Shown here: piece after piece, positions 1-64,000 of the stretch | Layout: every line of letters starts with the position of its first letter | Numbering within the stretch: position 1 is the stretch's first letter | Source: an uncultured virus (IMG/VR IMGVR_UViG_3300024343_000011) | Lineage: Duplodnaviria; Heunggongvirae; Uroviricota; Caudoviricetes; Crassvirales | Length of the DNA: 64,000 bases | IMG/VR virus record: IMGVR_UViG_3300024343_000011 | Reading direction: 5' to 3' (one strand) | Program-made: the position numbers and the translations under genes | The notes under the pieces: model-generated | The model's database searches: none | Seen by the model: the letters and a program-made list of their open reading frames with translations, nothing else | What the model was told of the DNA's origin: nothing

Positions 1-222
1 AAATTCTTCAATATTTTGCTCACTTGTACAATCAGTGTTATCCCCATTACAAAAAGCATTTTCAATTCTTTCCTTTTCCATTTCTTTGGCTTGTTTTTCT
101 AATTCAAATCTTTTTGCGTGAAATTCTCCAATGCAAATTATTTTACCGTGGTATTGTGCGAATAGTTTCCCAATCTCAATACCGAACCACTCCACTGCCG
201 TTTGTTGTTTATTGTTTGTCAT
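1..222 (-). CDS. partial small early protein, MTNNKQQTAVEW family (runs off window)
   Basis: Manual translation MTNNKQQTAVEWFGIEIGK...EKQAKEMEKERIENAF; ATG overlaps the TGA of the upstream ORF; paralogous to 759-965. Confidence 0.75.
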   Translation of the reverse strand, partial: MTNNKQQTAVEWFGIEIGKLFAQYHGKIICIGEFHAKRFELEKQAKEMEKERIENAFCNGDNTDCTSEQNIEEF

Positions 223-542
223 TGCTCACCTCCTCCGTAGGTTAATGGTACTTCAATTACCTGCACACCGCAATGGTCTGCATTATCCCATAAGGTTGAA
301 TCATCACAATTTAGAATCTCTAATAGATGCCTTGCTTCTTCTTCCGTTGTTTCTTTGGTATTGTAGATGATGAGAGTTCTTTTTGTGGTGATTGGTGCTA
401 AATTCTTAAGGTGTTTTTCAATCATTGATTCGTGGAATTTTTCGGGGTAATTTTTAAGGTAATCCCTAATTGCATCAGCAGTGTTTAGCAATTGTTCTTC
501 TGTATATAGTTTCATTGCCGTTTGTTGTTTATTGTTTGTCAT
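219..542 (-). CDS. hypothetical early protein (MTNNKQQTA head, TYGG tail)
   Basis: 107-aa ORF overlapping both neighbours. Confidence 0.7.
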   Translation of the reverse strand: MTNNKQQTAMKLYTEEQLLNTADAIRDYLKNYPEKFHESMIEKHLKNLAPITTKRTLIIYNTKETTEEEARHLLEILNCDDSTLWDNADHCGVQVIEVPLTYGGGEQ

Positions 543-774
543 CTCCGTATGTTTCGTTAATTAATGGGACTCCTTCAAGAATAGGTGCATTTGTTAATGG
601 TCGGTGTGCAATAATTAATTTACACGCACCTAAATCAGTTAGGTAGTTAGGGAATTTATTAATTGTCAAACCACCTTCAAGATGATATTGACCCATAAAT
701 GGTCTTACATCTTTAATGTGTTCATCACTTACAGTAAGTGCGTAGTGTTCTGTGTATATTATTTCGTCTTGCAT
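529..774 (-). CDS. hypothetical early protein
   Basis: 81-aa ORF ending ETYGDDKQ. Confidence 0.65.
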   Translation of the reverse strand: MQDEIIYTEHYALTVSDEHIKDVRPFMGQYHLEGGLTINKFPNYLTDLGACKLIIAHRPLTNAPILEGVPLINETYGDDKQ

Positions 775-965
775 TTGTTACCTCCGTAGGTTTTGTTATA
801 GTATTCATTAAAGTCAACTTTCATTAGACCAGCCTCCCAACTTTTTATGTGTTGGTCTTTTTGCATTTCTTTGGCTTGTTCAAGTATTTCTTTCATACTT
901 AAATTTGGTTTTAACATTTCTTGTTCCAACCACTCTACTGCCGTTTGTTCTTTATTGTTTGTCAT
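759..965 (-). CDS. hypothetical early protein, QTAVEWL...EQAKEM...YYNKTYG family
   Basis: 68-aa ORF with an ATGA overlap. Confidence 0.7.
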   Translation of the reverse strand: MTNNKEQTAVEWLEQEMLKPNLSMKEILEQAKEMQKDQHIKSWEAGLMKVDFNEYYNKTYGGNKCKTK

Positions 966-1177
966 AGTAAGTCTGTTTTAATTAGTGTGTATTCTACGGA
1001 CTGGTGATCGCTTGTCCAAGTGTATGTCTCTGGGTGTGTCATTGCGAACTGACCCTCTTCCTCGTGGTAGATGTCAAGTGTGTATGACAGGTCTGCCTCA
1101 GAAGGCTCTGAGTCGAATGCGCAGACGATCCCGTCTACATTCGATAGTACCCATGCGTGTCTTTTTGCCTGTCTCAT
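962..1177 (-). CDS. hypothetical protein
   Basis: 71-aa ORF coupled to its neighbours. Confidence 0.6.
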   Translation of the reverse strand: MRQAKRHAWVLSNVDGIVCAFDSEPSEADLSYTLDIYHEEEGQFAMTHPETYTWTSDHQSVEYTLIKTDLL

Positions 1178-1338
1178 CGTGCTCTGTAGTATTTAATGGT
1201 TAGATAAGTGAACCGAACAAATCCAATGCCTCCGAGTACTCCGAGGATTAGAACGATTGACATTGGTGAGTAGATCGCCCATGCTACAAAGAAAAGGCCG
1301 ATGATTACAATTAGTGCTGTGATTAGTGCGTTGAGCAT
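1174..1338 (-). CDS. small two-TM membrane protein
   Basis: MLNALITALIVIIGLFFVAW...; start reassigned to ATG 1338 after an A-rich leader. Confidence 0.6.
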   Translation of the reverse strand: MLNALITALIVIIGLFFVAWAIYSPMSIVLILGVLGGIGFVRFTYLTIKYYRAR

Positions 1339-1471
1339 TGGTTTATTTTTACTGTGTCCCCTACATTTTTCTCTTCCAACATCATCAGGCTGTAGGTCTT
1401 TCCTGTGGTGTCCTTGCATGCGTACCTGTACCCACCGCTCGGGTGTGGCATCGACGCTAAAATGATTAGTA

Positions 1472-1675
1472 CTATCGTTGTGATGCTTTCCATATAATTC
1501 TATTTAAGTATTTCTGTCCTACCCCAAGGCCACACGCAGTGCGTATGAGCCAGTAAGTCGTGCACTGATATCGTGTAACCTCCTCGTCCTTCTTCTTGTC
1601 CCATGCGATAAGCTTATCACCTATCCATGCGTACACGTATCGTTTCTTTAATTTCTTCAACAAGCGTGTCTTCAT
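1472..1675 (-). CDS. hypothetical basic protein
   Basis: MKTRLLKKLKKRY...; ATGA overlap with the upstream stop. Confidence 0.55.
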   Translation of the reverse strand: MKTRLLKKLKKRYVYAWIGDKLIAWDKKKDEEVTRYQCTTYWLIRTACGLGVGQKYLNRIIWKASQR

Positions 1676-2103
1676 TTCTCCGCGATGTTTAAGGTGATGT
1701 CTCTGCCGTCCACCAGAACAACCAAGTACATGTTGTCGCAGGCCATCATCTCTGAGTACTGCATGATGTAGTTTGCCGTGTCTTGACTTAGGTTCTCCTT
1801 GGTCGTGTGCTTGGTCGTTCCCTCTACCCACTTGTACTCATTGGGCATCGGAATGACCAGTCCGAAGCAAAAGTCATACGCAAAGCCATCGTCAGATAAG
1901 TTGTCGAGTAGTTTTACGATGTTCCCCTTCTTGGGCTTGCATGTCTGACAGATGACGACCTTGTGGGTCTCGTCTATTGAGTCTGAGATGGCATGTCCGT
2001 CACCGCATGCACATGTGTGCAGTGTTAGGATGTCTGACTGGGTGCCATGGATTTGAGACAGAAGGCTTCGAGCCTCTGCCGAGTTGGTTGCGTAGTATAT
2101 CAT
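1672..2103 (-). CDS. hypothetical protein, possible Zn-binding (CxC...CxxC)
   Basis: 143-aa ORF containing CACGDGH and CQTC. Confidence 0.6.
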   Translation of the reverse strand: MIYYATNSAEARSLLSQIHGTQSDILTLHTCACGDGHAISDSIDETHKVVICQTCKPKKGNIVKLLDNLSDDGFAYDFCFGLVIPMPNEYKWVEGTTKHTTKENLSQDTANYIMQYSEMMACDNMYLVVLVDGRDITLNIAEK

Positions 2104-2336
2104 TCTTTACAAATTGCTAGTTCTGTTTGTGAAATGAACTCGGAGAAGTATCCGTGCTCAAATAAAAAGTCCTCAAACTCCTCTGAGTTTCCCACGCTGA
2201 TTGATATCAGTGGGAATCCCTTGGAGTCTTTGCCGTCAGATGTAACGCTGAAGCATTCAGCGTAGGCCATCATGCATGGCTCTTCCACTATCACGATTGA
2301 TGGGAAGGCCTCGATTAGTATATCTTTGAATTCCAT
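2100..2336 (-). CDS. hypothetical protein
   Basis: MEFKDILIEAFP...; start reassigned to ATG 2336. Confidence 0.6.
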   Translation of the reverse strand: MEFKDILIEAFPSIVIVEEPCMMAYAECFSVTSDGKDSKGFPLISISVGNSEEFEDFLFEHGYFSEFISQTELAICKE

Positions 2337-2349
2337 ATTTCTTTTAATT

Positions 2350-2376
2350 AAAGAGCGACCCAGCAATCGCTCTTTT
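2350..2376. terminator. terminator-like hairpin
   Basis: AAAGAGCGA-N8-TCGCTCTTT with short T tracts on both strands. Confidence 0.45.
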
Positions 2377-2438
2377 ACAACAAAACACAACAATATTTCA
2401 CAACCTTTCGTTGAGGGCTAGTGCTGGCTAGCCTTTGT

Positions 2439-2476
2439 GCACGGGACGGGCTTCGAACCCTGTTCATATCCCGTGC
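2439..2476 (-). ncRNA. tRNA-like minihelix (acceptor-like stem + T-arm)
   Basis: GCACGGG-AUAUGA-AC(A)GGG-UUCGAAG-CCCGU-CCCGUGC. Confidence 0.55.
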
Positions 2477-2582
2477 TGTTCACCGCATCACCCCATGGTG
2501 CTCCACCCATGATTCTAAGGACTGGGACTCAGTCCAGTGTGCGTACATAGTGGTCAGTCATTCGACTGCCAAATTACTTTTC

Positions 2583-2598
2583 CAATATGTCAAAGAAC
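2583..2598 (-). promoter_or_regulatory. rrn-type boxA-like antitermination site
   Basis: GTTCTTTGACATATTG directly after hairpin CAAGACAT-AA-ATGTCTTG. Confidence 0.5.
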
Positions 2599-2690
2599 AT
2601 GGCAAGACATTTATGTCTTGTCCTTAACCCCAAGCGATCCGACTTGGCTTAGTACACGGGACTCGTGTAGGTGTTGTACTAGGTTGGGGA

Positions 2691-2852
2691 TTAACCCAAC
2701 TCTAGTATTTCGTATTGAGCCACATCGCTAGATGATTCTGCAATAACATTGTATGCGTGCTCCTCGGCCTCCTCCTTGCTTGGGAAGAACATCTTCCTAG
2801 ACCACAGGTCGTTTCCATCCTCGTCTTGGTATATAATCTTAAATTCAACCAT
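2691..2852 (-). CDS. hypothetical protein (not in ORF track)
   Basis: MVEFKIIYQDEDGNDLWSRKMFFPSKEEAEEHAYNV...ELG*, 53 aa; start overlaps the end of the upstream gene. Confidence 0.65.
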   Translation of the reverse strand: MVEFKIIYQDEDGNDLWSRKMFFPSKEEAEEHAYNVIAESSSDVAQYEILELG

Positions 2853-3252
2853 GTCTTAGAATTCTTAAAAAGTCGTCCGAAGTGATGAATGTTACTGCGT
2901 CGCATCCACGAAGGTTGTCGATGACTGCCTTTGGCTTAGCAAGGGGAGAGAAGAATACAAGGTCACCCCTTCTTTTCTCGAAGATAATCTCGTAGCACAC
3001 CTCGAAGTCTCTGACTATCTCGTATACGTTCACCAGTTCCGCTCCGCATAGTGCGTGAACTAATGACTGGGATGGGTACTCGATGCCGTATCTTACACTA
3101 TCATCGCTGAAGTCGTGACCATCCTCGCAAAGAGACTCGCTCTCGTCGTCGTGTAGTTCGTAGACCTCGTAGTTGGCCTCGTGTAGGTACTTGGCAACCT
3201 TGGGTTGCACTATGTACCATGTGAATCCGTCTTGTGTTGTGAATGTGTTCAT
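2845..3252 (-). CDS. hypothetical protein
   Basis: MNTFTTQDG...VYELHDDESESLC; start follows a promoter. Confidence 0.65.
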   Translation of the reverse strand: MNTFTTQDGFTWYIVQPKVAKYLHEANYEVYELHDDESESLCEDGHDFSDDSVRYGIEYPSQSLVHALCGAELVNVYEIVRDFEVCYEIIFEKRRGDLVFFSPLAKPKAVIDNLRGCDAVTFITSDDFLRILRHG

Positions 3253-3261
3253 ATCTGTACG

Positions 3262-3293
3262 CAATATTAGTTACTATCTTGTTTATAACCTAA
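3262..3293 (-). promoter_or_regulatory. Bacteroidota-type early promoter
   Basis: TTAG-N20-TAATATTG. Confidence 0.55.
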
Positions 3294-3305
3294 TTTATTT
3301 GTCAT

Positions 3306-3503
3306 TTAATTGTCATTTAATAGCACAATTGATGTGAGCATGCTATTGTTTTCGTCGTGCAAGTCCTCGAACACAAAGTTGATTGGTGTTACGTCTGAGT
3401 CCTCGTCATGTCTGAAGTTTATCTCGATGAGAGATAGGTCGTTGCCGTCTGACTCAATCTCATTGAGGAACTGGCGAAGTTGTAGTGCTGTTAAATTGCT
3501 CAT
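3306..3503 (-). CDS. hypothetical acidic protein
   Basis: MSNLTALQLRQFLNEIE... Confidence 0.55.
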   Translation of the reverse strand: MSNLTALQLRQFLNEIESDGNDLSLIEINFRHDEDSDVTPINFVFEDLHDENNSMLTSIVLLNDN

Positions 3504-3505
3504 GA

Positions 3506-3775
3506 TTAGTCCTCCCATCCATTAGACCAATACCTTACAGCGTTGGCGTACGTTCCCTTTGTGCATCCTTTTAACTCATCCCGTGACGGGATAACGTTTC
3601 CGTAGTAGTCGGTGAATGATTTCTTTGGTAGCATGCAGATACCCATCTCGAGCAGTCGCATTGCCTCGCGTCCCATTGAGCCCTCCATCTTCCAAACGGA
3701 TCCGTTGTTGATGAGTCGTTGCATGTAGTCAACTCCCGCTGACTTTTGTCTTGAGTAAATTGTTTGTATGTTCAT
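3506..3775 (-). CDS. hypothetical phage protein
   Basis: QRLINNGSVWKMEGSMGREAMRLLEMG, a motif typical of small phage proteins. Confidence 0.65.
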   Translation of the reverse strand: MNIQTIYSRQKSAGVDYMQRLINNGSVWKMEGSMGREAMRLLEMGICMLPKKSFTDYYGNVIPSRDELKGCTKGTYANAVRYWSNGWED

Positions 3776-3984
3776 ATCTTGTTTTCTTTAACCCATATAA
3801 CCATAAGTTCATTTATTTCACCAATGATTGTTTGTCTGTACTCTGAAAAGAATTTTGTTAACATCTGATTGCAGTCCTCATCATTTAATGATGGAGGAAT
3901 TCCGTTGGCCATTTCAATTGCATTTCGCATGTCGTTGGCGTGCCATGATAGGCAAGAGTCGGTGATAAAGTTTTTGTTGTTCAT
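3772..3984 (-). CDS. hypothetical protein
   Basis: MNNKNFITDSCLSWHANDM...; start 20 nt after the minihelix. Confidence 0.65.
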   Translation of the reverse strand: MNNKNFITDSCLSWHANDMRNAIEMANGIPPSLNDEDCNQMLTKFFSEYRQTIIGEINELMVIWVKENKI

Positions 3985-4004
3985 GTCTATTTGTTTTTTA
4001 TTTG

Positions 4005-4047
4005 AACCACGGAGGGGAGTCGAACCCCTCTCGTTCCTTTCGTGGTT
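4005..4047 (-). ncRNA. tRNA-like minihelix (acceptor-like stem + T-arm)
   Basis: AACCACG-AAAGGAACGA-GAGGGG-UUCGACU-CCCCUC-CGUGGUU; perfect stems and a canonical T-loop. Confidence 0.65.
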
Positions 4048-4360
4048 AGTCCTCGTCGTGTCCAAGCATCTGAGCCAGTGCCTTGTGCATGTCGAGTGGG
4101 ATAAAGTCCTCGACGTGGCTGTACTCTTTTAACTTGCCCTTGATGTGCCATACTAGGTCTTGCAGTTCGCTCACCTCGTTAGGGCTGGGCTCCACCAACT
4201 CGATGTTGGTGTCCTCGACGATGATGTTGCACTGCTCCAACTCTTGGTAGTTTATGGTGTCCTTGTTGTCGTCCAACCAATCGTGTACCTCGATGGTGTT
4301 CTCTGCATCTACTACCAACTCTGTGGCGTAGGTTCTGCTGATGATTACGTTGTATTTCAT
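4046..4360 (-). CDS. hypothetical protein
   Basis: 104-aa ORF with TAATG coupling. Confidence 0.65.
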   Translation of the reverse strand: MKYNVIISRTYATELVVDAENTIEVHDWLDDNKDTINYQELEQCNIIVEDTNIELVEPSPNEVSELQDLVWHIKGKLKEYSHVEDFIPLDMHKALAQMLGHDED

Positions 4361-5061
4361 TATTTTAGTTTGTTGATTAGGTTGATGATGTTGTCCAATT
4401 GGTTCATGTGAATCTCGTAGTAGTCGTCGCTCCTTGAGTGGTTGTGCAGTTCGTTGAACTCGTCCATCGCCACGTCCAATGTGTGTAGCATGGCATCGAA
4501 GTCCTCGGACTTGTAGTCGCCTAGGCCGGCCTGTTCTGGCTCGTCCGATGTCGCTCTTCTGAGTATCGATGTCGCTCTCTCGTGCCCCTCGACCATCAAC
4601 TCATCCACGAAGTTGTACAAGTCATTGTAACTTGGCCTTGCATAGTCGACCTCTTCTGGCTCGTCTCCCTCTCTCATGAGGCGGTACTCGGATCCACTAG
4701 CGCAGTCCCATATAGCCTCTTGGTCATGGTGCTGTCCTAGAACGATGGCGACCTCCTTGGTCTGCACGTTCTCTGAGATGTCAAAGATGAATCGGCCAGC
4801 GTTGACCCAGCATCCCATGTAGTAGTTCGGGTCGGCCAATTGCTCGGCATGGCGGAGGAAGTAAGACCTACCGAATGCGATAAGGTCGCAACCACTTGGA
4901 GCCGTCTCCTCGTATCCCTTGATGGATACCATGAAGCCTTGGTCGGGGTTGTGGTCGCCCGTGTTGATGTTGTAAGAGAAACCGATGTGGTTTGTTTCAG
5001 CGTTGCGCAAGTGTGCGATGAGTGTGTTGTGGCTAGTGCCCATTACGATAGTTGATTTCAT
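4360..5061 (-). CDS. hypothetical early protein; N-domain resembles a domain in the giant virion protein
   Basis: GFSYN...GFMVS...MGCW...FDIS...AIVLGQHHDQEAIWD; start reassigned to ATG 5061 after a promoter. Confidence 0.7.
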   Translation of the reverse strand: MKSTIVMGTSHNTLIAHLRNAETNHIGFSYNINTGDHNPDQGFMVSIKGYEETAPSGCDLIAFGRSYFLRHAEQLADPNYYMGCWVNAGRFIFDISENVQTKEVAIVLGQHHDQEAIWDCASGSEYRLMREGDEPEEVDYARPSYNDLYNFVDELMVEGHERATSILRRATSDEPEQAGLGDYKSEDFDAMLHTLDVAMDEFNELHNHSRSDDYYEIHMNQLDNIINLINKLK

Positions 5062-5084
5062 GTCAGTTGTTATTAAAGTGTTCA

Positions 5085-5116
5085 CAATGTTAGTTATAAT
5101 ATCCGTACTTTCCAAA
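5085..5116 (-). promoter_or_regulatory. Bacteroidota-type early promoter
   Basis: TTTG-N20-TAACATTG. Confidence 0.6.
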
Positions 5117-5117
5117 T

Positions 5118-5516
5118 TTATTTTCTTGATTCTATCCAAAGTTTAGCGCGATAGTTCATCTCTGACTCAGACATTACCACGTCGATGAAGTCGGTTCCCT
5201 CTAGGTTCACCACGTTCAACTCTATGATTTGGTTTCCCTCGTCGACAGATACGTGGTATCCGTTCTCCTCGAACCATAGCCATGCCATCTGAAATTCAGT
5301 CCTACTTGGGGCTTGGCTCATGACTTTGTGTAGGTCGGTATCTTGGAAGTGCATCTCGCTTCCGTCCAAGAAGTACAAGGTCTGACGTGTGCCGTCGATG
5401 GTCTCCACGATGTGGGCTCTGACCTCGCCGTGCTCGATTACTTCGTACATGCTGTCGTCCTCGCTAGAGATGATGTAAGGCCATTTTACTTCGGGTAATT
5501 TGTTTAAGTGCTTCAT
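5118..5516 (-). CDS. hypothetical protein
   Basis: MKHLNKLPEVKW...; start 20 nt after the hammerhead cleavage site. Confidence 0.7.
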   Translation of the reverse strand: MKHLNKLPEVKWPYIISSEDDSMYEVIEHGEVRAHIVETIDGTRQTLYFLDGSEMHFQDTDLHKVMSQAPSRTEFQMAWLWFEENGYHVSVDEGNQIIELNVVNLEGTDFIDVVMSESEMNYRAKLWIESRK

Positions 5517-5530
5517 GTTCTTGTTGTTTT

Positions 5531-5586
5531 GGTTAAGATGGGGTGCTTCCACCCCATTTCGACTATTAAAGTCTCATCAGTTAACC
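5531..5586 (-). ncRNA. type I hammerhead ribozyme (AUC cleavage)
   Basis: GGUUAA-CUGAUGA-GACU-UUAAU-AGUC-GAAA-UGGGGUG-GAAG-CACCCCA-UC-UUAACC: complete core and three stems. Confidence 0.9.
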
Positions 5587-5880
5587 TTATTTTGATACGA
5601 TGCTATGCTCTTTGATATGTATGGCACAATCATATTCGCAGTTGATTGTTGTGCGCTCGTATCGTGTTCCTCCTTTGGCCGATTGACGTAATACCTTTGT
5701 CAAGTTCGCATAGTTGTAGGGGATGTCCTTGAACGTGTAGATTGGAGAGGTCTCCTCGATTAAGGTCACCGATAATGGCGTGTAACCTAGTTTAGCGATG
5801 CCATTGTACATGGCTTTGATGTTGGTGTACACGTCCGTGTGAAGGCCGTCCTCACTTAGATTGATTGAATAGATTTTCAT
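5587..5880 (-). CDS. hypothetical protein flanked by two hammerheads
   Basis: 97-aa ORF. Confidence 0.7.
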   Translation of the reverse strand: MKIYSINLSEDGLHTDVYTNIKAMYNGIAKLGYTPLSVTLIEETSPIYTFKDIPYNYANLTKVLRQSAKGGTRYERTTINCEYDCAIHIKEHSIVSK

Positions 5881-5894
5881 GTCGTTGTTGTGTT

Positions 5895-5961
5895 GGTTAA
5901 GACATGGATGAGTTCGCTATGCTCACCCATGTTTCGGTCATTCAGACCTCCTCAGTTAACC
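5895..5961 (-). ncRNA. type I hammerhead ribozyme (GUC cleavage)
   Basis: GGUUAA-CUGAGGA-GGUC-UGAAU-GACC-GAAA-CAUGGGUGAG-N9-CUCAUCCAUG-UC-UUAACC. Confidence 0.9.
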
Positions 5962-6228
5962 TTGGGTGATTGCTTCCTTGATGGCCTTTAGTTCAGCCCT
6001 CATTTGTGTGGCCGTCCCCTTGATGCCAAAGTAAGCCTTGACGTCCGATATCTTCCAATGACGATTGGGCTTCATTCCAATTTCGTACAAGCCTAGGTCT
6101 CTGATTGTAACGATTAGATTGTAGTACCCCTTTGGAGTAACTTTTCCGTTGATGTTGATGGCCTTACTCTCGTCGATTAGGTCTGCGAAGAATTGGCTTT
6201 TTCCGTTGATGATTTGTTGTGTGTTCAT
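5956..6228 (-). CDS. first gene of the early operon, hypothetical
   Basis: 90-aa ORF; its stop codon lies inside hammerhead stem I. Confidence 0.7.
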   Translation of the reverse strand: MNTQQIINGKSQFFADLIDESKAININGKVTPKGYYNLIVTIRDLGLYEIGMKPNRHWKISDVKAYFGIKGTATQMRAELKAIKEAITQG

Positions 6229-6251
6229 ATCGTGTGTGTCTTATGACATCA

Positions 6252-6283
6252 CAATGTTACAACCGATTGTTGACAATTACTAA
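6252..6283 (-). promoter_or_regulatory. Bacteroidota-type early promoter
   Basis: TTAG-N20-TAACATTG. Confidence 0.55.
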
Positions 6284-6379
6284 CCTATCAACATTTATTT
6301 TCTCATATTGCAATCTTTTTACAATTCCATGACAATTCATTTAATGCGTAGATTCTCAAGGCCTTGCAGATGGCGGGTT

Positions 6380-6660
6380 TATGATGCGACCATGGGCGGG
6401 GTGTAATGGAAACTCTGAGCGTTTCCGCAGTTTCCGTGCGCTGAGTGGAGCGGGGCACGGGGTCGGGGCTCCGATGGGCACCGCACGGGGCACCCACCTA
6501 GGGCACGGGCGGGCGGTTAGGGTAGGCGCAAGCACCAACCCAAAAGGCCAAAAAATCGGGGCAAGGCCGACCCTCCGATACCCCATGGGGCAAAAAAGAT
6601 CGCTTTCCCCAGCGGCCGGGCCAACGCAATATGGGGGTATTACCCAAAACCTCAGCCCAT
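6380..6660. other. GC-rich non-coding region at the strand switch (candidate genome end/packaging region)
   Basis: G-run-rich with repeated GGGCAC/GCACGGG; lies between divergent gene blocks. Confidence 0.45.
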
Positions 6661-6736
6661 CTGGTACTCGTAGGTATTGTACCTATAGGTATAAATTGAT
6701 CTTAAAAATGTCAACCTTTAGGTTTAATTTTGCCGT

Positions 6737-6871
6737 ATGGCTATAGAAATATCATTACTTGTACCGGACGCGATCTTGCTTGGGATCGAGTACTTTGAGT
6801 CTAACTACCCCGGAGAGACAAACGAGATTGACATCAACTTACTTTTCTTTCGTATCACGATAATGTGGTAA
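6737..6871 (+). CDS. hypothetical protein (not in ORF track)
   Basis: MAIEISLLVPDAILLGIEYF...FRITIMW*, 44 aa, 4 nt after TAATTTTG. Confidence 0.6.
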   Translation: MAIEISLLVPDAILLGIEYFESNYPGETNEIDINLLFFRITIMW

Positions 6872-6887
6872 ACCCTATCTTTGCATT

Positions 6888-7070
6888 ATGAAGAAACCAC
6901 TAAACAATCCAATGCCACCACAGATGTCTGGTATCGCTAAAATGGCCGAGGCCAATTCACAGATGAGGCAGATGAATAAGACCATGATGATGGCAGAAGC
7001 CATGACAATGGCGAAGAGAATGAGCGACATGCCGATGCCGATGAAGGTGAAAGGCAGCTGCGGTAAGTAG
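6888..7070 (+). CDS. small Met/Lys-rich protein
   Basis: Preceded by TATCTTTG-N4, followed by a terminator. Confidence 0.6.
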   Translation: MKKPLNNPMPPQMSGIAKMAEANSQMRQMNKTMMMAEAMTMAKRMSDMPMPMKVKGSCGK

Positions 7071-7101
7071 TCAAAATCGACCACCTTAAGTAAGATCACC
7101 T

Positions 7102-7129
7102 AAAGGCACCCAAATCAGGGTGCTTTTTT
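7102..7129 (+). terminator. intrinsic terminator
   Basis: GCACCC-AAATCA-GGGTGC-TTTTTT. Confidence 0.7.
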
Positions 7130-7347
7130 GTGTCGCTTTTCGTGGATAAGTGTCGGTTTTGTGTTGACAAGTGTCGGTTCTACTTAAAGTGACACTGGAG
7201 GTGGCATGGGTTAACTCATTGATCTTTAATTTCTTATCTCTTTTGTGTCGTTTTTTCTCTGTTCAATACTAATAAAAAAAAAATATATATAGAATAGTAA
7301 ATTATATATATAGTAGTAGGAGACCCATAAATCGACATATCGACACA
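7129..7347. repeat. iteron-like GTGTCG repeats with AT-rich core (origin-like element A)
   Basis: Multiple GTGTCG, inverted CGACA(C/T)A, AAAAAAATATATATAGAATA core; homologous to 59852-60069. Confidence 0.65.
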
Positions 7348-7401
7348 AAGACATTTTAATGTCTTTCTATCGGCCTGATCAACATTTATTATCTTCGCAC
7401 A

Positions 7402-7980
7402 ATGGAACTAACTAGGGAGACCGTCATGGCCGCCTGCTATAAGCTGGGATATAGGTACTTTGAGAATGGAGTTTACAACATGAATGTAATTGGTGTCAAA
7501 AACTCAGCACCGGGGAAGAAGGTAACGAACATCTTCGACGACTGGATGACATTGTCTTACAAGGATGACAAGGGTGTGTGGCAGTTCCACAAGTGGGCAT
7601 GCACGACTGATCCGGGCACGAAGGCGGTAAAGCAGTTCCACAATGCGGGCGGTGTTGCTAGAGTCGTTCCGGGGCAGTACCCTGCCAGCCACTTTGTTGG
7701 TCTTCACCAGGGGAAGTACAAGGCACTTAAGCAGTGCGGGCCTGTAAAGGTATACAGGGACTCGAACAAGGACATGGTCTTCGACGAGACCAAGGTTGAC
7801 ACGGGGATCTTTGGTATCAACATCCACCACGCAGGCGCCGACTCGTCGGTGGTAGAGAACTGGTCTGAGGGATGTCAGGTATTTAAACGGATAAAGGACT
7901 TCAATGAGTTCATGCGGATCGTGCAGTTGGACAAGGGCGAGAAGTGGACATACACATTGATTGAGAGTAAAAATTTATAA
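7402..7980 (+). CDS. putative endolysin/peptidoglycan peptidase (L,D-transpeptidase-like)
   Basis: GINIHH...WSEGCQV His/Cys motif. Confidence 0.6.
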   Translation: MELTRETVMAACYKLGYRYFENGVYNMNVIGVKNSAPGKKVTNIFDDWMTLSYKDDKGVWQFHKWACTTDPGTKAVKQFHNAGGVARVVPGQYPASHFVGLHQGKYKALKQCGPVKVYRDSNKDMVFDETKVDTGIFGINIHHAGADSSVVENWSEGCQVFKRIKDFNEFMRIVQLDKGEKWTYTLIESKNL

Positions 7981-7993
7981 TTATATTTGTGAC

Positions 7994-8209
7994 ATGGCAA
8001 AAAGAGATTACCCACTAAGCCCGACACCAAAGACTGGAACGACTCCAGTTTACAGGATGGAGAGCAAGAGCAAGAGCTACCAAGACAGCATGACGGCATA
8101 CAACAAGGTAAAGGGCAAGTCATCTGGCGCTGACACGTTGAAGCCAAAGGGGCCCGCCAAGAAATACGTCAAGGACGTGCCCACTAGCAGCATCAAGGTC
8201 AAGAAATGA
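7994..8209 (+). CDS. small basic protein
   Basis: MAKRDYPLSPTP...; TATATTTG-N4-ATG. Confidence 0.6.
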   Translation: MAKRDYPLSPTPKTGTTPVYRMESKSKSYQDSMTAYNKVKGKSSGADTLKPKGPAKKYVKDVPTSSIKVKK

Positions 8210-8376
8210 AGGGGGTAAATCATTACAAGAAGGACGGCACGCTACACAGCTCTGGATCTCACAAGATGCCTGACGGGACGCTGCTATCTGGCAAAACACA
8301 CAGCAAGTCAAGTGTAAGATTATTCCACTTAAAGGAGCTGCCCGCCACTATTCAGAAAAAAATAAAACAGAAATAA
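8206..8376 (+). CDS. small basic protein, HKMPDG motif (not in ORF track)
   Basis: MKGVNHYKKDGTLHSSGSHKMPDGTLLSGKTH...; ATGA overlap. Confidence 0.6.
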   Translation: MKGVNHYKKDGTLHSSGSHKMPDGTLLSGKTHSKSSVRLFHLKELPATIQKKIKQK

Positions 8377-8394
8377 TCTTATCTTTGAATCACT

Positions 8395-8589
8395 ATGATG
8401 TACCCTAAAAACCCAGGAAAGCCTACAGGAATGAAGGTTTCTCCAAAAGACATGACTTCCGCAAAAGCGAAGTTTGCAAAAATGAAAGAAAACAGCCCTA
8501 AAAAGGTATCTATTACGGCAGAGAGCATGTCTCCAAGAGAGATGAAGAAAGTCAATAAGAGCATGACCAAGATGGTCAAGAAGAAATAA
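8395..8589 (+). CDS. small Lys/Met-rich protein
   Basis: 64-aa ORF after a promoter box. Confidence 0.55.
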   Translation: MMYPKNPGKPTGMKVSPKDMTSAKAKFAKMKENSPKKVSITAESMSPREMKKVNKSMTKMVKKK

Positions 8590-8709
8590 ATGAAAGCCCC
8601 AATAAAGAAGTCAACGAAATCAAAATCCTTCCCCGACATGAACAAGGACGGCAAGGTAACCAAGAAAGACATCCTGATCGCTAAGGGTGTAATCACCAAG
8701 AAGAAATAA
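8590..8709 (+). CDS. small basic protein with EF-hand-like DMNKDGKVTKKD (not in ORF track)
   Basis: 39 aa, followed by a terminator. Confidence 0.55.
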   Translation: MKAPIKKSTKSKSFPDMNKDGKVTKKDILIAKGVITKKK

Positions 8710-8730
8710 ATTTTACGACAATTTGACAGA

Positions 8731-8754
8731 AAGGGGCTAATAGGCCCCTTTTTT
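8731..8754 (+). terminator. intrinsic terminator
   Basis: AAGGGGCT-AATA-GGCCCCTT-TTTT. Confidence 0.75.
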
Positions 8755-8784
8755 GTATTATATTCGCATCAAATTAAATCAAAT

Positions 8785-10356
8785 ATGATCGTAAAACAAG
8801 TAGACTTCGGCATCGAAGCAAGGGAGAAATTAGTATCTGGAATAGATATTATCGCAAATGCTGTTAAAAGCACGCTAGGCGCTAGGGGCCAGACAGTCTT
8901 AATTGAATCAGACCAGCACACTCATGGCTTGGCGATTACAAAAGACGGGGTCACGGTCGCAAGATCTATCTATTTAGAGGACGCTACCCAAAACTTAGCC
9001 GTTATGATGGTAAAAGAGGCATCCGAGAAGACGGCAACAGCTGCAGGCGACGGAACGACAACTTCTATCGTACTAACCCAAGGGTTAATCCATGGCTCGC
9101 AGCAGTTCATGAAGGCCGAGGACAACCCAACAAAGGTGCTGAGAGAGGTAAAAGAGCTAGCACTGTCAGTTGCGCAGGCATTGGACAGCATGGCTATCCC
9201 CGTTACAGACGATTCTATGGCCTCTGTAGCCACGATCTCCGCAAACAATGACCCAGAGCTAGGGCAGATCATCTCAGACGCTTACAGCATGGTCGGAAAA
9301 GACGGTGTGGTGACCGTTGAGACGTCTCAAAGCTCAAAGACTTACTCTGAGGTGGTATCTGGCATGAAGCTGGGCCGCGGATGGATGTCAAAGTACTTCG
9401 TGACTGACCAGAAGAAGGGCGAGGCGATCCTAGAGGACTGCTACATCTTAATCTCAGACCAGGAGATTACTTCATTGAACAATATCGAGCACCTGCTGGC
9501 ACCGGTTGTGCAGAGCGGTAAGAGCATACTAATTATCGCCGAGATGTCGGAGAACGCACTGAACTCTCTTAACCTTAACAGGCTGAAGGGTGTGATCAGG
9601 GCATGCGCTATCGTTCCACCGAGCTTCGGTCACATGAGATCCGAGATCATGGAGGACATCGCTGCGGCTACCGGGGCACGATTCATCTCTGACGGAACCG
9701 GAGACAATCTGTCTCTGGTCTCGTTTACTGATTTAGGCCATGCCCAGAAGGTGGTGGTCGGAAAGGAGTCGACGATTATCATCACCGACAACGATCTATC
9801 AGAAGAACTTGCTTCTAGAATCGAGGGCATCCGCAATAACCTTGCAGAGGCTACCAACGAGGGTGTGAAGAAGTTCTTGGAGGAGAGGCTCGCTAACCTT
9901 GCGGGCGGCGTTGGCGTTATCTACGTCGGAGCGCAGAGCGATGTCGAGATGAAGGAGAAGAGGGACCGTGTAGAGGACGCAGTGTACGCGACCAAGGCGG
10001 CGATGGAGGGAGGCATTCTTCCTGGCGGTGGTATTGCACTGCTTAACATAGCCGGCGAGATCTGCGGATGCTCTACAGCTAAGAGCATTATCAAGTACGC
10101 ACTGCAGCAGCCATTCAACGTGATCCTAGAGAACGGCGGCTATGACCCGAACGAGGTAAAGGGGGACATTGCCCTAAACTATCAAAATAGTTTCGGGTAT
10201 GGATTCGACGTGAAAGAGGGTGTTGTAGGGAATATGATCGAAATGGGAATCATCGACCCATTAAAGGTTACCAAGAGCGCATTGGAGAACGCTGTCAGCG
10301 TTGCAACGACGATCTTGAGCACCAACTGTATCATCACTAACGTAAGAGCAAAATGA
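8785..10356 (+). CDS. groEL: chaperonin GroEL (phage-encoded)
   Basis: VKSTLG, ITKDGVTVA, AGDGTTT, ERLANLAGG, RVEDA, GIIDPLKV motifs; no GGM tail. Confidence 0.97.
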   Translation: MIVKQVDFGIEAREKLVSGIDIIANAVKSTLGARGQTVLIESDQHTHGLAITKDGVTVARSIYLEDATQNLAVMMVKEASEKTATAAGDGTTTSIVLTQGLIHGSQQFMKAEDNPTKVLREVKELALSVAQALDSMAIPVTDDSMASVATISANNDPELGQIISDAYSMVGKDGVVTVETSQSSKTYSEVVSGMKLGRGWMSKYFVTDQKKGEAILEDCYILISDQEITSLNNIEHLLAPVVQSGKSILIIAEMSENALNSLNLNRLKGVIRACAIVPPSFGHMRSEIMEDIAAATGARFISDGTGDNLSLVSFTDLGHAQKVVVGKESTIIITDNDLSEELASRIEGIRNNLAEATNEGVKKFLEERLANLAGGVGVIYVGAQSDVEMKEKRDRVEDAVYATKAAMEGGILPGGGIALLNIAGEICGCSTAKSIIKYALQQPFNVILENGGYDPNEVKGDIALNYQNSFGYGFDVKEGVVGNMIEMGIIDPLKVTKSALENAVSVATTILSTNCIITNVRAK

Positions 10357-10616
10357 GAGCTATAGGAAAGTACATCGTGATTGATCCGATATTTGAGGAG
10401 ACCAAGTCTCAGTCAGGTCTGATCATGACAAATGACGATGAGAACGAGCTCAGGTACGGCAAGGCACACGTAGTACACGTGGGCGGGGATGTTGTATCTG
10501 ACATCGCTAGTGAGTCAATCGTATACTACGATAGACGCGCTGGCCACGGCGTTAGAATTCAGAGTCGTCAGTATCATATAATACTTGAGCGGGACGTTGT
10601 TCTCGTTCTAGATTGA
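10353..10616 (+). CDS. groES: co-chaperonin GroES
   Basis: EETKSQSGLIM mobile loop, VVHVG, ILERDV; coupled to groEL. Confidence 0.85.
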   Translation: MRAIGKYIVIDPIFEETKSQSGLIMTNDDENELRYGKAHVVHVGGDVVSDIASESIVYYDRRAGHGVRIQSRQYHIILERDVVLVLD

Positions 10617-11019
10617 TCCTCTTCATGAATATGGAGTGGTACTTCTGCGTGTAATTTTCTCTCTTGTGGACCGGGTTCTCGGCAGGATCGTCTGAGAAAC
10701 TGGTCTGCTCTAGTACCAGATCAAACAATTCCTTCATTATCTTGTCTGTCTTGACAGAGCACTGGTAGATAACGCCGAGCTTACGGGAGGAGTCCTTGTG
10801 AAACTTAATAAATCCGCGAGACTTCATGTCGGCGAATAACCTTGCCTGCCACTTCATGGTGCAGGCGAAGTCGTACAGCACTCTGAGGCGGAAGGTCCGT
10901 GTCCCGTGGATGAAGATCAGGATATCGACCTGCGTAGAGGATAGGTCATACTTCTCCATGTAAAGTCTTTTAATAATCGGCAGGTACCTGACGTACCGGG
11001 CCATTTCAATTGAGTCCAT
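10552..11019 (-). CDS. putative winged-helix (MarR-like) regulator
   Basis: YDLSSTQVDILIFI...MKSRGFI...YQCS; lone antisense gene with its own TAAATTTG box. Confidence 0.5.
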   Translation of the reverse strand: MDSIEMARYVRYLPIIKRLYMEKYDLSSTQVDILIFIHGTRTFRLRVLYDFACTMKWQARLFADMKSRGFIKFHKDSSRKLGVIYQCSVKTDKIMKELFDLVLEQTSFSDDPAENPVHKRENYTQKYHSIFMKRINLEREQRPAQVLYDTDDSEF

Positions 11020-11081
11020 TTGAGTTTAAATTAGTTCACAATTATTTTAATTGTGAAACAAATTTAACCTATTTTTGTTAC

Positions 11082-11255
11082 ATGGACAAGCAAAAGGGAT
11101 TGGGCGACACTGTAGCCGCCATTACAAAGGCCACCGGGATCGAGATGCTGGTAAAGAGCATCTTCGGGGAAAATTGCGGCTGCGACGCGAGGCAGGAGAA
11201 GCTTAATGAACTATTTCCGTATTCGACATCTTCTAAAGAAGATGAGAAGAAGTAG
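11082..11255 (+). CDS. conserved small phage protein
   Basis: KGLGDTVAAITKATGI...CGCDARQEKLNELFPY. Confidence 0.7.
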   Translation: MDKQKGLGDTVAAITKATGIEMLVKSIFGENCGCDARQEKLNELFPYSTSSKEDEKK

Positions 11256-11295
11256 ATTACACGACTTTGTCGTATAATATCGTTATATTTGCAAT

Positions 11296-11655
11296 ATGGC
11301 AATTTTACAACAGCAGCACGCACACGGGTGCTTGATATATCCGTCCGATACCGAGACATTACAGCAGGACCTGAACACTAGCAATAGGGATACCTGCCTA
11401 TACGTTGGTATTGGTGGAGATGTTCGAGTCCTTACCGCTGGCGGAGACGATGTGACGTTTGCCTCGTTACCATCTGGGACATTCGTCCCGGTTCACGTGA
11501 CAAAGGTGTTCTTGACCGGAACGACCGCTAGCAGTATCCTTGCCGTAGACATGGGCCCAGGATCTGGGGCGAACTGCTACTCTACAGACGTGTGGCAGGA
11601 CATCAATATCCTCTGGCAGGACTTTGACACTTTCTGGAACAGCTGTAATAAATAA
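11296..11655 (+). CDS. head-spike base-like protein, paralog 1
   Basis: PSDT...LYVGIGGDV...PVHVTKVFLTGTTA resembles RcGTA Rcc01079 (from memory); paralog of 14090-14347. Confidence 0.55.
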   Translation: MAILQQQHAHGCLIYPSDTETLQQDLNTSNRDTCLYVGIGGDVRVLTAGGDDVTFASLPSGTFVPVHVTKVFLTGTTASSILAVDMGPGSGANCYSTDVWQDINILWQDFDTFWNSCNK

Positions 11656-11706
11656 TACACAACTCTATCATGTGACTTTGTCACATAATATTCTTATCTT
11701 TGCAAT

Positions 11707-13506
11707 ATGGGATCAACCTTATTTAATACCACCCCTCAGAACACGTACCCCTCGCTGATAAAAATTGGCGACAACCTACCACTGAGCGGTACACTAAAGC
11801 GCCTGTCAGACGGCAATGGCAATGACCTGCCTCTGCTGGTATCTACCACAGCATTGACCAACTATGGTGCAGGTGGTGTCGCTACCAACACTGCATTTGG
11901 TGCGGCTGCCTTGGACTCAAACACAACTGGATCTAATAACGTAGCACTTGGACTGAACGCATTAACTGCTAACGTGAGTGGCACTACCAACACAGCGATT
12001 GGCTCACTTGCACTTGAAAACAACACCAATAGCAATAACACCGCATTGGGTTATAGGTCGCTTAGAGCCAACACAAGCGGAAGTTTGAACACCGCAGTAG
12101 GTGTAGATTCTTTGTTTACAAATACAACGGGTACTGATAATACCGCCATTGGTTATCAATCGTTAAATAACAATACGTCGGGATTAAGAAACGCAGCATT
12201 TGGTAATTATGCTCAATACTCAAAAACTACGGGTAATGATAATACTGCTATTGGCTATAATAGTTCTGCTTATTTGTCAACGGGTGGAAATAATACTTCG
12301 TTAGGTTCAGATTCTTTATATAGTGTGGGTGCTGCTTCAAATAACGTAGCATTAGGAAAATCCGCCTTATTCAACAACACCGCCTCCAACAACACCGCCG
12401 TAGGTTTTGAGGCGGGGTATAGTAATACGTCAAATACATCGATAACTGCAATTGGTTATCAAGCGTTACGTTTAAATAATGGGGGAGGAAGTAATACAGC
12501 AATGGGTTTTCAATCTTTAACTTCTAACACAACAGGAGGTAATAATACTGCTGTTGGTAATTCATCTTTGCTATTTAATACATCTGGTGACGTAAATACT
12601 GCTGTTGGTTCTGTTGCGTTACGTGATAATTCAACGGGAACAGATAACGTGGCTATCGGTTTTCAAGCATTAGTACAAAATAGTACGGGAAGTAATAATG
12701 TGGGTTTGGGTAATCAAGCGTTACTTGGAAACTTTACGGGTAATAATAATACCGCAGTTGGAAAAAGTGCTTTACAATCCAACACCGCCTCCAACAACAC
12801 CGCCGTAGGTTTTGAAGCGGGGTTGAGTAATACGAGTGGAACGGAAATCACCGCCGTTGGTTTTCAATCGTTGCGATTAAGTACGAGTGCGGGTAATACC
12901 GCTTTGGGTTACATAAGTGGTTTTCAAAATTCAACGGGTGCGAATAATACTTTTTTGGGTGGAAGCGTTGCAATAAGCAATACAACGGGTTCAAGTAATG
13001 TTGCAGTAGGTCAAGCAAGTTTGTTGAGTAATGTTAGTGGTTCAAATAACGTATCAATAGGTCGTGATTCATTACGTTCCAACACCGCCTCCAACAACAC
13101 CGCCGTAGGTTACGAGGCGGGGTATAGTAATACGAGTGGAACGAATGTAACTGCTATGGGTTATCAAGCGTTGAAAGCGAGTACGGGTAGTAGTAATACC
13201 GCCGTAGGTTTTTCAGCAATGGTTTCAAATACAACGGGAGTAGGTAATACCGCTATTGGTGATTCTACAATGTCGGGAAGTACAACGGGGAATTATAATG
13301 TATGTATCGGTGGAGGTCAAACTAATAATAACAATCAACAAGTATCAATGATTGGCGTAAATGATACCGCAACAGGAAACAATCAAATGCGTTTTGGTTC
13401 ATCTGCGTTTCCAAATGGTGCAGTTACCACCGAAGTAGTCGTATCGGACAAAACGTGGTCTGTGTTTATTAACGGCACTGCATACAAAATTTTACTTAAG
13501 GCATAA
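11707..13506 (+). CDS. fibre/adhesin with ~14-aa NTAxGxxAL repeats
   Basis: Tandem NTA(V/I/L)G repeats, YadA-head-like beta-roll. Confidence 0.8.
   Translation: MGSTLFNTTPQNTYPSLIKIGDNLPLSGTLKRLSDGNGNDLPLLVSTTALTNYGAGGVATNTAFGAAALDSNTTGSNNVALGLNALTANVSGTTNTAIGSLALENNTNSNNTALGYRSLRANTSGSLNTAVGVDSLFTNTTGTDNTAIGYQSLNNNTSGLRNAAFGNYAQYSKTTGNDNTAIGYNSSAYLSTGGNNTSLGSDSLYSVGAASNNVALGKSALFNNTASNNTAVGFEAGYSNTSNTSITAIGYQALRLNNGGGSNTAMGFQSLTSNTTGGNNTAVGNSSLLFNTSGDVNTAVGSVALRDNSTGTDNVAIGFQALVQNSTGSNNVGLGNQALLGNFTGNNNTAVGKSALQSNTASNNTAVGFEAGLSNTSGTEITAVGFQSLRLSTSAGNTALGYISGFQNSTGANNTFLGGSVAISNTTGSSNVAVGQASLLSNVSGSNNVSIGRDSLRSNTASNNTAVGYEAGYSNTSGTNVTAMGYQALKASTGSSNTAVGFSAMVSNTTGVGNTAIGDSTMSGSTTGNYNVCIGGGQTNNNNQQVSMIGVNDTATGNNQMRFGSSAFPNGAVTTEVVVSDKTWSVFINGTAYKILLKA
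12376..13111 (+). repeat. three identical 31-nt direct repeats
   Basis: AACACCGCCTCCAACAACACCGCCGTAGGTT at 12376, 12781 and 13081. Confidence 0.9.
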
Positions 13507-13525
13507 AAATAACTAAATTCGCAAT

Positions 13526-13861
13526 ATGACAACATACACTTGGAACGTAACCGCCCTGTATACCGAAACGGTAGATGGTGAGCAAAATTATGTAGTAATC
13601 GCTAACTATGAGGTAACAGGAGTTGATGGTGAGTACACCGCCTCCCTTTCAAACATCGCAAGGTTCTCGACAGAGAGCGTTAGCCCTTTCGTGCCTTACG
13701 AGGACTTAACCAATGAAATAGTCATTGCTTGGATTCAAGACGAATTGGGCGTTGACGGAGTATCTAACTTAGAGGCTTGTATTCAAGGACAGATTGATTC
13801 TCAAATCAACCCTCCCGTTACACCGCAGAACACACCATTGCCGTGGTCAGTAGCAGAATAA
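13526..13861 (+). CDS. fibre-associated protein
   Basis: TYTWNV...FVPYEDLTNEIVIAWIQ...LPW pattern; follows the fibre gene. Confidence 0.6.
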   Translation: MTTYTWNVTALYTETVDGEQNYVVIANYEVTGVDGEYTASLSNIARFSTESVSPFVPYEDLTNEIVIAWIQDELGVDGVSNLEACIQGQIDSQINPPVTPQNTPLPWSVAE

Positions 13862-13862
13862 T

Positions 13863-14021
13863 ATGGACATCAAAACATCAAATCAAATCATTGCGGAAGC
13901 ATTGAACATCGCCATTGCAAAAGGTTGCTTTGGACTGGTGGAAGTAAGTAACATCGTAAAGGCACTTGAGGTGATCAACAATATGCCAGACATTGAGTTT
14001 GGCGAGGTCACTGAAGAGTAA
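13863..14021 (+). CDS. small fibre-associated protein (not in ORF track)
   Basis: MDIKTSNQIIAEALNIAIAKGCFGL..., 52 aa. Confidence 0.55.
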   Translation: MDIKTSNQIIAEALNIAIAKGCFGLVEVSNIVKALEVINNMPDIEFGEVTEE

Positions 14022-14042
14022 TCGCATCACTAAAAATTTAAA

Positions 14043-14074
14043 AGGATACCACTCCCACAAGGACTGGTATTTTT
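14043..14074 (+). terminator. probable terminator
   Basis: ATACCA...TGGTAT followed by a T run. Confidence 0.45.
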
Positions 14075-14089
14075 GTTTATCTTTGTAGT

Positions 14090-14347
14090 ATGTACTTAAA
14101 ATTACAATCGGGCAGAGCGGCAGCGGTCAGCCCATCAGATACCGTAGACATCCCATCGGTTACCGGTGGAACTAGCAACAACGGATGCGTGTTGTACATT
14201 GGCGGCTTTGGAGACCTAAAGGTCGAGACCGTCGGCGGTGATCTTATTACATTCGTAGGTGTCAACGGAGGTTCATTCTTCCCGGTACAGGTGACAAGGG
14301 TTTACTCTACGGGCACAACAGCAACTGGCATTATAGCTCTCTGGTAA
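14090..14347 (+). CDS. head-spike base-like protein, paralog 2
   Basis: VSPSDT...LYIGG...PVQVTRVYSTGTTATGIIALW. Confidence 0.6.
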   Translation: MYLKLQSGRAAAVSPSDTVDIPSVTGGTSNNGCVLYIGGFGDLKVETVGGDLITFVGVNGGSFFPVQVTRVYSTGTTATGIIALW

Positions 14348-14348
14348 G

Positions 14349-14597
14349 ATGCAAATAAGCATATCCAACGTCATCGGATCAATGTACCCTCGTTACAACG
14401 GGGCTGACTACATTATGAACCTTTACGTGGACAGGGTAACAGCGGCTGGCGGTTACTTAGAGGCTGTAGGGTGCGCCAAGAACAAATTATCAGGGTACAA
14501 CTTATCATCACAATACTCAACACGTGTTACAGCCTCTGGGGGTTACCAGGAAGCATCAGCATGCGCAACACGGGGAATACAGCAACTTTCGTTGTAA
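14349..14597 (+). CDS. small structural protein with an internal repeat
   Basis: RVTAAGGYLEA..C / RVTASGGYQEA..C. Confidence 0.6.
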   Translation: MQISISNVIGSMYPRYNGADYIMNLYVDRVTAAGGYLEAVGCAKNKLSGYNLSSQYSTRVTASGGYQEASACATRGIQQLSL

Positions 14598-15277
14598 ATC
14601 TTTACGATGACTTCGGTCACGTAGCGACAGACATATTAAAAATATGCACAAAGTGCGGGAAGGCTAAGGACCTACTGAACTTTGGAATAAACTCTTCTAG
14701 GAGGAGCGGGATCCAGGAGACATGCAAGGAGTGCAAGGCGTTTTTAGAGAAGGTGCACAGGGCAAATAACCCAGACAAGTCCTCCGAAAAGTCAAAAAAA
14801 TACTATATCCTGAACAGGGGCTCTATAATAGAGAGGGTCAAGCAGTACGCAGACGACAACTCGGAACTATTAAAGCAAAAAAGAAAAGATTACTTTCAGC
14901 TGAACAAGGAGAGGTGGAACCAGTACGGGAAGGACAGGGCTAAGATCGACCCGGTATACAGAATAAAGGTCCATATGAGAAAGGTCCTGATCAAGGCGCT
15001 CAACGGGACCAGCAAGAGCAAGAAGACAGAGGATATCCTCGGCTGCAGCTTCTCAGAATTCAAGGAATACATTGAGGACCAGTTCGATCCATGGATGAAC
15101 TGGGACAATAAGGGCCTGTACAACGGTGATTTTAATTATGGATGGGACATCGACCATATCGTGCCACTGTGCACAGCAAAAAGTCCAGAAGAAGTGTTAT
15201 CTTTGAATCACTATACAAATCTGCGCCCACTGTGCAGCCATGTCAATAGAAATATCAAAAGAGACAAGCATGAGTAA
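14561..15277 (+). CDS. HNH-type endonuclease (probable freestanding homing endonuclease); start uncertain
   Basis: CTKC/CKEC Zn motif; WDIDHIVPL...NHYTNLRPL...N. Confidence 0.8.
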   Translation: MRNTGNTATFVVNLYDDFGHVATDILKICTKCGKAKDLLNFGINSSRRSGIQETCKECKAFLEKVHRANNPDKSSEKSKKYYILNRGSIIERVKQYADDNSELLKQKRKDYFQLNKERWNQYGKDRAKIDPVYRIKVHMRKVLIKALNGTSKSKKTEDILGCSFSEFKEYIEDQFDPWMNWDNKGLYNGDFNYGWDIDHIVPLCTAKSPEEVLSLNHYTNLRPLCSHVNRNIKRDKHE

Positions 15278-17033
15278 CCTATTAGAGCAAGCAAGTTTAG
15301 TCCTTATCCCGAGTGGATACAAGGAGGACGTAGTATATAGCCAAATACCTTTAGATGGAAGCGGAGATCTACAGCTGACCCGAGCATCCAACGGAACACG
15401 AATAAATAGTGCGGGGTTGGTGGAGGTTACGCCGTGGAATATAGCGGAGTATTCAGAAGACCAAACACAATGGACATCACAAAATGCGACCACAGTAACG
15501 GCAAATAGCACAACCGCACCAAACGGAACATCAACGGCTGACACAGTAACGCCAACGGCGGTGAATGATGACCATTATAGAGGCATTGGATTATCAAGCC
15601 AAGTTGGGGAATTAACCGCTTTTATTTATGTAAAGCCAAATGGGTACAATTTTTTTGATTGGGGTATTTATAATGGGTCAAGTTACTTAGTTCGTGCTAC
15701 CTTTGATTTGGTAAATTTAACTTACACATTTACAAATGCGGGAACGGCAACGATTGAAAGCGTAGGTAACGGATGGCTAAAATGTGGTATAAGCGGAAGT
15801 AATGCAAGTTTGTCAACCATTGATTTATATTATCGCATAAGACCAACGGGAGGCGCGGGGGGATTTACGGGTAACGGAACGAGCGGGGCATTCATTTGGG
15901 GCGCACAACTAAACATCGGCTCAACCGCCAAACCCTATTTCCCCACTACCGACCGCTTAAATGTTCCACGCCTAACTTATCAAAATGGCGGGGGCGGGTG
16001 TCCAAGTTTGTTGTTGGAGAAGCAGAGTACGAATTTGGTTACTTATTCTAACGATGCAACACAACAAGGGCTTAACAATATGTCGGCAACGGCGAACACC
16101 GCAACAAGCCCAGATGGAACTCAAAATGCAGATACAATAACACCAAGTGCGGGAACATCAGACCACTATTTAATTACGGGCGGCGCAAGTGTTTCAAGTG
16201 GCGTTATATTTACGGCAAGTGTTTTTGTTAAAAAGAAAGATTCAGATTATTTATATTTTGGTACGGGAGGCGCAGCGGCGTGGGGCTCGGTTGCTTATAG
16301 ATTTTCAACAAATACTTTTTTTAATGTTGGTGGTGGTGTTACAAGTTATAACGCAACTGATATGGGTAATGGTTGGATTCGTTTGACAAATACGGGCACA
16401 ACGGGTGGAACAGATTTGCGTATTTTGTTAACCCCAAGCGATTCGAGTGGTGCAAGAACATTTAACGCCAACGGAACGGATGGATTATATATTTGGGGAT
16501 TACAGATTGAACAAAGTTCGTATGTAACAAGTGCAATCGAAACCACCTCAGCAAGTGCCACAAGGGTGGCGGATGCTTGTTTTAAGACGGGGATAAGTAG
16601 TTTGATTGGGCAGAGTCAAGGAACAATTTTTATTGATGCAGTAATGAAGCCAACGGCGGGGGGGTATGATTGCATAATGAGCGTAAACGATGGGACGTTT
16701 GCAAATAGCGTTAATGTGTTTACAAATCCAACCCAAGATTATTATTTTGAAATTTATTCGGGCGGAGTGGTTCAAGCAACAGGGATGTTTGGTGCATTGC
16801 CAGCAACACGAATCAAATTTGCAGTTGCTTGGAATAGTACAAATAGCGTTTTTTATGTGAATGGTTCTTTATTGAACACAAGTTCGTCAATAACCACACC
16901 AAGCGGAATGGGAAGTTTTAATTTTAGCGGACCAAGCAATAGTTATACAATGGGCAAAAAGGAGGTAAATCAATTTTTGTCTTTTACTACAAGATTAACA
17001 AACGCAGAACTTGCCTCACTAACTACCTTATGA
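15270..17033 (+). CDS. head-spike fibre-like adhesin with duplicated carbohydrate-binding-like domain and C-terminal LamG-like domain
   Basis: TRASNGT, NVPRL, LLLEKQSTNL, two APNG/SPDG..AD...GNGW...IWGxQ units, TRVAD; resembles RcGTA Rcc01080 (from memory). Confidence 0.65.
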   Translation: MSNLLEQASLVLIPSGYKEDVVYSQIPLDGSGDLQLTRASNGTRINSAGLVEVTPWNIAEYSEDQTQWTSQNATTVTANSTTAPNGTSTADTVTPTAVNDDHYRGIGLSSQVGELTAFIYVKPNGYNFFDWGIYNGSSYLVRATFDLVNLTYTFTNAGTATIESVGNGWLKCGISGSNASLSTIDLYYRIRPTGGAGGFTGNGTSGAFIWGAQLNIGSTAKPYFPTTDRLNVPRLTYQNGGGGCPSLLLEKQSTNLVTYSNDATQQGLNNMSATANTATSPDGTQNADTITPSAGTSDHYLITGGASVSSGVIFTASVFVKKKDSDYLYFGTGGAAAWGSVAYRFSTNTFFNVGGGVTSYNATDMGNGWIRLTNTGTTGGTDLRILLTPSDSSGARTFNANGTDGLYIWGLQIEQSSYVTSAIETTSASATRVADACFKTGISSLIGQSQGTIFIDAVMKPTAGGYDCIMSVNDGTFANSVNVFTNPTQDYYFEIYSGGVVQATGMFGALPATRIKFAVAWNSTNSVFYVNGSLLNTSSSITTPSGMGSFNFSGPSNSYTMGKKEVNQFLSFTTRLTNAELASLTTL

Positions 17034-17404
17034 AAACCTTTTTGAAATTTGAGTTCACCCCTACACAATGGGCAACACTTCGCAAGTTAATAGAGCAAAC
17101 TACAACCACACCCGACGGGGAGCAAACTTCTTGGGTTAATTGTGCAGTAGTTGAGATAGGATTTATTTGTTTAGAGTGGGGGCAAGTGGATGACAAACCC
17201 GTGTGTACCAAGCAGTCCGATAAATGGGCGGTTGATATTCTATTTTATGCAGAACCACCAAAACAATTTGAGCCGTATGAGGTATTTCCGTCGCCAGTCG
17301 GAATACATACGTTTGCTGGTTGTGATGATTTGTATTTACAAAGTTTTTGCCGTAAATTCCCAGATAGTGAATATTGCAAATTGCCAGAATTAAATGCAAA
17401 ATAA
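17030..17404 (+). CDS. fibre-associated protein (apparent homing target gene)
   Basis: 124 aa; VDIL...P.GIHTFAG motif. Confidence 0.7.
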   Translation: MKTFLKFEFTPTQWATLRKLIEQTTTTPDGEQTSWVNCAVVEIGFICLEWGQVDDKPVCTKQSDKWAVDILFYAEPPKQFEPYEVFPSPVGIHTFAGCDDLYLQSFCRKFPDSEYCKLPELNAK

Positions 17405-18224
17405 AATAGGCATAGTATACAAATGGGAAAACATTGATAACCAGAAATGGTATATCGGGTCACACTATGGCAAATTAGATGATGGGTATATTGGTAGCGG
17501 TAAGGTTTTTCAAAACGCATACGCAAAAAATCAAAATAAAATGATTCGTTCTATTTTGTATACGGGCCAAGATTTTAGACAAGCGGAGGAGTTTTTTTTA
17601 TTGTATTTAGATGCCGCACGAGATAGGCAAAGTTATAACATGAAAAACACGGCATTGGGCGGAGGGCCAACTGTTGAAAATATGTCAATTGAAACAAGGC
17701 AAAGAATATCTGATGCCTTAAGAAATCGTGTAAGAAAACCATTTTCCGAGGAGACAAAAAACAAAATTAGCGCAACGCTTACAGGAAGGAAAGTGCCAAA
17801 AGAACTTTGCGAAAAAAGAAAATTAAATTCATTAGGCGATAAAAATCCATTTTATGGCAAAGTCCATACTGATGAGACAAAAGAAAAAATTAGAACGGCC
17901 AACAAAGGCAAGTGTCACTCTGGATTTGAATTTATGAAAGCCTTACACAAAAAGGCGCAAAAAAAAGTTTATTCTGGATTGTGCAATTTGACATTTGACT
18001 CACATAACGATTGTGCAAAATATTTTAATGTAAACCCTTCATCAATTTCAAACATGATAGCAAATAGAATAAAAAATAGGTTTTTATTAACCATAGAAAT
18101 GCCAAATCCTTGCGGGGTGCATACATTCAGCGGTGATGAGAGTTTGTATCTCAAGACCTTTTGTGCCAAGTTCCCCGATTCACCTTATTGCATAATCCCA
18201 ACACCAAATGATTCAACAAACTGA
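17394..18224 (+). mobile_element. GIY-YIG homing endonuclease with NUMOD3-like repeats
   Basis: GIVY..EN..N.KWYIGSH, YN...GG, SEETKNKIS, NPFYGKVHTDETKEKI. Confidence 0.9.
18102..18224 (+). repeat. displaced duplicate of the 3' end of gene 17030-17404
   Basis: PNPCGVHTFSGDESLYLKTFCAKFPDSPYC vs PSPVGIHTFAGCDDLYLQSFCRKFPDSEYC (from 17288). Confidence 0.9.
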
Positions 18225-18387
18225 CTCAGCCGCTAATACCCTCACAACAATTACGGGGGTTGCAGCCGTAGCATCTTTCGCCACGGCATGGCAGCCAATT
18301 ATATCAATGGTCGTTGGAGTGATCGGTTGCATCTCCGGTGTACTAGCATGCATTTACTACGTTAAGGGCATTGTAAAGAAGAGCTGA
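18208..18387 (+). CDS. putative holin / small membrane protein (not in ORF track)
   Basis: 59 aa; two hydrophobic segments and a basic C-terminus. Confidence 0.55.
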   Translation: MIQQTDSAANTLTTITGVAAVASFATAWQPIISMVVGVIGCISGVLACIYYVKGIVKKS

Positions 18388-18509
18388 TGGCGGCCAAGGT
18401 AAAGTCAAACGTATCCACATTCAGAGCAAAGCCTCGCAGGAAGCTTCGCCGGCATACCAAGCACGCTAACAAGCACAAAAGCTTTAAACCGTATAACAGA
18501 CAAGGATAA
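18387..18509 (+). CDS. small highly basic protein (not in ORF track)
   Basis: MAAKVKSNVSTFRAKPRRKLRRHTKHANKHK...YNRQG; stop/start overlaps on both sides. Confidence 0.55.
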   Translation: MAAKVKSNVSTFRAKPRRKLRRHTKHANKHKSFKPYNRQG

Positions 18510-18853
18510 TGAAAGACGCTTGCTACACCAAGGTAAAGGCACAGTACTCTGTCTTCCCATCTGCCAGGGCTTCTCAAGCAATTGCCAAGTGCAGAAAAGG
18601 GGCCGGGGTAGTTAGAAAGACAAAGGCCGGATCAGACCTAAAGCGTTGGGGATCCGAGAAGTGGGTAGATACCAAGAGCGGGAAAGCCTGCGGTGCCGGT
18701 GGCTCTAACGAGTACTGCCGCCCGTCGAAGAGGGTATCCTCCAAGACTCCGGTGACAAGGTCAGAGATGAGCCCTTCAAAGCTTGCAGCGAAGAAGGCCG
18801 AGAAGTCAAGAGTGGGCATGGGCTCACGGGTGAGCAATGTAAAGAGGAAGTAA
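18509..18853 (+). CDS. basic conserved phage protein
   Basis: DACYTKVK...PSA, LKRW..EKWVD, YCRPSKRVSSKTP. Confidence 0.7.
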   Translation: MKDACYTKVKAQYSVFPSARASQAIAKCRKGAGVVRKTKAGSDLKRWGSEKWVDTKSGKACGAGGSNEYCRPSKRVSSKTPVTRSEMSPSKLAAKKAEKSRVGMGSRVSNVKRK

Positions 18854-18934
18854 TGATGCTCGAGGGATTCTTGTTCGGGCTATTATTCATTACCTTTACA
18901 ATCGGAATTTCATACATTATAGGAGAGTACTTAG

Positions 18935-19204
18935 ATGGCAAAGATTACAGGGAAAAACACTAGGCCGGGCAGTAACAAAGTTACTGGCCGAGATTATTCA
19001 AAAGAAAAAGAGTATCAGTCTTCCCCCAAACGCCGGGCGTATCGCTCTGAGCTTAACGCTGAGGCACGCGAGCGAGGGATCTACGGTAAGAGAGCGGCTA
19101 TGTCGAAAGACCTTTCGCACACCAAGAGCGGGAAGATGGTGCTAGAGAGCAAGTCGCTCAATCGCGCCCGGAACGGAAGCGGGTCTAAGTCGACCAAGAA
19201 ATAA
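18935..19204 (+). CDS. small basic protein, degenerate HNH-like
   Basis: RDYSKE...KDLSH...NRARN. Confidence 0.55.
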   Translation: MAKITGKNTRPGSNKVTGRDYSKEKEYQSSPKRRAYRSELNAEARERGIYGKRAAMSKDLSHTKSGKMVLESKSLNRARNGSGSKSTKK

Positions 19205-19209
19205 CCAAC

Positions 19210-19893
19210 ATGTTCAGACCACCGACCAAATACTCCGAGTATCTACAGGACGTACTAAAGTCTATAGACCACATCCTCAAGATGCTGAGAAAGCCGAAGG
19301 TCGACAAGATCATCGCCGGAACGTACATATCTGTGTCTCCCGCATCTGGGACCGGAGATGTGACTGTAAGCGTTAACACCTCATTGCTACACGCTGGAGG
19401 TCTTTACTCACAGACACAGCAGAGCGTACCCGTAACCACCTCTGGTAGCTTGATTGATGGTGGTGTGGGAACTCTAACTATCCCAGCAAATGGATTTCAA
19501 GTTGGTGACTCTTTCAATGCGTTCTTCTCTGGCCAAATGTCATCTGCCAATAACGAGCAGATATCGATAACTATAATGGCAGGGGCTGTAACGTTAGCAT
19601 CAAGTGGGACTATAACGCTTCCTTCGACAACCAATAAAAACTGGGAGCTGTACATTACGTTTACAATTAGGGCCATTGGATCTGCGGGAACGGCATCAAT
19701 TGCAACTTCAGGCACCTTCTTCTTCAATAAGGACGCTAGTAATGCTCCAGAGAGTGTTGGCTTCTTTAGTCAAAACAATACAACATTTAGCACTACAATT
19801 AGCAATACTCTACAAGTGAATGTGCAGTGGATAACTGTAAACCCAGCAAATACAATACACACGGACCTTTTTAATGTGTATCGTATTTATTAA
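19210..19893 (+). CDS. putative structural/fibre protein
   Basis: IIAGTYISVSPASGTGDVTV; S/T/G-rich beta domain. Confidence 0.55.
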   Translation: MFRPPTKYSEYLQDVLKSIDHILKMLRKPKVDKIIAGTYISVSPASGTGDVTVSVNTSLLHAGGLYSQTQQSVPVTTSGSLIDGGVGTLTIPANGFQVGDSFNAFFSGQMSSANNEQISITIMAGAVTLASSGTITLPSTTNKNWELYITFTIRAIGSAGTASIATSGTFFFNKDASNAPESVGFFSQNNTTFSTTISNTLQVNVQWITVNPANTIHTDLFNVYRIY

Positions 19894-19907
19894 GTAAATT
19901 TGCATCA

Positions 19908-20141
19908 ATGAAAAAGATGATGGAGATGTTCAAGGGAGACAAGGGCGAGATCTCGTCTAAGCGTGTCGTTGGGATCGTGGGGGCCTTGGTGCTTTTTGCG
20001 ACCATGGCACACAACAGCTTGAGCCCACAAGAGATCGCTCCTAGCAAGGACCTCGTGGCCGCGGTTGAGTTTGTGGTGATCGCATGCCTTGGATTCACAA
20101 GTATCGACAAGTTTGCGAACAGGAACAATGCCGAAGGATAA
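19908..20141 (+). CDS. putative holin-like membrane protein
   Basis: SSKR followed by two hydrophobic helices. Confidence 0.5.
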   Translation: MKKMMEMFKGDKGEISSKRVVGIVGALVLFATMAHNSLSPQEIAPSKDLVAAVEFVVIACLGFTSIDKFANRNNAEG

Positions 20142-20418
20142 GCCGATAGCAAAGACGACCACCGGAAAGGGTGCCAACTACTTGCCAACGAGCAAGGGCG
20201 CGGGCATGACTGCTAAGGGAGTAGCTGCGTATCGCAAGGCCAATCCAGGCTCAAAGCTAAAGACAGCCGTAACGGGCAAGGTAAAGGCAGGAAGTGCAGA
20301 CGCAAAGAGGCGTAAGTCATTCTGTGCTCGCAGCGCTGGTCAGATGGCAGACTTCCCAAAAGCAGCGGCAGACCCGAACTCACGCCTCAGACAGGCACGC
20401 AAGAGATGGAAATGTTAA
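20128..20418 (+). CDS. basic conserved phage protein (DUF6321-like)
   Basis: GMTAKGVAAYR..NPGSKLK, RRKSFCARS, SRL..A...WKC. Confidence 0.65.
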   Translation: MPKDKPIAKTTTGKGANYLPTSKGAGMTAKGVAAYRKANPGSKLKTAVTGKVKAGSADAKRRKSFCARSAGQMADFPKAAADPNSRLRQARKRWKC

Positions 20419-20822
20419 AATACGCTATTGCTATATTGTTACTCACATCGTGCAGTGCTAACTGGCACTTGAAGCGTGCTATCAAAAAAGACCCCTCACT
20501 GCTGAAGGGTGGAGACACTGTGCTAGTACACGATACCCAGTTTGTCACAAAGGAGCGTGTGCTTACAGATAGCTTCTTTACCACATGCTACGACACGATT
20601 GTTATGGAGGATAGCTTTGTATACACCAAGGTGATCCGAAGGGACAATGTAATTAAAGTTTACACCAAGTGTAAGTCAGATACCATACGTGTTACCACCA
20701 AGATCCCTTTCAGCTTGCCACCAACAGTATCGTACAAGAACGATCCTTTCTGGAAATCTTTGGCAATTGGCTTCGGTACCTTGTTATTGTTAATTATTAT
20801 CCTTAGATTTGTACTTAAATGA
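20406..20822 (+). CDS. putative unimolecular spanin
   Basis: N-terminal lipobox LLTSC plus a C-terminal TM helix. Confidence 0.55.
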   Translation: MEMLKYAIAILLLTSCSANWHLKRAIKKDPSLLKGGDTVLVHDTQFVTKERVLTDSFFTTCYDTIVMEDSFVYTKVIRRDNVIKVYTKCKSDTIRVTTKIPFSLPPTVSYKNDPFWKSLAIGFGTLLLLIIILRFVLK

Positions 20823-21067
20823 AATCATTAGAAACACAAGAATTAGAATCGCTTAGATCTTTGAGCTCAAAGGTAAAGAACCTAAAGGAAGAGATCGCTG
20901 ACATTGAGGTAAACTTGTCTCGCTTGAACAACCGTAAGCCTGCTCTTATCTTTGATATTGAGAACACCGCTGAGGAGTTGACAAGCCTGCAAGGAGAATT
21001 GCAAGAGAAGTACGGTAACGTTGTTATCGACCTAAACACAGGAGAAATAAAAGATGGGCAATATTAA
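20819..21067 (+). CDS. coiled-coil hypothetical protein
   Basis: Ends EKYGNVVIDLNTGEI. Confidence 0.6.
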   Translation: MKSLETQELESLRSLSSKVKNLKEEIADIEVNLSRLNNRKPALIFDIENTAEELTSLQGELQEKYGNVVIDLNTGEIKDGQY

Positions 21068-21317
21068 TAACTATACGGTAGACAACTCTTTAGTTGGTAC
21101 CGAGAAACTTTTGATGTCTAACACACCCGCCGGTGGTGCGACAAATAACACGACCGTTGATGCGGTTGCTGTCTACACATTCGGAGCGGGAGCTCCTAAA
21201 GTTACACAAGCTCAGAGACTCGCTATCGTATCTCCAGTTGTCGGTCAGTTGGTTTACCAGACAGACGCAACTGAAGGAACGTATCAGTACAAGTCTACGG
21301 GCTGGGTTGCGTTATGA
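21054..21317 (+). CDS. putative structural protein
   Basis: PKVTQAQRLAIVSP..GQLVYQTD fibre-associated motif. Confidence 0.55.
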   Translation: MGNINNYTVDNSLVGTEKLLMSNTPAGGATNNTTVDAVAVYTFGAGAPKVTQAQRLAIVSPVVGQLVYQTDATEGTYQYKSTGWVAL

Positions 21318-21535
21318 TCGTAAGGAAGGTATCTATAGGCCAGGACTACAAGTCTGATGCCATGCACTACGTGCTTGGTCAGGACGTGCTGCGTGGCGAG
21401 TACAAGATATCTCTCATGCTATTAAAGGACGACGGTACCGTAGCCGTTTGGATCAAGAATGCCTCTGGTATGATGCTTTGGAAGACCTTCAACAGCAACA
21501 TGCCAATCTCAATCGAATACGATATAGACTTTTAA
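21314..21535 (+). CDS. conserved hypothetical protein
   Basis: IVRKVSIGQDYKSDAMHY...PISIEYD. Confidence 0.65.
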   Translation: MIVRKVSIGQDYKSDAMHYVLGQDVLRGEYKISLMLLKDDGTVAVWIKNASGMMLWKTFNSNMPISIEYDIDF

Positions 21536-21540
21536 ATAAA

Positions 21541-22098
21541 ATGAAATCACCGCTCTACTTTGTGGTAGAGCCTGTTGGCGACAAGCTTTACGACAGCACA
21601 ACAGATTACGGGCTCATACTGAGCTCATCAAAGGAGGACCACACGGCAACCAATCGATTTGCTACGGTCATCGCCACTCCGATCGGTTACACTGGGGAGA
21701 TCGTTCCCGGTGACACACTCATGGTACACCATAACGTGTTCAGAAAGTACTTCGATGTACGCGGAAAGGAGAAGTACGGCCCCTCTCACTTTAGGGACAG
21801 CACCTTCTTCATCGACTTCGACCAGTTCTTTTTGTATAAGCACGAAGACGTCTGGAAGGCGCCGCACCCGTACTGCATGGTAAAGCCATTGGAGAATGAT
21901 AACTCCACTATTATCAAGAGTACTGACATGGAGGCACCGCTGGTCGGGATCCTCAAGTACGGAAACGAGTACCTTTACTCTAAGGGGCTCAAGGACGGTG
22001 ACATGATCAGTTTCCAGCCGGAGAGCGAGTACCCGTTCACGGTGGACGGAGAGAAGCTGTACCGGATGTTTAGCAAGAACATATGCGTGGCACTATGA
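21541..22098 (+). CDS. tandem GroES-like protein
   Basis: GLIL...ATVIATP...PGDTLMVHHNVF and a second unit VKP...GLKDGDMISF...GEKLYRM. Confidence 0.5.
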   Translation: MKSPLYFVVEPVGDKLYDSTTDYGLILSSSKEDHTATNRFATVIATPIGYTGEIVPGDTLMVHHNVFRKYFDVRGKEKYGPSHFRDSTFFIDFDQFFLYKHEDVWKAPHPYCMVKPLENDNSTIIKSTDMEAPLVGILKYGNEYLYSKGLKDGDMISFQPESEYPFTVDGEKLYRMFSKNICVAL

Positions 22099-22379
22099 CC
22101 GAGAAAGAATTCAAGGAAAAGATTATAGAGGCCGCAGAGAAGGCTATACACGAGCTGATTGCAGTGGCAAAGGAGCCGATCCTGAATAATAACTCAGAGA
22201 CTGACCTGTCTGCAGACAAGCTGAAGAACGCTGCTGCCACCAAGAAGCTGGCCATCATGGACGCATTCGATATCCTCAAGAGGATACAGGAGGAGCGAAA
22301 CATGCTAGAAACGCCGGAGGCCAAGGTATCTGCCTCTGTAGAGACCAAGAAGGGATTTGCAGAAAGATTCTCTAAATGA
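22095..22379 (+). CDS. possible terminase small subunit
   Basis: Helical protein coupled directly upstream of terL. Confidence 0.4.
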   Translation: MTEKEFKEKIIEAAEKAIHELIAVAKEPILNNNSETDLSADKLKNAAATKKLAIMDAFDILKRIQEERNMLETPEAKVSASVETKKGFAERFSK

Positions 22380-24580
22380 GCAGGCTGTACGAGGTTTTAA
22401 AGGATCCTATACCAAAGGATGTATTGACCAAGGGCAACAAGGCAGGCTCTTGGGAGTACGGCTATAACCCCAAGTACGACATGATCGTCATATCCAAGGA
22501 CGGGACAATCGGACCGGTCTACGAGATCAACGGACTAAAGATAGCGCTGCCGTTTCCAAAGCATGTAGAGGACCGCGGGGGCAAGTGGGTACCACAAGAA
22601 TATCCAAAGGAGCTTTCCAAGCTAAAGACAATATTCGACTGGAACAAGTACGACAACCAGTTCAAGGGGAAGTGGGTAGACTATATCGAGACAGAGTTTG
22701 ACAGAAGAGAGCACGGATTCTGGTTCCTCAACAAGAAGCAAAAGACATATATTACCGGTACTCACTACATGTACCTCCAGTGGACAAAGATCGATATCGG
22801 TCTGCCGGAGTTCCGTGAGTCTAACCGCATATTCTTCATTTACTGGGAGGCCTGCAAGGCAGACACAAGGTGCTTCGGCATGTGCTACCTCAAGAACAGG
22901 CGTTCTGGATTCTCATTTATGAGCTCATCCGAGCTAGTGAACATTGGTACCATCACAAAGAATGCAAGGCTCGGTATCCTGTCCAAGACCGGATCCGATG
23001 CCAAGATCATGTTCACGGACAAGGTCGTCCCTATATCTACAAATTACCCGTTCTTCTTCAAGCCGGTCCAGGACGGTATGGACAAGCCTAAGACGGAGCT
23101 CGGATTCCGTGTTCCTGCGTCTAAGATCACACGCAATAACATGGACAAGAACGAGGAGGACATCGAGGGCCTCGACACGTCCATCGACTGGAAGAACACT
23201 GCAGACAACTCTTACGATGGAGAGAAACTGAAGCTGCTCATTCATGACGAGAGTGCGAAATGGACACCACCAAACAACATCGAGACCAACTGGCGTGTGA
23301 CAAAGACCTGTCTTCGTTTGGGTTCTAGGATCATCGGCAAGTGCATGATGGGCTCTACCTCTAACGCCATGGACAAGGGTGGTTCTGGATACAAAGTACT
23401 TTACAATGACTCCGACCCAAGGAAGCGAAGTCAGAACGGTCAGACAAAGAGCGGGCTGTACGGGCTATTTATCCCAATGGAGTGGAACTTCGAGGGATTC
23501 ATCGACGAGCATGGATGGCCGGTACTAGAGAAGCCGGAAGAGCCGATCAAGGGTATAGACGGTGGATGGATATCCAACAGCGTTGTCGACTACTGGGAGA
23601 ACGAGGTACAGTCATTGAAGTCTGACTCGGACGCACTGAACGAATTCTATCGTCAGTTCCCACGCACGGAGTCTCACGCATTCCGTGACGAGAGCAAGCA
23701 GTCTCTGTTCAACCTGACCAAGATATACCAGCAGATCGATTACAACGACTCCATGATCAAGGGCCAGATGATTACCCGTGGCAACTTCCACTGGAAGAAC
23801 GGAGAGAAGGACAGCGAGGTTGTGTGGACACCGGAAAATACCGGCAGGTTCTACATCTCTTGGTTCCCTGACAAGCCTAACAATGTCATCGACATTAACG
23901 GAAGGAAGAAGCCGGGCAACGAGCACATGGGAACATTCGGATGCGATCCTTACGATATCTCGGGTACCGTAGGTGGGGGTGGATCTAACGGATCACTGCA
24001 CGGGATGACCAAGTTCCACATGGACAGCGGTCCGTGCAACCAGTTCTTTCTGGAGTACATCGCAAGGCCACAGACCGCGGAGATATTCTTCGAGGACGTT
24101 TTGATGGCGTGTGTCTTCTATGGAATGCCGGTACTGGCGGAGAATAACAAGCCAAGACTACTTTATCATTTCAAGAACAGAGGATACAGAGCGTTCGCTA
24201 CTAACAGGCCCGACAAGCCCATTGCGAAGCTCTCTAAGACAGAGATAGAGATCGGGGGCATACCCAACACCTCCGAGGACATTAAGCAGGCTCACGCATC
24301 GGCTATCGAGAGTTACATCGAGCAGCACGTGGGAATAGACATGGAGGGAACTTACCGTCCGTCGGACGAAATGGGCGTGATGGCATTCACTAGGACACTT
24401 GAGGACTGGGCCAGATTTGATATCAATAACCGTACAAAGCACGATGCTTCTATTAGTTCTGGACTTGCAATTATGGCTAACCAAAAACACTTATATTTAA
24501 AGGCCGTACAGAAGTCGAAAATAAGCGTTAAATTTGCACAATACGATAACAAAGGCTCCGAAAGCCAGTTGATAAGATAA
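22376..24580 (+). CDS. terL: terminase large subunit
   Basis: KNRRSGFS Walker A, LLIHDE Walker B, GST, GCDPYD nuclease. Confidence 0.92.
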   Translation: MSRLYEVLKDPIPKDVLTKGNKAGSWEYGYNPKYDMIVISKDGTIGPVYEINGLKIALPFPKHVEDRGGKWVPQEYPKELSKLKTIFDWNKYDNQFKGKWVDYIETEFDRREHGFWFLNKKQKTYITGTHYMYLQWTKIDIGLPEFRESNRIFFIYWEACKADTRCFGMCYLKNRRSGFSFMSSSELVNIGTITKNARLGILSKTGSDAKIMFTDKVVPISTNYPFFFKPVQDGMDKPKTELGFRVPASKITRNNMDKNEEDIEGLDTSIDWKNTADNSYDGEKLKLLIHDESAKWTPPNNIETNWRVTKTCLRLGSRIIGKCMMGSTSNAMDKGGSGYKVLYNDSDPRKRSQNGQTKSGLYGLFIPMEWNFEGFIDEHGWPVLEKPEEPIKGIDGGWISNSVVDYWENEVQSLKSDSDALNEFYRQFPRTESHAFRDESKQSLFNLTKIYQQIDYNDSMIKGQMITRGNFHWKNGEKDSEVVWTPENTGRFYISWFPDKPNNVIDINGRKKPGNEHMGTFGCDPYDISGTVGGGGSNGSLHGMTKFHMDSGPCNQFFLEYIARPQTAEIFFEDVLMACVFYGMPVLAENNKPRLLYHFKNRGYRAFATNRPDKPIAKLSKTEIEIGGIPNTSEDIKQAHASAIESYIEQHVGIDMEGTYRPSDEMGVMAFTRTLEDWARFDINNRTKHDASISSGLAIMANQKHLYLKAVQKSKISVKFAQYDNKGSESQLIR

Positions 24581-27009
24581 TGACAGAACCAACCATTGCA
24601 ATAAGCCCAAGCAGCTTCCCAACTCAGTTGGCCACTGATGCCGAAAAGGCCTCAAAAGAGTATGGCCTAAAGATAGGAAGTGCTATTCAGTACGAGTGGT
24701 TTCGCAGAGATGCGGGTTCTTGCCGTTTCTACAACCAGTGGACAGAGTTTCACCGCCTGCGTTTGTACGCCCGTGGTGAGCAGTCTGTCGAGAAGTACAA
24801 GAAGGAGATGTCATTCGACGGAGACCTTTCGTACTTGAACTTATCTTGGACCCCGGTCCCAATCATACCCAAGTTCGTTGACATCGTTGTCAACGGGATG
24901 GCAGACAGAAACTTCAGCGTAAAGGCCGTTGCACAGGATGCGATGGCCGCTGAAAAGAGGTCTCAGTTCCAGGACATGATTGAGGGCGACATGGTTGCAA
25001 AGGACTTCTTGCTCCAGACAAAGGAGCAGTTCGGCGTAGACGCTTTCAACACAGACGTTGAAAACTTGCCATCTACCGACGAGGAGTTGCAGCTTTATAT
25101 GCAATTAAATTACAAGCCTAGCATCGAGATTGCCGAAGAAGAGGCGATCAACACGATCCTAGAGCAGAACAACTATGCAGACATTAAGAAAAGAATCAAC
25201 TATGACTTGGCAGTGCTGGGTCTGGGTGGGGCAAAGCACAACTTTTTGCCCGGGGCAGGTGTTAAGGTCGAGTACGTTGACCCGGCCAACCTGGTCTACA
25301 GTTACACCGAGTCACCAACATTTGACGATTGCTTTTACTATGGTGAGGTAAAGCAGGTCCCGATCACTGAGCTGATCAAGATCAAGCCTGACATTACCAA
25401 GGAAGAGATGAACGAGATTTCTAATCTAGGTTCAGCTTGGTACAACTACTATGGTATCATGCGCCCTTACAGAGACGATATCTTCTCTAAGGACAATGTT
25501 ACGCTTCTTTATTTCAACTACAAGACAGACAAAAAATTCGTATACAAGAAGAAGTTCTTGGACAACGGAGGAGAGCGTGTTATCCGCAAGGACGAGAACT
25601 TTAATCCAGAGGTAACTCCAGAGGACAGGTTCGAGAAGGTAGAGAAGAGAATTGACGTTTGGTACGAGGGTATCCTTGTGATGGGATCGAACCACTTGAT
25701 CAAGTGGGAACTTTCCAAGAACATGGTAAGGCCAAAGTCTGCGTCTCAGTACGCATACTCTAACTACGTGATGTGTGCTCCACGCTTGTACAAGGGCGTT
25801 GTCGAGTCATTGGTACGCAGGATGATATCATTCGCCGACCTGATTCAAATGACTCACCTTAAGCTGCAACAGGTCCTTACTAAGATCGTCCCAGATGGTG
25901 TATTCATCGATGCTGACGGACTTACCGACGTTGACCTAGGCAATGGTGCCGCTTACAACCCAGAGGACGCTCTACGCATGTACTTCCAGACTGGTAGTGT
26001 TATCGGTAGAAGCTACACCTCTGACGGTGAGTTCAACAATGCACGTGTTCCAATTCAAGAGCTAAACTCTAACTCTGGTCAGGCTAAGATTTCTAGCTTG
26101 ATCGGTACATACAACCATTACCTGTCTATGATCAGGGACGTTACAGGACTCAACGAGGCCCGTGACGGTTCTATGCCATCCTCTGACGCACTAGTTGGTG
26201 TTCAGAAGTTGGCAGCCGCTAACTCAAATACTGCCACGAGGCACATCCTTGACGCAGCTCTATTCATCACAAGAAGGCTATCTACCTGCGTGTCTGGCCG
26301 TGTGTCTGACATCTTGGAGTATGCTGACTTCCGTGAGGAGTTCGCTAACCAGATCGGCAAGTATAACGTGCAGATCCTAGAGAGTATCAAGGACCTTTAC
26401 TTGCATGACTTTGGTATCTTTATCGAGGTATCTCCAGACGAGGAAGAGAAGCAACAGCTCGAGGCCAATATCCAGATGGCACTATCTAGAGACCAGATCG
26501 GTCTAGAGGATGCAATCGATATCCGTGAGATCAAGAACTTGAAGCTTGCCAACCAATTATTGAAGGTCAAGCGCAAGGAGAAGGATAAGAAGGAGATGGA
26601 GAAGCAGCAGCAGATATCTCAGTTCCAGTCGCAGGCAAACATCGAGGCCGCTAACGCTACAGCTCAGGCCAAGATGCAGCAGATCCAAGCCGAGACTCAG
26701 TCTAAGATCGAGATCAAGAGGGCAGAGGTTCAGTTCGACGTGGAGAAAATGCAGCAAGAGGCACAGATCAAGTTAGGCCTTATGCAGCAGGAGTTCCAGA
26801 TGAACATGCAGCTAAAGGGCGTAGACATGCAGGGGCTAACCGAAAAGGACAAGATGAAGGAAGAGGCAAAGGATAAACGAGTATCTTTACAAAATACACA
26901 GCAATCAAAGTTGATCGAGCAAAGAAAAAACAACTTGCCACCGGTAGACTTCGAGTCGAATGAGGACACCCTTGATGGCTTTGACCTAGCGTCATTTGAG
27001 CCAAAATAG
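24580..27009 (+). CDS. portal protein
   Basis: 809 aa after terL; PIIPKFVDIVVNG, TGLNEARDG, Q-rich coiled C-terminus. Confidence 0.85.
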   Translation: MTEPTIAISPSSFPTQLATDAEKASKEYGLKIGSAIQYEWFRRDAGSCRFYNQWTEFHRLRLYARGEQSVEKYKKEMSFDGDLSYLNLSWTPVPIIPKFVDIVVNGMADRNFSVKAVAQDAMAAEKRSQFQDMIEGDMVAKDFLLQTKEQFGVDAFNTDVENLPSTDEELQLYMQLNYKPSIEIAEEEAINTILEQNNYADIKKRINYDLAVLGLGGAKHNFLPGAGVKVEYVDPANLVYSYTESPTFDDCFYYGEVKQVPITELIKIKPDITKEEMNEISNLGSAWYNYYGIMRPYRDDIFSKDNVTLLYFNYKTDKKFVYKKKFLDNGGERVIRKDENFNPEVTPEDRFEKVEKRIDVWYEGILVMGSNHLIKWELSKNMVRPKSASQYAYSNYVMCAPRLYKGVVESLVRRMISFADLIQMTHLKLQQVLTKIVPDGVFIDADGLTDVDLGNGAAYNPEDALRMYFQTGSVIGRSYTSDGEFNNARVPIQELNSNSGQAKISSLIGTYNHYLSMIRDVTGLNEARDGSMPSSDALVGVQKLAAANSNTATRHILDAALFITRRLSTCVSGRVSDILEYADFREEFANQIGKYNVQILESIKDLYLHDFGIFIEVSPDEEEKQQLEANIQMALSRDQIGLEDAIDIREIKNLKLANQLLKVKRKEKDKKEMEKQQQISQFQSQANIEAANATAQAKMQQIQAETQSKIEIKRAEVQFDVEKMQQEAQIKLGLMQQEFQMNMQLKGVDMQGLTEKDKMKEEAKDKRVSLQNTQQSKLIEQRKNNLPPVDFESNEDTLDGFDLASFEPK

Positions 27010-27056
27010 TGTGTCACATTTATTCGTAAATTTGTGACCAAATAATTAAATCTAAT

Positions 27057-28184
27057 ATGACAAACGAATTTAAAGTGCGTTCTGTCTCTTTCGATGACGA
27101 GAAATCCGTTCAAGAAATCGAGGCACAACTGCTAAAGGAACACGAAGAGAAGAATGGCATCTCTTCAGAGGAAACGCCAGTAGAGACCACAGTGGTGGGA
27201 TCGGATGGCACGATTGAAAAAGAAAGTGTCGAAGAGACTCCGGGGGCAACCTCAAGAGAATTGGAAGACACAGACGTTCTTACATATCTTAAAAATCGGT
27301 ACAACAAGGAGATCAACTCAGTAGACGAGTTGTTTTCCGCAAGAAAAGAGGCCGAGGAATTGCCGGAGGACGTGTCAGCATTCTTGAAGTTCAAGAGAGA
27401 TACGGGCCGTGGATTCGAAGACTTTGTTAAAATTAACAAGGACTACGATGCAGTTCCCGCCAATGATTTGTTAGTCGAGTATCTTAAGCAGACTAATCCT
27501 GACCTAGACGATGAGGACATCAAGTTCGAGGTTGAGAGCAGGTACGCTTATAACGAAGACTACGACGACGCCAAGGAGGTGAAGTCAAAACAGATCGCAA
27601 TGAAAAAAGATCTTGCCAAGGCCAAAGAGTACTTTAATAAACAGAAAGAACAGTACAAGCTTCCTCTTGAGTCAAGAGAAGGCTTTGTTCCAGAAAATGA
27701 AAAAGGTAACTACGAGGCTTTGAAGAAGTATTCCAAAGAGACCGAGGAAATGCAAAAGCAGCAGATGGAGCGCTCAGAGTTCTTTGCAAAGAAGACAGAA
27801 GAAGTCTTCAACGACAAGTTCAAAGGTTTTGAATTCAATGTCGGTGAGGGTGATGTATCTTTCAAACCTAGCAATCCCGAACAAATGAAGAAAGCTCAGT
27901 CTGATGTAAGCCAATTTATTGGATCGTTCTTAGATGAGAATGGTTTTATTAAAAACGCTGAAGCATATCACAAGTCAATTGCTGTTGCAATGAACCCAGA
28001 CAGCTTTGCCAAGTTCTTTTACGAGCAAGGAAAAGCATCTGCCATCGATCAAGTAAGCAAGGAGTCTAAGAATATCCAGATGGATATCAGACAGACACCG
28101 CAGCCTACCGCGACAGGTGGATTCAAAGTAACTGCACTCGACAACGACCACGGTTCTGGACTACGTATAAAAACACGTAACTAA
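27057..28184 (+). CDS. putative capsid scaffolding protein
   Basis: Acidic helical protein between portal and MCP. Confidence 0.6.
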   Translation: MTNEFKVRSVSFDDEKSVQEIEAQLLKEHEEKNGISSEETPVETTVVGSDGTIEKESVEETPGATSRELEDTDVLTYLKNRYNKEINSVDELFSARKEAEELPEDVSAFLKFKRDTGRGFEDFVKINKDYDAVPANDLLVEYLKQTNPDLDDEDIKFEVESRYAYNEDYDDAKEVKSKQIAMKKDLAKAKEYFNKQKEQYKLPLESREGFVPENEKGNYEALKKYSKETEEMQKQQMERSEFFAKKTEEVFNDKFKGFEFNVGEGDVSFKPSNPEQMKKAQSDVSQFIGSFLDENGFIKNAEAYHKSIAVAMNPDSFAKFFYEQGKASAIDQVSKESKNIQMDIRQTPQPTATGGFKVTALDNDHGSGLRIKTRN

Positions 28185-28209
28185 ACAAAAAAAACTAAAA
28201 AACTAAACT

Positions 28210-29610
28210 ATGGCTGGATCAGTTCAAGTGAGTCCCGGGTTTGCTATAACCCCCTCATCCGTCAAGGCAACATTGCCTTCTAACTACATTACCAACTTCG
28301 ATTTCTTAAACCAGTATCTTCCTGATACCTACGAGAAAGAATTCGAGCGTTACGGTAATCGCTCTATCGCATCTTTCTTACGTCAAGTAGGAGCTGAGAT
28401 GCCTTCTAACTCTGACCTTATCAAGTGGGCAGAACAAGGTCGTTTGCACACCAAGTATACAAGCTGTACTTCCGCTGCTGCCGCTACTTCTGACACCGCT
28501 ACTTGGACAGTTGCTGATGCTGGTATTACTGCATGTAACTTCCGCGTTGGTCAAACCGTATTCTTGTCTCGTAACGCTGCTGGTACCCAAAGCGATAAAG
28601 CTATCATCACCGCAGTATCTGGATTGACTTTCACTGTAGCTTACTACGCTGCTGGTGGTCAAACCATCCCTGTATCAACTACTTCTACTGCATTCGTTTA
28701 TGGTTCTGAATTCAAAAAAGGAGCTAACGGTATGTCTGGTTCTTTGGAGGCTGAAGATAGTTTCTTCGACAACTCTCCTATCATCATCAAGGACAACTAC
28801 GAAGTATCTGGTTCTGACATGGCTCAGATCGGATGGGTAGAAGTTACTACTGAAAATGGTGCAACTGGATACTTGTGGTACATCAAGTCTGAGCACGAAA
28901 CTCGTTTGCGTTTCGAAGACTACATGGAAATGGCCATGGTAGAAGGTGTTCCTGCTGAAACCGCTTCTGGTGCTATCGCAGTAACTGGTGATGTTGGTAA
29001 CAAAGGAACTAAAGGTTTATTCTACACAGTTGAACAGCGTGGAAACATTTGGGCTGGTGGAAATCCAAGTACTTTGGCTGACTTCGATGCTATCATCCAA
29101 CGTTTGGACAAGCAAGGTGCTATCCAAGAGAACGTATTGTTCTTGAACCGTAACTTCAGCTTCGATATCGATGATATGTTGGCTGCTCAAAACAGCTACG
29201 GTGCTGGTGGAACTAGCTACGGTTTGTTCAACAACGACGAGAAAATGGCCTTGACTTTGGGCTTCTCTGGATTTAAGCGTGGATATGAGTTCTACAAGAC
29301 TGATTGGAAATACTTAAACGATGCTACTCTTCGTGGTGGTATCAATGGTGGTGAAATCAACGGTGTATTAGTACCTGCTGGTTCAACTAATGTTTACGAT
29401 CAAGTTATGGGTAAGAACGCTAAGCGTCCATTCTTGCACGTTCGTTACCGTGCTAGCGAAACTGAGAATCGCAGATACAAGACTTGGATCACAGGTTCTG
29501 CTGGTGGCGCTGCTACTAGTGACTTGGATGCAATGAAAGTTAGTTTCTTGTCTGAGCGTGCATTGTGCACCTTGGGCGCGAACAACTTCTTCTTGTTCAA
29601 GACTGCTTAA
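28210..29610 (+). CDS. major capsid protein
   Basis: 466 aa; synteny, biased codon use, WAEQGRLH, followed by a terminator. Confidence 0.85.
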   Translation: MAGSVQVSPGFAITPSSVKATLPSNYITNFDFLNQYLPDTYEKEFERYGNRSIASFLRQVGAEMPSNSDLIKWAEQGRLHTKYTSCTSAAAATSDTATWTVADAGITACNFRVGQTVFLSRNAAGTQSDKAIITAVSGLTFTVAYYAAGGQTIPVSTTSTAFVYGSEFKKGANGMSGSLEAEDSFFDNSPIIIKDNYEVSGSDMAQIGWVEVTTENGATGYLWYIKSEHETRLRFEDYMEMAMVEGVPAETASGAIAVTGDVGNKGTKGLFYTVEQRGNIWAGGNPSTLADFDAIIQRLDKQGAIQENVLFLNRNFSFDIDDMLAAQNSYGAGGTSYGLFNNDEKMALTLGFSGFKRGYEFYKTDWKYLNDATLRGGINGGEINGVLVPAGSTNVYDQVMGKNAKRPFLHVRYRASETENRRYKTWITGSAGGAATSDLDAMKVSFLSERALCTLGANNFFLFKTA

Positions 29611-29633
29611 TCTTAAATAGGTTATCACACACA

Positions 29634-29663
29634 AGGGGTGGGTACAATGTACTCACCCTTTTT
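29634..29663 (+). terminator. intrinsic terminator after MCP
   Basis: GGGTGGGTAC-AAT-GTACTCACCC-TTTTT. Confidence 0.75.
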
Positions 29664-29695
29664 GTTTATATTTGTACCAACAATTAAATCTACTT

Positions 29696-30439
29696 ATGAT
29701 AAAATCTACAAATGAGCTTAAGGACAGGGTATTTGTCCTTACCTCCAGCACCTCCCCGTTAACTTATGTGTTGCCATCTCGTAACACTAAAAGATTTTCA
29801 CTGCTCCACTTCGATGGAAAGACTAACCGTGCTCTTCGCTATGCAAGAAACCAAAAGTCTGTATTTGAAGACGAACAAGACGACAATGCAATTGTCGAGC
29901 CTGTTGTCTTTGAAGATGGAGCCTTGGTAGTTCCAGCAAACAATCCTCTTTTGTCACAGTTCTTGGATATCCATCCATTAAATGGCCAGATCTTTATGGA
30001 GTTGAATCCAGAAAAAGAGGCTATGATCGACATCGAGGACATGAATGTAGAGCTAGACGCTCAGATCTCCGCTAGAAATATGGACCTAGATACCATGTTA
30101 GCTGTAGCTAGATTGGTTTGGGGGCCTGTAGTTGACACAATGACTACTCCAGAGTTGAAGAGAGACATCTTGTTGTACGCAAGAGAGTATCCAATTCAGT
30201 TGCTAGAGATGTTGAACGACCCATCATTGACCGAGACAGCTTTAGCCTCTAAGGCGCTTTCTGAGGGCTTGTTTGGTATGCGTAACAATAACCGTGAGAT
30301 CTGGTTTAACATGACCGGAAACAAGCGTAAGTTGATGAACGTGCAGCAGGGCGAAGACGCTGTGTATGTTTTGACTGCATACTTAGAGTCTGCTGAAGGG
30401 AAAGAAGTATTAGAGATGGTGAAGTCTAAGTTATCATAA
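29696..30439 (+). CDS. conserved hypothetical protein
   Basis: RALRYARNQKSVFEDEQ...VFEDGALVVP. Confidence 0.7.
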   Translation: MIKSTNELKDRVFVLTSSTSPLTYVLPSRNTKRFSLLHFDGKTNRALRYARNQKSVFEDEQDDNAIVEPVVFEDGALVVPANNPLLSQFLDIHPLNGQIFMELNPEKEAMIDIEDMNVELDAQISARNMDLDTMLAVARLVWGPVVDTMTTPELKRDILLYAREYPIQLLEMLNDPSLTETALASKALSEGLFGMRNNNREIWFNMTGNKRKLMNVQQGEDAVYVLTAYLESAEGKEVLEMVKSKLS

Positions 30440-30458
30440 TTATACGTATATTTGTTGT

Positions 30459-30740
30459 ATGGAAAAATTTTTAAGCATCCCAGTTACTAGCGAACAAAAT
30501 CAGCTAGTTCAGGCTACAGGAATCATTTTGATTGAGCAAGCCTCTACAACTACAGTTACTATCGTTTACGGTGGTGGCAAAGTGGTTACACTTACACATG
30601 CTACTGCTGGTGCAGGAGACGAGACACAGCGTGACGCAATTCAAAATTCCGTAGTTGCTGCTTTGCAGACTCCTTGGACTTATGTTGCATACACTGTATC
30701 AGGTCTTCCATACGCAGTTAGCGGAATTACCGTAGCGTAA
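30459..30740 (+). CDS. putative minor structural protein
   Basis: 93 aa with its own promoter box and terminator. Confidence 0.6.
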   Translation: MEKFLSIPVTSEQNQLVQATGIILIEQASTTTVTIVYGGGKVVTLTHATAGAGDETQRDAIQNSVVAALQTPWTYVAYTVSGLPYAVSGITVA

Positions 30741-30761
30741 ACATCAAGACTATTTAAAACT

Positions 30762-30792
30762 AAGGCCATCTCGAGAGGGGTGGCCTTTTTTT
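30762..30792 (+). terminator. intrinsic terminator
   Basis: AAGGCCATCTC-GAGA-GGGGTGGCCTT-TTTTT. Confidence 0.75.
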
Positions 30793-30809
30793 GTTATCTT
30801 TGTGAGAAC

Positions 30810-31502
30810 ATGATTAACACGGTTAGAAATACTGTTATGGCTATCATAAACAAGGACAACAACGGTTATATTACACCGGATGAGTTCAACTTGTTTGCCA
30901 AGCAGGCTCAGCTAGAGATATTTGAACAACAATTTTACGATTACACTAACTGGGTTAATAAAAGAAACGCCAGAATGGCCAACGATGGCTACTCAGATAT
31001 TCAAAAACAAATTGCAGAAAAAATTGATAGATTTAGTGAGCAAGCGACTCTTACGTATAATTCTGGTGCCGGCGCTTTTCCTGCACCTTCTAATTCTTAT
31101 TTTGTTAACGTTCTACTTTACGCTAACAAAGAGATTGAGTACGTGGCTCACACCAAAATTATGAACCTTATCTCGTCAAACTTGACGGCTCCCACTACAT
31201 CGTACCCTGCGTACTATGAGAAGGAGAATTTTTATTATGTATATCCGAGCACAATCCAAACGAATGTCAGCGCTCTGCACGTTCGCTATCCTGTTGATCC
31301 TAAGTGGACATACTCTGTCGTGTCAGGGTCGCCTATATTCAACCAGTCAGCTGTTGACTATCAAGACTTTGAGCTTTCGGAAAGCTCACAAAACGACTTA
31401 GTCTTCAAGATCCTTTCATACGCTGGTGTTAATATCCGTGAGGCCGATGTGGTTCAGTTCGCAATGGCCGGAGAAAACGCAGAGTCAACCAAGCAATCAT
31501 AA
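30810..31502 (+). CDS. putative head-tail adaptor/ring protein
   Basis: NK...GYITPDEFN..A..AQ; position after the head genes. Confidence 0.55.
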   Translation: MINTVRNTVMAIINKDNNGYITPDEFNLFAKQAQLEIFEQQFYDYTNWVNKRNARMANDGYSDIQKQIAEKIDRFSEQATLTYNSGAGAFPAPSNSYFVNVLLYANKEIEYVAHTKIMNLISSNLTAPTTSYPAYYEKENFYYVYPSTIQTNVSALHVRYPVDPKWTYSVVSGSPIFNQSAVDYQDFELSESSQNDLVFKILSYAGVNIREADVVQFAMAGENAESTKQS

Positions 31503-32401
31503 TGGCATATATAAGCAATCAACAATACTACTCAGACCCCAATAATAATGGGGAGTACCAGTATGTCAGCCTTGCTGACGTGGTTAATAACTTCATGCTT
31601 ATGTATGTTGGTGACGACAAGTTGATCGGAACCGTGAACAGGTACAATGTACTGTTCTACGCAAAGCGTTCTATACAGGAACTCAACTACGATGCGGCTA
31701 GGAATGTTCGTGTCCTTGAGTTTAGGATTGGCCCAGATCTTAAGTTGATACTGCCACCTGACTACATTAACTACGTTCGTATCTCATTGGAGAACGAGGG
31801 CGTGTTATTCCCGTTACTAGAGAGCAAGACCGTAAACTACGCACAGACATACCTAAAGGACTCTAGTGACAATATCCTATACGATCAGAACGGAGAGGTG
31901 CTTACGGGCACGTCTGAGCTTGACATAAAGAGAATCCAAGGCGGAACGCAGTCATTGTTCACCGGCGACGCTTGGGCAAACGGAAGATATGGATGGCTTG
32001 TAGATGGCTATTGGTACTTTAACTATGACTTGGGCGGATACTTCGGCCTGAACGGAGAGACTGCCAACGGTAATCCGAACTTCAGAATCGATCAAGGCTC
32101 TGGCGTGATTAACTTCAGCTCTCAGATGTCTGACCAGTTATTGGTGATGGAGTACATCTCCGATGGTCTTGAGAACGGTGACGACTCATTGGTCAAGGTA
32201 AACAAGCTTGCCGAGGACTTCATGTATAGCTATATCAAGTGGTGTATTTTAAACAATCGTGTTGGAGTACAGGAGTATATCGTTCGTAGAGCGAGAGAAG
32301 AGAAGTCAGCCCTTCTTCGCAACGCAAAGATTAGGATGAGCAACTTGCACTCTGGTAGATTGTTGATGGTATTACGGAATCAATCTAACTGGATTAAATA
32401 A
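31502..32401 (+). CDS. putative tail ring/structural protein
   Basis: LPPDYINYVRIS, MEYISDG; coupled to its neighbours. Confidence 0.55.
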   Translation: MAYISNQQYYSDPNNNGEYQYVSLADVVNNFMLMYVGDDKLIGTVNRYNVLFYAKRSIQELNYDAARNVRVLEFRIGPDLKLILPPDYINYVRISLENEGVLFPLLESKTVNYAQTYLKDSSDNILYDQNGEVLTGTSELDIKRIQGGTQSLFTGDAWANGRYGWLVDGYWYFNYDLGGYFGLNGETANGNPNFRIDQGSGVINFSSQMSDQLLVMEYISDGLENGDDSLVKVNKLAEDFMYSYIKWCILNNRVGVQEYIVRRAREEKSALLRNAKIRMSNLHSGRLLMVLRNQSNWIK

Positions 32402-35400
32402 TGCAAATAACAAGGTCGCTGGTATCCGGCATAATGAATAAGGACCTAGACGAGCGTCTAGTTCCAAACGGGCAGTATCGTAATGCTCTTAACATAACCG
32501 TAGGAACCTCTGAGGACGCCGGTGTTGGCGCTGTAGCTAACGAGCTAGGTAATACACAGGTGAGCGGACTAGCTGCCGCTGCGACTGCTTTTTCTGGAAG
32601 TGCATTCTCTTTGGCCGGGGCCAAGACGATTGGCTCTATAGCTGTCCCTGCCGAGTTCTTAATCTTCTGGTTTGTAAAGGCTGTTACGGGAAACATCATT
32701 GCATCTTACAATTCACAGACAGGCCTTACATCCATTATTGCAATGGACACTAGAGGCGGATCTAGCAATGTCTTAAACTTCAATTCTGAATACTTAATCA
32801 CTGGTGTAAATTACATTAGTGGTCTATTATTCTGGACAGACAATTTAAACCCACCTAGGAGGGTTGATACAAAGGCTTTCTACGCTTACAACAACTTCAC
32901 AGAGGAGAGTATAAACGTAATTGTAAAGCCACCACTGGCTGCACCTACATTGGTCTTTAGAAATGACTCTAACGCATCAAACAATATCAAGGACAAATTC
33001 TTGTACTTCGCTTACAGGTACAAGTACATGAACAACGAGTACTCTTCTTTCTCTCCGTTCTCTGTTGTTGGATTTGAACCAAGTGTATTTACATTTGACT
33101 ATGGGACTGGTGTAAACAAGTCAATGCAGAACACATACAACCTTATAGATATTTCTTTTTCTATTGGCGGGTCAAACATAAAAGAGATCCAGTTGTTATT
33201 CAAGGACGCAGCTAGTACTAATGTTAACGTAATTGAGAACTTGGTAAGGGCGGACTTGGTATTGAATAATATCCAAGGTGTTACATTTTCTGGAACCAAT
33301 GCTACATTCTCTGGATTTTCCAATAACAAAGTATATGGCGTATTGCCGTCAAACCAACTAACAAGACTATTTGACAACGTTCCATTAAAGGCAAAGGCTC
33401 AAGAGCTAATTGGCAGCCGAATTATCTACGGAAACTATACGCAGTTTTACAACATTGTATCCATAGCTGGAAAGGGAATTGTTCCGAATTACTCTGTAAG
33501 TGTTGTTAGCGAGAGTAAGCTTAATATAGGGTATGTTGTAAACACGCCGGTAAAGACGCTTCACTCTGACAGAGACTACGAGGTTGGCATATCTTATATG
33601 GACGACTACGGTAGAATGAGCACCGTATTGACATCGACTACAAACACAGCAAGTGTTTCATCGGCAAATTCAGATACAAGCAATTACTTAAAGGTTAATA
33701 TAATAAGCGAGGCTCCCGCATTTGCTACGAAGTATAGGATATTTGTAAAGCAAGCAAAGGGACAGTACTACACTATATTCCCCAACATTTTTTATACCGA
33801 GGGAATTTATACGTATTTTATGATCAACGAGTCTGACGTGGACAAGGTTCACGCCAACGACTACATAGTGTTTAAGGTTAATCCAAATGGAATTACGTAT
33901 AGCAATACAGAGTTTAAAGTCCTTGATGTAGTCGTAAAAGCAAAGGACTTTTTAAATAATAAAAAAGGACAGATATCTGGCGTATACATGAAGGTAAAGA
34001 CCGACGGAAATACTGCATTTTCTGCGACTAATCTAATTGTAAACAAAACAACAAGCAGAGGGGCTAACTCTGCAAAAGCTTCTTTGTATGGGGCAATTTT
34101 TCCATGCGCACTAAGCGATCCAGCCGCAATACCAATACTTAATACTCATTCTTTTACTGAAGACCCTGTTTTTTACGGGACTGGCACAAATGACTTGGCT
34201 GTTGTAAATAAATCAGAAAGCGTATCGGTAGATAGGCGTATAAGAATTGAAATTGATGGAAGAAACGCATCTGGTATAGATACCTTTAAAGTCTCAGTTC
34301 TTTCTACAGATGTTTCCGGAGCATCTCTCTTTCAAAATATTGCAATTACGGGAGCAAATCAAGTAATATCATCTGGTACAAAAACTTTATGCACAATCAG
34401 GTTTGCCAAAACAACTGGACATACAATTGGTGATTCTTGGAGAATAAATCAAAGATCTAGATGGGGAAATTCTTCTTCTAGAACTATTTTTGATGGCCCA
34501 CTATTGTTTTTAGGAGAATTAAATAATTTTGGTGGTGTTGCAATAGTCCCTAAAAATGTTACTACTATTAGTGGCGGAGCTGTTATTACTATTAAAATAA
34601 ACGAAACAAGAGTTGCCGGAGGAGAGGGCCAACCAGAACAGACTTTTATCTCGTCAAGAGATTATATAAATATTGAGGAGTGGTTTTTTGAGGATTCTAT
34701 ATACGAGCAGTTCTCAATGACCGCTAGGAATCAAAATCAAGGTGCACAGACAGTATTCTTTAGAAGGTGTAGCAATTATATAGACGTTCAAGCTGGAGGT
34801 CAATCTTGTAGCCAAGTAGAACAAACAGATAATGGCGACATTAGAATGTTCATTCGCGGGCATGCAGATGCAAATAGCGATGAATTTAAAAGTGGAAATA
34901 TTAGAACATGCCTTAGATCTATTCTTACTGTAGACTGTGTAATTACTCAAACAAAAAATAAGACCATAATTGAGACACAGCCAAAGAATACCGACATCGA
35001 CATATACCACGAGACAGAGACATTCGCGGTTACTAATGGGCTACACTCTGGAACAAATGGTCAAAACCAATCTAGAGATACAGCGGGAACCATCCGGAAA
35101 CCTGCAGTAGTAGACTTGGTGAATGTATACAATGCATACTGCTTTAGAAATGGTGTTGAGAGCGATCGTATTCGTGATGACTTTAATGGATCGTACATGC
35201 AGTACAGTCCACGTGTTTCTTCTACAATTGAGAATTATGAGCAGGAACGTGTTCCACACGGACTAACTTATAGTGGTGTGTTCAGACAGGACACGGGAAC
35301 AAACAGACTAAACGAGTTCAACCTATCTACTGCTAACTTTAAGTACGTTGACCGTTTCTTTGGAAGTATTCAAAAGCTATACGCTCGTGACACAAACTTG

Positions 35401-38307
35401 ATCGTATTCCAAGAGGATAAGATATCTACCGTGCTTTACGGAAAAAACTTACTAAGTGACTCTACCGGTGGTGGAGCTATCGCTAGCATACCAGAGGTAT
35501 TAGGAACGCAGATCTCCTTCGTTGGCGAGTACGGTATCAGTCTAAACCCAGAGAGCTTCGCTACATGGGGTAACGACATGTTCTTTACAGATGCAAGGCG
35601 TGGCGTTGTATTGACCATATCTGGAAATGACCTAGGAGAAATTTCTATCCAAGGGATGAAGGACTGGTTCAGAGACTTGTTTATTACCGGAACCAACAAA
35701 CAGAAGATCGGAGTTCTAGATCCGTACAGTCAGATGTACGTACTAACCTCAAACGATATTACATCTAACCCTTGTCAACTGTCTATATCTCCGCTATCTA
35801 TAACAACAGATAATGCGGCAAAAACTGTAAACATATTTGATATCCAGTCAAACTCAGGATGGGTGATCACCGGGATGCCGGTATGGATGACCGTGTCTCC
35901 ATCGAGTGGAACAGGAGATCAAGATATTATGGCAGACATAGCTGTAAATAATACACTGGTTACAAGAAGTGCAGTTCTTACAATTACCGCTTCATGTGGC
36001 AACGTGGTTACATTTACTGTAATTCAGACAGGAAAGCAACTTGTAAGAAGGGGGAGCGTAGTTATTGGCGGAAGCGGAGACAGTGGCACTGTCAGCACGC
36101 AGAAGTACAACTATAGCAGCTCTGGTACACTTGGATACGAGTTTACCGATACGTCCTTTACTCTGGCCCCGGTCAGCTTGTTTAATACCTTTGGAGCTCC
36201 TGGAGGAACCGATGGCGTTCCAAACCCCGGAGACACGGTGACATTGTTTGCTTATAACACCACTACTAGCCCATCTGGTATTCCAGCTACCCCATTCCTT
36301 CCGGGCCTTGGTAACAAGGCGTACTACTTGGTATCTAATACACAGTACACAGATCAAGACTCTGCGGCGATAATAGCTCTTGCGACTCCTGTCACAATGA
36401 CACTTGCTGGCTCTGAGTATAGCGGAACGTTCTCTTACTTAACACCGTCCAATGAGCAGTACTTGTACTTGCTTTGGGACTATAGGAATATTATAGCGTG
36501 CGGAGCTACGGCGTCTTACACTGGAACTGCATTGACATCTGAGACTACAGTTACAACTGGATCGGCAAATGGAAATGTCACATTTAACTATGACGCCCAG
36601 TCTACACCAGACCGTTTTGTTATTACATTGAATGGTGGCGTAGTTGCAGATAGCGGATATATTGGACTTAATAGTTCGGCTAACTACAATGCGCTAATCG
36701 CGGCTGGCGTTGCTGCTAGTGACATCAAGTTGGTTTCGCCATACGATGGCCTTGTAAATAATAGCACAGGCACGTTGAAATTTACAAAGACTCAAGCTGG
36801 TGACCCAATACTAACTGTTTACTCTCCACTATCATCAAATGGATGGAGTGTTGTTACTGCGTGTGCGAGTTTGAATACCGTAACAATCGACACCGCCAAT
36901 GGCACATTGGCTAATGTTTGTGCTCAGACGCCGGCCACTGTTAAGTATCATAACGGGCCTTCGGCTACTCCAACGGTTGGTGTTGTTGTTTACAACGAGT
37001 CCACCGGCACAACTGTTTATAACGGAGGAAATGCATATCACAAGTTTGGCACGTCTTACGCATTCATCACATCTTCTGGTGTTATTACAGAGGTTGGGTC
37101 TTGTATTTGCGCCGAGACGTTCTCTCCGATCGTTACAATGTCTGACATTGAGATTGGAATAGGTTCTTCGGTATCTATTAAGGTTGCAGCTACAAATAAT
37201 CCTACAAGCTACGGCTTAATTACTAACTGTACCAGTTTTACATTCTATGGAGGAACTGATGGAGCTGTGTTCTACGGATCAAACTGCGAGACCGGATACT
37301 ACGAAACATTCCCTGTATCTGCATATGAGACGAGCTCAAGGTGCTTTACGGCTGGAACAGTAACCAAGTTGTCTGGATCTGCTGACGCTACGCTAGAGGC
37401 TACCGGGTCTTGTGGTGAAACATCTTTACCATTTGGTATTACGTTCGATAGTACAAGTGGATTCTTGTCAGGAATTGCAGAGGGGCAGGGGCAGTACAAA
37501 GCTACCTTTAATGCTACAAACTGCTTTGGAACTGGACCGAATACTACTATTAACATCTCGTCTGTTCAGGTAGATGTTCCGGCAACTGCATTCCAAATTA
37601 ACGTAGACGATCAGGCTAGCGCCGCAGCTGCGTGTGCACTGGTTCCAGAAGTTTGGGTGACCCTTTACCATAACGGATACTATACGTACCCAATACTTGG
37701 TGATACGGTTTACATCCAGTCTAGGGGCGGGAATACTTTTGACGGAAATAACTTATGGTATGCTATCAATAATAATCAGGCAATTCAGATCAGCGATGAT
37801 GGGGTTGTCACTGCGGTATTCAACTGCGGCTCAACGCCTCCAACACCTCCGACACCTCCAGCCGGAAACTACTACACCGCTGTTCTATGTAATAGTACAT
37901 ACAGTGCCGTCCTTTACGATGCTGTAGCTCGTGTTGTTGCGCCTGGAACTAAGCTGAAGACCACTGACGGGAACTGCTGGACAGTAGGAGCCGCGGTAGC
38001 TGCAATAGCGACTAGCTTTAACATACCAACAACTATCGTTACATTCGCAAGCTGTGCAACGTGCACTGGCGTAGTGCCGGCCCTTACAGAGGTATTCTTG
38101 ACCGATGCTGGTACCAAGTCTGGTGTGTGTGCTTCTCCTAACTATTACTCTTACTGGACTAATGGAACGGTAGGGACTAGTGGAACCTTGTACATGAACT
38201 CGTCTGGAACTATCGTAGCACCTTCTGGGTACTACAAGAATCAGGCTGATCCAACAAATGCACACTACTGGAGCGGAACTGCTTGGACACTGACAGAAGC
38301 TTGCTAA
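32401..38307 (+). CDS. tail stabilisation/nozzle protein with C-terminal BACON, Ig-like and Cys-rich domains
   Basis: MNKDLDERLVPNGQYRNALN, LFWTDNLNPPR, NGVESDRIRDDFN, YGISLNPESFA, FTDARRG; BACON pattern at ~35773-36033. Confidence 0.7.
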   Translation: MQITRSLVSGIMNKDLDERLVPNGQYRNALNITVGTSEDAGVGAVANELGNTQVSGLAAAATAFSGSAFSLAGAKTIGSIAVPAEFLIFWFVKAVTGNIIASYNSQTGLTSIIAMDTRGGSSNVLNFNSEYLITGVNYISGLLFWTDNLNPPRRVDTKAFYAYNNFTEESINVIVKPPLAAPTLVFRNDSNASNNIKDKFLYFAYRYKYMNNEYSSFSPFSVVGFEPSVFTFDYGTGVNKSMQNTYNLIDISFSIGGSNIKEIQLLFKDAASTNVNVIENLVRADLVLNNIQGVTFSGTNATFSGFSNNKVYGVLPSNQLTRLFDNVPLKAKAQELIGSRIIYGNYTQFYNIVSIAGKGIVPNYSVSVVSESKLNIGYVVNTPVKTLHSDRDYEVGISYMDDYGRMSTVLTSTTNTASVSSANSDTSNYLKVNIISEAPAFATKYRIFVKQAKGQYYTIFPNIFYTEGIYTYFMINESDVDKVHANDYIVFKVNPNGITYSNTEFKVLDVVVKAKDFLNNKKGQISGVYMKVKTDGNTAFSATNLIVNKTTSRGANSAKASLYGAIFPCALSDPAAIPILNTHSFTEDPVFYGTGTNDLAVVNKSESVSVDRRIRIEIDGRNASGIDTFKVSVLSTDVSGASLFQNIAITGANQVISSGTKTLCTIRFAKTTGHTIGDSWRINQRSRWGNSSSRTIFDGPLLFLGELNNFGGVAIVPKNVTTISGGAVITIKINETRVAGGEGQPEQTFISSRDYINIEEWFFEDSIYEQFSMTARNQNQGAQTVFFRRCSNYIDVQAGGQSCSQVEQTDNGDIRMFIRGHADANSDEFKSGNIRTCLRSILTVDCVITQTKNKTIIETQPKNTDIDIYHETETFAVTNGLHSGTNGQNQSRDTAGTIRKPAVVDLVNVYNAYCFRNGVESDRIRDDFNGSYMQYSPRVSSTIENYEQERVPHGLTYSGVFRQDTGTNRLNEFNLSTANFKYVDRFFGSIQKLYARDTNLIVFQEDKISTVLYGKNLLSDSTGGGAIASIPEVLGTQISFVGEYGISLNPESFATWGNDMFFTDARRGVVLTISGNDLGEISIQGMKDWFRDLFITGTNKQKIGVLDPYSQMYVLTSNDITSNPCQLSISPLSITTDNAAKTVNIFDIQSNSGWVITGMPVWMTVSPSSGTGDQDIMADIAVNNTLVTRSAVLTITASCGNVVTFTVIQTGKQLVRRGSVVIGGSGDSGTVSTQKYNYSSSGTLGYEFTDTSFTLAPVSLFNTFGAPGGTDGVPNPGDTVTLFAYNTTTSPSGIPATPFLPGLGNKAYYLVSNTQYTDQDSAAIIALATPVTMTLAGSEYSGTFSYLTPSNEQYLYLLWDYRNIIACGATASYTGTALTSETTVTTGSANGNVTFNYDAQSTPDRFVITLNGGVVADSGYIGLNSSANYNALIAAGVAASDIKLVSPYDGLVNNSTGTLKFTKTQAGDPILTVYSPLSSNGWSVVTACASLNTVTIDTANGTLANVCAQTPATVKYHNGPSATPTVGVVVYNESTGTTVYNGGNAYHKFGTSYAFITSSGVITEVGSCICAETFSPIVTMSDIEIGIGSSVSIKVAATNNPTSYGLITNCTSFTFYGGTDGAVFYGSNCETGYYETFPVSAYETSSRCFTAGTVTKLSGSADATLEATGSCGETSLPFGITFDSTSGFLSGIAEGQGQYKATFNATNCFGTGPNTTINISSVQVDVPATAFQINVDDQASAAAACALVPEVWVTLYHNGYYTYPILGDTVYIQSRGGNTFDGNNLWYAINNNQAIQISDDGVVTAVFNCGSTPPTPPTPPAGNYYTAVLCNSTYSAVLYDAVARVVAPGTKLKTTDGNCWTVGAAVAAIATSFNIPTTIVTFASCATCTGVVPALTEVFLTDAGTKSGVCASPNYYSYWTNGTVGTSGTLYMNSSGTIVAPSGYYKNQADPTNAHYWSGTAWTLTEAC

Positions 38308-38324
38308 TATCGTAACTTTGCATA

Positions 38325-39119
38325 ATGGCTAATTATACTCTCACATACTCCCCAGCGCTTGAAGGGTGGACATCGTTCCACTCATATTTTCCAGAGTGGA
38401 TGGAACACATGAACAGCTTCATGTATACATTCAAAAACGGGGAGATGTGGAAACACAATACCAATGCAACTCGAAATAGGTGGTACAATGTAAATTATCC
38501 ATCTACTATTACCGTTATATTGAACGATGCTCCGGCAGAGACCAAGATGTTCAAAACCCTGTCTTACGACTCGGACCATAGGTGGTCTGCCTCTGTAATC
38601 ACCGACCTAAGCGCCGGATCGATGGCCAGTAGTTATTTCGAGGAGAAGGAGGGTGGTTACTTTACATACATTAGAAGGAATCCAAATACCATCGACCTCA
38701 AGGCTCTGTCTACGCAGGGTATCGGCAAGGTGGCTCTTGCTACGATCGCTCCCGGAACAGGTTATCTTAGCGTGTTCTTTGCGTTTGAGATACCAAACTC
38801 TATAAGCGTATTTGACCCGACAGTGTCACCGCCGAGTGGGGGTGACGTATTGTACGTTGTGGATGCAATTACCAGTGTCGTTAAGTTGATTGGAAATGTT
38901 GATGAGATTATCAATGATCCAAGTACCGGAAACAGGATAGTTGTCAAAATCCCAGCAAATACTGTAAATACTAACGACTTTGCATATGTCATTAAAAATG
39001 CAGTAGCCGAGTCTTACGGAGCTAGAGGTTACTACATGGAAACAACGCTCACAAACACTGACACAGAGGCTGTTGAATTATTTGCAATTTCTTCACAGAT
39101 ATTTAAAAGTTACCCATAA
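38325..39119 (+). CDS. tail protein, likely the separated C-terminal part of the nozzle family
   Basis: TLTYS...GWTSFHSY.PE, FKTL, FEEKEG, RGYYM. Confidence 0.55.
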   Translation: MANYTLTYSPALEGWTSFHSYFPEWMEHMNSFMYTFKNGEMWKHNTNATRNRWYNVNYPSTITVILNDAPAETKMFKTLSYDSDHRWSASVITDLSAGSMASSYFEEKEGGYFTYIRRNPNTIDLKALSTQGIGKVALATIAPGTGYLSVFFAFEIPNSISVFDPTVSPPSGGDVLYVVDAITSVVKLIGNVDEIINDPSTGNRIVVKIPANTVNTNDFAYVIKNAVAESYGARGYYMETTLTNTDTEAVELFAISSQIFKSYP

Positions 39120-39140
39120 CTTCGCTATCTTTGCGTAGCA

Positions 39141-39548
39141 ATGGGTTTTCAGGCAAGGTTTCTTACAGAGAACGATTACGACAACATCTTATGTGGATGG
39201 TGGTCTGATTGGAGATGGACGCCGCCTTCCAAAGACTTCTTGCCAGACAATGGCAATGGTGGAGTTATCGTATCAAAAGACGGTACCGACATCTGCGCTG
39301 GATATCTTTACTTTACCAACTCTAAAGCAGTGTGGGTAGAGTTTGTGGTGTCTAATATTAACTACAAGGACAAGGATAGGAAGCAAGCTATTATGTTCTT
39401 GGTTGATACATTGACTGAATATGCGAAACTAAACGGAGCGAAGTACGCTTATGTTTCTTTGAAGAGCCAGCCACTGATCAATAAGTTTATTGAGTGTGGC
39501 TTTCAACAGGGCAGCGTTGGTTGTACGGAGCTCATAAAAACATTATAA
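39141..39548 (+). CDS. GNAT-like protein
   Basis: ICAGYLY..NS..WVEFVVSN...FIECGF; precedes the ejection proteins. Confidence 0.5.
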   Translation: MGFQARFLTENDYDNILCGWWSDWRWTPPSKDFLPDNGNGGVIVSKDGTDICAGYLYFTNSKAVWVEFVVSNINYKDKDRKQAIMFLVDTLTEYAKLNGAKYAYVSLKSQPLINKFIECGFQQGSVGCTELIKTL

Positions 39549-39549
39549 A

Positions 39550-40293
39550 ATGCCGGCAGTAACATCAATCATAGCAGCAGCAGGAGCCGCAGCAAGCGCT
39601 GGACAGGCAGTTGCAGCAAACCAAAGAAGAAAGAAAGACGAGACAGCAGCTAAAGAGGCTGCATCGCGTCTTCGTGGTTTAACAGAGACCGACTACTCAG
39701 CTGGCCTTCAAGTCCCAACAATGGGATACGACTTGGCTCAGCAGGGAATCCAACAACAACAAGCGTCTGGAATACAGGCCTTGCAAGAGGCTGGAGCCGC
39801 TGGCGTTATTGGTGGTGTTCCATCAATGAACCAAGCTGCTAATGAAGCACAGCTTCAGTTATCTGCTGACCTTCAGCAAGCCGAATACAACAGAGACTTG
39901 TACCGTTCACAGAACAGGCAGGGAATCGAGGGCAGAAGAATGGAAAGAGAGTTTAACTTGGGAGATTCTGAATTGTATGGAGCTCAAATGTCTGCTCTTC
40001 AAAACAAGCAAATGGTAAACCAAGGTGTTGCGGGGGCGTTCTCTGGACTAACGTCGATGGGAGAGTCTATTGCAGCAAACCAAGATTTGTATAAGGAACA
40101 AAAATTGGCTGCAGATTTGAGCCAAATAAAGCCAATGGGTATAACGACTACCGCAAAGCAGGTAGTGCCAAAATCCCCTTATACTCCAGCTCCTGGGTTG
40201 TCATATCCAGCGGGAGTAATGGGTGGCTCTAGAAGAGTTAATCCGGCTAATATGAGAATGAATTCTGACGGAACTTTTAGCTTTATAGACTAA
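39550..40293 (+). CDS. putative internal virion/ejection protein
   Basis: A/G/Q-rich; podovirus synteny. Confidence 0.55.
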   Translation: MPAVTSIIAAAGAAASAGQAVAANQRRKKDETAAKEAASRLRGLTETDYSAGLQVPTMGYDLAQQGIQQQQASGIQALQEAGAAGVIGGVPSMNQAANEAQLQLSADLQQAEYNRDLYRSQNRQGIEGRRMEREFNLGDSELYGAQMSALQNKQMVNQGVAGAFSGLTSMGESIAANQDLYKEQKLAADLSQIKPMGITTTAKQVVPKSPYTPAPGLSYPAGVMGGSRRVNPANMRMNSDGTFSFID

Positions 40294-40295
40294 CC

Positions 40296-41705
40296 ATGGT
40301 AGAATACTTAGGTTATCAAGGAAGGGCCGAGGGTGTTGATTGGGCTGGAATAGCTGACAAGGCTATTACTGGATACAATACAATACAAAAAGATCGTGAC
40401 GAGCAGCGTGCTTCTCTCGAGAAGTCTGCAGACGATTTAGTTTCTGCGTCAAAGCAGTACAAGCCTGGTCAGTCAAATGTATTTAACGAGAAGATTTTAC
40501 AGGGTGCGGACCGTGTAAGGGCTAATACACTAGACCTTAAAAAGGAATTGATGGCTGGAAGGATTACACCTACCGAGTACAAGGCCCGTGTTGGAAAGAT
40601 GTCTGGTGACTGGAAGCTAGTAGGTGACTTTGCTAAGTCTTACAACGATATTATAACTAAGAACACAGAGTACTTGAACGATCCAAAGTCGTCAGCTCTT
40701 GGTGCGTACATGCTTGAAAAGCAGGCAGGTTTGTCAGACTTATCAGGTAAGAATTTTGTAGTAGACGAAAGTGGTTCAATAGTTTTATCTGATCCAAACT
40801 CCGGTATGGTTGTTGACTTTATGTCTATGCTAAACCCAGAGAATCAAACACCAGAGAAGGTGGACCTGCTTGGCCAAGTTGCTGGCTTTACGAAAAACTT
40901 AGGCGCTGTTACTGGATACGATAAAGGTTTCTGGACTAAGTCTGCTCAGTTGAACCCTGCATACACAAAGGCAAAGGAAAACTTCTCAGCCTCATTATTA
41001 AAGAATCCAAGGTCAGCTGCAAGTATATTGTCTGACTATGTTGGAGATTACGAGTTCTACGAGACCGAGCAGCAGAAGAAGAATATCCCTGCAGGCAAGG
41101 GCATTCAGTTGGTCATGGGGCCAAATGGTATTGCTACGCCTAAGCTCACCCCAGAGCAACTAAAGGCCGCTCAAGCTGTAATCGAAAGACAGGTAGATGC
41201 AGAAGTAGAAAAGCTCAGAGAACAGCCAGAGCCTATCAAAGCAGCTAGTGGTAGCGGTGGAGATGGAGGAAGTGGAGGCGCTAAAGCTCCTAATTTAATA
41301 ATGGATTATGCATCTTTTGCTGCAGAAGATCCAGTTTTTGCAAATGCTATATTAAAGTCTAGAGCGCTCCCTGGAGAGCCGAACTCTTTTGTAGAAAAAG
41401 TAGAACGGGGCAGTGATGGTAAATACAGGTTTTATACGTACGGTTACTCAGAGCCAACCGAAAAAGAGAAGGCAAAAGGAGAGCGTCCAAAACCAAGTAA
41501 GGCTGTTGTTACTAGAGTTGTAAATGCATCGCAAGTTAGAAGTGTCTTTGCAGACATACTAGCAAAATCACAGTCTGTAGACAAGAACGAGGCATGGAAC
41601 CAAGGGATATTACCACAGGACTACAATCAAAGTTATGTTAGAGGGGGTCAATCTTACAGGCCTAATACAAGTACAACTCAAAAGAAAAAATTACCAGGAA
41701 CATAA
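40296..41705 (+). CDS. putative internal virion/ejection protein
   Basis: 469 aa; podovirus synteny. Confidence 0.55.
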   Translation: MVEYLGYQGRAEGVDWAGIADKAITGYNTIQKDRDEQRASLEKSADDLVSASKQYKPGQSNVFNEKILQGADRVRANTLDLKKELMAGRITPTEYKARVGKMSGDWKLVGDFAKSYNDIITKNTEYLNDPKSSALGAYMLEKQAGLSDLSGKNFVVDESGSIVLSDPNSGMVVDFMSMLNPENQTPEKVDLLGQVAGFTKNLGAVTGYDKGFWTKSAQLNPAYTKAKENFSASLLKNPRSAASILSDYVGDYEFYETEQQKKNIPAGKGIQLVMGPNGIATPKLTPEQLKAAQAVIERQVDAEVEKLREQPEPIKAASGSGGDGGSGGAKAPNLIMDYASFAAEDPVFANAILKSRALPGEPNSFVEKVERGSDGKYRFYTYGYSEPTEKEKAKGERPKPSKAVVTRVVNASQVRSVFADILAKSQSVDKNEAWNQGILPQDYNQSYVRGGQSYRPNTSTTQKKKLPGT

Positions 41706-41707
41706 AT

Positions 41708-44700
41708 ATGCCAAATAAAATAGACGCTCTTTACTCAGAAGTATCCAAGTCATACGAAGTAGGCTCGATTGACGACTTTAAGAAATATTTGGCCGACCCT
41801 AAGAAGAGGCAGTTGTTTTTTAAGGAAGTAATTGCACCTGAGTATGACGTGAAGTCTATCGAAGACTTTGACGAGGCATACGGATTTAAAAAAAAAAGTA
41901 CGGAGTCTCTTTCTCAAGGGGCTCAAAAAGATATTTTCTCGGTTTCTGGAGAGACGCCGAAAGCTGGGCCTTCGGCGCCTTCTGTAAATCCTCCAAGCAA
42001 TAAGCTTCAAGAGGAATTATTCCAAAAGTCAAGACTAGCCGCTAGCGCATTTGTTAATCCAATGAAGCCGGGGTATACCCCTGTCCCAGAGGCCGAGGCA
42101 AAGAAAGCTTTTTATGGTAAGGCTAATGTAGAAGCGGGAACTCTTAGGGGGATTCCTGGCGAGACAAAAAGCACCGTAGCCAATCTTAACGACAAGTATA
42201 AAAAACTTGGTGTTCAATTTAAAGAAGCTCCTAGTAAAATTCAGAAAAGTTTTGGATTAGGAGACATTGTCGTAACGGCAGACGATGGGTCTACGCACAT
42301 TGTTCAGTCTACAGGTGCTGATGAAAAATTGAGAGAAGAGGAAGCAAAGTTGCAGGAATTCCTAATGGGTAAGTCTGCTGGTGCAGAAAAGAAAGAGGTA
42401 ACTCCTATGGATTTCTTGATGATGTCAAGAGATGGTATATCTCCACAAGAAGAGGGCAAGTTTAAAAGAGTATACAGCCAAGAGATGGTTGACAACTCTA
42501 TTAAGTTTGCAAATGACGAGTTAAACAATACAAAGAAAGCTGTAGACGATATCAACAAAGAGGTATCTCAATTGAACGAAGAAGCCAAAAAGATATCTGA
42601 GATAGTTGCAGTAAGTGGAGTTACTCCAGAAATTGAGGAAACGTACAACTCAATTACTCAGAGATATCAAGACTTACAGGCAAGAGCAGATGAAAGAGTT
42701 AATTATGCAAAAAGCATAGCCACATTGGCTGATGAAGGGGTGAAGAAAGCAGCTGGTGAGAACACTCGTCTTTTGTCATACAATGGAAATATTCCTAGCG
42801 CATTGTACAACTCTCTTTTGAAAGGAGCTAAAGATTTGGTTGGTGGAGCAATGGCTGCACTTCCAGAGGTGGCCGATATTGCTACATTGGGTGCTTCTGA
42901 AAGTTTTTATGGAGACAAGGTGCAAGCCAAGGAGGATTCTAAAAAGTTTCTTGACGAAATATATGACAACTTAAAAGCAGATGGTGTTTCAAAAGAATAC
43001 ACAACGCAGGGCAATATGGCGTGGAAAGCCTTGTTCTCTGTTCCAGAATTTATACCATCTTTACTAGTTCCTGGTGGAGCTGCCGCTAGAGTAACAGCTA
43101 TGACTACTCAGGGCATTGGCAGACGATACGAGGAGATGAACAGTAATCCAGAGACAAAGAATCTTATAGAAGAGGAAAAGTTCTTTATGGCTGCTGGGCC
43201 AGCATTGGTAGAGGCCAAGCTCGAGAACTTTGGTTTAACACAATGGCTTGGTGCCAACAAAGGATTGACATCTTCGATATTTGTTAGTGCACTTTCTAAG
43301 GTAGCTCCAAAGGCTGGCATAAGAGGCCTTAATAAGATCATCAATGCAGAGATAAATAATTTGGTCTTGAGAGGAGCGGCCAATACAGCTGGTGCAATGA
43401 TAAGCGAGTTTGAAACAGGAGCTCTTCAAAACATTTCAGAGACTGCGTTTAGAGATGCATACGAAATAGCAAAGGATAAAAACTTATTCAAGCAGCCTGG
43501 GTTTGGTGAGGATGGATTCAAGAAAGCGCTGTTAGAAGACGCAATGCTAGAGAGTCTGGGGGGTATGTGGATGGCCGGAGCTGTGAATATTGCACAGCAA
43601 ACATCAAGCTACATTACCGGAAAGTCTAATACAAATGAAACGTTTAGACTTGTAAAGCAAATACTTGCAGACGAAACTACATCAAAGTCTTTGATCGCTA
43701 CTCTAAAGTCTCAGATAATGGATGGAAAGCTTTCCAAGGAACAAGCCGTAAATACCATTAACAACTTTAACGAGGCCCGTGCTATAACAATGGAGTTGCC
43801 TCAAGACCTTAGCGAAGACAATCAAAGAAAAGCATTTGACTTAATTGCAGAGAAACGTAAGCTTTCAAAACAAATTGAAGGTAAAGATCCTTCATTAGTA
43901 GATAAACAAAAAACGCGTATAACCGCGATTGACCAAGAACTAAAAAACATATCAAATGCCGTTCAAGAGCAAACAACAAGTGAAGTACCTGTACAGCCAG
44001 AAGCCAGAGTTGGCGAAGAAGTGGTCGAAGGAAAACCCCAGCCAGAACCTGAAGTCGTTACCGAAGAAGGTCAAGTCGCAAAAGAAGAAATAGCCACAAA
44101 ACAAAGCGAGACCGAGTCAAAAATAAAAAGAAAAGATTTATTTGATGGCGTTGGAACTTTTTCAAGGCAACTAGGCGGCAGCGATGTGGACGCTGTTCCG
44201 GTATCTCATTCAGAGAATAACGGAATAGAGTTTGTTCAATACGCAAACCCTAACACCGGATCTATAGATGTCGTTGTAACGGGTACTTCAGAAAATGACT
44301 ATGTAGGGTTTTATAGGATTTACGAAAACGGAAAACCTACAAATAAATGGAGTTCGAAGTTTGAAAACCAGTCAAGAAACAAAGAGAACTTTAAGACTAT
44401 GATCAGTGGTGTACAGTCAATGTTGCCAAGTGATCACGAGTATACAGAAAAAACAAGTATCTCTACCGATGGACTTAGAGTTTGGAACCAGCAACTTGGG
44501 CGAGGTTATGAATTGCAATTTGATGAAAAAGGAGATGTAGTAACAAATGAGGTGTCTATCAATGGTGATGCAATTGTAAATGAACTTGGTGTAGATGTAG
44601 TTCCAGGAAATTTCCAGAATATTTCGGTGACAACAAACGATCAATTTGACAAGGCAAAGAAAGCCATACTTCCATACTTAGAAAGTATGGGACTTGGTGA

Positions 44701-47700
44701 GTCTAATATCAAATGGGAAAATGGAACCGTAAAGATAGACTTACCAGTATTAAAAAAGAGTACTACTGTTAAAGATCAAAAGGAAGTATCAGTAGATAAA
44801 CAGGCAATTGCCAATAACACATCACTAGAAGTAGACTCTATTAAAAACGCAGCTGTAGACGTAGAAACTGGCCAGACGTTTAACATAGACGGAACTGTTT
44901 ATACTGGAGGTGGATTAGTTGTTCCTGTTGCAAGCCAAAACTTAACACAAGAAGAGCTTACCCCAGAGCTAATTGCTGACTTTGTAGAACAAAACAAAAG
45001 CAAGGTAGGGTCAAATGCTGTAAAGGTTGGAATTTATAAGTTCCCGAATAGTAACAAAGTATCTATCGACTTAAACATAGTGGTTCCAAGAGAGAATAGA
45101 GAGGCAGCTCTTGAGTTTGGAAGATTGTCGGGACAAGAATCATTGTTTGACTTGGATACTTTCGAGAACGTAAAGACTGGAGCAGATGGAAATAACCCGA
45201 TAGAATTTAACGATGATCAATTTGTAGACATCGCAAAAAAGCTAGAAAGTGGAATTGTTCCAGATGTATCTGTGCAAACAGAGTTCGATCAGGCCTTGAA
45301 CAAGTCTGCTCAAGCACTTAACATGGTGGCACCGGGATTAAAGGTGATAGTGGGGGAGAATATTGACGATGTACAGAACCAAATCGTAGAGGCACTAGCT
45401 CCATTAGTTGGCGAGAGACAGGCCGTAAAGGCATCCGAGGAGTTTGCCCAAGGCACTAGGGGTCAGACAATCTTTGTTGACGGCAAGCCAGTAGCTATTG
45501 TATTCGATAAGACTACCGCGGATAGCCGTACAATTGGACACGAAGCATGGGAGACAATGCTGAACGATGCGTTCGGCAACGACCAAGCCAAGTTCAAGGA
45601 GTTTACAGCAGGCATCGACGCACAGCTAAGGGCTCAAGGTTTTACTGATATCGCTGATGCTTTGGATGCATTTGCCAGCCAGAAGGGCTACGAAGCCGTA
45701 AAATACTCGGAGTACATGGCTGAGCTTGGAGGTATGTTGGTAGAGGCTGGCTTCGGAAAGGGATCACTAACGGCTCAACAGAAGACATTACTACAGAAGA
45801 TCGGTGACATCATCAATAAGTTTGCTGAGCTATTCACCGGCAAGAAGCAGTTTTTAGATCAGGCTACTCCAGAGGATATCCTTGGATTCATGGTGACCAT
45901 CTCTGAGAAGGTTGCTAAGGGTGAGGACGTGTCAAGCTTCTTTAGAAAAGGCGAGAAGGCTAAGGCTAAGGAAGGCGTGACATCTAGAAAGCAGGCAGAG
46001 AAAATATTCACAGGAGAAGAAAAGGTACCTACATTCAAGAGCCTTCCAGAGATAGCCAATTGGCTTGAGGGTTGGTCCAAGAAGAATAAAATATTTGCAA
46101 AAGACATAAAGGATGTATCTGATCAAGAGTTTGTAAAGAAGCTTGAGTCTCATACATTAAAAGAGCTAGCGGCTTGGGATGGTGTTCGTGGTCAGGACTA
46201 TGTAAGCTTCTATGTTGGAGATATCGTAGATCGCCTTAATCCTAAATTGCAAAAATTCGCAGAGGCTAGATACGGAAGGATGTTGACTCCAGGCGAGGTA
46301 ACTCTTTACCACGCTGTCAGCGGATTTGCATCTCCACAGGCAGATCCTATGTTTGACTCTAGTAAGGGTCTTGAGATATTCGACAAGTACATGAATGGTG
46401 GAAAGCCAGATGTAAATAAACTATCTGGTTATGCTGACAAGCAAGCTACTATATATGAATTAAACGACAAAGGAAAGAAAGTAGATACAGGTAAATTAAA
46501 GTTTGACAAAGAGGGAAATCCTGTTTACTCTCAAGTCTCAATGCACTACGCTGTACCTTCTTTGAATAAAATGAAGGCCATGATATCTCATTTTGAAGGA
46601 GATGTTGAAAAGGCTATGGAATGGATGACATCTATCCACTCTTACGAAGAGATATCCGAAGTAATGGGTACTCCATTAAAAGGGGCTAAGGCTCTTACTC
46701 CTCACGAGAACTTGAGCAAGGAAGACGGTGGATTTGGTATCTTTGGATTTACTGGTGCCAAGTTGGGATCTTATATCCTTAACAGGGTCGGAGAGTACTC
46801 TACGGTTACCAAGGACATGTGGTACGCCAGAACAATGGCAAGACTAGTTGGCGAGCCATTGACAAAAGATGGCAAGGCCATGACAGACCCATGGGCAGCT
46901 GGCACTGTTGCTGGTGTGAAGAAAAGAAAACTTGCAGATCAGGCTTGGGAATCAGTTGCTAAGAAATTAAATATTAGCCCGTCTGACGTTCAAGAAAGAA
47001 TGTGGGACTTTGAGAAAAGACTTTATGAGAAGATGGGTGCTATAGAAAAGGCATCTTACGCCTCAGAAGGTTTCATGAAGACCGCAAAGAAGCTTGAGCC
47101 AGGCTTAGATCTAGAGACCAAGGTGGTGGAGTCACGCTCACAGAAGAATGTACCACCGGTAGTAGACGAGGTTCTTACCGATGACGGTAAGGGCAACTAC
47201 TTATTCGTTCACTACTCTGATGAGAATAGAGATGTGATCAAGCCAATGTCAGGATCTAAGAGCAACTTCACAAGCCGTGAAGAGGTATCTGCGATATCTG
47301 CAGTAGGTGGTGTTGCAATGTACTACACAAAGTCCGGCCAGAAAGAGAGCGGTGTTGGTAATGTTCCACACACAGTTTTAGTTCCAAAGGACAAGGTATA
47401 CTTCTACGGAAGCACAAAAAAGGGGACCGTCTCTCACGATCCAGAAGGATTCGAGGAAGAGGCAAGACAAAGATTCCAGGCCTACAGGAACCGTGGAAAC
47501 GAGGACAGACCAACAAAGTATGCGTTTGATGCAAACAACTCAGCAGCTTGGGTGACCAAGGTTGCCGGTGAGAATGGTTACGACATGCTAGTTACCAACT
47601 GGGGAGGACCTAACAGTTACCGTGCTCAGACTACCAAGGCATTAAAGCCAGAGGCAGAGTACACTGGTTTCAAGAAGCCAGAGCCTGTGGTATTTGAGGT

Positions 47701-50700
47701 AGGAGACGAGGTCTTCTTGTATGGAAGATATGCTACTATTGTAGCTGTTGATGGGGACGTCCTTTCGTATGAATCTCAAAACGACTTCGGAAGATTTGAT
47801 ACTGGTAAGTTCACGTTGTCACCATATACAAGCTACAAGATCACAATGATCGAGAAGGCTAAGCCGTCTGTTACAACTCGCTCTCAGAAGGTAGAGGTAA
47901 AGACCATCCCTGGATACGACAGAATGATGAACGAGGTCGAGGGTATTATGGACAAGAGCATCAACAGGGGCAGGTCTTATAATCAAACAAGCGCTAACGC
48001 AGTTGACTACATTCAGAAGTCATCTGTTTATGAAAGGGCAGACGATTCTCAGCGTGAGCAGATCATCCGCGACTTCAAGAAGATCAGAGGAGAGAAGTTT
48101 AAGACCGCTCCGTCTGTGGCTAAAATACTAGGCCAGATCGAGGACGTAAAAAAGGTAACAGTAAAAGAGAGCACAGCGCTTAAGGATCAGATCAAGTTGG
48201 AGGCAAAGGCAGCCAAGGACTCTGCAGCCTTTGTAAAGCAGCTCCGCATGGACATCTCTGGTAGGTTAAAGTCTATGGTTGGCCGTGGCATGATGTCTGC
48301 TAGACAGGCCACCGCTATTATCTCTCGCTACGACAAGATGAACATATTGAACCCTGTGATGCGTGACCGCTTTGTAGACTACATGTCTAGGGTATTCCAA
48401 AGCGCTGAGTACATGGACAAGATCAAGGAAGCGTCAAAGCTTAGAGCATCTATCAAGAAGGCCATGAAGTCACCTGCAAACCAAGCAGAGATTGCAAAGC
48501 TTGCTAAGGACTTTGGAGACATTGATCCGTCTCGCGTAGAGAATATTGACGACTATATTAACAACGCAACACAGATGCTAAACGCAGTGGCCAGAAAGAC
48601 TGGAGATCCATTGATGCGTAGCCTTGTGAATGCTGCTGATATGAACTCTTATATTGATATAGAGATCGAGGCACAGAGAGAGCAGATCAAGAACGAGTTA
48701 CTAGACAAGTATAAAGAATTGGTAGACGCTGGTGTATTGTCAAGCGACATGACCATCAATGAGATCAAGAAGGTCGTTGCAGCTATTGAGGAAAACGATA
48801 GCGATGCTGTAGCCAAGGAAGAGAAGGCAAAGGCCGCTGTCAAGGAAATGATGGCCGAGGTATCCCCATTGATTGTGCAGATCGTTAAGACTGGAGAGGA
48901 TCCATTCACTGGCGAGCCTATATCACTTACACAGGACGAGAAGAAGTCATTGATCGCATTGACTAATATTGACACCGACAGTCTTTCATTGTCAGAGGCA
49001 TTGCAGGTCCTTGAATATGCCAACAACTTTGTTGCAAATGGTATCACTTCTGGTATCGATGGAATGGTAAGCCTTTACCAAGGAGGACTGAATGCCGGAG
49101 AGCTAGTTGATGATGGTATCAAGTCTATCCCATTGAGCAAGTACTTCTCTGGGCTAGTTGGAAGAGTATGGGGCGAAGGATTCGCAACGCTTCCAATGCT
49201 TAACAAGTTATTATGGGGTAACACAAGGCGTGCTATAATGGTCTCTGAGAAGGCCGGAATCAATGGAGTGTCGAATGGTAAGGCCAAGGCCTTGAAGATG
49301 GTTGACAATGCTGTTAAACAGTACGTAAAGCTATTCTCGAAGACCAAGGACTTCTTGGCAAGTGAGAATGTTGTCGAGCGTGGTGTATTTGCATTCATGT
49401 CTAGAAACGTGGTCGGCGATGAATTCCAGGCGCAAGACGAGTTTAATAGGCGCAAATCACTCATTAAGGAAACAATCCAGGCGCTATCTGACGTAGACAA
49501 CAACACTGAATCAGAAATCAAGAAGGGCGAGGTCATCCAAAAGGTGTACGACAAGGTCTTGAAAGATGCCAAGAATATTAATGACGTCAAGAAAAACGTA
49601 AGCCAGATAAACCAAGACGCTGTAAACTGGTGGATAAACAAGTGGTCTGAGAACTTCGACCGTATCGACGAGGTATCTAGAAACGTGTACAACACACAGC
49701 TGTCTAGGGACATTGACTTTACACCCGACAGGTTCCAACTAAAGGAGGCACCAACAGCTGTAGAGGAAGACTTTGAGTCTGGATTCTTTGGAAACTTTGA
49801 GTACGTTGACACATCTAAGTCAGGATCACTGAGAAAAAATAACCGTATCTCTAATCTTCCAAAGGACAAGAACGGTGTTAAAACCCGTATAGTCAACCTT
49901 GACTTCGACGTTAACAATGTTAACGCATTGACAAGTGCAATGGTAGACGTAGAGACCGCTAGCTCTGTAATGCAGATGAAAGGTTTTGTTACATCTAAAA
50001 ACTTCTCAAAGCTTTTCTCAAACAAGGAAGACAAGAACCTTTACAAGAAGAGACTGATCAAGTACGTAAACCGTGCCAAGGGTGGTTCTTATGTGGACCA
50101 GAATGAGCTTTCAAAGATAAATAGAACAATTAATACCATTGCATCATTTGGTGTTGCTAAGGCATTGTTCAGTGTGTCACAGCCATTTAAGCAGTTCTTT
50201 CCTCCAATGATAAACACTTTTGTTCAGACAGGTAGGTTTGACTTAAACAAGTTGCTGTACAATGGCGGAATGGGCTTTATTGACAGTTCTGGTTATCCTA
50301 TCGCCAACCGTGGTGTCGCATCTCAGGGTGAACTTAAGTCTATCAACAGACAGTTGGTAGAGGCAGAGAAGAACTTGGCCATGCGTGGACTAGATGGTGT
50401 TGCGGAGTTTAGCAACAAGACTCTTGAAATTACACTTAAGAATCCGGACATTTTTGCTGCACGTGCCTCTTGGATTTCTTTTTACTTGAGCAAGTTGAAG
50501 AAGCAGGGTGTAAATATCTCTGGAATAGATTTCAATACTCACGAGCTAAATAAAGATGCGGCCGACTACGCACAGGCGATGGTTGACTCTCAGCAAAACA
50601 TCAGTGACACTGACATGCAGGGAGAGATCTTCGCTAGCAAGCAGCCAGCTACTGTGTTCTTGAGACGTGCCATTCTTCCATTGATGACATTTACCTTAAA

Positions 50701-51391
50701 CCAAAAGACTCGTATATGGTCTGACGTAAGAACCCTTTCAAATGACGTGTCGTCAAAAAATGACAAGGTAGAGGCGGCCAAGTCTTTATCTGGAGCGTTG
50801 ATCGAGTTAGTAGCGTTCCAGGGAATAGTACTTGCGTTCAAGGAGCTTTACAATGTAGTAGCAGCTGCCATCATGGGTGAAGATGAGGACGAAGAGGAAA
50901 AGAAAATCAGAAAGATGAGACAGTCTCAATCCACTGCTCAGGCATTCATGAAGGACTTCTTCTTGCCACCGATCCCCGGAATGGACATATTAGCTAGCAA
51001 GGGTGTCAATTACCTTTTAGACGAGACGGGCCTATCTGACGAGTTGCCATACAAGTGGTACGGTATCGAGGACGAGGAGCAGAAGTTCAGACTGTACGAC
51101 AAGATGAACAAAGGTTACTTGGACATGCTTGGAACGCAGGGTATCGCAGCTGAGAAAGCTCTTGAGCTAATCGAATACTATGACGCTGCTATCGATGGCG
51201 AGTTCACCAAAGAGTACAACGGCAATAAAGTAAAAAAGGCCCTCATGGAAGAGGACCTTGATATAGCTAGAATGAATGCTATTATTATGACTGCTTATTA
51301 TGGAGGTGTGTTACCATCAGACATGGCTAACATCGTCAACATAATGAACAAGAAGATTCAGAAGAGAGCAGAGCAGGTAGACGAGGACTAG
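41708..51391 (+). CDS. giant (3227 aa) polyvalent internal virion/ejection protein
   Basis: Last late gene; modular; GHEAWE zincin-like and TKDMWYAR glycosylase-like motifs. Confidence 0.65.
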   Translation: MPNKIDALYSEVSKSYEVGSIDDFKKYLADPKKRQLFFKEVIAPEYDVKSIEDFDEAYGFKKKSTESLSQGAQKDIFSVSGETPKAGPSAPSVNPPSNKLQEELFQKSRLAASAFVNPMKPGYTPVPEAEAKKAFYGKANVEAGTLRGIPGETKSTVANLNDKYKKLGVQFKEAPSKIQKSFGLGDIVVTADDGSTHIVQSTGADEKLREEEAKLQEFLMGKSAGAEKKEVTPMDFLMMSRDGISPQEEGKFKRVYSQEMVDNSIKFANDELNNTKKAVDDINKEVSQLNEEAKKISEIVAVSGVTPEIEETYNSITQRYQDLQARADERVNYAKSIATLADEGVKKAAGENTRLLSYNGNIPSALYNSLLKGAKDLVGGAMAALPEVADIATLGASESFYGDKVQAKEDSKKFLDEIYDNLKADGVSKEYTTQGNMAWKALFSVPEFIPSLLVPGGAAARVTAMTTQGIGRRYEEMNSNPETKNLIEEEKFFMAAGPALVEAKLENFGLTQWLGANKGLTSSIFVSALSKVAPKAGIRGLNKIINAEINNLVLRGAANTAGAMISEFETGALQNISETAFRDAYEIAKDKNLFKQPGFGEDGFKKALLEDAMLESLGGMWMAGAVNIAQQTSSYITGKSNTNETFRLVKQILADETTSKSLIATLKSQIMDGKLSKEQAVNTINNFNEARAITMELPQDLSEDNQRKAFDLIAEKRKLSKQIEGKDPSLVDKQKTRITAIDQELKNISNAVQEQTTSEVPVQPEARVGEEVVEGKPQPEPEVVTEEGQVAKEEIATKQSETESKIKRKDLFDGVGTFSRQLGGSDVDAVPVSHSENNGIEFVQYANPNTGSIDVVVTGTSENDYVGFYRIYENGKPTNKWSSKFENQSRNKENFKTMISGVQSMLPSDHEYTEKTSISTDGLRVWNQQLGRGYELQFDEKGDVVTNEVSINGDAIVNELGVDVVPGNFQNISVTTNDQFDKAKKAILPYLESMGLGESNIKWENGTVKIDLPVLKKSTTVKDQKEVSVDKQAIANNTSLEVDSIKNAAVDVETGQTFNIDGTVYTGGGLVVPVASQNLTQEELTPELIADFVEQNKSKVGSNAVKVGIYKFPNSNKVSIDLNIVVPRENREAALEFGRLSGQESLFDLDTFENVKTGADGNNPIEFNDDQFVDIAKKLESGIVPDVSVQTEFDQALNKSAQALNMVAPGLKVIVGENIDDVQNQIVEALAPLVGERQAVKASEEFAQGTRGQTIFVDGKPVAIVFDKTTADSRTIGHEAWETMLNDAFGNDQAKFKEFTAGIDAQLRAQGFTDIADALDAFASQKGYEAVKYSEYMAELGGMLVEAGFGKGSLTAQQKTLLQKIGDIINKFAELFTGKKQFLDQATPEDILGFMVTISEKVAKGEDVSSFFRKGEKAKAKEGVTSRKQAEKIFTGEEKVPTFKSLPEIANWLEGWSKKNKIFAKDIKDVSDQEFVKKLESHTLKELAAWDGVRGQDYVSFYVGDIVDRLNPKLQKFAEARYGRMLTPGEVTLYHAVSGFASPQADPMFDSSKGLEIFDKYMNGGKPDVNKLSGYADKQATIYELNDKGKKVDTGKLKFDKEGNPVYSQVSMHYAVPSLNKMKAMISHFEGDVEKAMEWMTSIHSYEEISEVMGTPLKGAKALTPHENLSKEDGGFGIFGFTGAKLGSYILNRVGEYSTVTKDMWYARTMARLVGEPLTKDGKAMTDPWAAGTVAGVKKRKLADQAWESVAKKLNISPSDVQERMWDFEKRLYEKMGAIEKASYASEGFMKTAKKLEPGLDLETKVVESRSQKNVPPVVDEVLTDDGKGNYLFVHYSDENRDVIKPMSGSKSNFTSREEVSAISAVGGVAMYYTKSGQKESGVGNVPHTVLVPKDKVYFYGSTKKGTVSHDPEGFEEEARQRFQAYRNRGNEDRPTKYAFDANNSAAWVTKVAGENGYDMLVTNWGGPNSYRAQTTKALKPEAEYTGFKKPEPVVFEVGDEVFLYGRYATIVAVDGDVLSYESQNDFGRFDTGKFTLSPYTSYKITMIEKAKPSVTTRSQKVEVKTIPGYDRMMNEVEGIMDKSINRGRSYNQTSANAVDYIQKSSVYERADDSQREQIIRDFKKIRGEKFKTAPSVAKILGQIEDVKKVTVKESTALKDQIKLEAKAAKDSAAFVKQLRMDISGRLKSMVGRGMMSARQATAIISRYDKMNILNPVMRDRFVDYMSRVFQSAEYMDKIKEASKLRASIKKAMKSPANQAEIAKLAKDFGDIDPSRVENIDDYINNATQMLNAVARKTGDPLMRSLVNAADMNSYIDIEIEAQREQIKNELLDKYKELVDAGVLSSDMTINEIKKVVAAIEENDSDAVAKEEKAKAAVKEMMAEVSPLIVQIVKTGEDPFTGEPISLTQDEKKSLIALTNIDTDSLSLSEALQVLEYANNFVANGITSGIDGMVSLYQGGLNAGELVDDGIKSIPLSKYFSGLVGRVWGEGFATLPMLNKLLWGNTRRAIMVSEKAGINGVSNGKAKALKMVDNAVKQYVKLFSKTKDFLASENVVERGVFAFMSRNVVGDEFQAQDEFNRRKSLIKETIQALSDVDNNTESEIKKGEVIQKVYDKVLKDAKNINDVKKNVSQINQDAVNWWINKWSENFDRIDEVSRNVYNTQLSRDIDFTPDRFQLKEAPTAVEEDFESGFFGNFEYVDTSKSGSLRKNNRISNLPKDKNGVKTRIVNLDFDVNNVNALTSAMVDVETASSVMQMKGFVTSKNFSKLFSNKEDKNLYKKRLIKYVNRAKGGSYVDQNELSKINRTINTIASFGVAKALFSVSQPFKQFFPPMINTFVQTGRFDLNKLLYNGGMGFIDSSGYPIANRGVASQGELKSINRQLVEAEKNLAMRGLDGVAEFSNKTLEITLKNPDIFAARASWISFYLSKLKKQGVNISGIDFNTHELNKDAADYAQAMVDSQQNISDTDMQGEIFASKQPATVFLRRAILPLMTFTLNQKTRIWSDVRTLSNDVSSKNDKVEAAKSLSGALIELVAFQGIVLAFKELYNVVAAAIMGEDEDEEEKKIRKMRQSQSTAQAFMKDFFLPPIPGMDILASKGVNYLLDETGLSDELPYKWYGIEDEEQKFRLYDKMNKGYLDMLGTQGIAAEKALELIEYYDAAIDGEFTKEYNGNKVKKALMEEDLDIARMNAIIMTAYYGGVLPSDMANIVNIMNKKIQKRAEQVDED

Positions 51392-52500
51392 AACAAGTGA
51401 GTGATTCTAGCGACCTGCCCGTGCTCGGGGTGGTGGAGGAAGCCTTCCACCGCCTTGGGAGAGCCGGTGTAACCATTTCTATGGTGCCAGCTATCTGTTC
51501 CAGACGGTGATCGAAGACTCTCCACAGTGACACCGATGTAGTCCTTGGACGTCTTGTGGTGTACGTGGTGTGTATACACATAGCGATGCTTGGTCTGTGA
51601 CCATGACAGCGGTGACTCTTGAGCCATAAGCAATGGCAAGTCCTGCGCCTTGGCACCATCTCCATGTGTCGATCCAATCATGTTGGTCCCGTACGTGTAA
51701 TACTTTCTGTGTGCTATAGAGCAGTCGAAGGTAATGTTTTCGCACTTTGAGAACCATGACTGAATCGTGTCGGCCAAAAAGAATCCATTAGTGTAGTCGT
51801 GGTTAGACGGATTAAAGCAGAAGTGCACGTCAGCAACCGTTACCAGCATCTCGAGTATCTCAATGTAAAGCTGCTTGGCGATCAAGAAGTTGTCGTACCA
51901 CATGCCATCGGTGTCCTGGAACGTACCAGACGTAGTGGTCCTCCTTGGCGTGTCGATGTGCAGGATATCGTTTCCAGCAATAAATAAGATCTTATCAATA
52001 TTGAATCCAGCGGTCTTGTCTAGGATTCCCTTGACTCCCTCTCTGACTCTTTGGACAGCAATTTGGTTGTTGTAGTCCTCGCCTGTCTCGAAAGAGCTAG
52101 CGAGCTTTCCAATGTGAATGTCTGCAGGATCGATCACCAGTAGGTGCCCGTCCTTGCTATGGCTTCTGTGGATGTGTTGGTACAAGGGTGCGTAAGACTT
52201 CATCTGATCGATGATATCATCTCTGATCTCCTCGTAAGATGGGGCGGCGTCTCCCTTTACGTTCATAGAGAAGTTCTTTCCCTTGTGCCAGTAATACTTT
52301 ACCTTGTCAACGGGAACCCCTATTACGTTACACTCTTCAACCAAGGCTCTGTGCTTGGTGATCTGTCTGCATACTTCTTTTCTCACTGTCTCTTCAGACA
52401 TTGGCAGATTGTACTTGTCCTTTAGGGACTTAGCAATCTGGGTCTTATTGAGTTTGCCTTCGGCAAAAAGCTCAACAGCCTCTTGTTTATATGATTTCAT
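51388..52500 (-). CDS. calcineurin-like metallophosphoesterase with N-terminal HTH
   Basis: DIHIG, GND, NHD, HGD and HVHH motifs. Confidence 0.8.
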   Translation of the reverse strand: MKSYKQEAVELFAEGKLNKTQIAKSLKDKYNLPMSEETVRKEVCRQITKHRALVEECNVIGVPVDKVKYYWHKGKNFSMNVKGDAAPSYEEIRDDIIDQMKSYAPLYQHIHRSHSKDGHLLVIDPADIHIGKLASSFETGEDYNNQIAVQRVREGVKGILDKTAGFNIDKILFIAGNDILHIDTPRRTTTSGTFQDTDGMWYDNFLIAKQLYIEILEMLVTVADVHFCFNPSNHDYTNGFFLADTIQSWFSKCENITFDCSIAHRKYYTYGTNMIGSTHGDGAKAQDLPLLMAQESPLSWSQTKHRYVYTHHVHHKTSKDYIGVTVESLRSPSGTDSWHHRNGYTGSPKAVEGFLHHPEHGQVARITHLF

Positions 52501-52672
52501 TTGTGTGGGTCGCTTGAATATCCTTTAACAAAGGTATCATAGCCTCAACGATCTTCTTCACTTCCTTGTTCTCCTGGTCCATCATGGCCTCGTAAAGGTC
52601 TGTAGACAGGCTGTTCAACTCATCCATAACCGAGTTGACGTAGTTAGATATGTTTTTGTGTTCTGCTTTCAT
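52487..52672 (-). CDS. hypothetical protein
   Basis: MKAEHKNISNYVN...LYEAMMD. Confidence 0.55.
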   Translation of the reverse strand: MKAEHKNISNYVNSVMDELNSLSTDLYEAMMDQENKEVKKIVEAMIPLLKDIQATHTNEII

Positions 52673-52789
52673 GGTATTTAAAACAATGGGGCCGGAAAAT
52701 TCCAAACCCCAATGTTACCCAACGAGATATGAACAAGGCAAAGATAATCAGACTATATCCTGAGTTATTAACAAATTGTACGCAAACAT

Positions 52790-53138
52790 TTGCCACTATT
52801 TCTATTTACTGGCAATTGTGAGTAATTCTGCCGCATTATAGTTCGGCGTAACAATAAACACTGGGACGCTTAAAAGCAAATATATGCACAAAGTAGCGAA
52901 AAGTAATACCTTGTGCAAAAATAACCATTATATTGTGCAATTTGTGCTATTTTTGGCACATTTAACCATTATAATGTGCAATTATTGTACAATAATGTCC
53001 TTTAAGACACCCAAAACTATGTCAAAATGAGCTTTATATGACCGGTTATTCCGCCATTACTTGATTTGTTGTCAAATAATGGCGGGTTATACGGACAATA
53101 ACCGAGTAATGTCCAGTTTATTTACATAAAAACTGGAC
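52790..53138. repeat. cluster of different imperfect palindromes in non-coding DNA
   Basis: TTGCCA/TGGCAA, TGCACAA/TTGTGCA, GCACATT/AATGTGC, ATTATTGTACAATAAT, CCGCCATTA/TAATGGCGG, GTCCAGTTT/AAACTGGAC. Confidence 0.6.
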
Positions 53139-54994
53139 TATGAAACCTCGCAGGCACCGCCAGCGCAAGCAGCTTGGTCCATTAGGCTCGTCTTGTCGCT
53201 AATCTCTACAATTTTTGCGACATCCAAAGCGTTAAGATTTGTAACGAGTTGATCGTACTTCTCCTTTGTAATGGTCTCGAACGGAGTTTGAACGTACGTT
53301 CCAAGGTCCTTTGGCAAGAAAGATAGTCCGTTGAAGAACTGCTTGTTCTTCCACAACCACTCTCCAACTGCCGGCCACTCTGACTGACCCATGCTCACCG
53401 TAGCGCTCACGTTGTGTGTGTTATCTCCACGCACGTGTCCCGGTGTGATCCAGTACTCGTGGAAGTACTTTACACGCTCCAAGAACTGAATAGCGTTCTC
53501 GTCATTTCTAGTGATGGCGCCAACCGGTGCAGACTGCGGAACAGACACGACAGCTTGCTGCTGTGGCTTGAACACATCGTCCTCCAACATCTCTGGGTGG
53601 TAGATCGACAGGTACGTGTACATCGCCTCATTCTTTCCAATACGCATCCTGCGGACATAATACTCGTCGTGCCATGCATGGATACCAGACGAAGTCCCCA
53701 AGACCAAGGAAGAGGTCCCAGATGGCTTCACGCATGTGATGCGAGCTGCCGGATTGATTCCGATCATCTCAGACACAGACACGTTTGCGTATATCGCTTG
53801 GTTAACGGCCAGCTGAAGGTTCATCTTCATCACCGGACCGCTAGCGATCCCGGTCATGCCGATTCCCAACAATGCCTCTCGCTCTGTGGTCTCTTTCCAG
53901 ATCGGACGCAGGTAATGGAAGTCAGTGTAGCTTGCCTGCATGGTTCCAATAACAGAGGCCCAGTACACGCGATCGTTCAAGTCGTCCTGGTCCTTGATGT
54001 CAGAGGCATTCACCTCTACCAAGTTACAGAACTGGAATGGGTTCAACGCAATCTCAGCGCAGGGGTTGGTGCCCATGGTCTCGTTATCGCTGAAGTAAAA
54101 ACCGGGCTCACCAGAATTGCTCAACTCAATTTTTTTCCATAGACCAAGGAACTCCTCCTTAGATACACTATCACGCTTTAGGATAGCAGAGTTGTTGGCA
54201 CGTGCACGCTGTGGGTTCAGTTCCCACCAGTTGCCGAACTTAGACGTGAGCATTTCCTCGTCGTCAAGATCAAACAATGAAATCATCGCGCTGCGTCTGA
54301 TACCGCCGCTTAATACCGCATCTGCGATAAAGCACATGATGTCGTGACACTCTACAGATGTAAGCCTTTCTCCGTCAGACTTGCGGTCTAATACTGACTG
54401 GATGTGCATCAAGCAGATCTTCAATGGCTCCGGTCCCGGGGCAACACCACCAGATGTGATAAGCCTTTCTCCCTTTGCTCTGATCGCACGGAAGTCGAAG
54501 CTAGGTACTGTGGCGCTAAGGCCCAAGTATCCTTTCATCAAAACCTTTACGGCGTCTGCCCAACCCTCGATAGAGTCACCGATCAAGTACCTACGAGTCT
54601 TGGTTCCCTTGGCAATTGCTGGAAGCTTCTCAATGTTAAATGACTGCACCGAGTATCCAACACCAGTACCACAAAGAAGCAAGAACATGGTCTCAGAGAA
54701 CGCACGGTAATCGTCAACCGACAAGTAAGAGCAGTTGAACAAGCGAGTGTTGTTTACCTCGATTGGCTTTCCACCAAACTGAAGCGATCGCATAGACGGG
54801 AGGATCTTCTTGGCATACACCAACTCATAAGCTCTCTCGATCAAAGCGGTCATCTGAGGGAACTTCCTCAAGTGCATTTCCTTGTTGCGTGTAACAAGCT
54901 CGGTCCATGTCTCTCTTCTGTTCAACTCAGGTACGAAGCGGGCATACTTAGACCATACTACTAAATCCGATAAAATCTCTTTCTCTAGTTCCAT
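53138..54994 (-). CDS. nrdJ: class II (B12-dependent) ribonucleotide reductase
   Basis: PSMRSL, FNC, GGIRRSA, TNPCAEI, CVKPSGT, C-terminal CAGGAC. Confidence 0.9.
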   Translation of the reverse strand: MELEKEILSDLVVWSKYARFVPELNRRETWTELVTRNKEMHLRKFPQMTALIERAYELVYAKKILPSMRSLQFGGKPIEVNNTRLFNCSYLSVDDYRAFSETMFLLLCGTGVGYSVQSFNIEKLPAIAKGTKTRRYLIGDSIEGWADAVKVLMKGYLGLSATVPSFDFRAIRAKGERLITSGGVAPGPEPLKICLMHIQSVLDRKSDGERLTSVECHDIMCFIADAVLSGGIRRSAMISLFDLDDEEMLTSKFGNWWELNPQRARANNSAILKRDSVSKEEFLGLWKKIELSNSGEPGFYFSDNETMGTNPCAEIALNPFQFCNLVEVNASDIKDQDDLNDRVYWASVIGTMQASYTDFHYLRPIWKETTEREALLGIGMTGIASGPVMKMNLQLAVNQAIYANVSVSEMIGINPAARITCVKPSGTSSLVLGTSSGIHAWHDEYYVRRMRIGKNEAMYTYLSIYHPEMLEDDVFKPQQQAVVSVPQSAPVGAITRNDENAIQFLERVKYFHEYWITPGHVRGDNTHNVSATVSMGQSEWPAVGEWLWKNKQFFNGLSFLPKDLGTYVQTPFETITKEKYDQLVTNLNALDVAKIVEISDKTSLMDQAACAGGACEVS

Positions 54995-54997
54995 ACC

Positions 54998-55378
54998 TTA
55001 AAACGCTTTACCATGCTTATAACCCCTTGTTGAATTGTAGGCCATCTTAAGTTGAATGTGATTCTGAAGGTCAATATCAAGACCGCCACATAAATCAAAT
55101 AGACGTATACAAACGTCTGCCAACTCGTCCTCGAAGCTAGACTTAATATTATTTCTAAAAATTTCTGCATATTCTTCTTTTGTGCCACCTCTTGCAAAGA
55201 AGTCGTCAGACAAGAGGGCGACTGCTGCCTTGTCTGCGTAATGATTTTTCCTCAAGGCCTCTAGTGCCTCCGCTGCCTCAGATACGATCAACATCAACAT
55301 CTCTGGTTTGTTGCGCTCTGTGTCCCAAAACCCGTTGGCTTTGGCTGTTCCGTGTGCTTGTGATATTAGCTTTTTCAT
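54998..55378 (-). CDS. MazG-like NTP pyrophosphohydrolase
   Basis: LIVSEAAEALEA, EDELAD, KMAYN..R.YKHGK. Confidence 0.8.
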   Translation of the reverse strand: MKKLISQAHGTAKANGFWDTERNKPEMLMLIVSEAAEALEALRKNHYADKAAVALLSDDFFARGGTKEEYAEIFRNNIKSSFEDELADVCIRLFDLCGGLDIDLQNHIQLKMAYNSTRGYKHGKAF

Positions 55379-55635
55379 AATAGTTCTTTAAATTTTTCCA
55401 TTGAGTCGCAGACCAAGGCCTCGACTCCTATCTCTTTTAATTCTTTAATTCGATACTCTTGCAGTGGCCGGGCCTTACCTCCCTCTCTCTTGACCTCAAC
55501 AAAGACAGTTCTCCCTTCCCGATACATGTACAGATCGGGGATCCCTGGTTTATTAGTGCTCAAAAGTTTTAGGACGTACCACCCGTTTTCCTCAGCAAGC
55601 TTGATCATCTTTGATTGCAGCTTAGATTCTAACAT
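55375..55635 (-). CDS. VRR-NUC nuclease
   Basis: E..LQ, GIPDL, FVEVK, LQ.Y; start ATG 55635. Confidence 0.85.
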   Translation of the reverse strand: MLESKLQSKMIKLAEENGWYVLKLLSTNKPGIPDLYMYREGRTVFVEVKREGGKARPLQEYRIKELKEIGVEALVCDSMEKFKELL

Positions 55636-55639
55636 GGGA

Positions 55640-56893
55640 CTACAAAGATAATAAATCCTTCTTGAAATGCGATACCGTGTAAGGTTTTTTTCCTTGAACA
55701 ACCTTATAAATTTTCTCCTCGATACCACCCTCGGCAAAGACCCAGTACACGTTATTCTCTAGCCTGTCCATCGTAGTTAGGCGATCCCGGCTCTGCCAGT
55801 AAGACGTAGCAGAGAAGTCAATGTTGTAGTAGACCAAGTAGTCGGCCTGCATCAAAGAGATTCCCTCACGCCCCGTAACAATTTGTATAGCAAAATTGTT
55901 ACACTCACCTGCATGAAATTTTCCTAAATCGGTGGTCATATCTTCTTGAAAGACAGACAACAAGCTTTCTAGCTCTGCCTGGAACTTGTAGAATACCGCT
56001 ATGCGTTTTCCTGCAAAGTGCTCCTTTATGAACTCAGACTTCGTGTTGTCAAACACTAGCCTGTTCCCTGACTCAAGGATGACAGTCCCGCTGTAGATCT
56101 GGTGCAGCTTCTGCATCAGCTTTACCGGAGTGTCGGCAAGTATCACGTCGCTCTTGCCCTCGAAGACCAGGTCCTTCTTCAGCTTGTCTGCGATCTTGTA
56201 GGTGGTCTCGCTCATCTTGACCATGAGAACGTGCTCGTTTACCTTGGATGTAAATCCGGCCTCGTCCTGCGTGTAGCTGATCATGTAAGGCTGTACCGCC
56301 GGCATGATGCTCTCCTTGATGCCGTTCGAGTAGTCGTGGACCCTGAATCCGTTGATCATCCGCTCCCAGATCTTTACGTAGATGTGAGCCCACTTGTAGA
56401 AGGTCGGCTCATAGAACGGAGACCTTGACCCGAGCACCCACATCTGATGGTACATCTGTGAGTATGACTCCGGCGACGGCGTTCCCGACAGAAAGATGAC
56501 ATATGGGTTGTGCTTGTGCACCAGATCCCTTGCAACCTTGGCCCTGTTAGACGGTTTGGGAAATGCTCCCATGCTGTGAGCCTCGTCGAATACAATGGCA
56601 TCTATCTTGGACATGTCGACCTTGTGCAGGCTCTCGTAGTTTACAAACGTGCAATTGTAGCTAGGGGCCAGAGCCTTGTAGTCCTTCTGGATTCCGGATA
56701 TCGCCTTCTTCTTGGTTACAAATACCATTTCGTTGACGTCACCAATATGATCAAGAGCAGACAAGGCCGTCAAGGTCTTGCCTGTCCTAACTTCCATGGA
56801 AAGATATGCAAAACGAGGGGCTCCCCTCAATAATTCACAAGTTTTTTCCACTATAACCTGCTGATATGGTCTTAATGTGATATTTTTTTCCAT
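55640..56893 (-). CDS. SF2 (SNF2-like) helicase
   Basis: LRPYQ, TGKT, DEAH, SGTP, EGISL, QSRDR. Confidence 0.85.
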   Translation of the reverse strand: MEKNITLRPYQQVIVEKTCELLRGAPRFAYLSMEVRTGKTLTALSALDHIGDVNEMVFVTKKKAISGIQKDYKALAPSYNCTFVNYESLHKVDMSKIDAIVFDEAHSMGAFPKPSNRAKVARDLVHKHNPYVIFLSGTPSPESYSQMYHQMWVLGSRSPFYEPTFYKWAHIYVKIWERMINGFRVHDYSNGIKESIMPAVQPYMISYTQDEAGFTSKVNEHVLMVKMSETTYKIADKLKKDLVFEGKSDVILADTPVKLMQKLHQIYSGTVILESGNRLVFDNTKSEFIKEHFAGKRIAVFYKFQAELESLLSVFQEDMTTDLGKFHAGECNNFAIQIVTGREGISLMQADYLVYYNIDFSATSYWQSRDRLTTMDRLENNVYWVFAEGGIEEKIYKVVQGKKPYTVSHFKKDLLSL

Positions 56894-59289
56894 TAGAATT
56901 CAAATTCAGATTGCTCAGGCTCCTTCTTTACAAACTTGATCCATCGCCCAGAACCATCACGTCCCTGCTCTACGGTCTCTCCTGTGTAGAACATACCGAA
57001 CGACTCGAGCCACTTGTAGAACTTGTTCAACGATATCGATGTCTTTCCTCTCTGACCAAAGTCAGGGTTGTCCAGCACGAAGTCCTTGTACACGTCCTCC
57101 TTGTAGATCTTAGAGTTTGTTCTTAGGTACCTGTTCTCGCTGTCTGTCATCCACTCCCAGAAGCTGTGGTCCGTCTCTGCGATAAACTTACGTGTCTTAA
57201 GATTCTTAAAGTCAGACTTAATAAATCCAAAGCACAGGTAGTTCTTTAAGTTGTTGACCATGTAGTTGTCAAACTTGCACCAGTCGTCATCGTTCCAGTC
57301 CTCGAACAACAAACGGCCAAACTCTACGTGTGGCGTGAAGTCCTTGTTGTAGTACTGCTTGAACTCTAGCTCCCACTTGCGTCGCTCGAATGAGTTACCC
57401 TTTCCCTTGATCGCGTAGTTGGTCGTGATAACAACCTTCGGCGACTTGTGGAACGGTATCTTGATGGCGTCCTTGTTCTTCTTCTCAAGAGTGATACCCT
57501 CGGTAACGATAGAGAATAACCTCTCGAAGTCAAAGTTCCTTCTCACGTCATCAAATACGATGATCTGTGTGTCCGTTGACACGGTCTGGTAGGCGAAGCT
57601 CCTCTCGAAGTTAAAACTCTTTCCGTCGATCACCGACGACTTCTTCATCCTAGAGATGGCGTTCATGAATAGCCCCTTACCCGTACCACCCTCTGGGTTG
57701 TCGGTGATGACCTCGTCATTGATAATAACCGCAGGGCAGTACCCATGGTTCTTGTAGCTGTGCAGCAAGAAACCAACCGTACTCTCTACCGATCTGACAC
57801 GGTCCCTCTCTCCTCCAGATATGTTAGAGATGAATGTCTTGAAGTCGCAGTCATGCGAGTCGCATATCTCAAAGTCCCTGTCAATTACCTGATCCTTCCA
57901 CACGTAACCACCAAGGTCGATGTAGTCGATCATAACGATCTCGTTGCAGTTGGCCTTGACGGCGCAGTTCCTGTAGTACAGGTATGCATCGTCCTTGTCG
58001 TCCTCTACAAAGTACACGTCGACAGGAGACAGCAGAGACAGAAAGTCTTCCTTGAAGTATCTGGTCTTGTCTGCAAAGTGATTGTAGATGGACAGGTCCT
58101 CCATCTTGAATAGATACTCTAGAACAAAGTCCTTGATCTCATCTTCAGATGCATTAGAAATAAGGTTATTCGTAACCTTAACAAAAATATAGTTTTTTGT
58201 GCCCTCCGGCGAATACTTAAAGTAACCATTGTCTTCTAGAAATTCTTTTAATAAATAATGTACAACACTGACCGCGCCCTTCGATGACTTGGTCCAAAAA
58301 TCTTTGCTTGATGAGTCCTCCTCTATCTTTACCATTACGGCGTCAGATACACCGTCACTCAGCCCGGAATCTCTAAGCTGTTGACGGATCTCCTTTTTTG
58401 GCACGCCCTTCTTGATCTGCCTTCTCACGCTGTCGATCGCGTCCCGGTCCTCGAAGAACTTGGTATTGAAGTTCTGCTCCTTTCGGTAAGCGCTGTCGAT
58501 TGTGGTCTTGATCTCAGATAGCGGGAAGTCATCGTGTGCAAACTCTCCGAGCACGTAGCTCGCTAGCTCCTTGTTGATGCCAAAGTCATTGAATGCGGCA
58601 GCTAGGATGTACACGTTTGCGTTTCTCTCTCCGACCACGATCCCGTACTGGCGCTCCCACCAAAGGCGTAGCCTGCGTACAATTTCGTTCTGGTCCGTAA
58701 GAGTGATAGTGCGCTCGTTGTCAGGCCTCTTGATCTGCTCGAACTCTTCCTCCGATACCTTGTCCCATTCCTTTGACTCTGGGTTATGGAATATCAATGG
58801 GTCGTAAGACTCGTAGCAGACACGGGAGATGTTCTTCGATGTCTTGTCAAACTGCTCGCAGTTGTAGTACTTCTCGAGTGACTTGAAGTATGACTTGTGC
58901 TTGTCCTCGTCTGCCGGTATCTTGACCAGCAACTTGAGGCCATCGCCAGATGGTGAGATAAACACTGACAGGGTGTACTTGTCCTTAGTGAACTCCTCCT
59001 TCTTGGCAAGCATGTCCGCCTTCTTTGAAAAGCCATCGAAGTCTAGGCAGATCACGCCAGAGTGAGATACTAGTGCAGAGTCTTCTCTGCGTGTGAACTC
59101 ACCGGAGAAGCAGATAGCCGGTAGCTCCTTCTTTATCTGGTTTCGTTTCTCCTTGTCCTTCTCCTCTCTGATCCGCTTGACGATGTCCTTGGACTTGCCC
59201 TCCTTGATCCTGTGAATGATGTAGTCGACCGACCTGTAGAATGGCGCCGACGTGTCCTTGATGCTCTTGAATATTGTTATGTTTCCCAT
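56893..59289 (-). CDS. primase-helicase (VirE-N/BT4734-like + PriCT + P-loop)
   Basis: K..LPAICFSG, HSG.ICLDFD, SPSGDGLK, GERN, GGTGKG; start ATG 59289. Confidence 0.8.
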   Translation of the reverse strand: MGNITIFKSIKDTSAPFYRSVDYIIHRIKEGKSKDIVKRIREEKDKEKRNQIKKELPAICFSGEFTRREDSALVSHSGVICLDFDGFSKKADMLAKKEEFTKDKYTLSVFISPSGDGLKLLVKIPADEDKHKSYFKSLEKYYNCEQFDKTSKNISRVCYESYDPLIFHNPESKEWDKVSEEEFEQIKRPDNERTITLTDQNEIVRRLRLWWERQYGIVVGERNANVYILAAAFNDFGINKELASYVLGEFAHDDFPLSEIKTTIDSAYRKEQNFNTKFFEDRDAIDSVRRQIKKGVPKKEIRQQLRDSGLSDGVSDAVMVKIEEDSSSKDFWTKSSKGAVSVVHYLLKEFLEDNGYFKYSPEGTKNYIFVKVTNNLISNASEDEIKDFVLEYLFKMEDLSIYNHFADKTRYFKEDFLSLLSPVDVYFVEDDKDDAYLYYRNCAVKANCNEIVMIDYIDLGGYVWKDQVIDRDFEICDSHDCDFKTFISNISGGERDRVRSVESTVGFLLHSYKNHGYCPAVIINDEVITDNPEGGTGKGLFMNAISRMKKSSVIDGKSFNFERSFAYQTVSTDTQIIVFDDVRRNFDFERLFSIVTEGITLEKKNKDAIKIPFHKSPKVVITTNYAIKGKGNSFERRKWELEFKQYYNKDFTPHVEFGRLLFEDWNDDDWCKFDNYMVNNLKNYLCFGFIKSDFKNLKTRKFIAETDHSFWEWMTDSENRYLRTNSKIYKEDVYKDFVLDNPDFGQRGKTSISLNKFYKWLESFGMFYTGETVEQGRDGSGRWIKFVKKEPEQSEFEF

Positions 59290-59303
59290 TGGATTTGATT
59301 TGT

Positions 59304-59507
59304 TCATTTGTATGCGGAACCATTTATCATGTCTTGCAACACGTCCATGATGTCCTGCTGTGTCTGGCCCCAGTACATGCTGCACTTGCCGTCTATGATC
59401 GGGGACTCGGTAAAGTATGACTGATACTCAGTCGCTGGGTCTGTGAACCTGTGGCATGTCTCCTTCATGGGACATCCCTCTCCCTTGCATTTGGTTATGT
59501 CGCTCAT
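59304..59507 (-). CDS. small Cys-rich phage protein
   Basis: MSDITKC.G..CP.KE.C.RF...QSYF...P. Confidence 0.65.
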   Translation of the reverse strand: MSDITKCKGEGCPMKETCHRFTDPATEYQSYFTESPIIDGKCSMYWGQTQQDIMDVLQDMINGSAYK

Positions 59508-59728
59508 AAGTTATCGATCTCTTGTCTTACTCTGTGAAGGTACTCATACATTTCGTCGGCTTGCTTTCCAGTGAACGTGAATGCCACACCGAGCATGCTC
59601 TGAATTTCTTTGGTTGCGAACAGCTTTGCGGTAGGCCACTCAATACGTGAGTCGTCGCTAATCTTAAAGCTCCTGTTCTTCATGTAATACTCGACCATCT
59701 CCTTGGCCTTAATTTTTGCTTCTATCAT
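59504..59728 (-). CDS. hypothetical protein (start uncertain)
   Basis: KAKEMVEYY...AK.FA...V.QEIDNL; the ORF-track N-terminus runs into the iteron repeats. Confidence 0.5.
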   Translation of the reverse strand: MIEAKIKAKEMVEYYMKNRSFKISDDSRIEWPTAKLFATKEIQSMLGVAFTFTGKQADEMYEYLHRVRQEIDNL

Positions 59729-59851
59729 AAATTTAATTGCTTCTTGTATTGTGTCAAACTCTTTTACCCTCTCCATGTTCACGTAAACTCTTATTTTCCT
59801 ATTGTCATTTACTGTCGCTCTTACGATTTGAGTGTTCGAAGGTATGGTTTT

Positions 59852-60069
59852 TGTGTCGATTTTTTGCATTTTGTGTCGATTTTTTGGGGTTTGTGTCGAC
59901 TTAGTGTCGATTTTAAAATGAACCGACACAACCAAACTCATTGAATTTCTTCTACTTAGCTATTTTGTGTCGATTTTTACTATACTTATTAGTAATTTTA
60001 AAAAAATATATATAGAATACAATTTTATATATATAGAGTAGAGGACCTAAAAACCGACACAACGACACA
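59852..60069. repeat. iteron-like TGTGTCG array with AT-rich core (origin-like element B)
   Basis: TGTGTCG at 59852, 59872, 59892 (20-nt period) and 59966; inverted CGACACA at 59924, 60055, 60063. Confidence 0.75.
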
Positions 60070-60102
60070 TGGGGCAGTCCCATGTGCCTGTGTCTTGGTT
60101 TC

Positions 60103-60393
60103 TTAGAACGGTAACTCTTCGGATGGTGCGCTTGCCTTCTTGGGCTCATTAGAGGACTTCTCAGCCACTTTAATGCTTCCGTCGGTCCAAACTACCTTTC
60201 CGCCTCCGATGTAGGCCTTAGAAGCCTTCGCTTCGCGTTCCTCTTTTGTCTGCGACTCGTAGATGGAAGCGTTCTTGCCCCACTGGTTCGTTGCATCGTC
60301 TACAGAGATGGTTACGTCAAGGTACTTTCCGTCCTTGATTTTGCTTTTCGTGATCTTGCTCACGTCGATTGATAAACTGATTAGTGTACTCAT
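60103..60393 (-). CDS. putative single-stranded DNA-binding protein
   Basis: Acidic C-terminal EELPF tail; adjacent to the exonuclease and recombinase. Confidence 0.6.
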   Translation of the reverse strand: MSTLISLSIDVSKITKSKIKDGKYLDVTISVDDATNQWGKNASIYESQTKEEREAKASKAYIGGGKVVWTDGSIKVAEKSSNEPKKASAPSEELPF

Positions 60394-61124
60394 AGTGTTT
60401 CTTTTGTGTAATACTGTGTGATGTCCTCCGTTTTATTTGGCCCGAAGAACTTGCGCCATACTTCTACTGCTCTTTGCACTTTCTCTTTTCCTCTGTCCAA
60501 GAACTCGTCAGAGCAGTCGAATAGTCCTGTCTTGTTGGTACCCTTCTCTACCGCGATAAAGATGACCGGCTTACCGAAGATCTGGTTGTAGATGTAGGCC
60601 TGCGAGTCGTAGTTGTACTTCCTTGCAGAGTACTTGAACTCCTCGATGTTTGATGTGGTCTTGAGGTCGATGACATACTCAGATGAGATGATGTCGGCCT
60701 TCCCCTTCCAGATCTCGCCCATTACATTGGATATACCCGGCTGCTCGTACATGTTGCCGTCCTCGTAGATCATGTCGAAGAAGTCCATGCGGCCCTTGAC
60801 AGACTCGACCATCGAGTCCAGCTCCTCTACCTCCTTGGAAAGAAGGATGATGTCTACACCCTGTGCCTCGCACATCTCTTTGTACTTGTTGGTATTTCGA
60901 GATGTCACGTCGCAGATCAGGAAGTCTACCATCTTCTGTGGCTCCAGCATTGCGGTGTGGAAGTAAGAACCCTGTACCATCGGTACAGTCTTCTCCTTGT
61001 CCTTGCCGTACGATGACGGGTCCTTCAGAAGTGTGCCGATGTCCGAGTTGGACAGGAAGGTCTTGCCGAAGTCCCCGTAATACTCAGAGTCGCTGTTCAG
61101 TCTTGTTAGGATTTCTTGGGTCAC
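60390..61124 (-). CDS. PD-(D/E)XK exonuclease (RecE/Exo VIII-like)
   Basis: LSNSDI, GS.FH..LEP, KGKAD, IDLKTT, Y..QA..Y. Confidence 0.8.
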   Translation of the reverse strand: MTQEILTRLNSDSEYYGDFGKTFLSNSDIGTLLKDPSSYGKDKEKTVPMVQGSYFHTAMLEPQKMVDFLICDVTSRNTNKYKEMCEAQGVDIILLSKEVEELDSMVESVKGRMDFFDMIYEDGNMYEQPGISNVMGEIWKGKADIISSEYVIDLKTTSNIEEFKYSARKYNYDSQAYIYNQIFGKPVIFIAVEKGTNKTGLFDCSDEFLDRGKEKVQRAVEVWRKFFGPNKTEDITQYYTKETL

Positions 61125-61705
61125 GATGCAACCTCCTTGTTAACCTCTGTCCTGATCACGTCCGTGATGTTGTACTTCTTGGACAACTGCTCAAGGATAA
61201 ATTTCGATCCCTTCTTCTTGTTGGCGTTGACATAGTTCATCACCCTTACCCAGTTCTCGTCGCCCAACTCTAGTTCGATGATGATACCCTCTGCACTTGG
61301 TGTGGCCTTGGCCGCCTTCTCCTCGTCTGGCATGTCCTCTCCGGCGTAGACGTAAAGACCTAGCCCGTGTAGTCCGATCGCCTTAGTGGTAGATCTTTGG
61401 ATCGCCTTGTTCACGTCAAATGATGTGACCCTCTCGATTGGAAGGGAAGCGTTCTTGGCGTCCATGATCGGTAGGTAATCGATGTGCTCCTGCCCGTCGA
61501 TGGTGATACCAACCTTGACCCATGCCGTCTTTCCGTCTGTGTGGTAGTTGTTACCGGTCTCAGACTCGTACACCTTTCGTGTCATGTCTGGGCAGATCTT
61601 CATTGTCTCTTGCCATGCGTAGGCCCAAGACAGGTAACTTTGATTGCCCTTCTTCTCCGTCATCTTGTTGACGTTGATTGCATTTAATTCTTTAAACTTG
61701 CTCAT
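61121..61705 (-). CDS. Sak-like (Rad52-family, DUF1071) ssDNA annealing protein
   Basis: YLSWAYAW, LPIMD, NKAIQR...KAI.LHGLGLYVYAGED. Confidence 0.85.
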   Translation of the reverse strand: MSKFKELNAINVNKMTEKKGNQSYLSWAYAWQETMKICPDMTRKVYESETGNNYHTDGKTAWVKVGITIDGQEHIDYLPIMDAKNASLPIERVTSFDVNKAIQRSTTKAIGLHGLGLYVYAGEDMPDEEKAAKATPSAEGIIIELELGDENWVRVMNYVNANKKKGSKFILEQLSKKYNITDVIRTEVNKEVAS

Positions 61706-61913
61706 ATTTTTCTATTAATTTGTTTAAATACCATTGGGCCTTCTTGAGGTCCTCTATTTTATTCTTATTCTCATACCGCCAGATGTATTTTTGTGTGTTA
61801 CCCTTAAGGTATCCACAGAACTGGTCTTTGCTCATTGATGCCTCTATCGCTTGGATGCACTCGATACCCGATTGGTTATAGTGTGCCGGCTTCTCTACGT
61901 TGTCAAAACTCAT
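61692..61913 (-). CDS. DUF3310 / T7 gp1.7-like protein
   Basis: V..PAHY..GIECI, GN..KY.WR, EDLKKA.WYL. Confidence 0.85.
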   Translation of the reverse strand: MSFDNVEKPAHYNQSGIECIQAIEASMSKDQFCGYLKGNTQKYIWRYENKNKIEDLKKAQWYLNKLIEKYEQV

Positions 61914-61928
61914 ATGCAAATTTAACCA

Positions 61929-62228
61929 TTAGTTGTCTGATTTCCAAGGACTTTCTGATAATTTTAATCCCCAGTTCAGTGAAATCATTGCCATCTGAAC
62001 ATCGGCAGACTTGGCGTAAAGCCTCATGTACTTCATCAGATAGGCCTTTCCCCACTTGCGCCATTCAGCGTCCTGATCTGGGGTCATGGTCCAGTCTTGG
62101 AACCAGTTGTCTTTCCTGTCGACGATGTCATTAAATGTCACCTCGTGTCCGGCAATCTCAAACATCTTGTTGATCAGTGTCTCAAGTGCGATCTGCCATT
62201 TTTCTTCATAACTCAATCTTTTCACCAT
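61929..62228 (-). CDS. hypothetical protein
   Basis: LINKMFEIAGH.V, W...WTMT. Confidence 0.6.
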   Translation of the reverse strand: MVKRLSYEEKWQIALETLINKMFEIAGHEVTFNDIVDRKDNWFQDWTMTPDQDAEWRKWGKAYLMKYMRLYAKSADVQMAMISLNWGLKLSESPWKSDN

Positions 62229-62354
62229 ATTCTTGTATTGTTTCTATTAGTTGATTCATTTTTACATTTATAAATACTATTATCTCCTCGCATAGTATCA
62301 GCGGTAAGCTCATTGCACCTAGCCCGAGGACCATTATGATCACGAATGCCTTTC

Positions 62355-62858
62355 TCATTTCATTTCTTTTAGTTTGTTTACATAACTAGGATCAGAGGCG
62401 TAAGACCCGTTGATGTTCTTTAAGTAACGGCCCTGTATGTGAGCGTAGCACTTGACATTGTCCTTGTAGCTGTTGTACTTGGCGTAGACCCCGTACTGGC
62501 CTGCCACGTGCTGGCACCTATGGAATACAATACCGAACAGGTTCTTGGCCTCACGTCCAACCTTGGACTTGCCTAGGCCTGACTCGATCGTTGCCTGTGC
62601 AACCGCTACGTTTGGTAGTAGAACTCCGCTGGCAACCAACTCAGCGGTCAGACCGCTATCGGTCAGTGCCATGTCATTGCTCTCTTCGTTCACTATCACG
62701 GAATGGTACACGTGTCGTATCTTTTCTGGCAGGTTGGCCATGTACACAAATCCAAGTCCCATACCCAAGTTCAGCAGAACGCTTGCAAGCATGACCCTCT
62801 TCCAGTCGTACCTGTAGCATGTGGTCATGTCGTCGTTAATTACCAGTCTCCTTTTCAT
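62355..62858 (-). CDS. membrane-anchored GH73 glucosaminidase-like muralytic enzyme
   Basis: N-terminal TM; AQATIESG, NLFGI, YASDPSY. Confidence 0.75.
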   Translation of the reverse strand: MKRRLVINDDMTTCYRYDWKRVMLASVLLNLGMGLGFVYMANLPEKIRHVYHSVIVNEESNDMALTDSGLTAELVASGVLLPNVAVAQATIESGLGKSKVGREAKNLFGIVFHRCQHVAGQYGVYAKYNSYKDNVKCYAHIQGRYLKNINGSYASDPSYVNKLKEMK

Positions 62859-63099
62859 ACTTGTGGTTAAAATAGTCCGTACCAGATATGACCCAAGGCT
62901 CATACATCCCGTCAGTGCACGCTTGAACAATACATTTCTTTTCATCCGCAAGAGATTGCAATAACTGTTCCTTAAGGCTGACAGCCTCCTGCAGTGCTCC
63001 CATGTGAAAGTTTGAATCGTTACTGAGTGTCTGTGCCTGCGAGTGGAATGAGATCCTGCTCTCCACCTGCTGTAATAATTTTTGAATAGGGGTTTTCAT
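62836..63099 (-). CDS. hypothetical protein, distant member of the EK..I..A...G...DYFN..Y family
   Basis: C-terminus resembles the ORFs at 1-965. Confidence 0.55.
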   Translation of the reverse strand: MKTPIQKLLQQVESRISFHSQAQTLSNDSNFHMGALQEAVSLKEQLLQSLADEKKCIVQACTDGMYEPWVISGTDYFNHKYEKETGN

Positions 63100-63451
63100 A
63101 TGTCTTCTTTAATATATTAGTTCTCTGTTCTTGATACTTTGTCGGATCTTGGCCGGCAGATAGTCTGTTCTGGATGATTCTGTTCAACGCCTCGATCTGA
63201 TACTTATAAGTCTGTAGTTCTACGAACTTGGTTCCCATGACCCATCCATCGGCCTCGAATACCGCGTACTCTGAGTCCTTCAGCTTCTTGTAGAAGTCTC
63301 CGCCCAGCCTAGTGTTCTTGATGATGATCTTTCCGTTATTAAATCTCTCTATCTTGCATCCGTTCTGGATCGTGAATAGTGAGTCGTTGCCGATGAAGAA
63401 GGAATTATCCTTGTGTCTCAGCGCTTCGTTCCAAATGTCTTGTAATGTCAT
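63020..63451 (-). CDS. hypothetical protein
   Basis: 143-aa ORF overlapping its neighbours. Confidence 0.55.
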   Translation of the reverse strand: MTLQDIWNEALRHKDNSFFIGNDSLFTIQNGCKIERFNNGKIIIKNTRLGGDFYKKLKDSEYAVFEADGWVMGTKFVELQTYKYQIEALNRIIQNRLSAGQDPTKYQEQRTNILKKTYENPYSKIITAGGEQDLIPLAGTDTQ

Positions 63452-63857
63452 CGATTAGTTTGTTTTCTCTTGTGTAAAATTTCTTGTTAGCAATCCAGTC
63501 TGATACCAACTGCACTCCGTGGATCACAGTTGAGTGGTCTCTTCCTCCCATCAACTCACCGATCATTTTCAGCGTGAGTCTCATCCTTGTGTATACAAAG
63601 TGCATGAATAGGAAGCGGGCCTCTACGTGCTGTTGTGTTCTGGTCTTGACATTGAAGTCGTCGAAGTTCATGCCTGTCACGATCTCTACTGCCTCAATGA
63701 TCTCTATCAGTTCTCTTCTGTCCTCTGTACCCATGAATGTCATGCCAAGGCTCTTTCGCTTGGGCTCACACATCTTACTGATGATGGTTGCCACGTCATT
63801 GCCTGCAAAGTTATTGTACGGGCGATCGTTAAAGTATTTGATTAATTCTTTCTCCAT
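63405..63857 (-). CDS. DnaA C-terminal-like HTH protein
   Basis: EAR...M...LTLKMIGELMGGRDHSTVIHG. Confidence 0.8.
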   Translation of the reverse strand: MEKELIKYFNDRPYNNFAGNDVATIISKMCEPKRKSLGMTFMGTEDRRELIEIIEAVEIVTGMNFDDFNVKTRTQQHVEARFLFMHFVYTRMRLTLKMIGELMGGRDHSTVIHGVQLVSDWIANKKFYTRENKLIDDITRHLERSAETQG

Positions 63858-64000
63858 GTCTTTAAGTTGTCGTGAAATTCATTGAACCCTTCAATCGGGC
63901 GGTCATACTCAAACTCGTATGGGGTGGCCTCCACCACCTCCGTCTCTCTATTAAATAAGTTTTTGATTAGATTAATTATTTTGCTCATTGTTATTTGCGT

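What the first reader, a model, noticed from the sequence alone, without database searches (positions are those of the whole stretch)
5895..5961. Type I hammerhead whose stem I contains the stop codon of the first early gene
Seen: CUGAGGA and GAAA core; stem II GGUC/GACC; 10-bp stem III with one G-U; GUC triplet; stem I GGUUAA/UUAACC. The 5' arm GGU-UAA is the last codon and stop of ORF 5956-6228. Inference: a terminating ribosome would melt stem I, so cleavage could be coupled to translation of the upstream gene. No obvious stem I extension for tertiary contacts is visible, so the rate may be modest.
Basis: partly seen in the sequence, partly recalled or inferred. Interest (0 to 1): 0.82.

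Follow-up and report, generated by a model that had tools for sequence, protein, structure and literature searches.

The report
Two phage hammerhead ribozymes between genes
The flagged stretch is a genuine self-cutting hammerhead RNA motif, one of two that separate small genes in a crAss-like phage; this arrangement has been known in phages since 2011, and the stop codon inside its closing helix looks like tight gene packing rather than a regulatory switch.

Summary
Window 5895-5961 (minus strand) is a complete type I hammerhead, and the UAA stop of ORF 5956-6228 forms nt 4-6 of stem I. A second hammerhead with the same stem I lies at 5531-5586. The window holds 2 complete motifs against 0 in 200 shuffles. 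A covariance model built without window sequences scores them 53 and 62 bits, next best 11.6. Rfam's curated models miss both.

They belong to a very large phage class: a stem I of exactly 6 bp flanked by conserved unpaired A's, a 4-bp stem II with a U-N-A-N-N loop, the upstream stop at or inside the 5' edge, and the next AUG about 20 nt after the cut.

Most likely they cut the early polycistronic RNA into single-gene mRNAs with uniform leaders that lack a Shine-Dalgarno sequence.

Stop placement varies (-9, -8, -3, +1), even at orthologous junctions. This argues against a special stop-in-stem coupling, and the coupling remains untested.

Related phages show that the ribozyme-leader modules recombine with each other, bound swapped gene cassettes, and in one case split a gene.

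This is a new member of a known kind (Perreault 2011). The scan has reported the same pattern on other genomes.

The parts
5895..5961 (-). HH1, a type I hammerhead. Stem I is 5956-5961 with 5895-5900. Core CUGAGGA is 5949-5955. Stem II plus loop is 5936-5948. GAA is 5933-5935. Stem III is 5902-5932. C17 is 5901. Predicted cut is between 5901 and 5900.
   Evidence: Read directly. The MFE equals the hammerhead fold. Scores 59.7 bits with model R1 (this copy was in that model's training set) and 53.2 bits, E 1.5e-11, with leave-out model R2.
5531..5586 (-). HH2, a second type I hammerhead with the identical stem I GGUUAA/UUAACC. Core is CUGAUGA, stem II is GACU/AGUC with loop UUAAU, stem III is 8 bp, and C17 is 5537. 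Predicted cut is between 5537 and 5536.
   Evidence: Scores 62.0 bits, E 6.9e-14, with leave-out model R2. Rfam RAGATH-1-hammerhead gives only 25.1 bits against a gathering score of 56.3.
5962..5962 (-). Unpaired A immediately 5' of stem I of HH1 (family position -7). The same holds at 5587 for HH2.
   Evidence: This position is A in 126 of 127 unbiased family members and invariant in the 11 copies of this phage lineage.
5893..5894 (-). Unpaired AA immediately 3' of stem I of HH1 (family positions +7 and +8). The same holds at 5529-5530 for HH2.
   Evidence: A in 116 of 128 (+7) and 93 of 128 (+8). Invariant AA in the lineage alignment.
5956..6228 (-). ORF1 (90 aa, no family match). Its stop UAA (5956-5958) is nt 4-6 of the stem I 5' arm of HH1.
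   Evidence: No Pfam or PHROGs hit.
5881..5900 (-). Predicted 20-nt 5' leader of the ORF2 mRNA after cleavage: UUAACC followed by a CA-rich tract, with no Shine-Dalgarno motif.
   Evidence: In the lineage the distance from cleavage to AUG is 18-21 nt, and exactly 20 nt in 8 of 11 copies.
5587..5880 (-). ORF2 (97 aa, no family match), bracketed by HH1 and HH2. Its stop TAA (5587-5589) directly abuts HH2 and is in frame with the in-stem UAA.
   Evidence: No family hit. An 85% identical homologue is followed by a hammerhead in a relative.
5118..5516 (-). ORF3 (132 aa from ATG 5516, no family match). Its AUG lies 20 nt after the HH2 cut. No ribozyme follows it in the window, although one does in three relatives.

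Best explanation
HH1 (5895-5961) and HH2 (5531-5586) are functional self-cleaving type I hammerhead ribozymes. They lie in the leftward operon of small unknown genes of a crAss-like phage, probably of Bacteroidota. Calling these genes early is an inference from their size and position.

The two copies belong to a very large class of phage hammerheads defined by:
- a 6-bp stem I whose outermost pair is usually G-C and which is flanked by unpaired A's;
- a 4-bp stem II with a 5-nt U-N-A-N-N loop;
- a variable stem III.

As the polycistronic RNA is made, each ribozyme folds and cuts after C17. This separates ORF1, ORF2 and ORF3 into single-gene mRNAs. The upstream piece keeps the whole ribozyme as a structured 3' end carrying a 2',3'-cyclic phosphate. 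The downstream piece starts with 5'-OH-UUAACC and a uniform, unstructured, CA-rich 20-nt leader without a Shine-Dalgarno motif, directly in front of its AUG.

What is shown: the motif, the covariation, family membership and the conserved spacing. What is inferred: cleavage itself, and its purpose, namely independent translation and stability of each cistron and removal of the stable ribozyme hairpins from the start region.

The stop codon inside stem I is one of several interchangeable ways in which upstream ORFs run into the ribozyme. The ribozyme supplies UAA and UGA in two of the three frames. The in-stem stop is therefore best read as packing or cassette structure, not as a dedicated sensor.
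For: All consensus positions of the hammerhead core are present in both copies. The window holds 2 motifs against 0 in 200 shuffles.

Model R2 was built from 97 family members without any window sequence. It scores 62.0 and 53.2 bits on the two copies, with the next hit at 11.6 bits.

In an unbiased scan of viral contigs for the core plus stem II only, 128 of 137 distinct matches are complete type I hammerheads, and 117 of those 128 have a stem I of exactly 6 bp. Stems covary: 439 double-change cells against 106 in shuffles, and 30-36% of cells paired when the partners are slid. The same holds for alignment A1.

Four related contigs were not used in model R1. They carry 4, 2 (one contig fetched twice) and 3 further copies at 56-70 bits, all between ORFs on the coding strand.

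The next start codon lies 18-38 nt after the cut in 84 of 113 family members, and 18-21 nt in all 11 copies of this lineage.

Only 1 of 36 window ORFs has a Shine-Dalgarno-like motif upstream. Pfam finds a crAss muzzle-protein domain and a BT4734-like primase domain.

Perreault et al. 2011 (PMC3088659, passages read) showed in vitro cleavage of tandem hammerheads that flank single genes in prophage transcripts, and proposed exactly this processing role.
Against: There is no experimental or RNA-seq evidence for cleavage in this phage.

Rfam's curated hammerhead models do not reach threshold. There are 0 hits at gathering scores. HH1 does not appear even at E <= 10. HH2 reaches only 25.1 bits with RAGATH-1.

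Stem I is short and AU-rich. With 80 nt of flank the stem I pair probabilities of HH2 fall to about 0.16.

The ribozyme after ORF3 is present in three relatives but absent in the window, so individual copies are dispensable.

Alignments A1 and A2 were assembled by scripts that required pairing, so their percentage paired is by construction.
Confidence: 0.8

Rival explanations
1. Translation-coupled cleavage. The ribosome terminating on the in-stem UAA melts stem I, so the rate or timing of HH1 cleavage is set by translation of ORF1, and this is a selected regulatory link.
For: The stop is in stem I. Across the family, 75 of 116 upstream stops overlap positions -9 to +3 (starts at -9, -8, -5, -4, -3 and +1), so a terminating ribosome would cover the 5' strand of nearly every copy (ribosome footprint size is from general knowledge). 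ORF frames are not uniform relative to the ribozyme, at 56/38/22.
Against: Stop position is not conserved. It is -9 against -8 at the orthologous ORF2 junction, and in-stem against no ribozyme at the ORF3 junction. Only 9 of 48 copies with an in-stem stop triplet use it. The frame bias is what is expected if ORFs simply run on to the ribozyme's UAA or UGA. A ribosome can only delay an irreversible cut, and the stop remains 58 nt from the new 3' end, so termination itself is unaffected.
Confidence: 0.12
2. Ligation or circularisation. Because HH1 and HH2 share an identical stem I, the excised ORF2 RNA (5'-OH-UUAACC ... GGUUAA-core-C>p) can re-form a hammerhead across its own ends and be ligated into a circular mRNA, or be joined to other ribozyme-generated ends.
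For: Both window copies and all 9 copies in the relatives have identical stem I arms. Within a locus, stem I arms are identical in 5 of 15 pairs, against 3.9% between loci. Perreault 2011 raised this possibility.
Against: Perreault 2011 report that they could not detect spliced or circular products (passage read). A 6-bp AU-rich helix should release its product readily (inference). Shared stem I is equally explained by copies descending from and recombining with each other.
Confidence: 0.04
3. The motifs are inactive relics or chance look-alikes and the RNA is not cut.
For: No Rfam hit at curated thresholds. No cleavage data.
Against: 0 of 200 shuffles give any complete motif. Every core position is intact. 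The leave-out model gives E-values of 1e-11 to 1e-13. Stems II and III differ between copies while pairing is kept.
Confidence: 0.03

Closest known systems
Clustered hammerhead ribozymes flanking single genes in prophages and phages (Perreault et al. 2011, PMC3088659; passages read)
   Same: Several hammerheads lie on the coding strand in short intergenic gaps and bracket individual small genes. The proposed role is processing of a polycistronic phage RNA into single-gene mRNAs. One archaeal-virus example there sits 13 nt before a start codon.
   Different: Here the host virus is a crAss-like phage. Two literature searches listed no paper describing hammerheads in such phages. The copies form a tight sub-class with a 6-bp stem I and flanking A's, plus a conserved leader and a fixed distance of about 20 nt to the AUG.
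Rfam RF00163 Hammerhead_1 (type I), clan CL00010
   Same: Same topology (stem I open), same core, same cleavage site.
   Different: The window copies do not reach the gathering score of 34 bits: 0 hits at gathering scores, and RF00163 was not listed at E <= 10 for HH1 or at E <= 1 for either copy. Family members in other contigs score 17.7-30.5 bits.
Rfam RF03152 RAGATH-1 hammerhead
   Same: A phage/metagenome type I hammerhead with a short stem I and a similar stem II. It is the best Rfam match to HH2.
   Different: Its defining upstream hairpin is not formed: the alignment marks non-pairs there, and the score is 25.1 bits against a gathering score of 56.3.
Self-cleaving ribozymes in 5' UTRs of RNA viruses that enable translation initiation (Lopez-Galiano et al. 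2026, PMC13725137; abstract read)
   Same: A type I hammerhead sits just upstream of an ORF, and self-cleavage creates the 5' end from which translation starts.
   Different: Those are eukaryotic RNA viruses with cap-independent translation. Here the virus is a bacterial DNA phage, and any effect on translation is only inferred.

Membership tests
Hammerhead ribozyme, type I | Core C3-U4-G5-A6-N7-G8-A9 between stems I and II | tested here: met
   CUGAGGA at 5955-5949 and CUGAUGA at 5580-5574.
Hammerhead ribozyme, type I | G12-A13-A14 followed by an A15.1-U16.1 pair, then H17 (not G) at the cleavage site | tested here: met
   GAAA ... U-C in both copies. C17 is at 5901 and 5537.
Hammerhead ribozyme, type I | Three helices around the core with stems II and III closed by loops and stem I open, and a G10.1-C11.1 pair | tested here: met
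   The MFE fold equals this structure. The first stem II pair is G-C in both copies.
Hammerhead ribozyme, type I | Helices supported by compensatory changes in relatives | tested here: met
   A1: 172 double-change cells against 46 in shuffles. A2: 439 against 106. The 11 lineage copies carry 5 different stem II 5' arms and 6 different stem III types. Caveat: A1 and A2 were selected for pairing.
Hammerhead ribozyme, type I | Score at or above the curated Rfam threshold (RF00163, 34 bits) | tested here: not met
   0 hits at gathering scores. HH1 is not listed at E <= 10. Neither copy is listed under RF00163 at E <= 1.
Hammerhead ribozyme, type I | Site-specific self-cleavage giving a 2',3'-cyclic phosphate and a 5'-OH | not testable with these tools
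Hammerhead ribozyme, type I | Tertiary contact between loop II and stem I that gives fast cleavage at physiological Mg2+ | tested here: inconclusive
   Candidate partners are conserved: A at -7 in 126 of 127, A at +7 in 116 of 128, and the first loop II nucleotide U in 44 of 44. They do not vary, so there is no covariation, and no structure is available.
Phage class with a 6-bp stem I (own models R1 and R2) | Stem I of exactly 6 bp flanked by A / AA, a 4-bp stem II with a U-N-A-N-N loop, and a high score with a model that excludes the window | tested here: met
   62.0 and 53.2 bits with R2. Both copies have the flanks and the loop pattern.
RAGATH-1 hammerhead (RF03152) | Extra hairpin upstream of stem I, and the gathering score of 56.3 bits | tested here: not met
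   HH2 scores 25.1 bits with non-pairs in the hairpin. HH1 has no match.
Clustered phage hammerheads flanking genes (Perreault 2011) | Two or more hammerheads on the coding strand bracketing a gene in a phage genome | tested here: met
   HH1 and HH2 bracket ORF2 on the minus strand.

The most novel reading that the evidence does not exclude
The hammerhead plus its 20-nt leader is a portable 'cistron punctuation' module that recombines with its own copies and so drives gene-cassette exchange in the early regions of crAss-like phages. It can even split a gene into two separately translated halves.

Evidence so far:
- Among 11 copies in four related phages, stem II and stem III types occur in all four combinations of two pairs. 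This four-gamete pattern points to exchange within the conserved core.
- Window HH1 has the stem II of one relative's copy and the stem III (1 nt different) of another copy that lies elsewhere in that genome.
- Blocks of homology between the window and its closest relative begin or end at hammerheads, with different genes between the same ribozymes.
- In that relative a hammerhead module sits in the middle of the ORF4 homologue, which is a single ORF in the window and in another relative.

A conserved tRNA-like minihelix at the ORF5/ORF6 junction may do the same job through host RNases.
Probability: 0.45. Interest if true: 0.55.

Novelty: new member of a known kind. Interest (0 to 1): 0.32.

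Why it matters
Hammerheads between phage genes have been known since 2011, but reviews still call their purpose undefined (PMC6765202, passages read).

This locus adds a clean, compact example in a crAss-like phage. The fixed 20-nt leader without a Shine-Dalgarno motif, together with the conserved A flanks, gives concrete and testable hypotheses for two things:
- why such phages cut their mRNAs, namely to define the 5' end for translation in hosts that do not use Shine-Dalgarno pairing;
- how a hammerhead with only a 6-bp stem I could be fast.

It also shows that curated Rfam models miss a very abundant phage hammerhead class. If these ribozyme modules do act as recombination joints, that would matter for understanding phage mosaicism.

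Tried and rejected
- **Rfam.** The gathering scan of the whole window gave nothing. The E-value scan of 5800-6060 gave only two spurious lncRNA hits.
- **Phage records.** BLAST of 25 kb and of the locus against GenBank phages gave no match.
- **Own assembly.** It is not held. The nearest record, G001, is a 24-kb fragment that is 100% identical, so it is not independent evidence.
- **More hammerheads in the window.** Full-model searches with two models found only the two copies. Three other loose descriptor hits (17865, 37950, 52264) have 2-3 bp stems and were rejected.
- **tRNAs.** ARAGORN found none.
- **ORF1 homology.** No homology to the gene at the corresponding position of the closest relative (BLASTP no alignment; tblastn none).
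- **Stem I sequence.** The idea that GGUUAA/UUAACC is itself the conserved feature was rejected. In the unbiased sample it is only the commonest of about 60 stem I sequences (18 of 128). What is conserved is the 6-bp length and the flanking A's.
- **Host from cellular genomes.** This gave only weak support. Of 30 titled loci with a complete type I copy, 12 are labelled as Bacteroidota lineages, against 5 of 50 titled loci without one. Some genus-to-phylum assignments are from recall, and MAG binning of phage contigs is unreliable.
- **Earlier notes.** There are none for this genome.

Full report
**1. The observation**

On the minus strand, 5961 to 5895 reads GGUUAA | CUGAGGA | GGUC-UGAAU-GACC | GAA | A-CAUGGGUGAG-(9-nt loop)-CUCAUCCAUG-U | C | UUAACC. 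This is a complete type I hammerhead. Every consensus core position is present. The first stem II pair is G-C. Stem III has an A15.1-U16.1 pair plus ten further pairs, one of them G-U. C17 is at 5901, so the cut is predicted between 5901 and 5900.

The 67-nt stretch folds into exactly this structure: -23.1 kcal/mol, z = -4.0, with 1 of 200 shuffles folding as well. That fold remains the MFE with 40 or 80 nt of flank. A strict descriptor finds two complete motifs in the 64-kb window and none in 200 dinucleotide-preserving shuffles.

**2. A second copy, and what Rfam says**

The second motif, HH2, lies at 5531-5586 on the same strand. It has the identical stem I GGUUAA/UUAACC, core CUGAUGA, stem II GACU/AGUC with loop UUAAU, an 8-bp stem III, and C17 at 5537.

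The layout is ORF1 (5956-6228), HH1, ORF2 (5587-5880), HH2, ORF3 (5118-5516). In both cases the next AUG is 20 nt after the predicted cut. The TAA of ORF2 directly abuts HH2.

Rfam's curated models do not report either copy:
- There are 0 hits at gathering thresholds in the whole window.
- No hammerhead family appears at E <= 10 around HH1.
- HH2 gets only a sub-threshold RAGATH-1-hammerhead match, 25.1 bits against 56.3, in which the family's defining upstream hairpin is not formed.

**3. The family**

The results:
- Of 137 distinct matches, 128 are complete type I hammerheads.
- In 117 of those 128, stem I is exactly 6 bp.
- Stem I sequence varies widely. GGUUAA/UUAACC is merely the commonest, at 18 of 128.
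- The nucleotide just 5' of stem I is A in 126 of 127.
- The nucleotide just 3' of stem I is A in 116 of 128, and the next is A in 93 of 128.

In the first, loop-unbiased alignment the first loop II nucleotide is U in 44 of 44.

These invariant unpaired residues at a fixed distance from the core are the obvious candidates for the loop II/stem I tertiary contact that makes natural hammerheads fast. From memory, a six-pair proximal stem I followed by unpaired residues is also the geometry of the well-studied animal type I hammerhead; I did not check this here. Both window copies carry all of these residues.

Stems covary strongly in both alignments. Because my scripts required pairing when they collected the sequences, the percentage paired is by construction. 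The independent evidence is that 128 of 137 matches are complete motifs.

A covariance model built from 97 of these sequences, with no window sequence, scores HH2 at 62.0 bits and HH1 at 53.2 bits. The next best hit in the window is 11.6 bits.

**4. The stop codon**

In the unbiased sample, 116 copies have an upstream open frame of at least 50 codons. The first base of its stop lies at +1 (the UGA of the CUGA core) in 24, at -9 in 18, at -8 in 17, at -3 (in-stem, as in HH1) in 9, at -5 in 6 and at +11 in 6. Overall 93 of 116 stops start between -15 and +1.

Stem I has a stop triplet at nt 4-6 in 51 of 128 copies. Only 9 of the 48 such copies with a scorable ORF use it. In the GGUUAA-selected set, 14 of 54 use the in-stem UAA.

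Frames are uneven at 56/38/22. This is the expected result if ORFs simply read on until the ribozyme's own UAA or UGA stops them. The copies are also not independent of each other.

Within this phage lineage the position moves at orthologous junctions. ORF2 stops at -9 in the window and at -8 in a relative. ORF3 stops on the in-stem UAA in three relatives, whereas in the window it has its own TAA at that very spot and no ribozyme follows.

So the in-stem stop is real and recurrent, in 5 of 11 lineage copies (my count from the table together with the ORF ends). It is nevertheless interchangeable with neighbouring positions. Any ribosome terminating at -9 to +1 would hold stem I and the core open (ribosome footprint from general knowledge). 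Some interplay is therefore physically unavoidable, but nothing indicates a selected coupling, and a ribosome can only postpone an irreversible cut. Earlier follow-ups in this scan reached the same reading on other genomes.

**5. Context**

The window encodes a terminase, a portal protein and virion proteins. Pfam finds a crAss muzzle-protein C-terminal domain at 59.8 bits, followed by ORFs that include a 3227-aa giant ORF. It also finds a BT4734-like primase, a Sak annealing protein and a Cpn60 chaperonin. I therefore call it a crAss-like phage, probably of Bacteroidota.

Only 1 of 36 ORFs has a Shine-Dalgarno-like motif upstream, as is typical of that phylum (general knowledge).

The six small ORFs around the ribozymes have no family match. 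Calling them 'early' is an inference from their size and position.

Two literature searches listed no paper on hammerheads in crAss-like phages. One preprint says hatchet ribozymes are largely confined to Crassvirales (passage read).

**6. Relatives**

Protein-based searches found three related contigs. Model R1, which did not contain them, finds 4, 2 and 3 hammerheads there at 56-70 bits. All have stem I GGUUAA/UUAACC, the A flanks, and a conserved CA-rich leader that places the AUG 18-21 nt after the cut, exactly 20 nt in 8 of 11 copies.

Presence of a ribozyme varies. The junction after ORF3 has one in all three relatives but not in the window, and ORF1 plus HH1 are missing in one relative.

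Homology blocks between the window and its closest relative start or end at hammerheads, and different genes sit between the same ribozymes.

Stem II and stem III types are reassorted. For two pairs of types, all four combinations exist, which is a four-gamete pattern. Window HH1 combines the stem II of one relative's copy with the stem III, one nucleotide different, of another copy elsewhere in that genome.

In that relative the second copy sits inside the homologue of ORF4. The N-terminal 126 residues and the C-terminal 61 residues lie in two ORFs separated by the ribozyme and a new AUG. In the window and in another relative they are one ORF.

This supports recombination between ribozyme copies. 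It suggests, but does not prove, that the modules act as joints for cassette exchange. A search for this idea in print found nothing relevant among the 6 papers that hold all five terms, judged by titles and abstracts.

**7. Mechanism and rivals**

Best reading (0.8): both motifs self-cleave co-transcriptionally and cut the operon RNA into single-gene mRNAs. Each upstream piece ends in the folded ribozyme. Each downstream piece begins with 5'-OH-UUAACC and a uniform unstructured 20-nt leader.

The purpose is inferred: independent stability and translation of each cistron, and removal of the stable hairpins from the start region in a host that initiates without Shine-Dalgarno pairing. Perreault et al. 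2011 showed in vitro cleavage of comparable tandem arrangements and proposed this role. A 2019 review still calls the purpose undefined. A 2026 paper shows that ribozyme cleavage enables translation initiation in eukaryotic RNA viruses, which is an analogy only (abstract).

Rivals: translation-coupled cleavage (0.12), ligation or circularisation through the shared stem I (0.04; Perreault 2011 did not detect such products), and an inactive relic (0.03).

**8. Verdict**

This is a new member of a known kind, and the scan has reported the same pattern repeatedly on other genomes. The modest added value lies in four points: the crAss-like context, the precisely defined class that Rfam misses, the fixed leader, and the evidence that ribozyme modules recombine.

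Noticed in passing
window 4007-4045 (-): A tRNA-like minihelix lies directly after the TAA of ORF5 (4046-4048) and 22 nt before the ATG of ORF6 (3984). It has a 5-7 bp acceptor-like stem enclosing a perfect T-arm, GGGG-UUCGACU-CCCC. This is the same position a hammerhead occupies at the other junctions. It is conserved, with T-loop changes, after a TAA stop in 3 other related contigs. It may be a host RNase P or RNase Z processing signal that plays the same punctuation role. ARAGORN calls no tRNA here.
   Followed up: partly
window about 6380-6650: About 270 nt of strongly GC-rich, apparently non-coding sequence in a 45% GC phage, in the divergent region upstream of the small-gene operon. There is no Rfam match at E <= 1. 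Parts of it align to relatives at 70-84% identity.
   Followed up: no
window 11692-11706, 38310-38324, 39126-39140, 7387-7401 (+): TAnnTTTG-like motifs (for example TATCTTTGCAAT-ATG) sit only a few nucleotides before the ATG of several rightward genes. They resemble the Bacteroidota -7 promoter box (recalled). They would give leaderless or very short-leader mRNAs, which fits start-codon-proximal 5' ends being favoured in this phage.
   Followed up: no
L254:2795-2861 (related viral contig): A hammerhead plus leader and a new AUG lies inside the homologue of window ORF4. It separates the conserved N-terminal 126 aa and C-terminal 61 aa into two ORFs. The upstream half stops on the in-stem UAA.
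   Followed up: yes
L080, L086, L087, L093, L106, L111, L120, L098, L037 (viral contigs): In these family members stem III is a GC-rich hairpin followed by a U run inside the 3' strand, so it looks like an intrinsic terminator embedded in the ribozyme. Neither window copy has this.
   Followed up: no
window 8785-10356 (+) and 17394-18224 (+): The phage encodes a Cpn60/GroEL-type chaperonin (200 bits) and an ORF with NUMOD3 motifs, which suggests a homing-endonuclease-like protein, among the structural genes.
   Followed up: no
window 41708-51391 (+): A 3227-aa ORF with no Pfam match lies three ORFs downstream of the ORF carrying the crAss muzzle-protein domain. By position it may correspond to the giant virion-packaged protein of crAss-like phages (recalled, not tested).
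   Followed up: no
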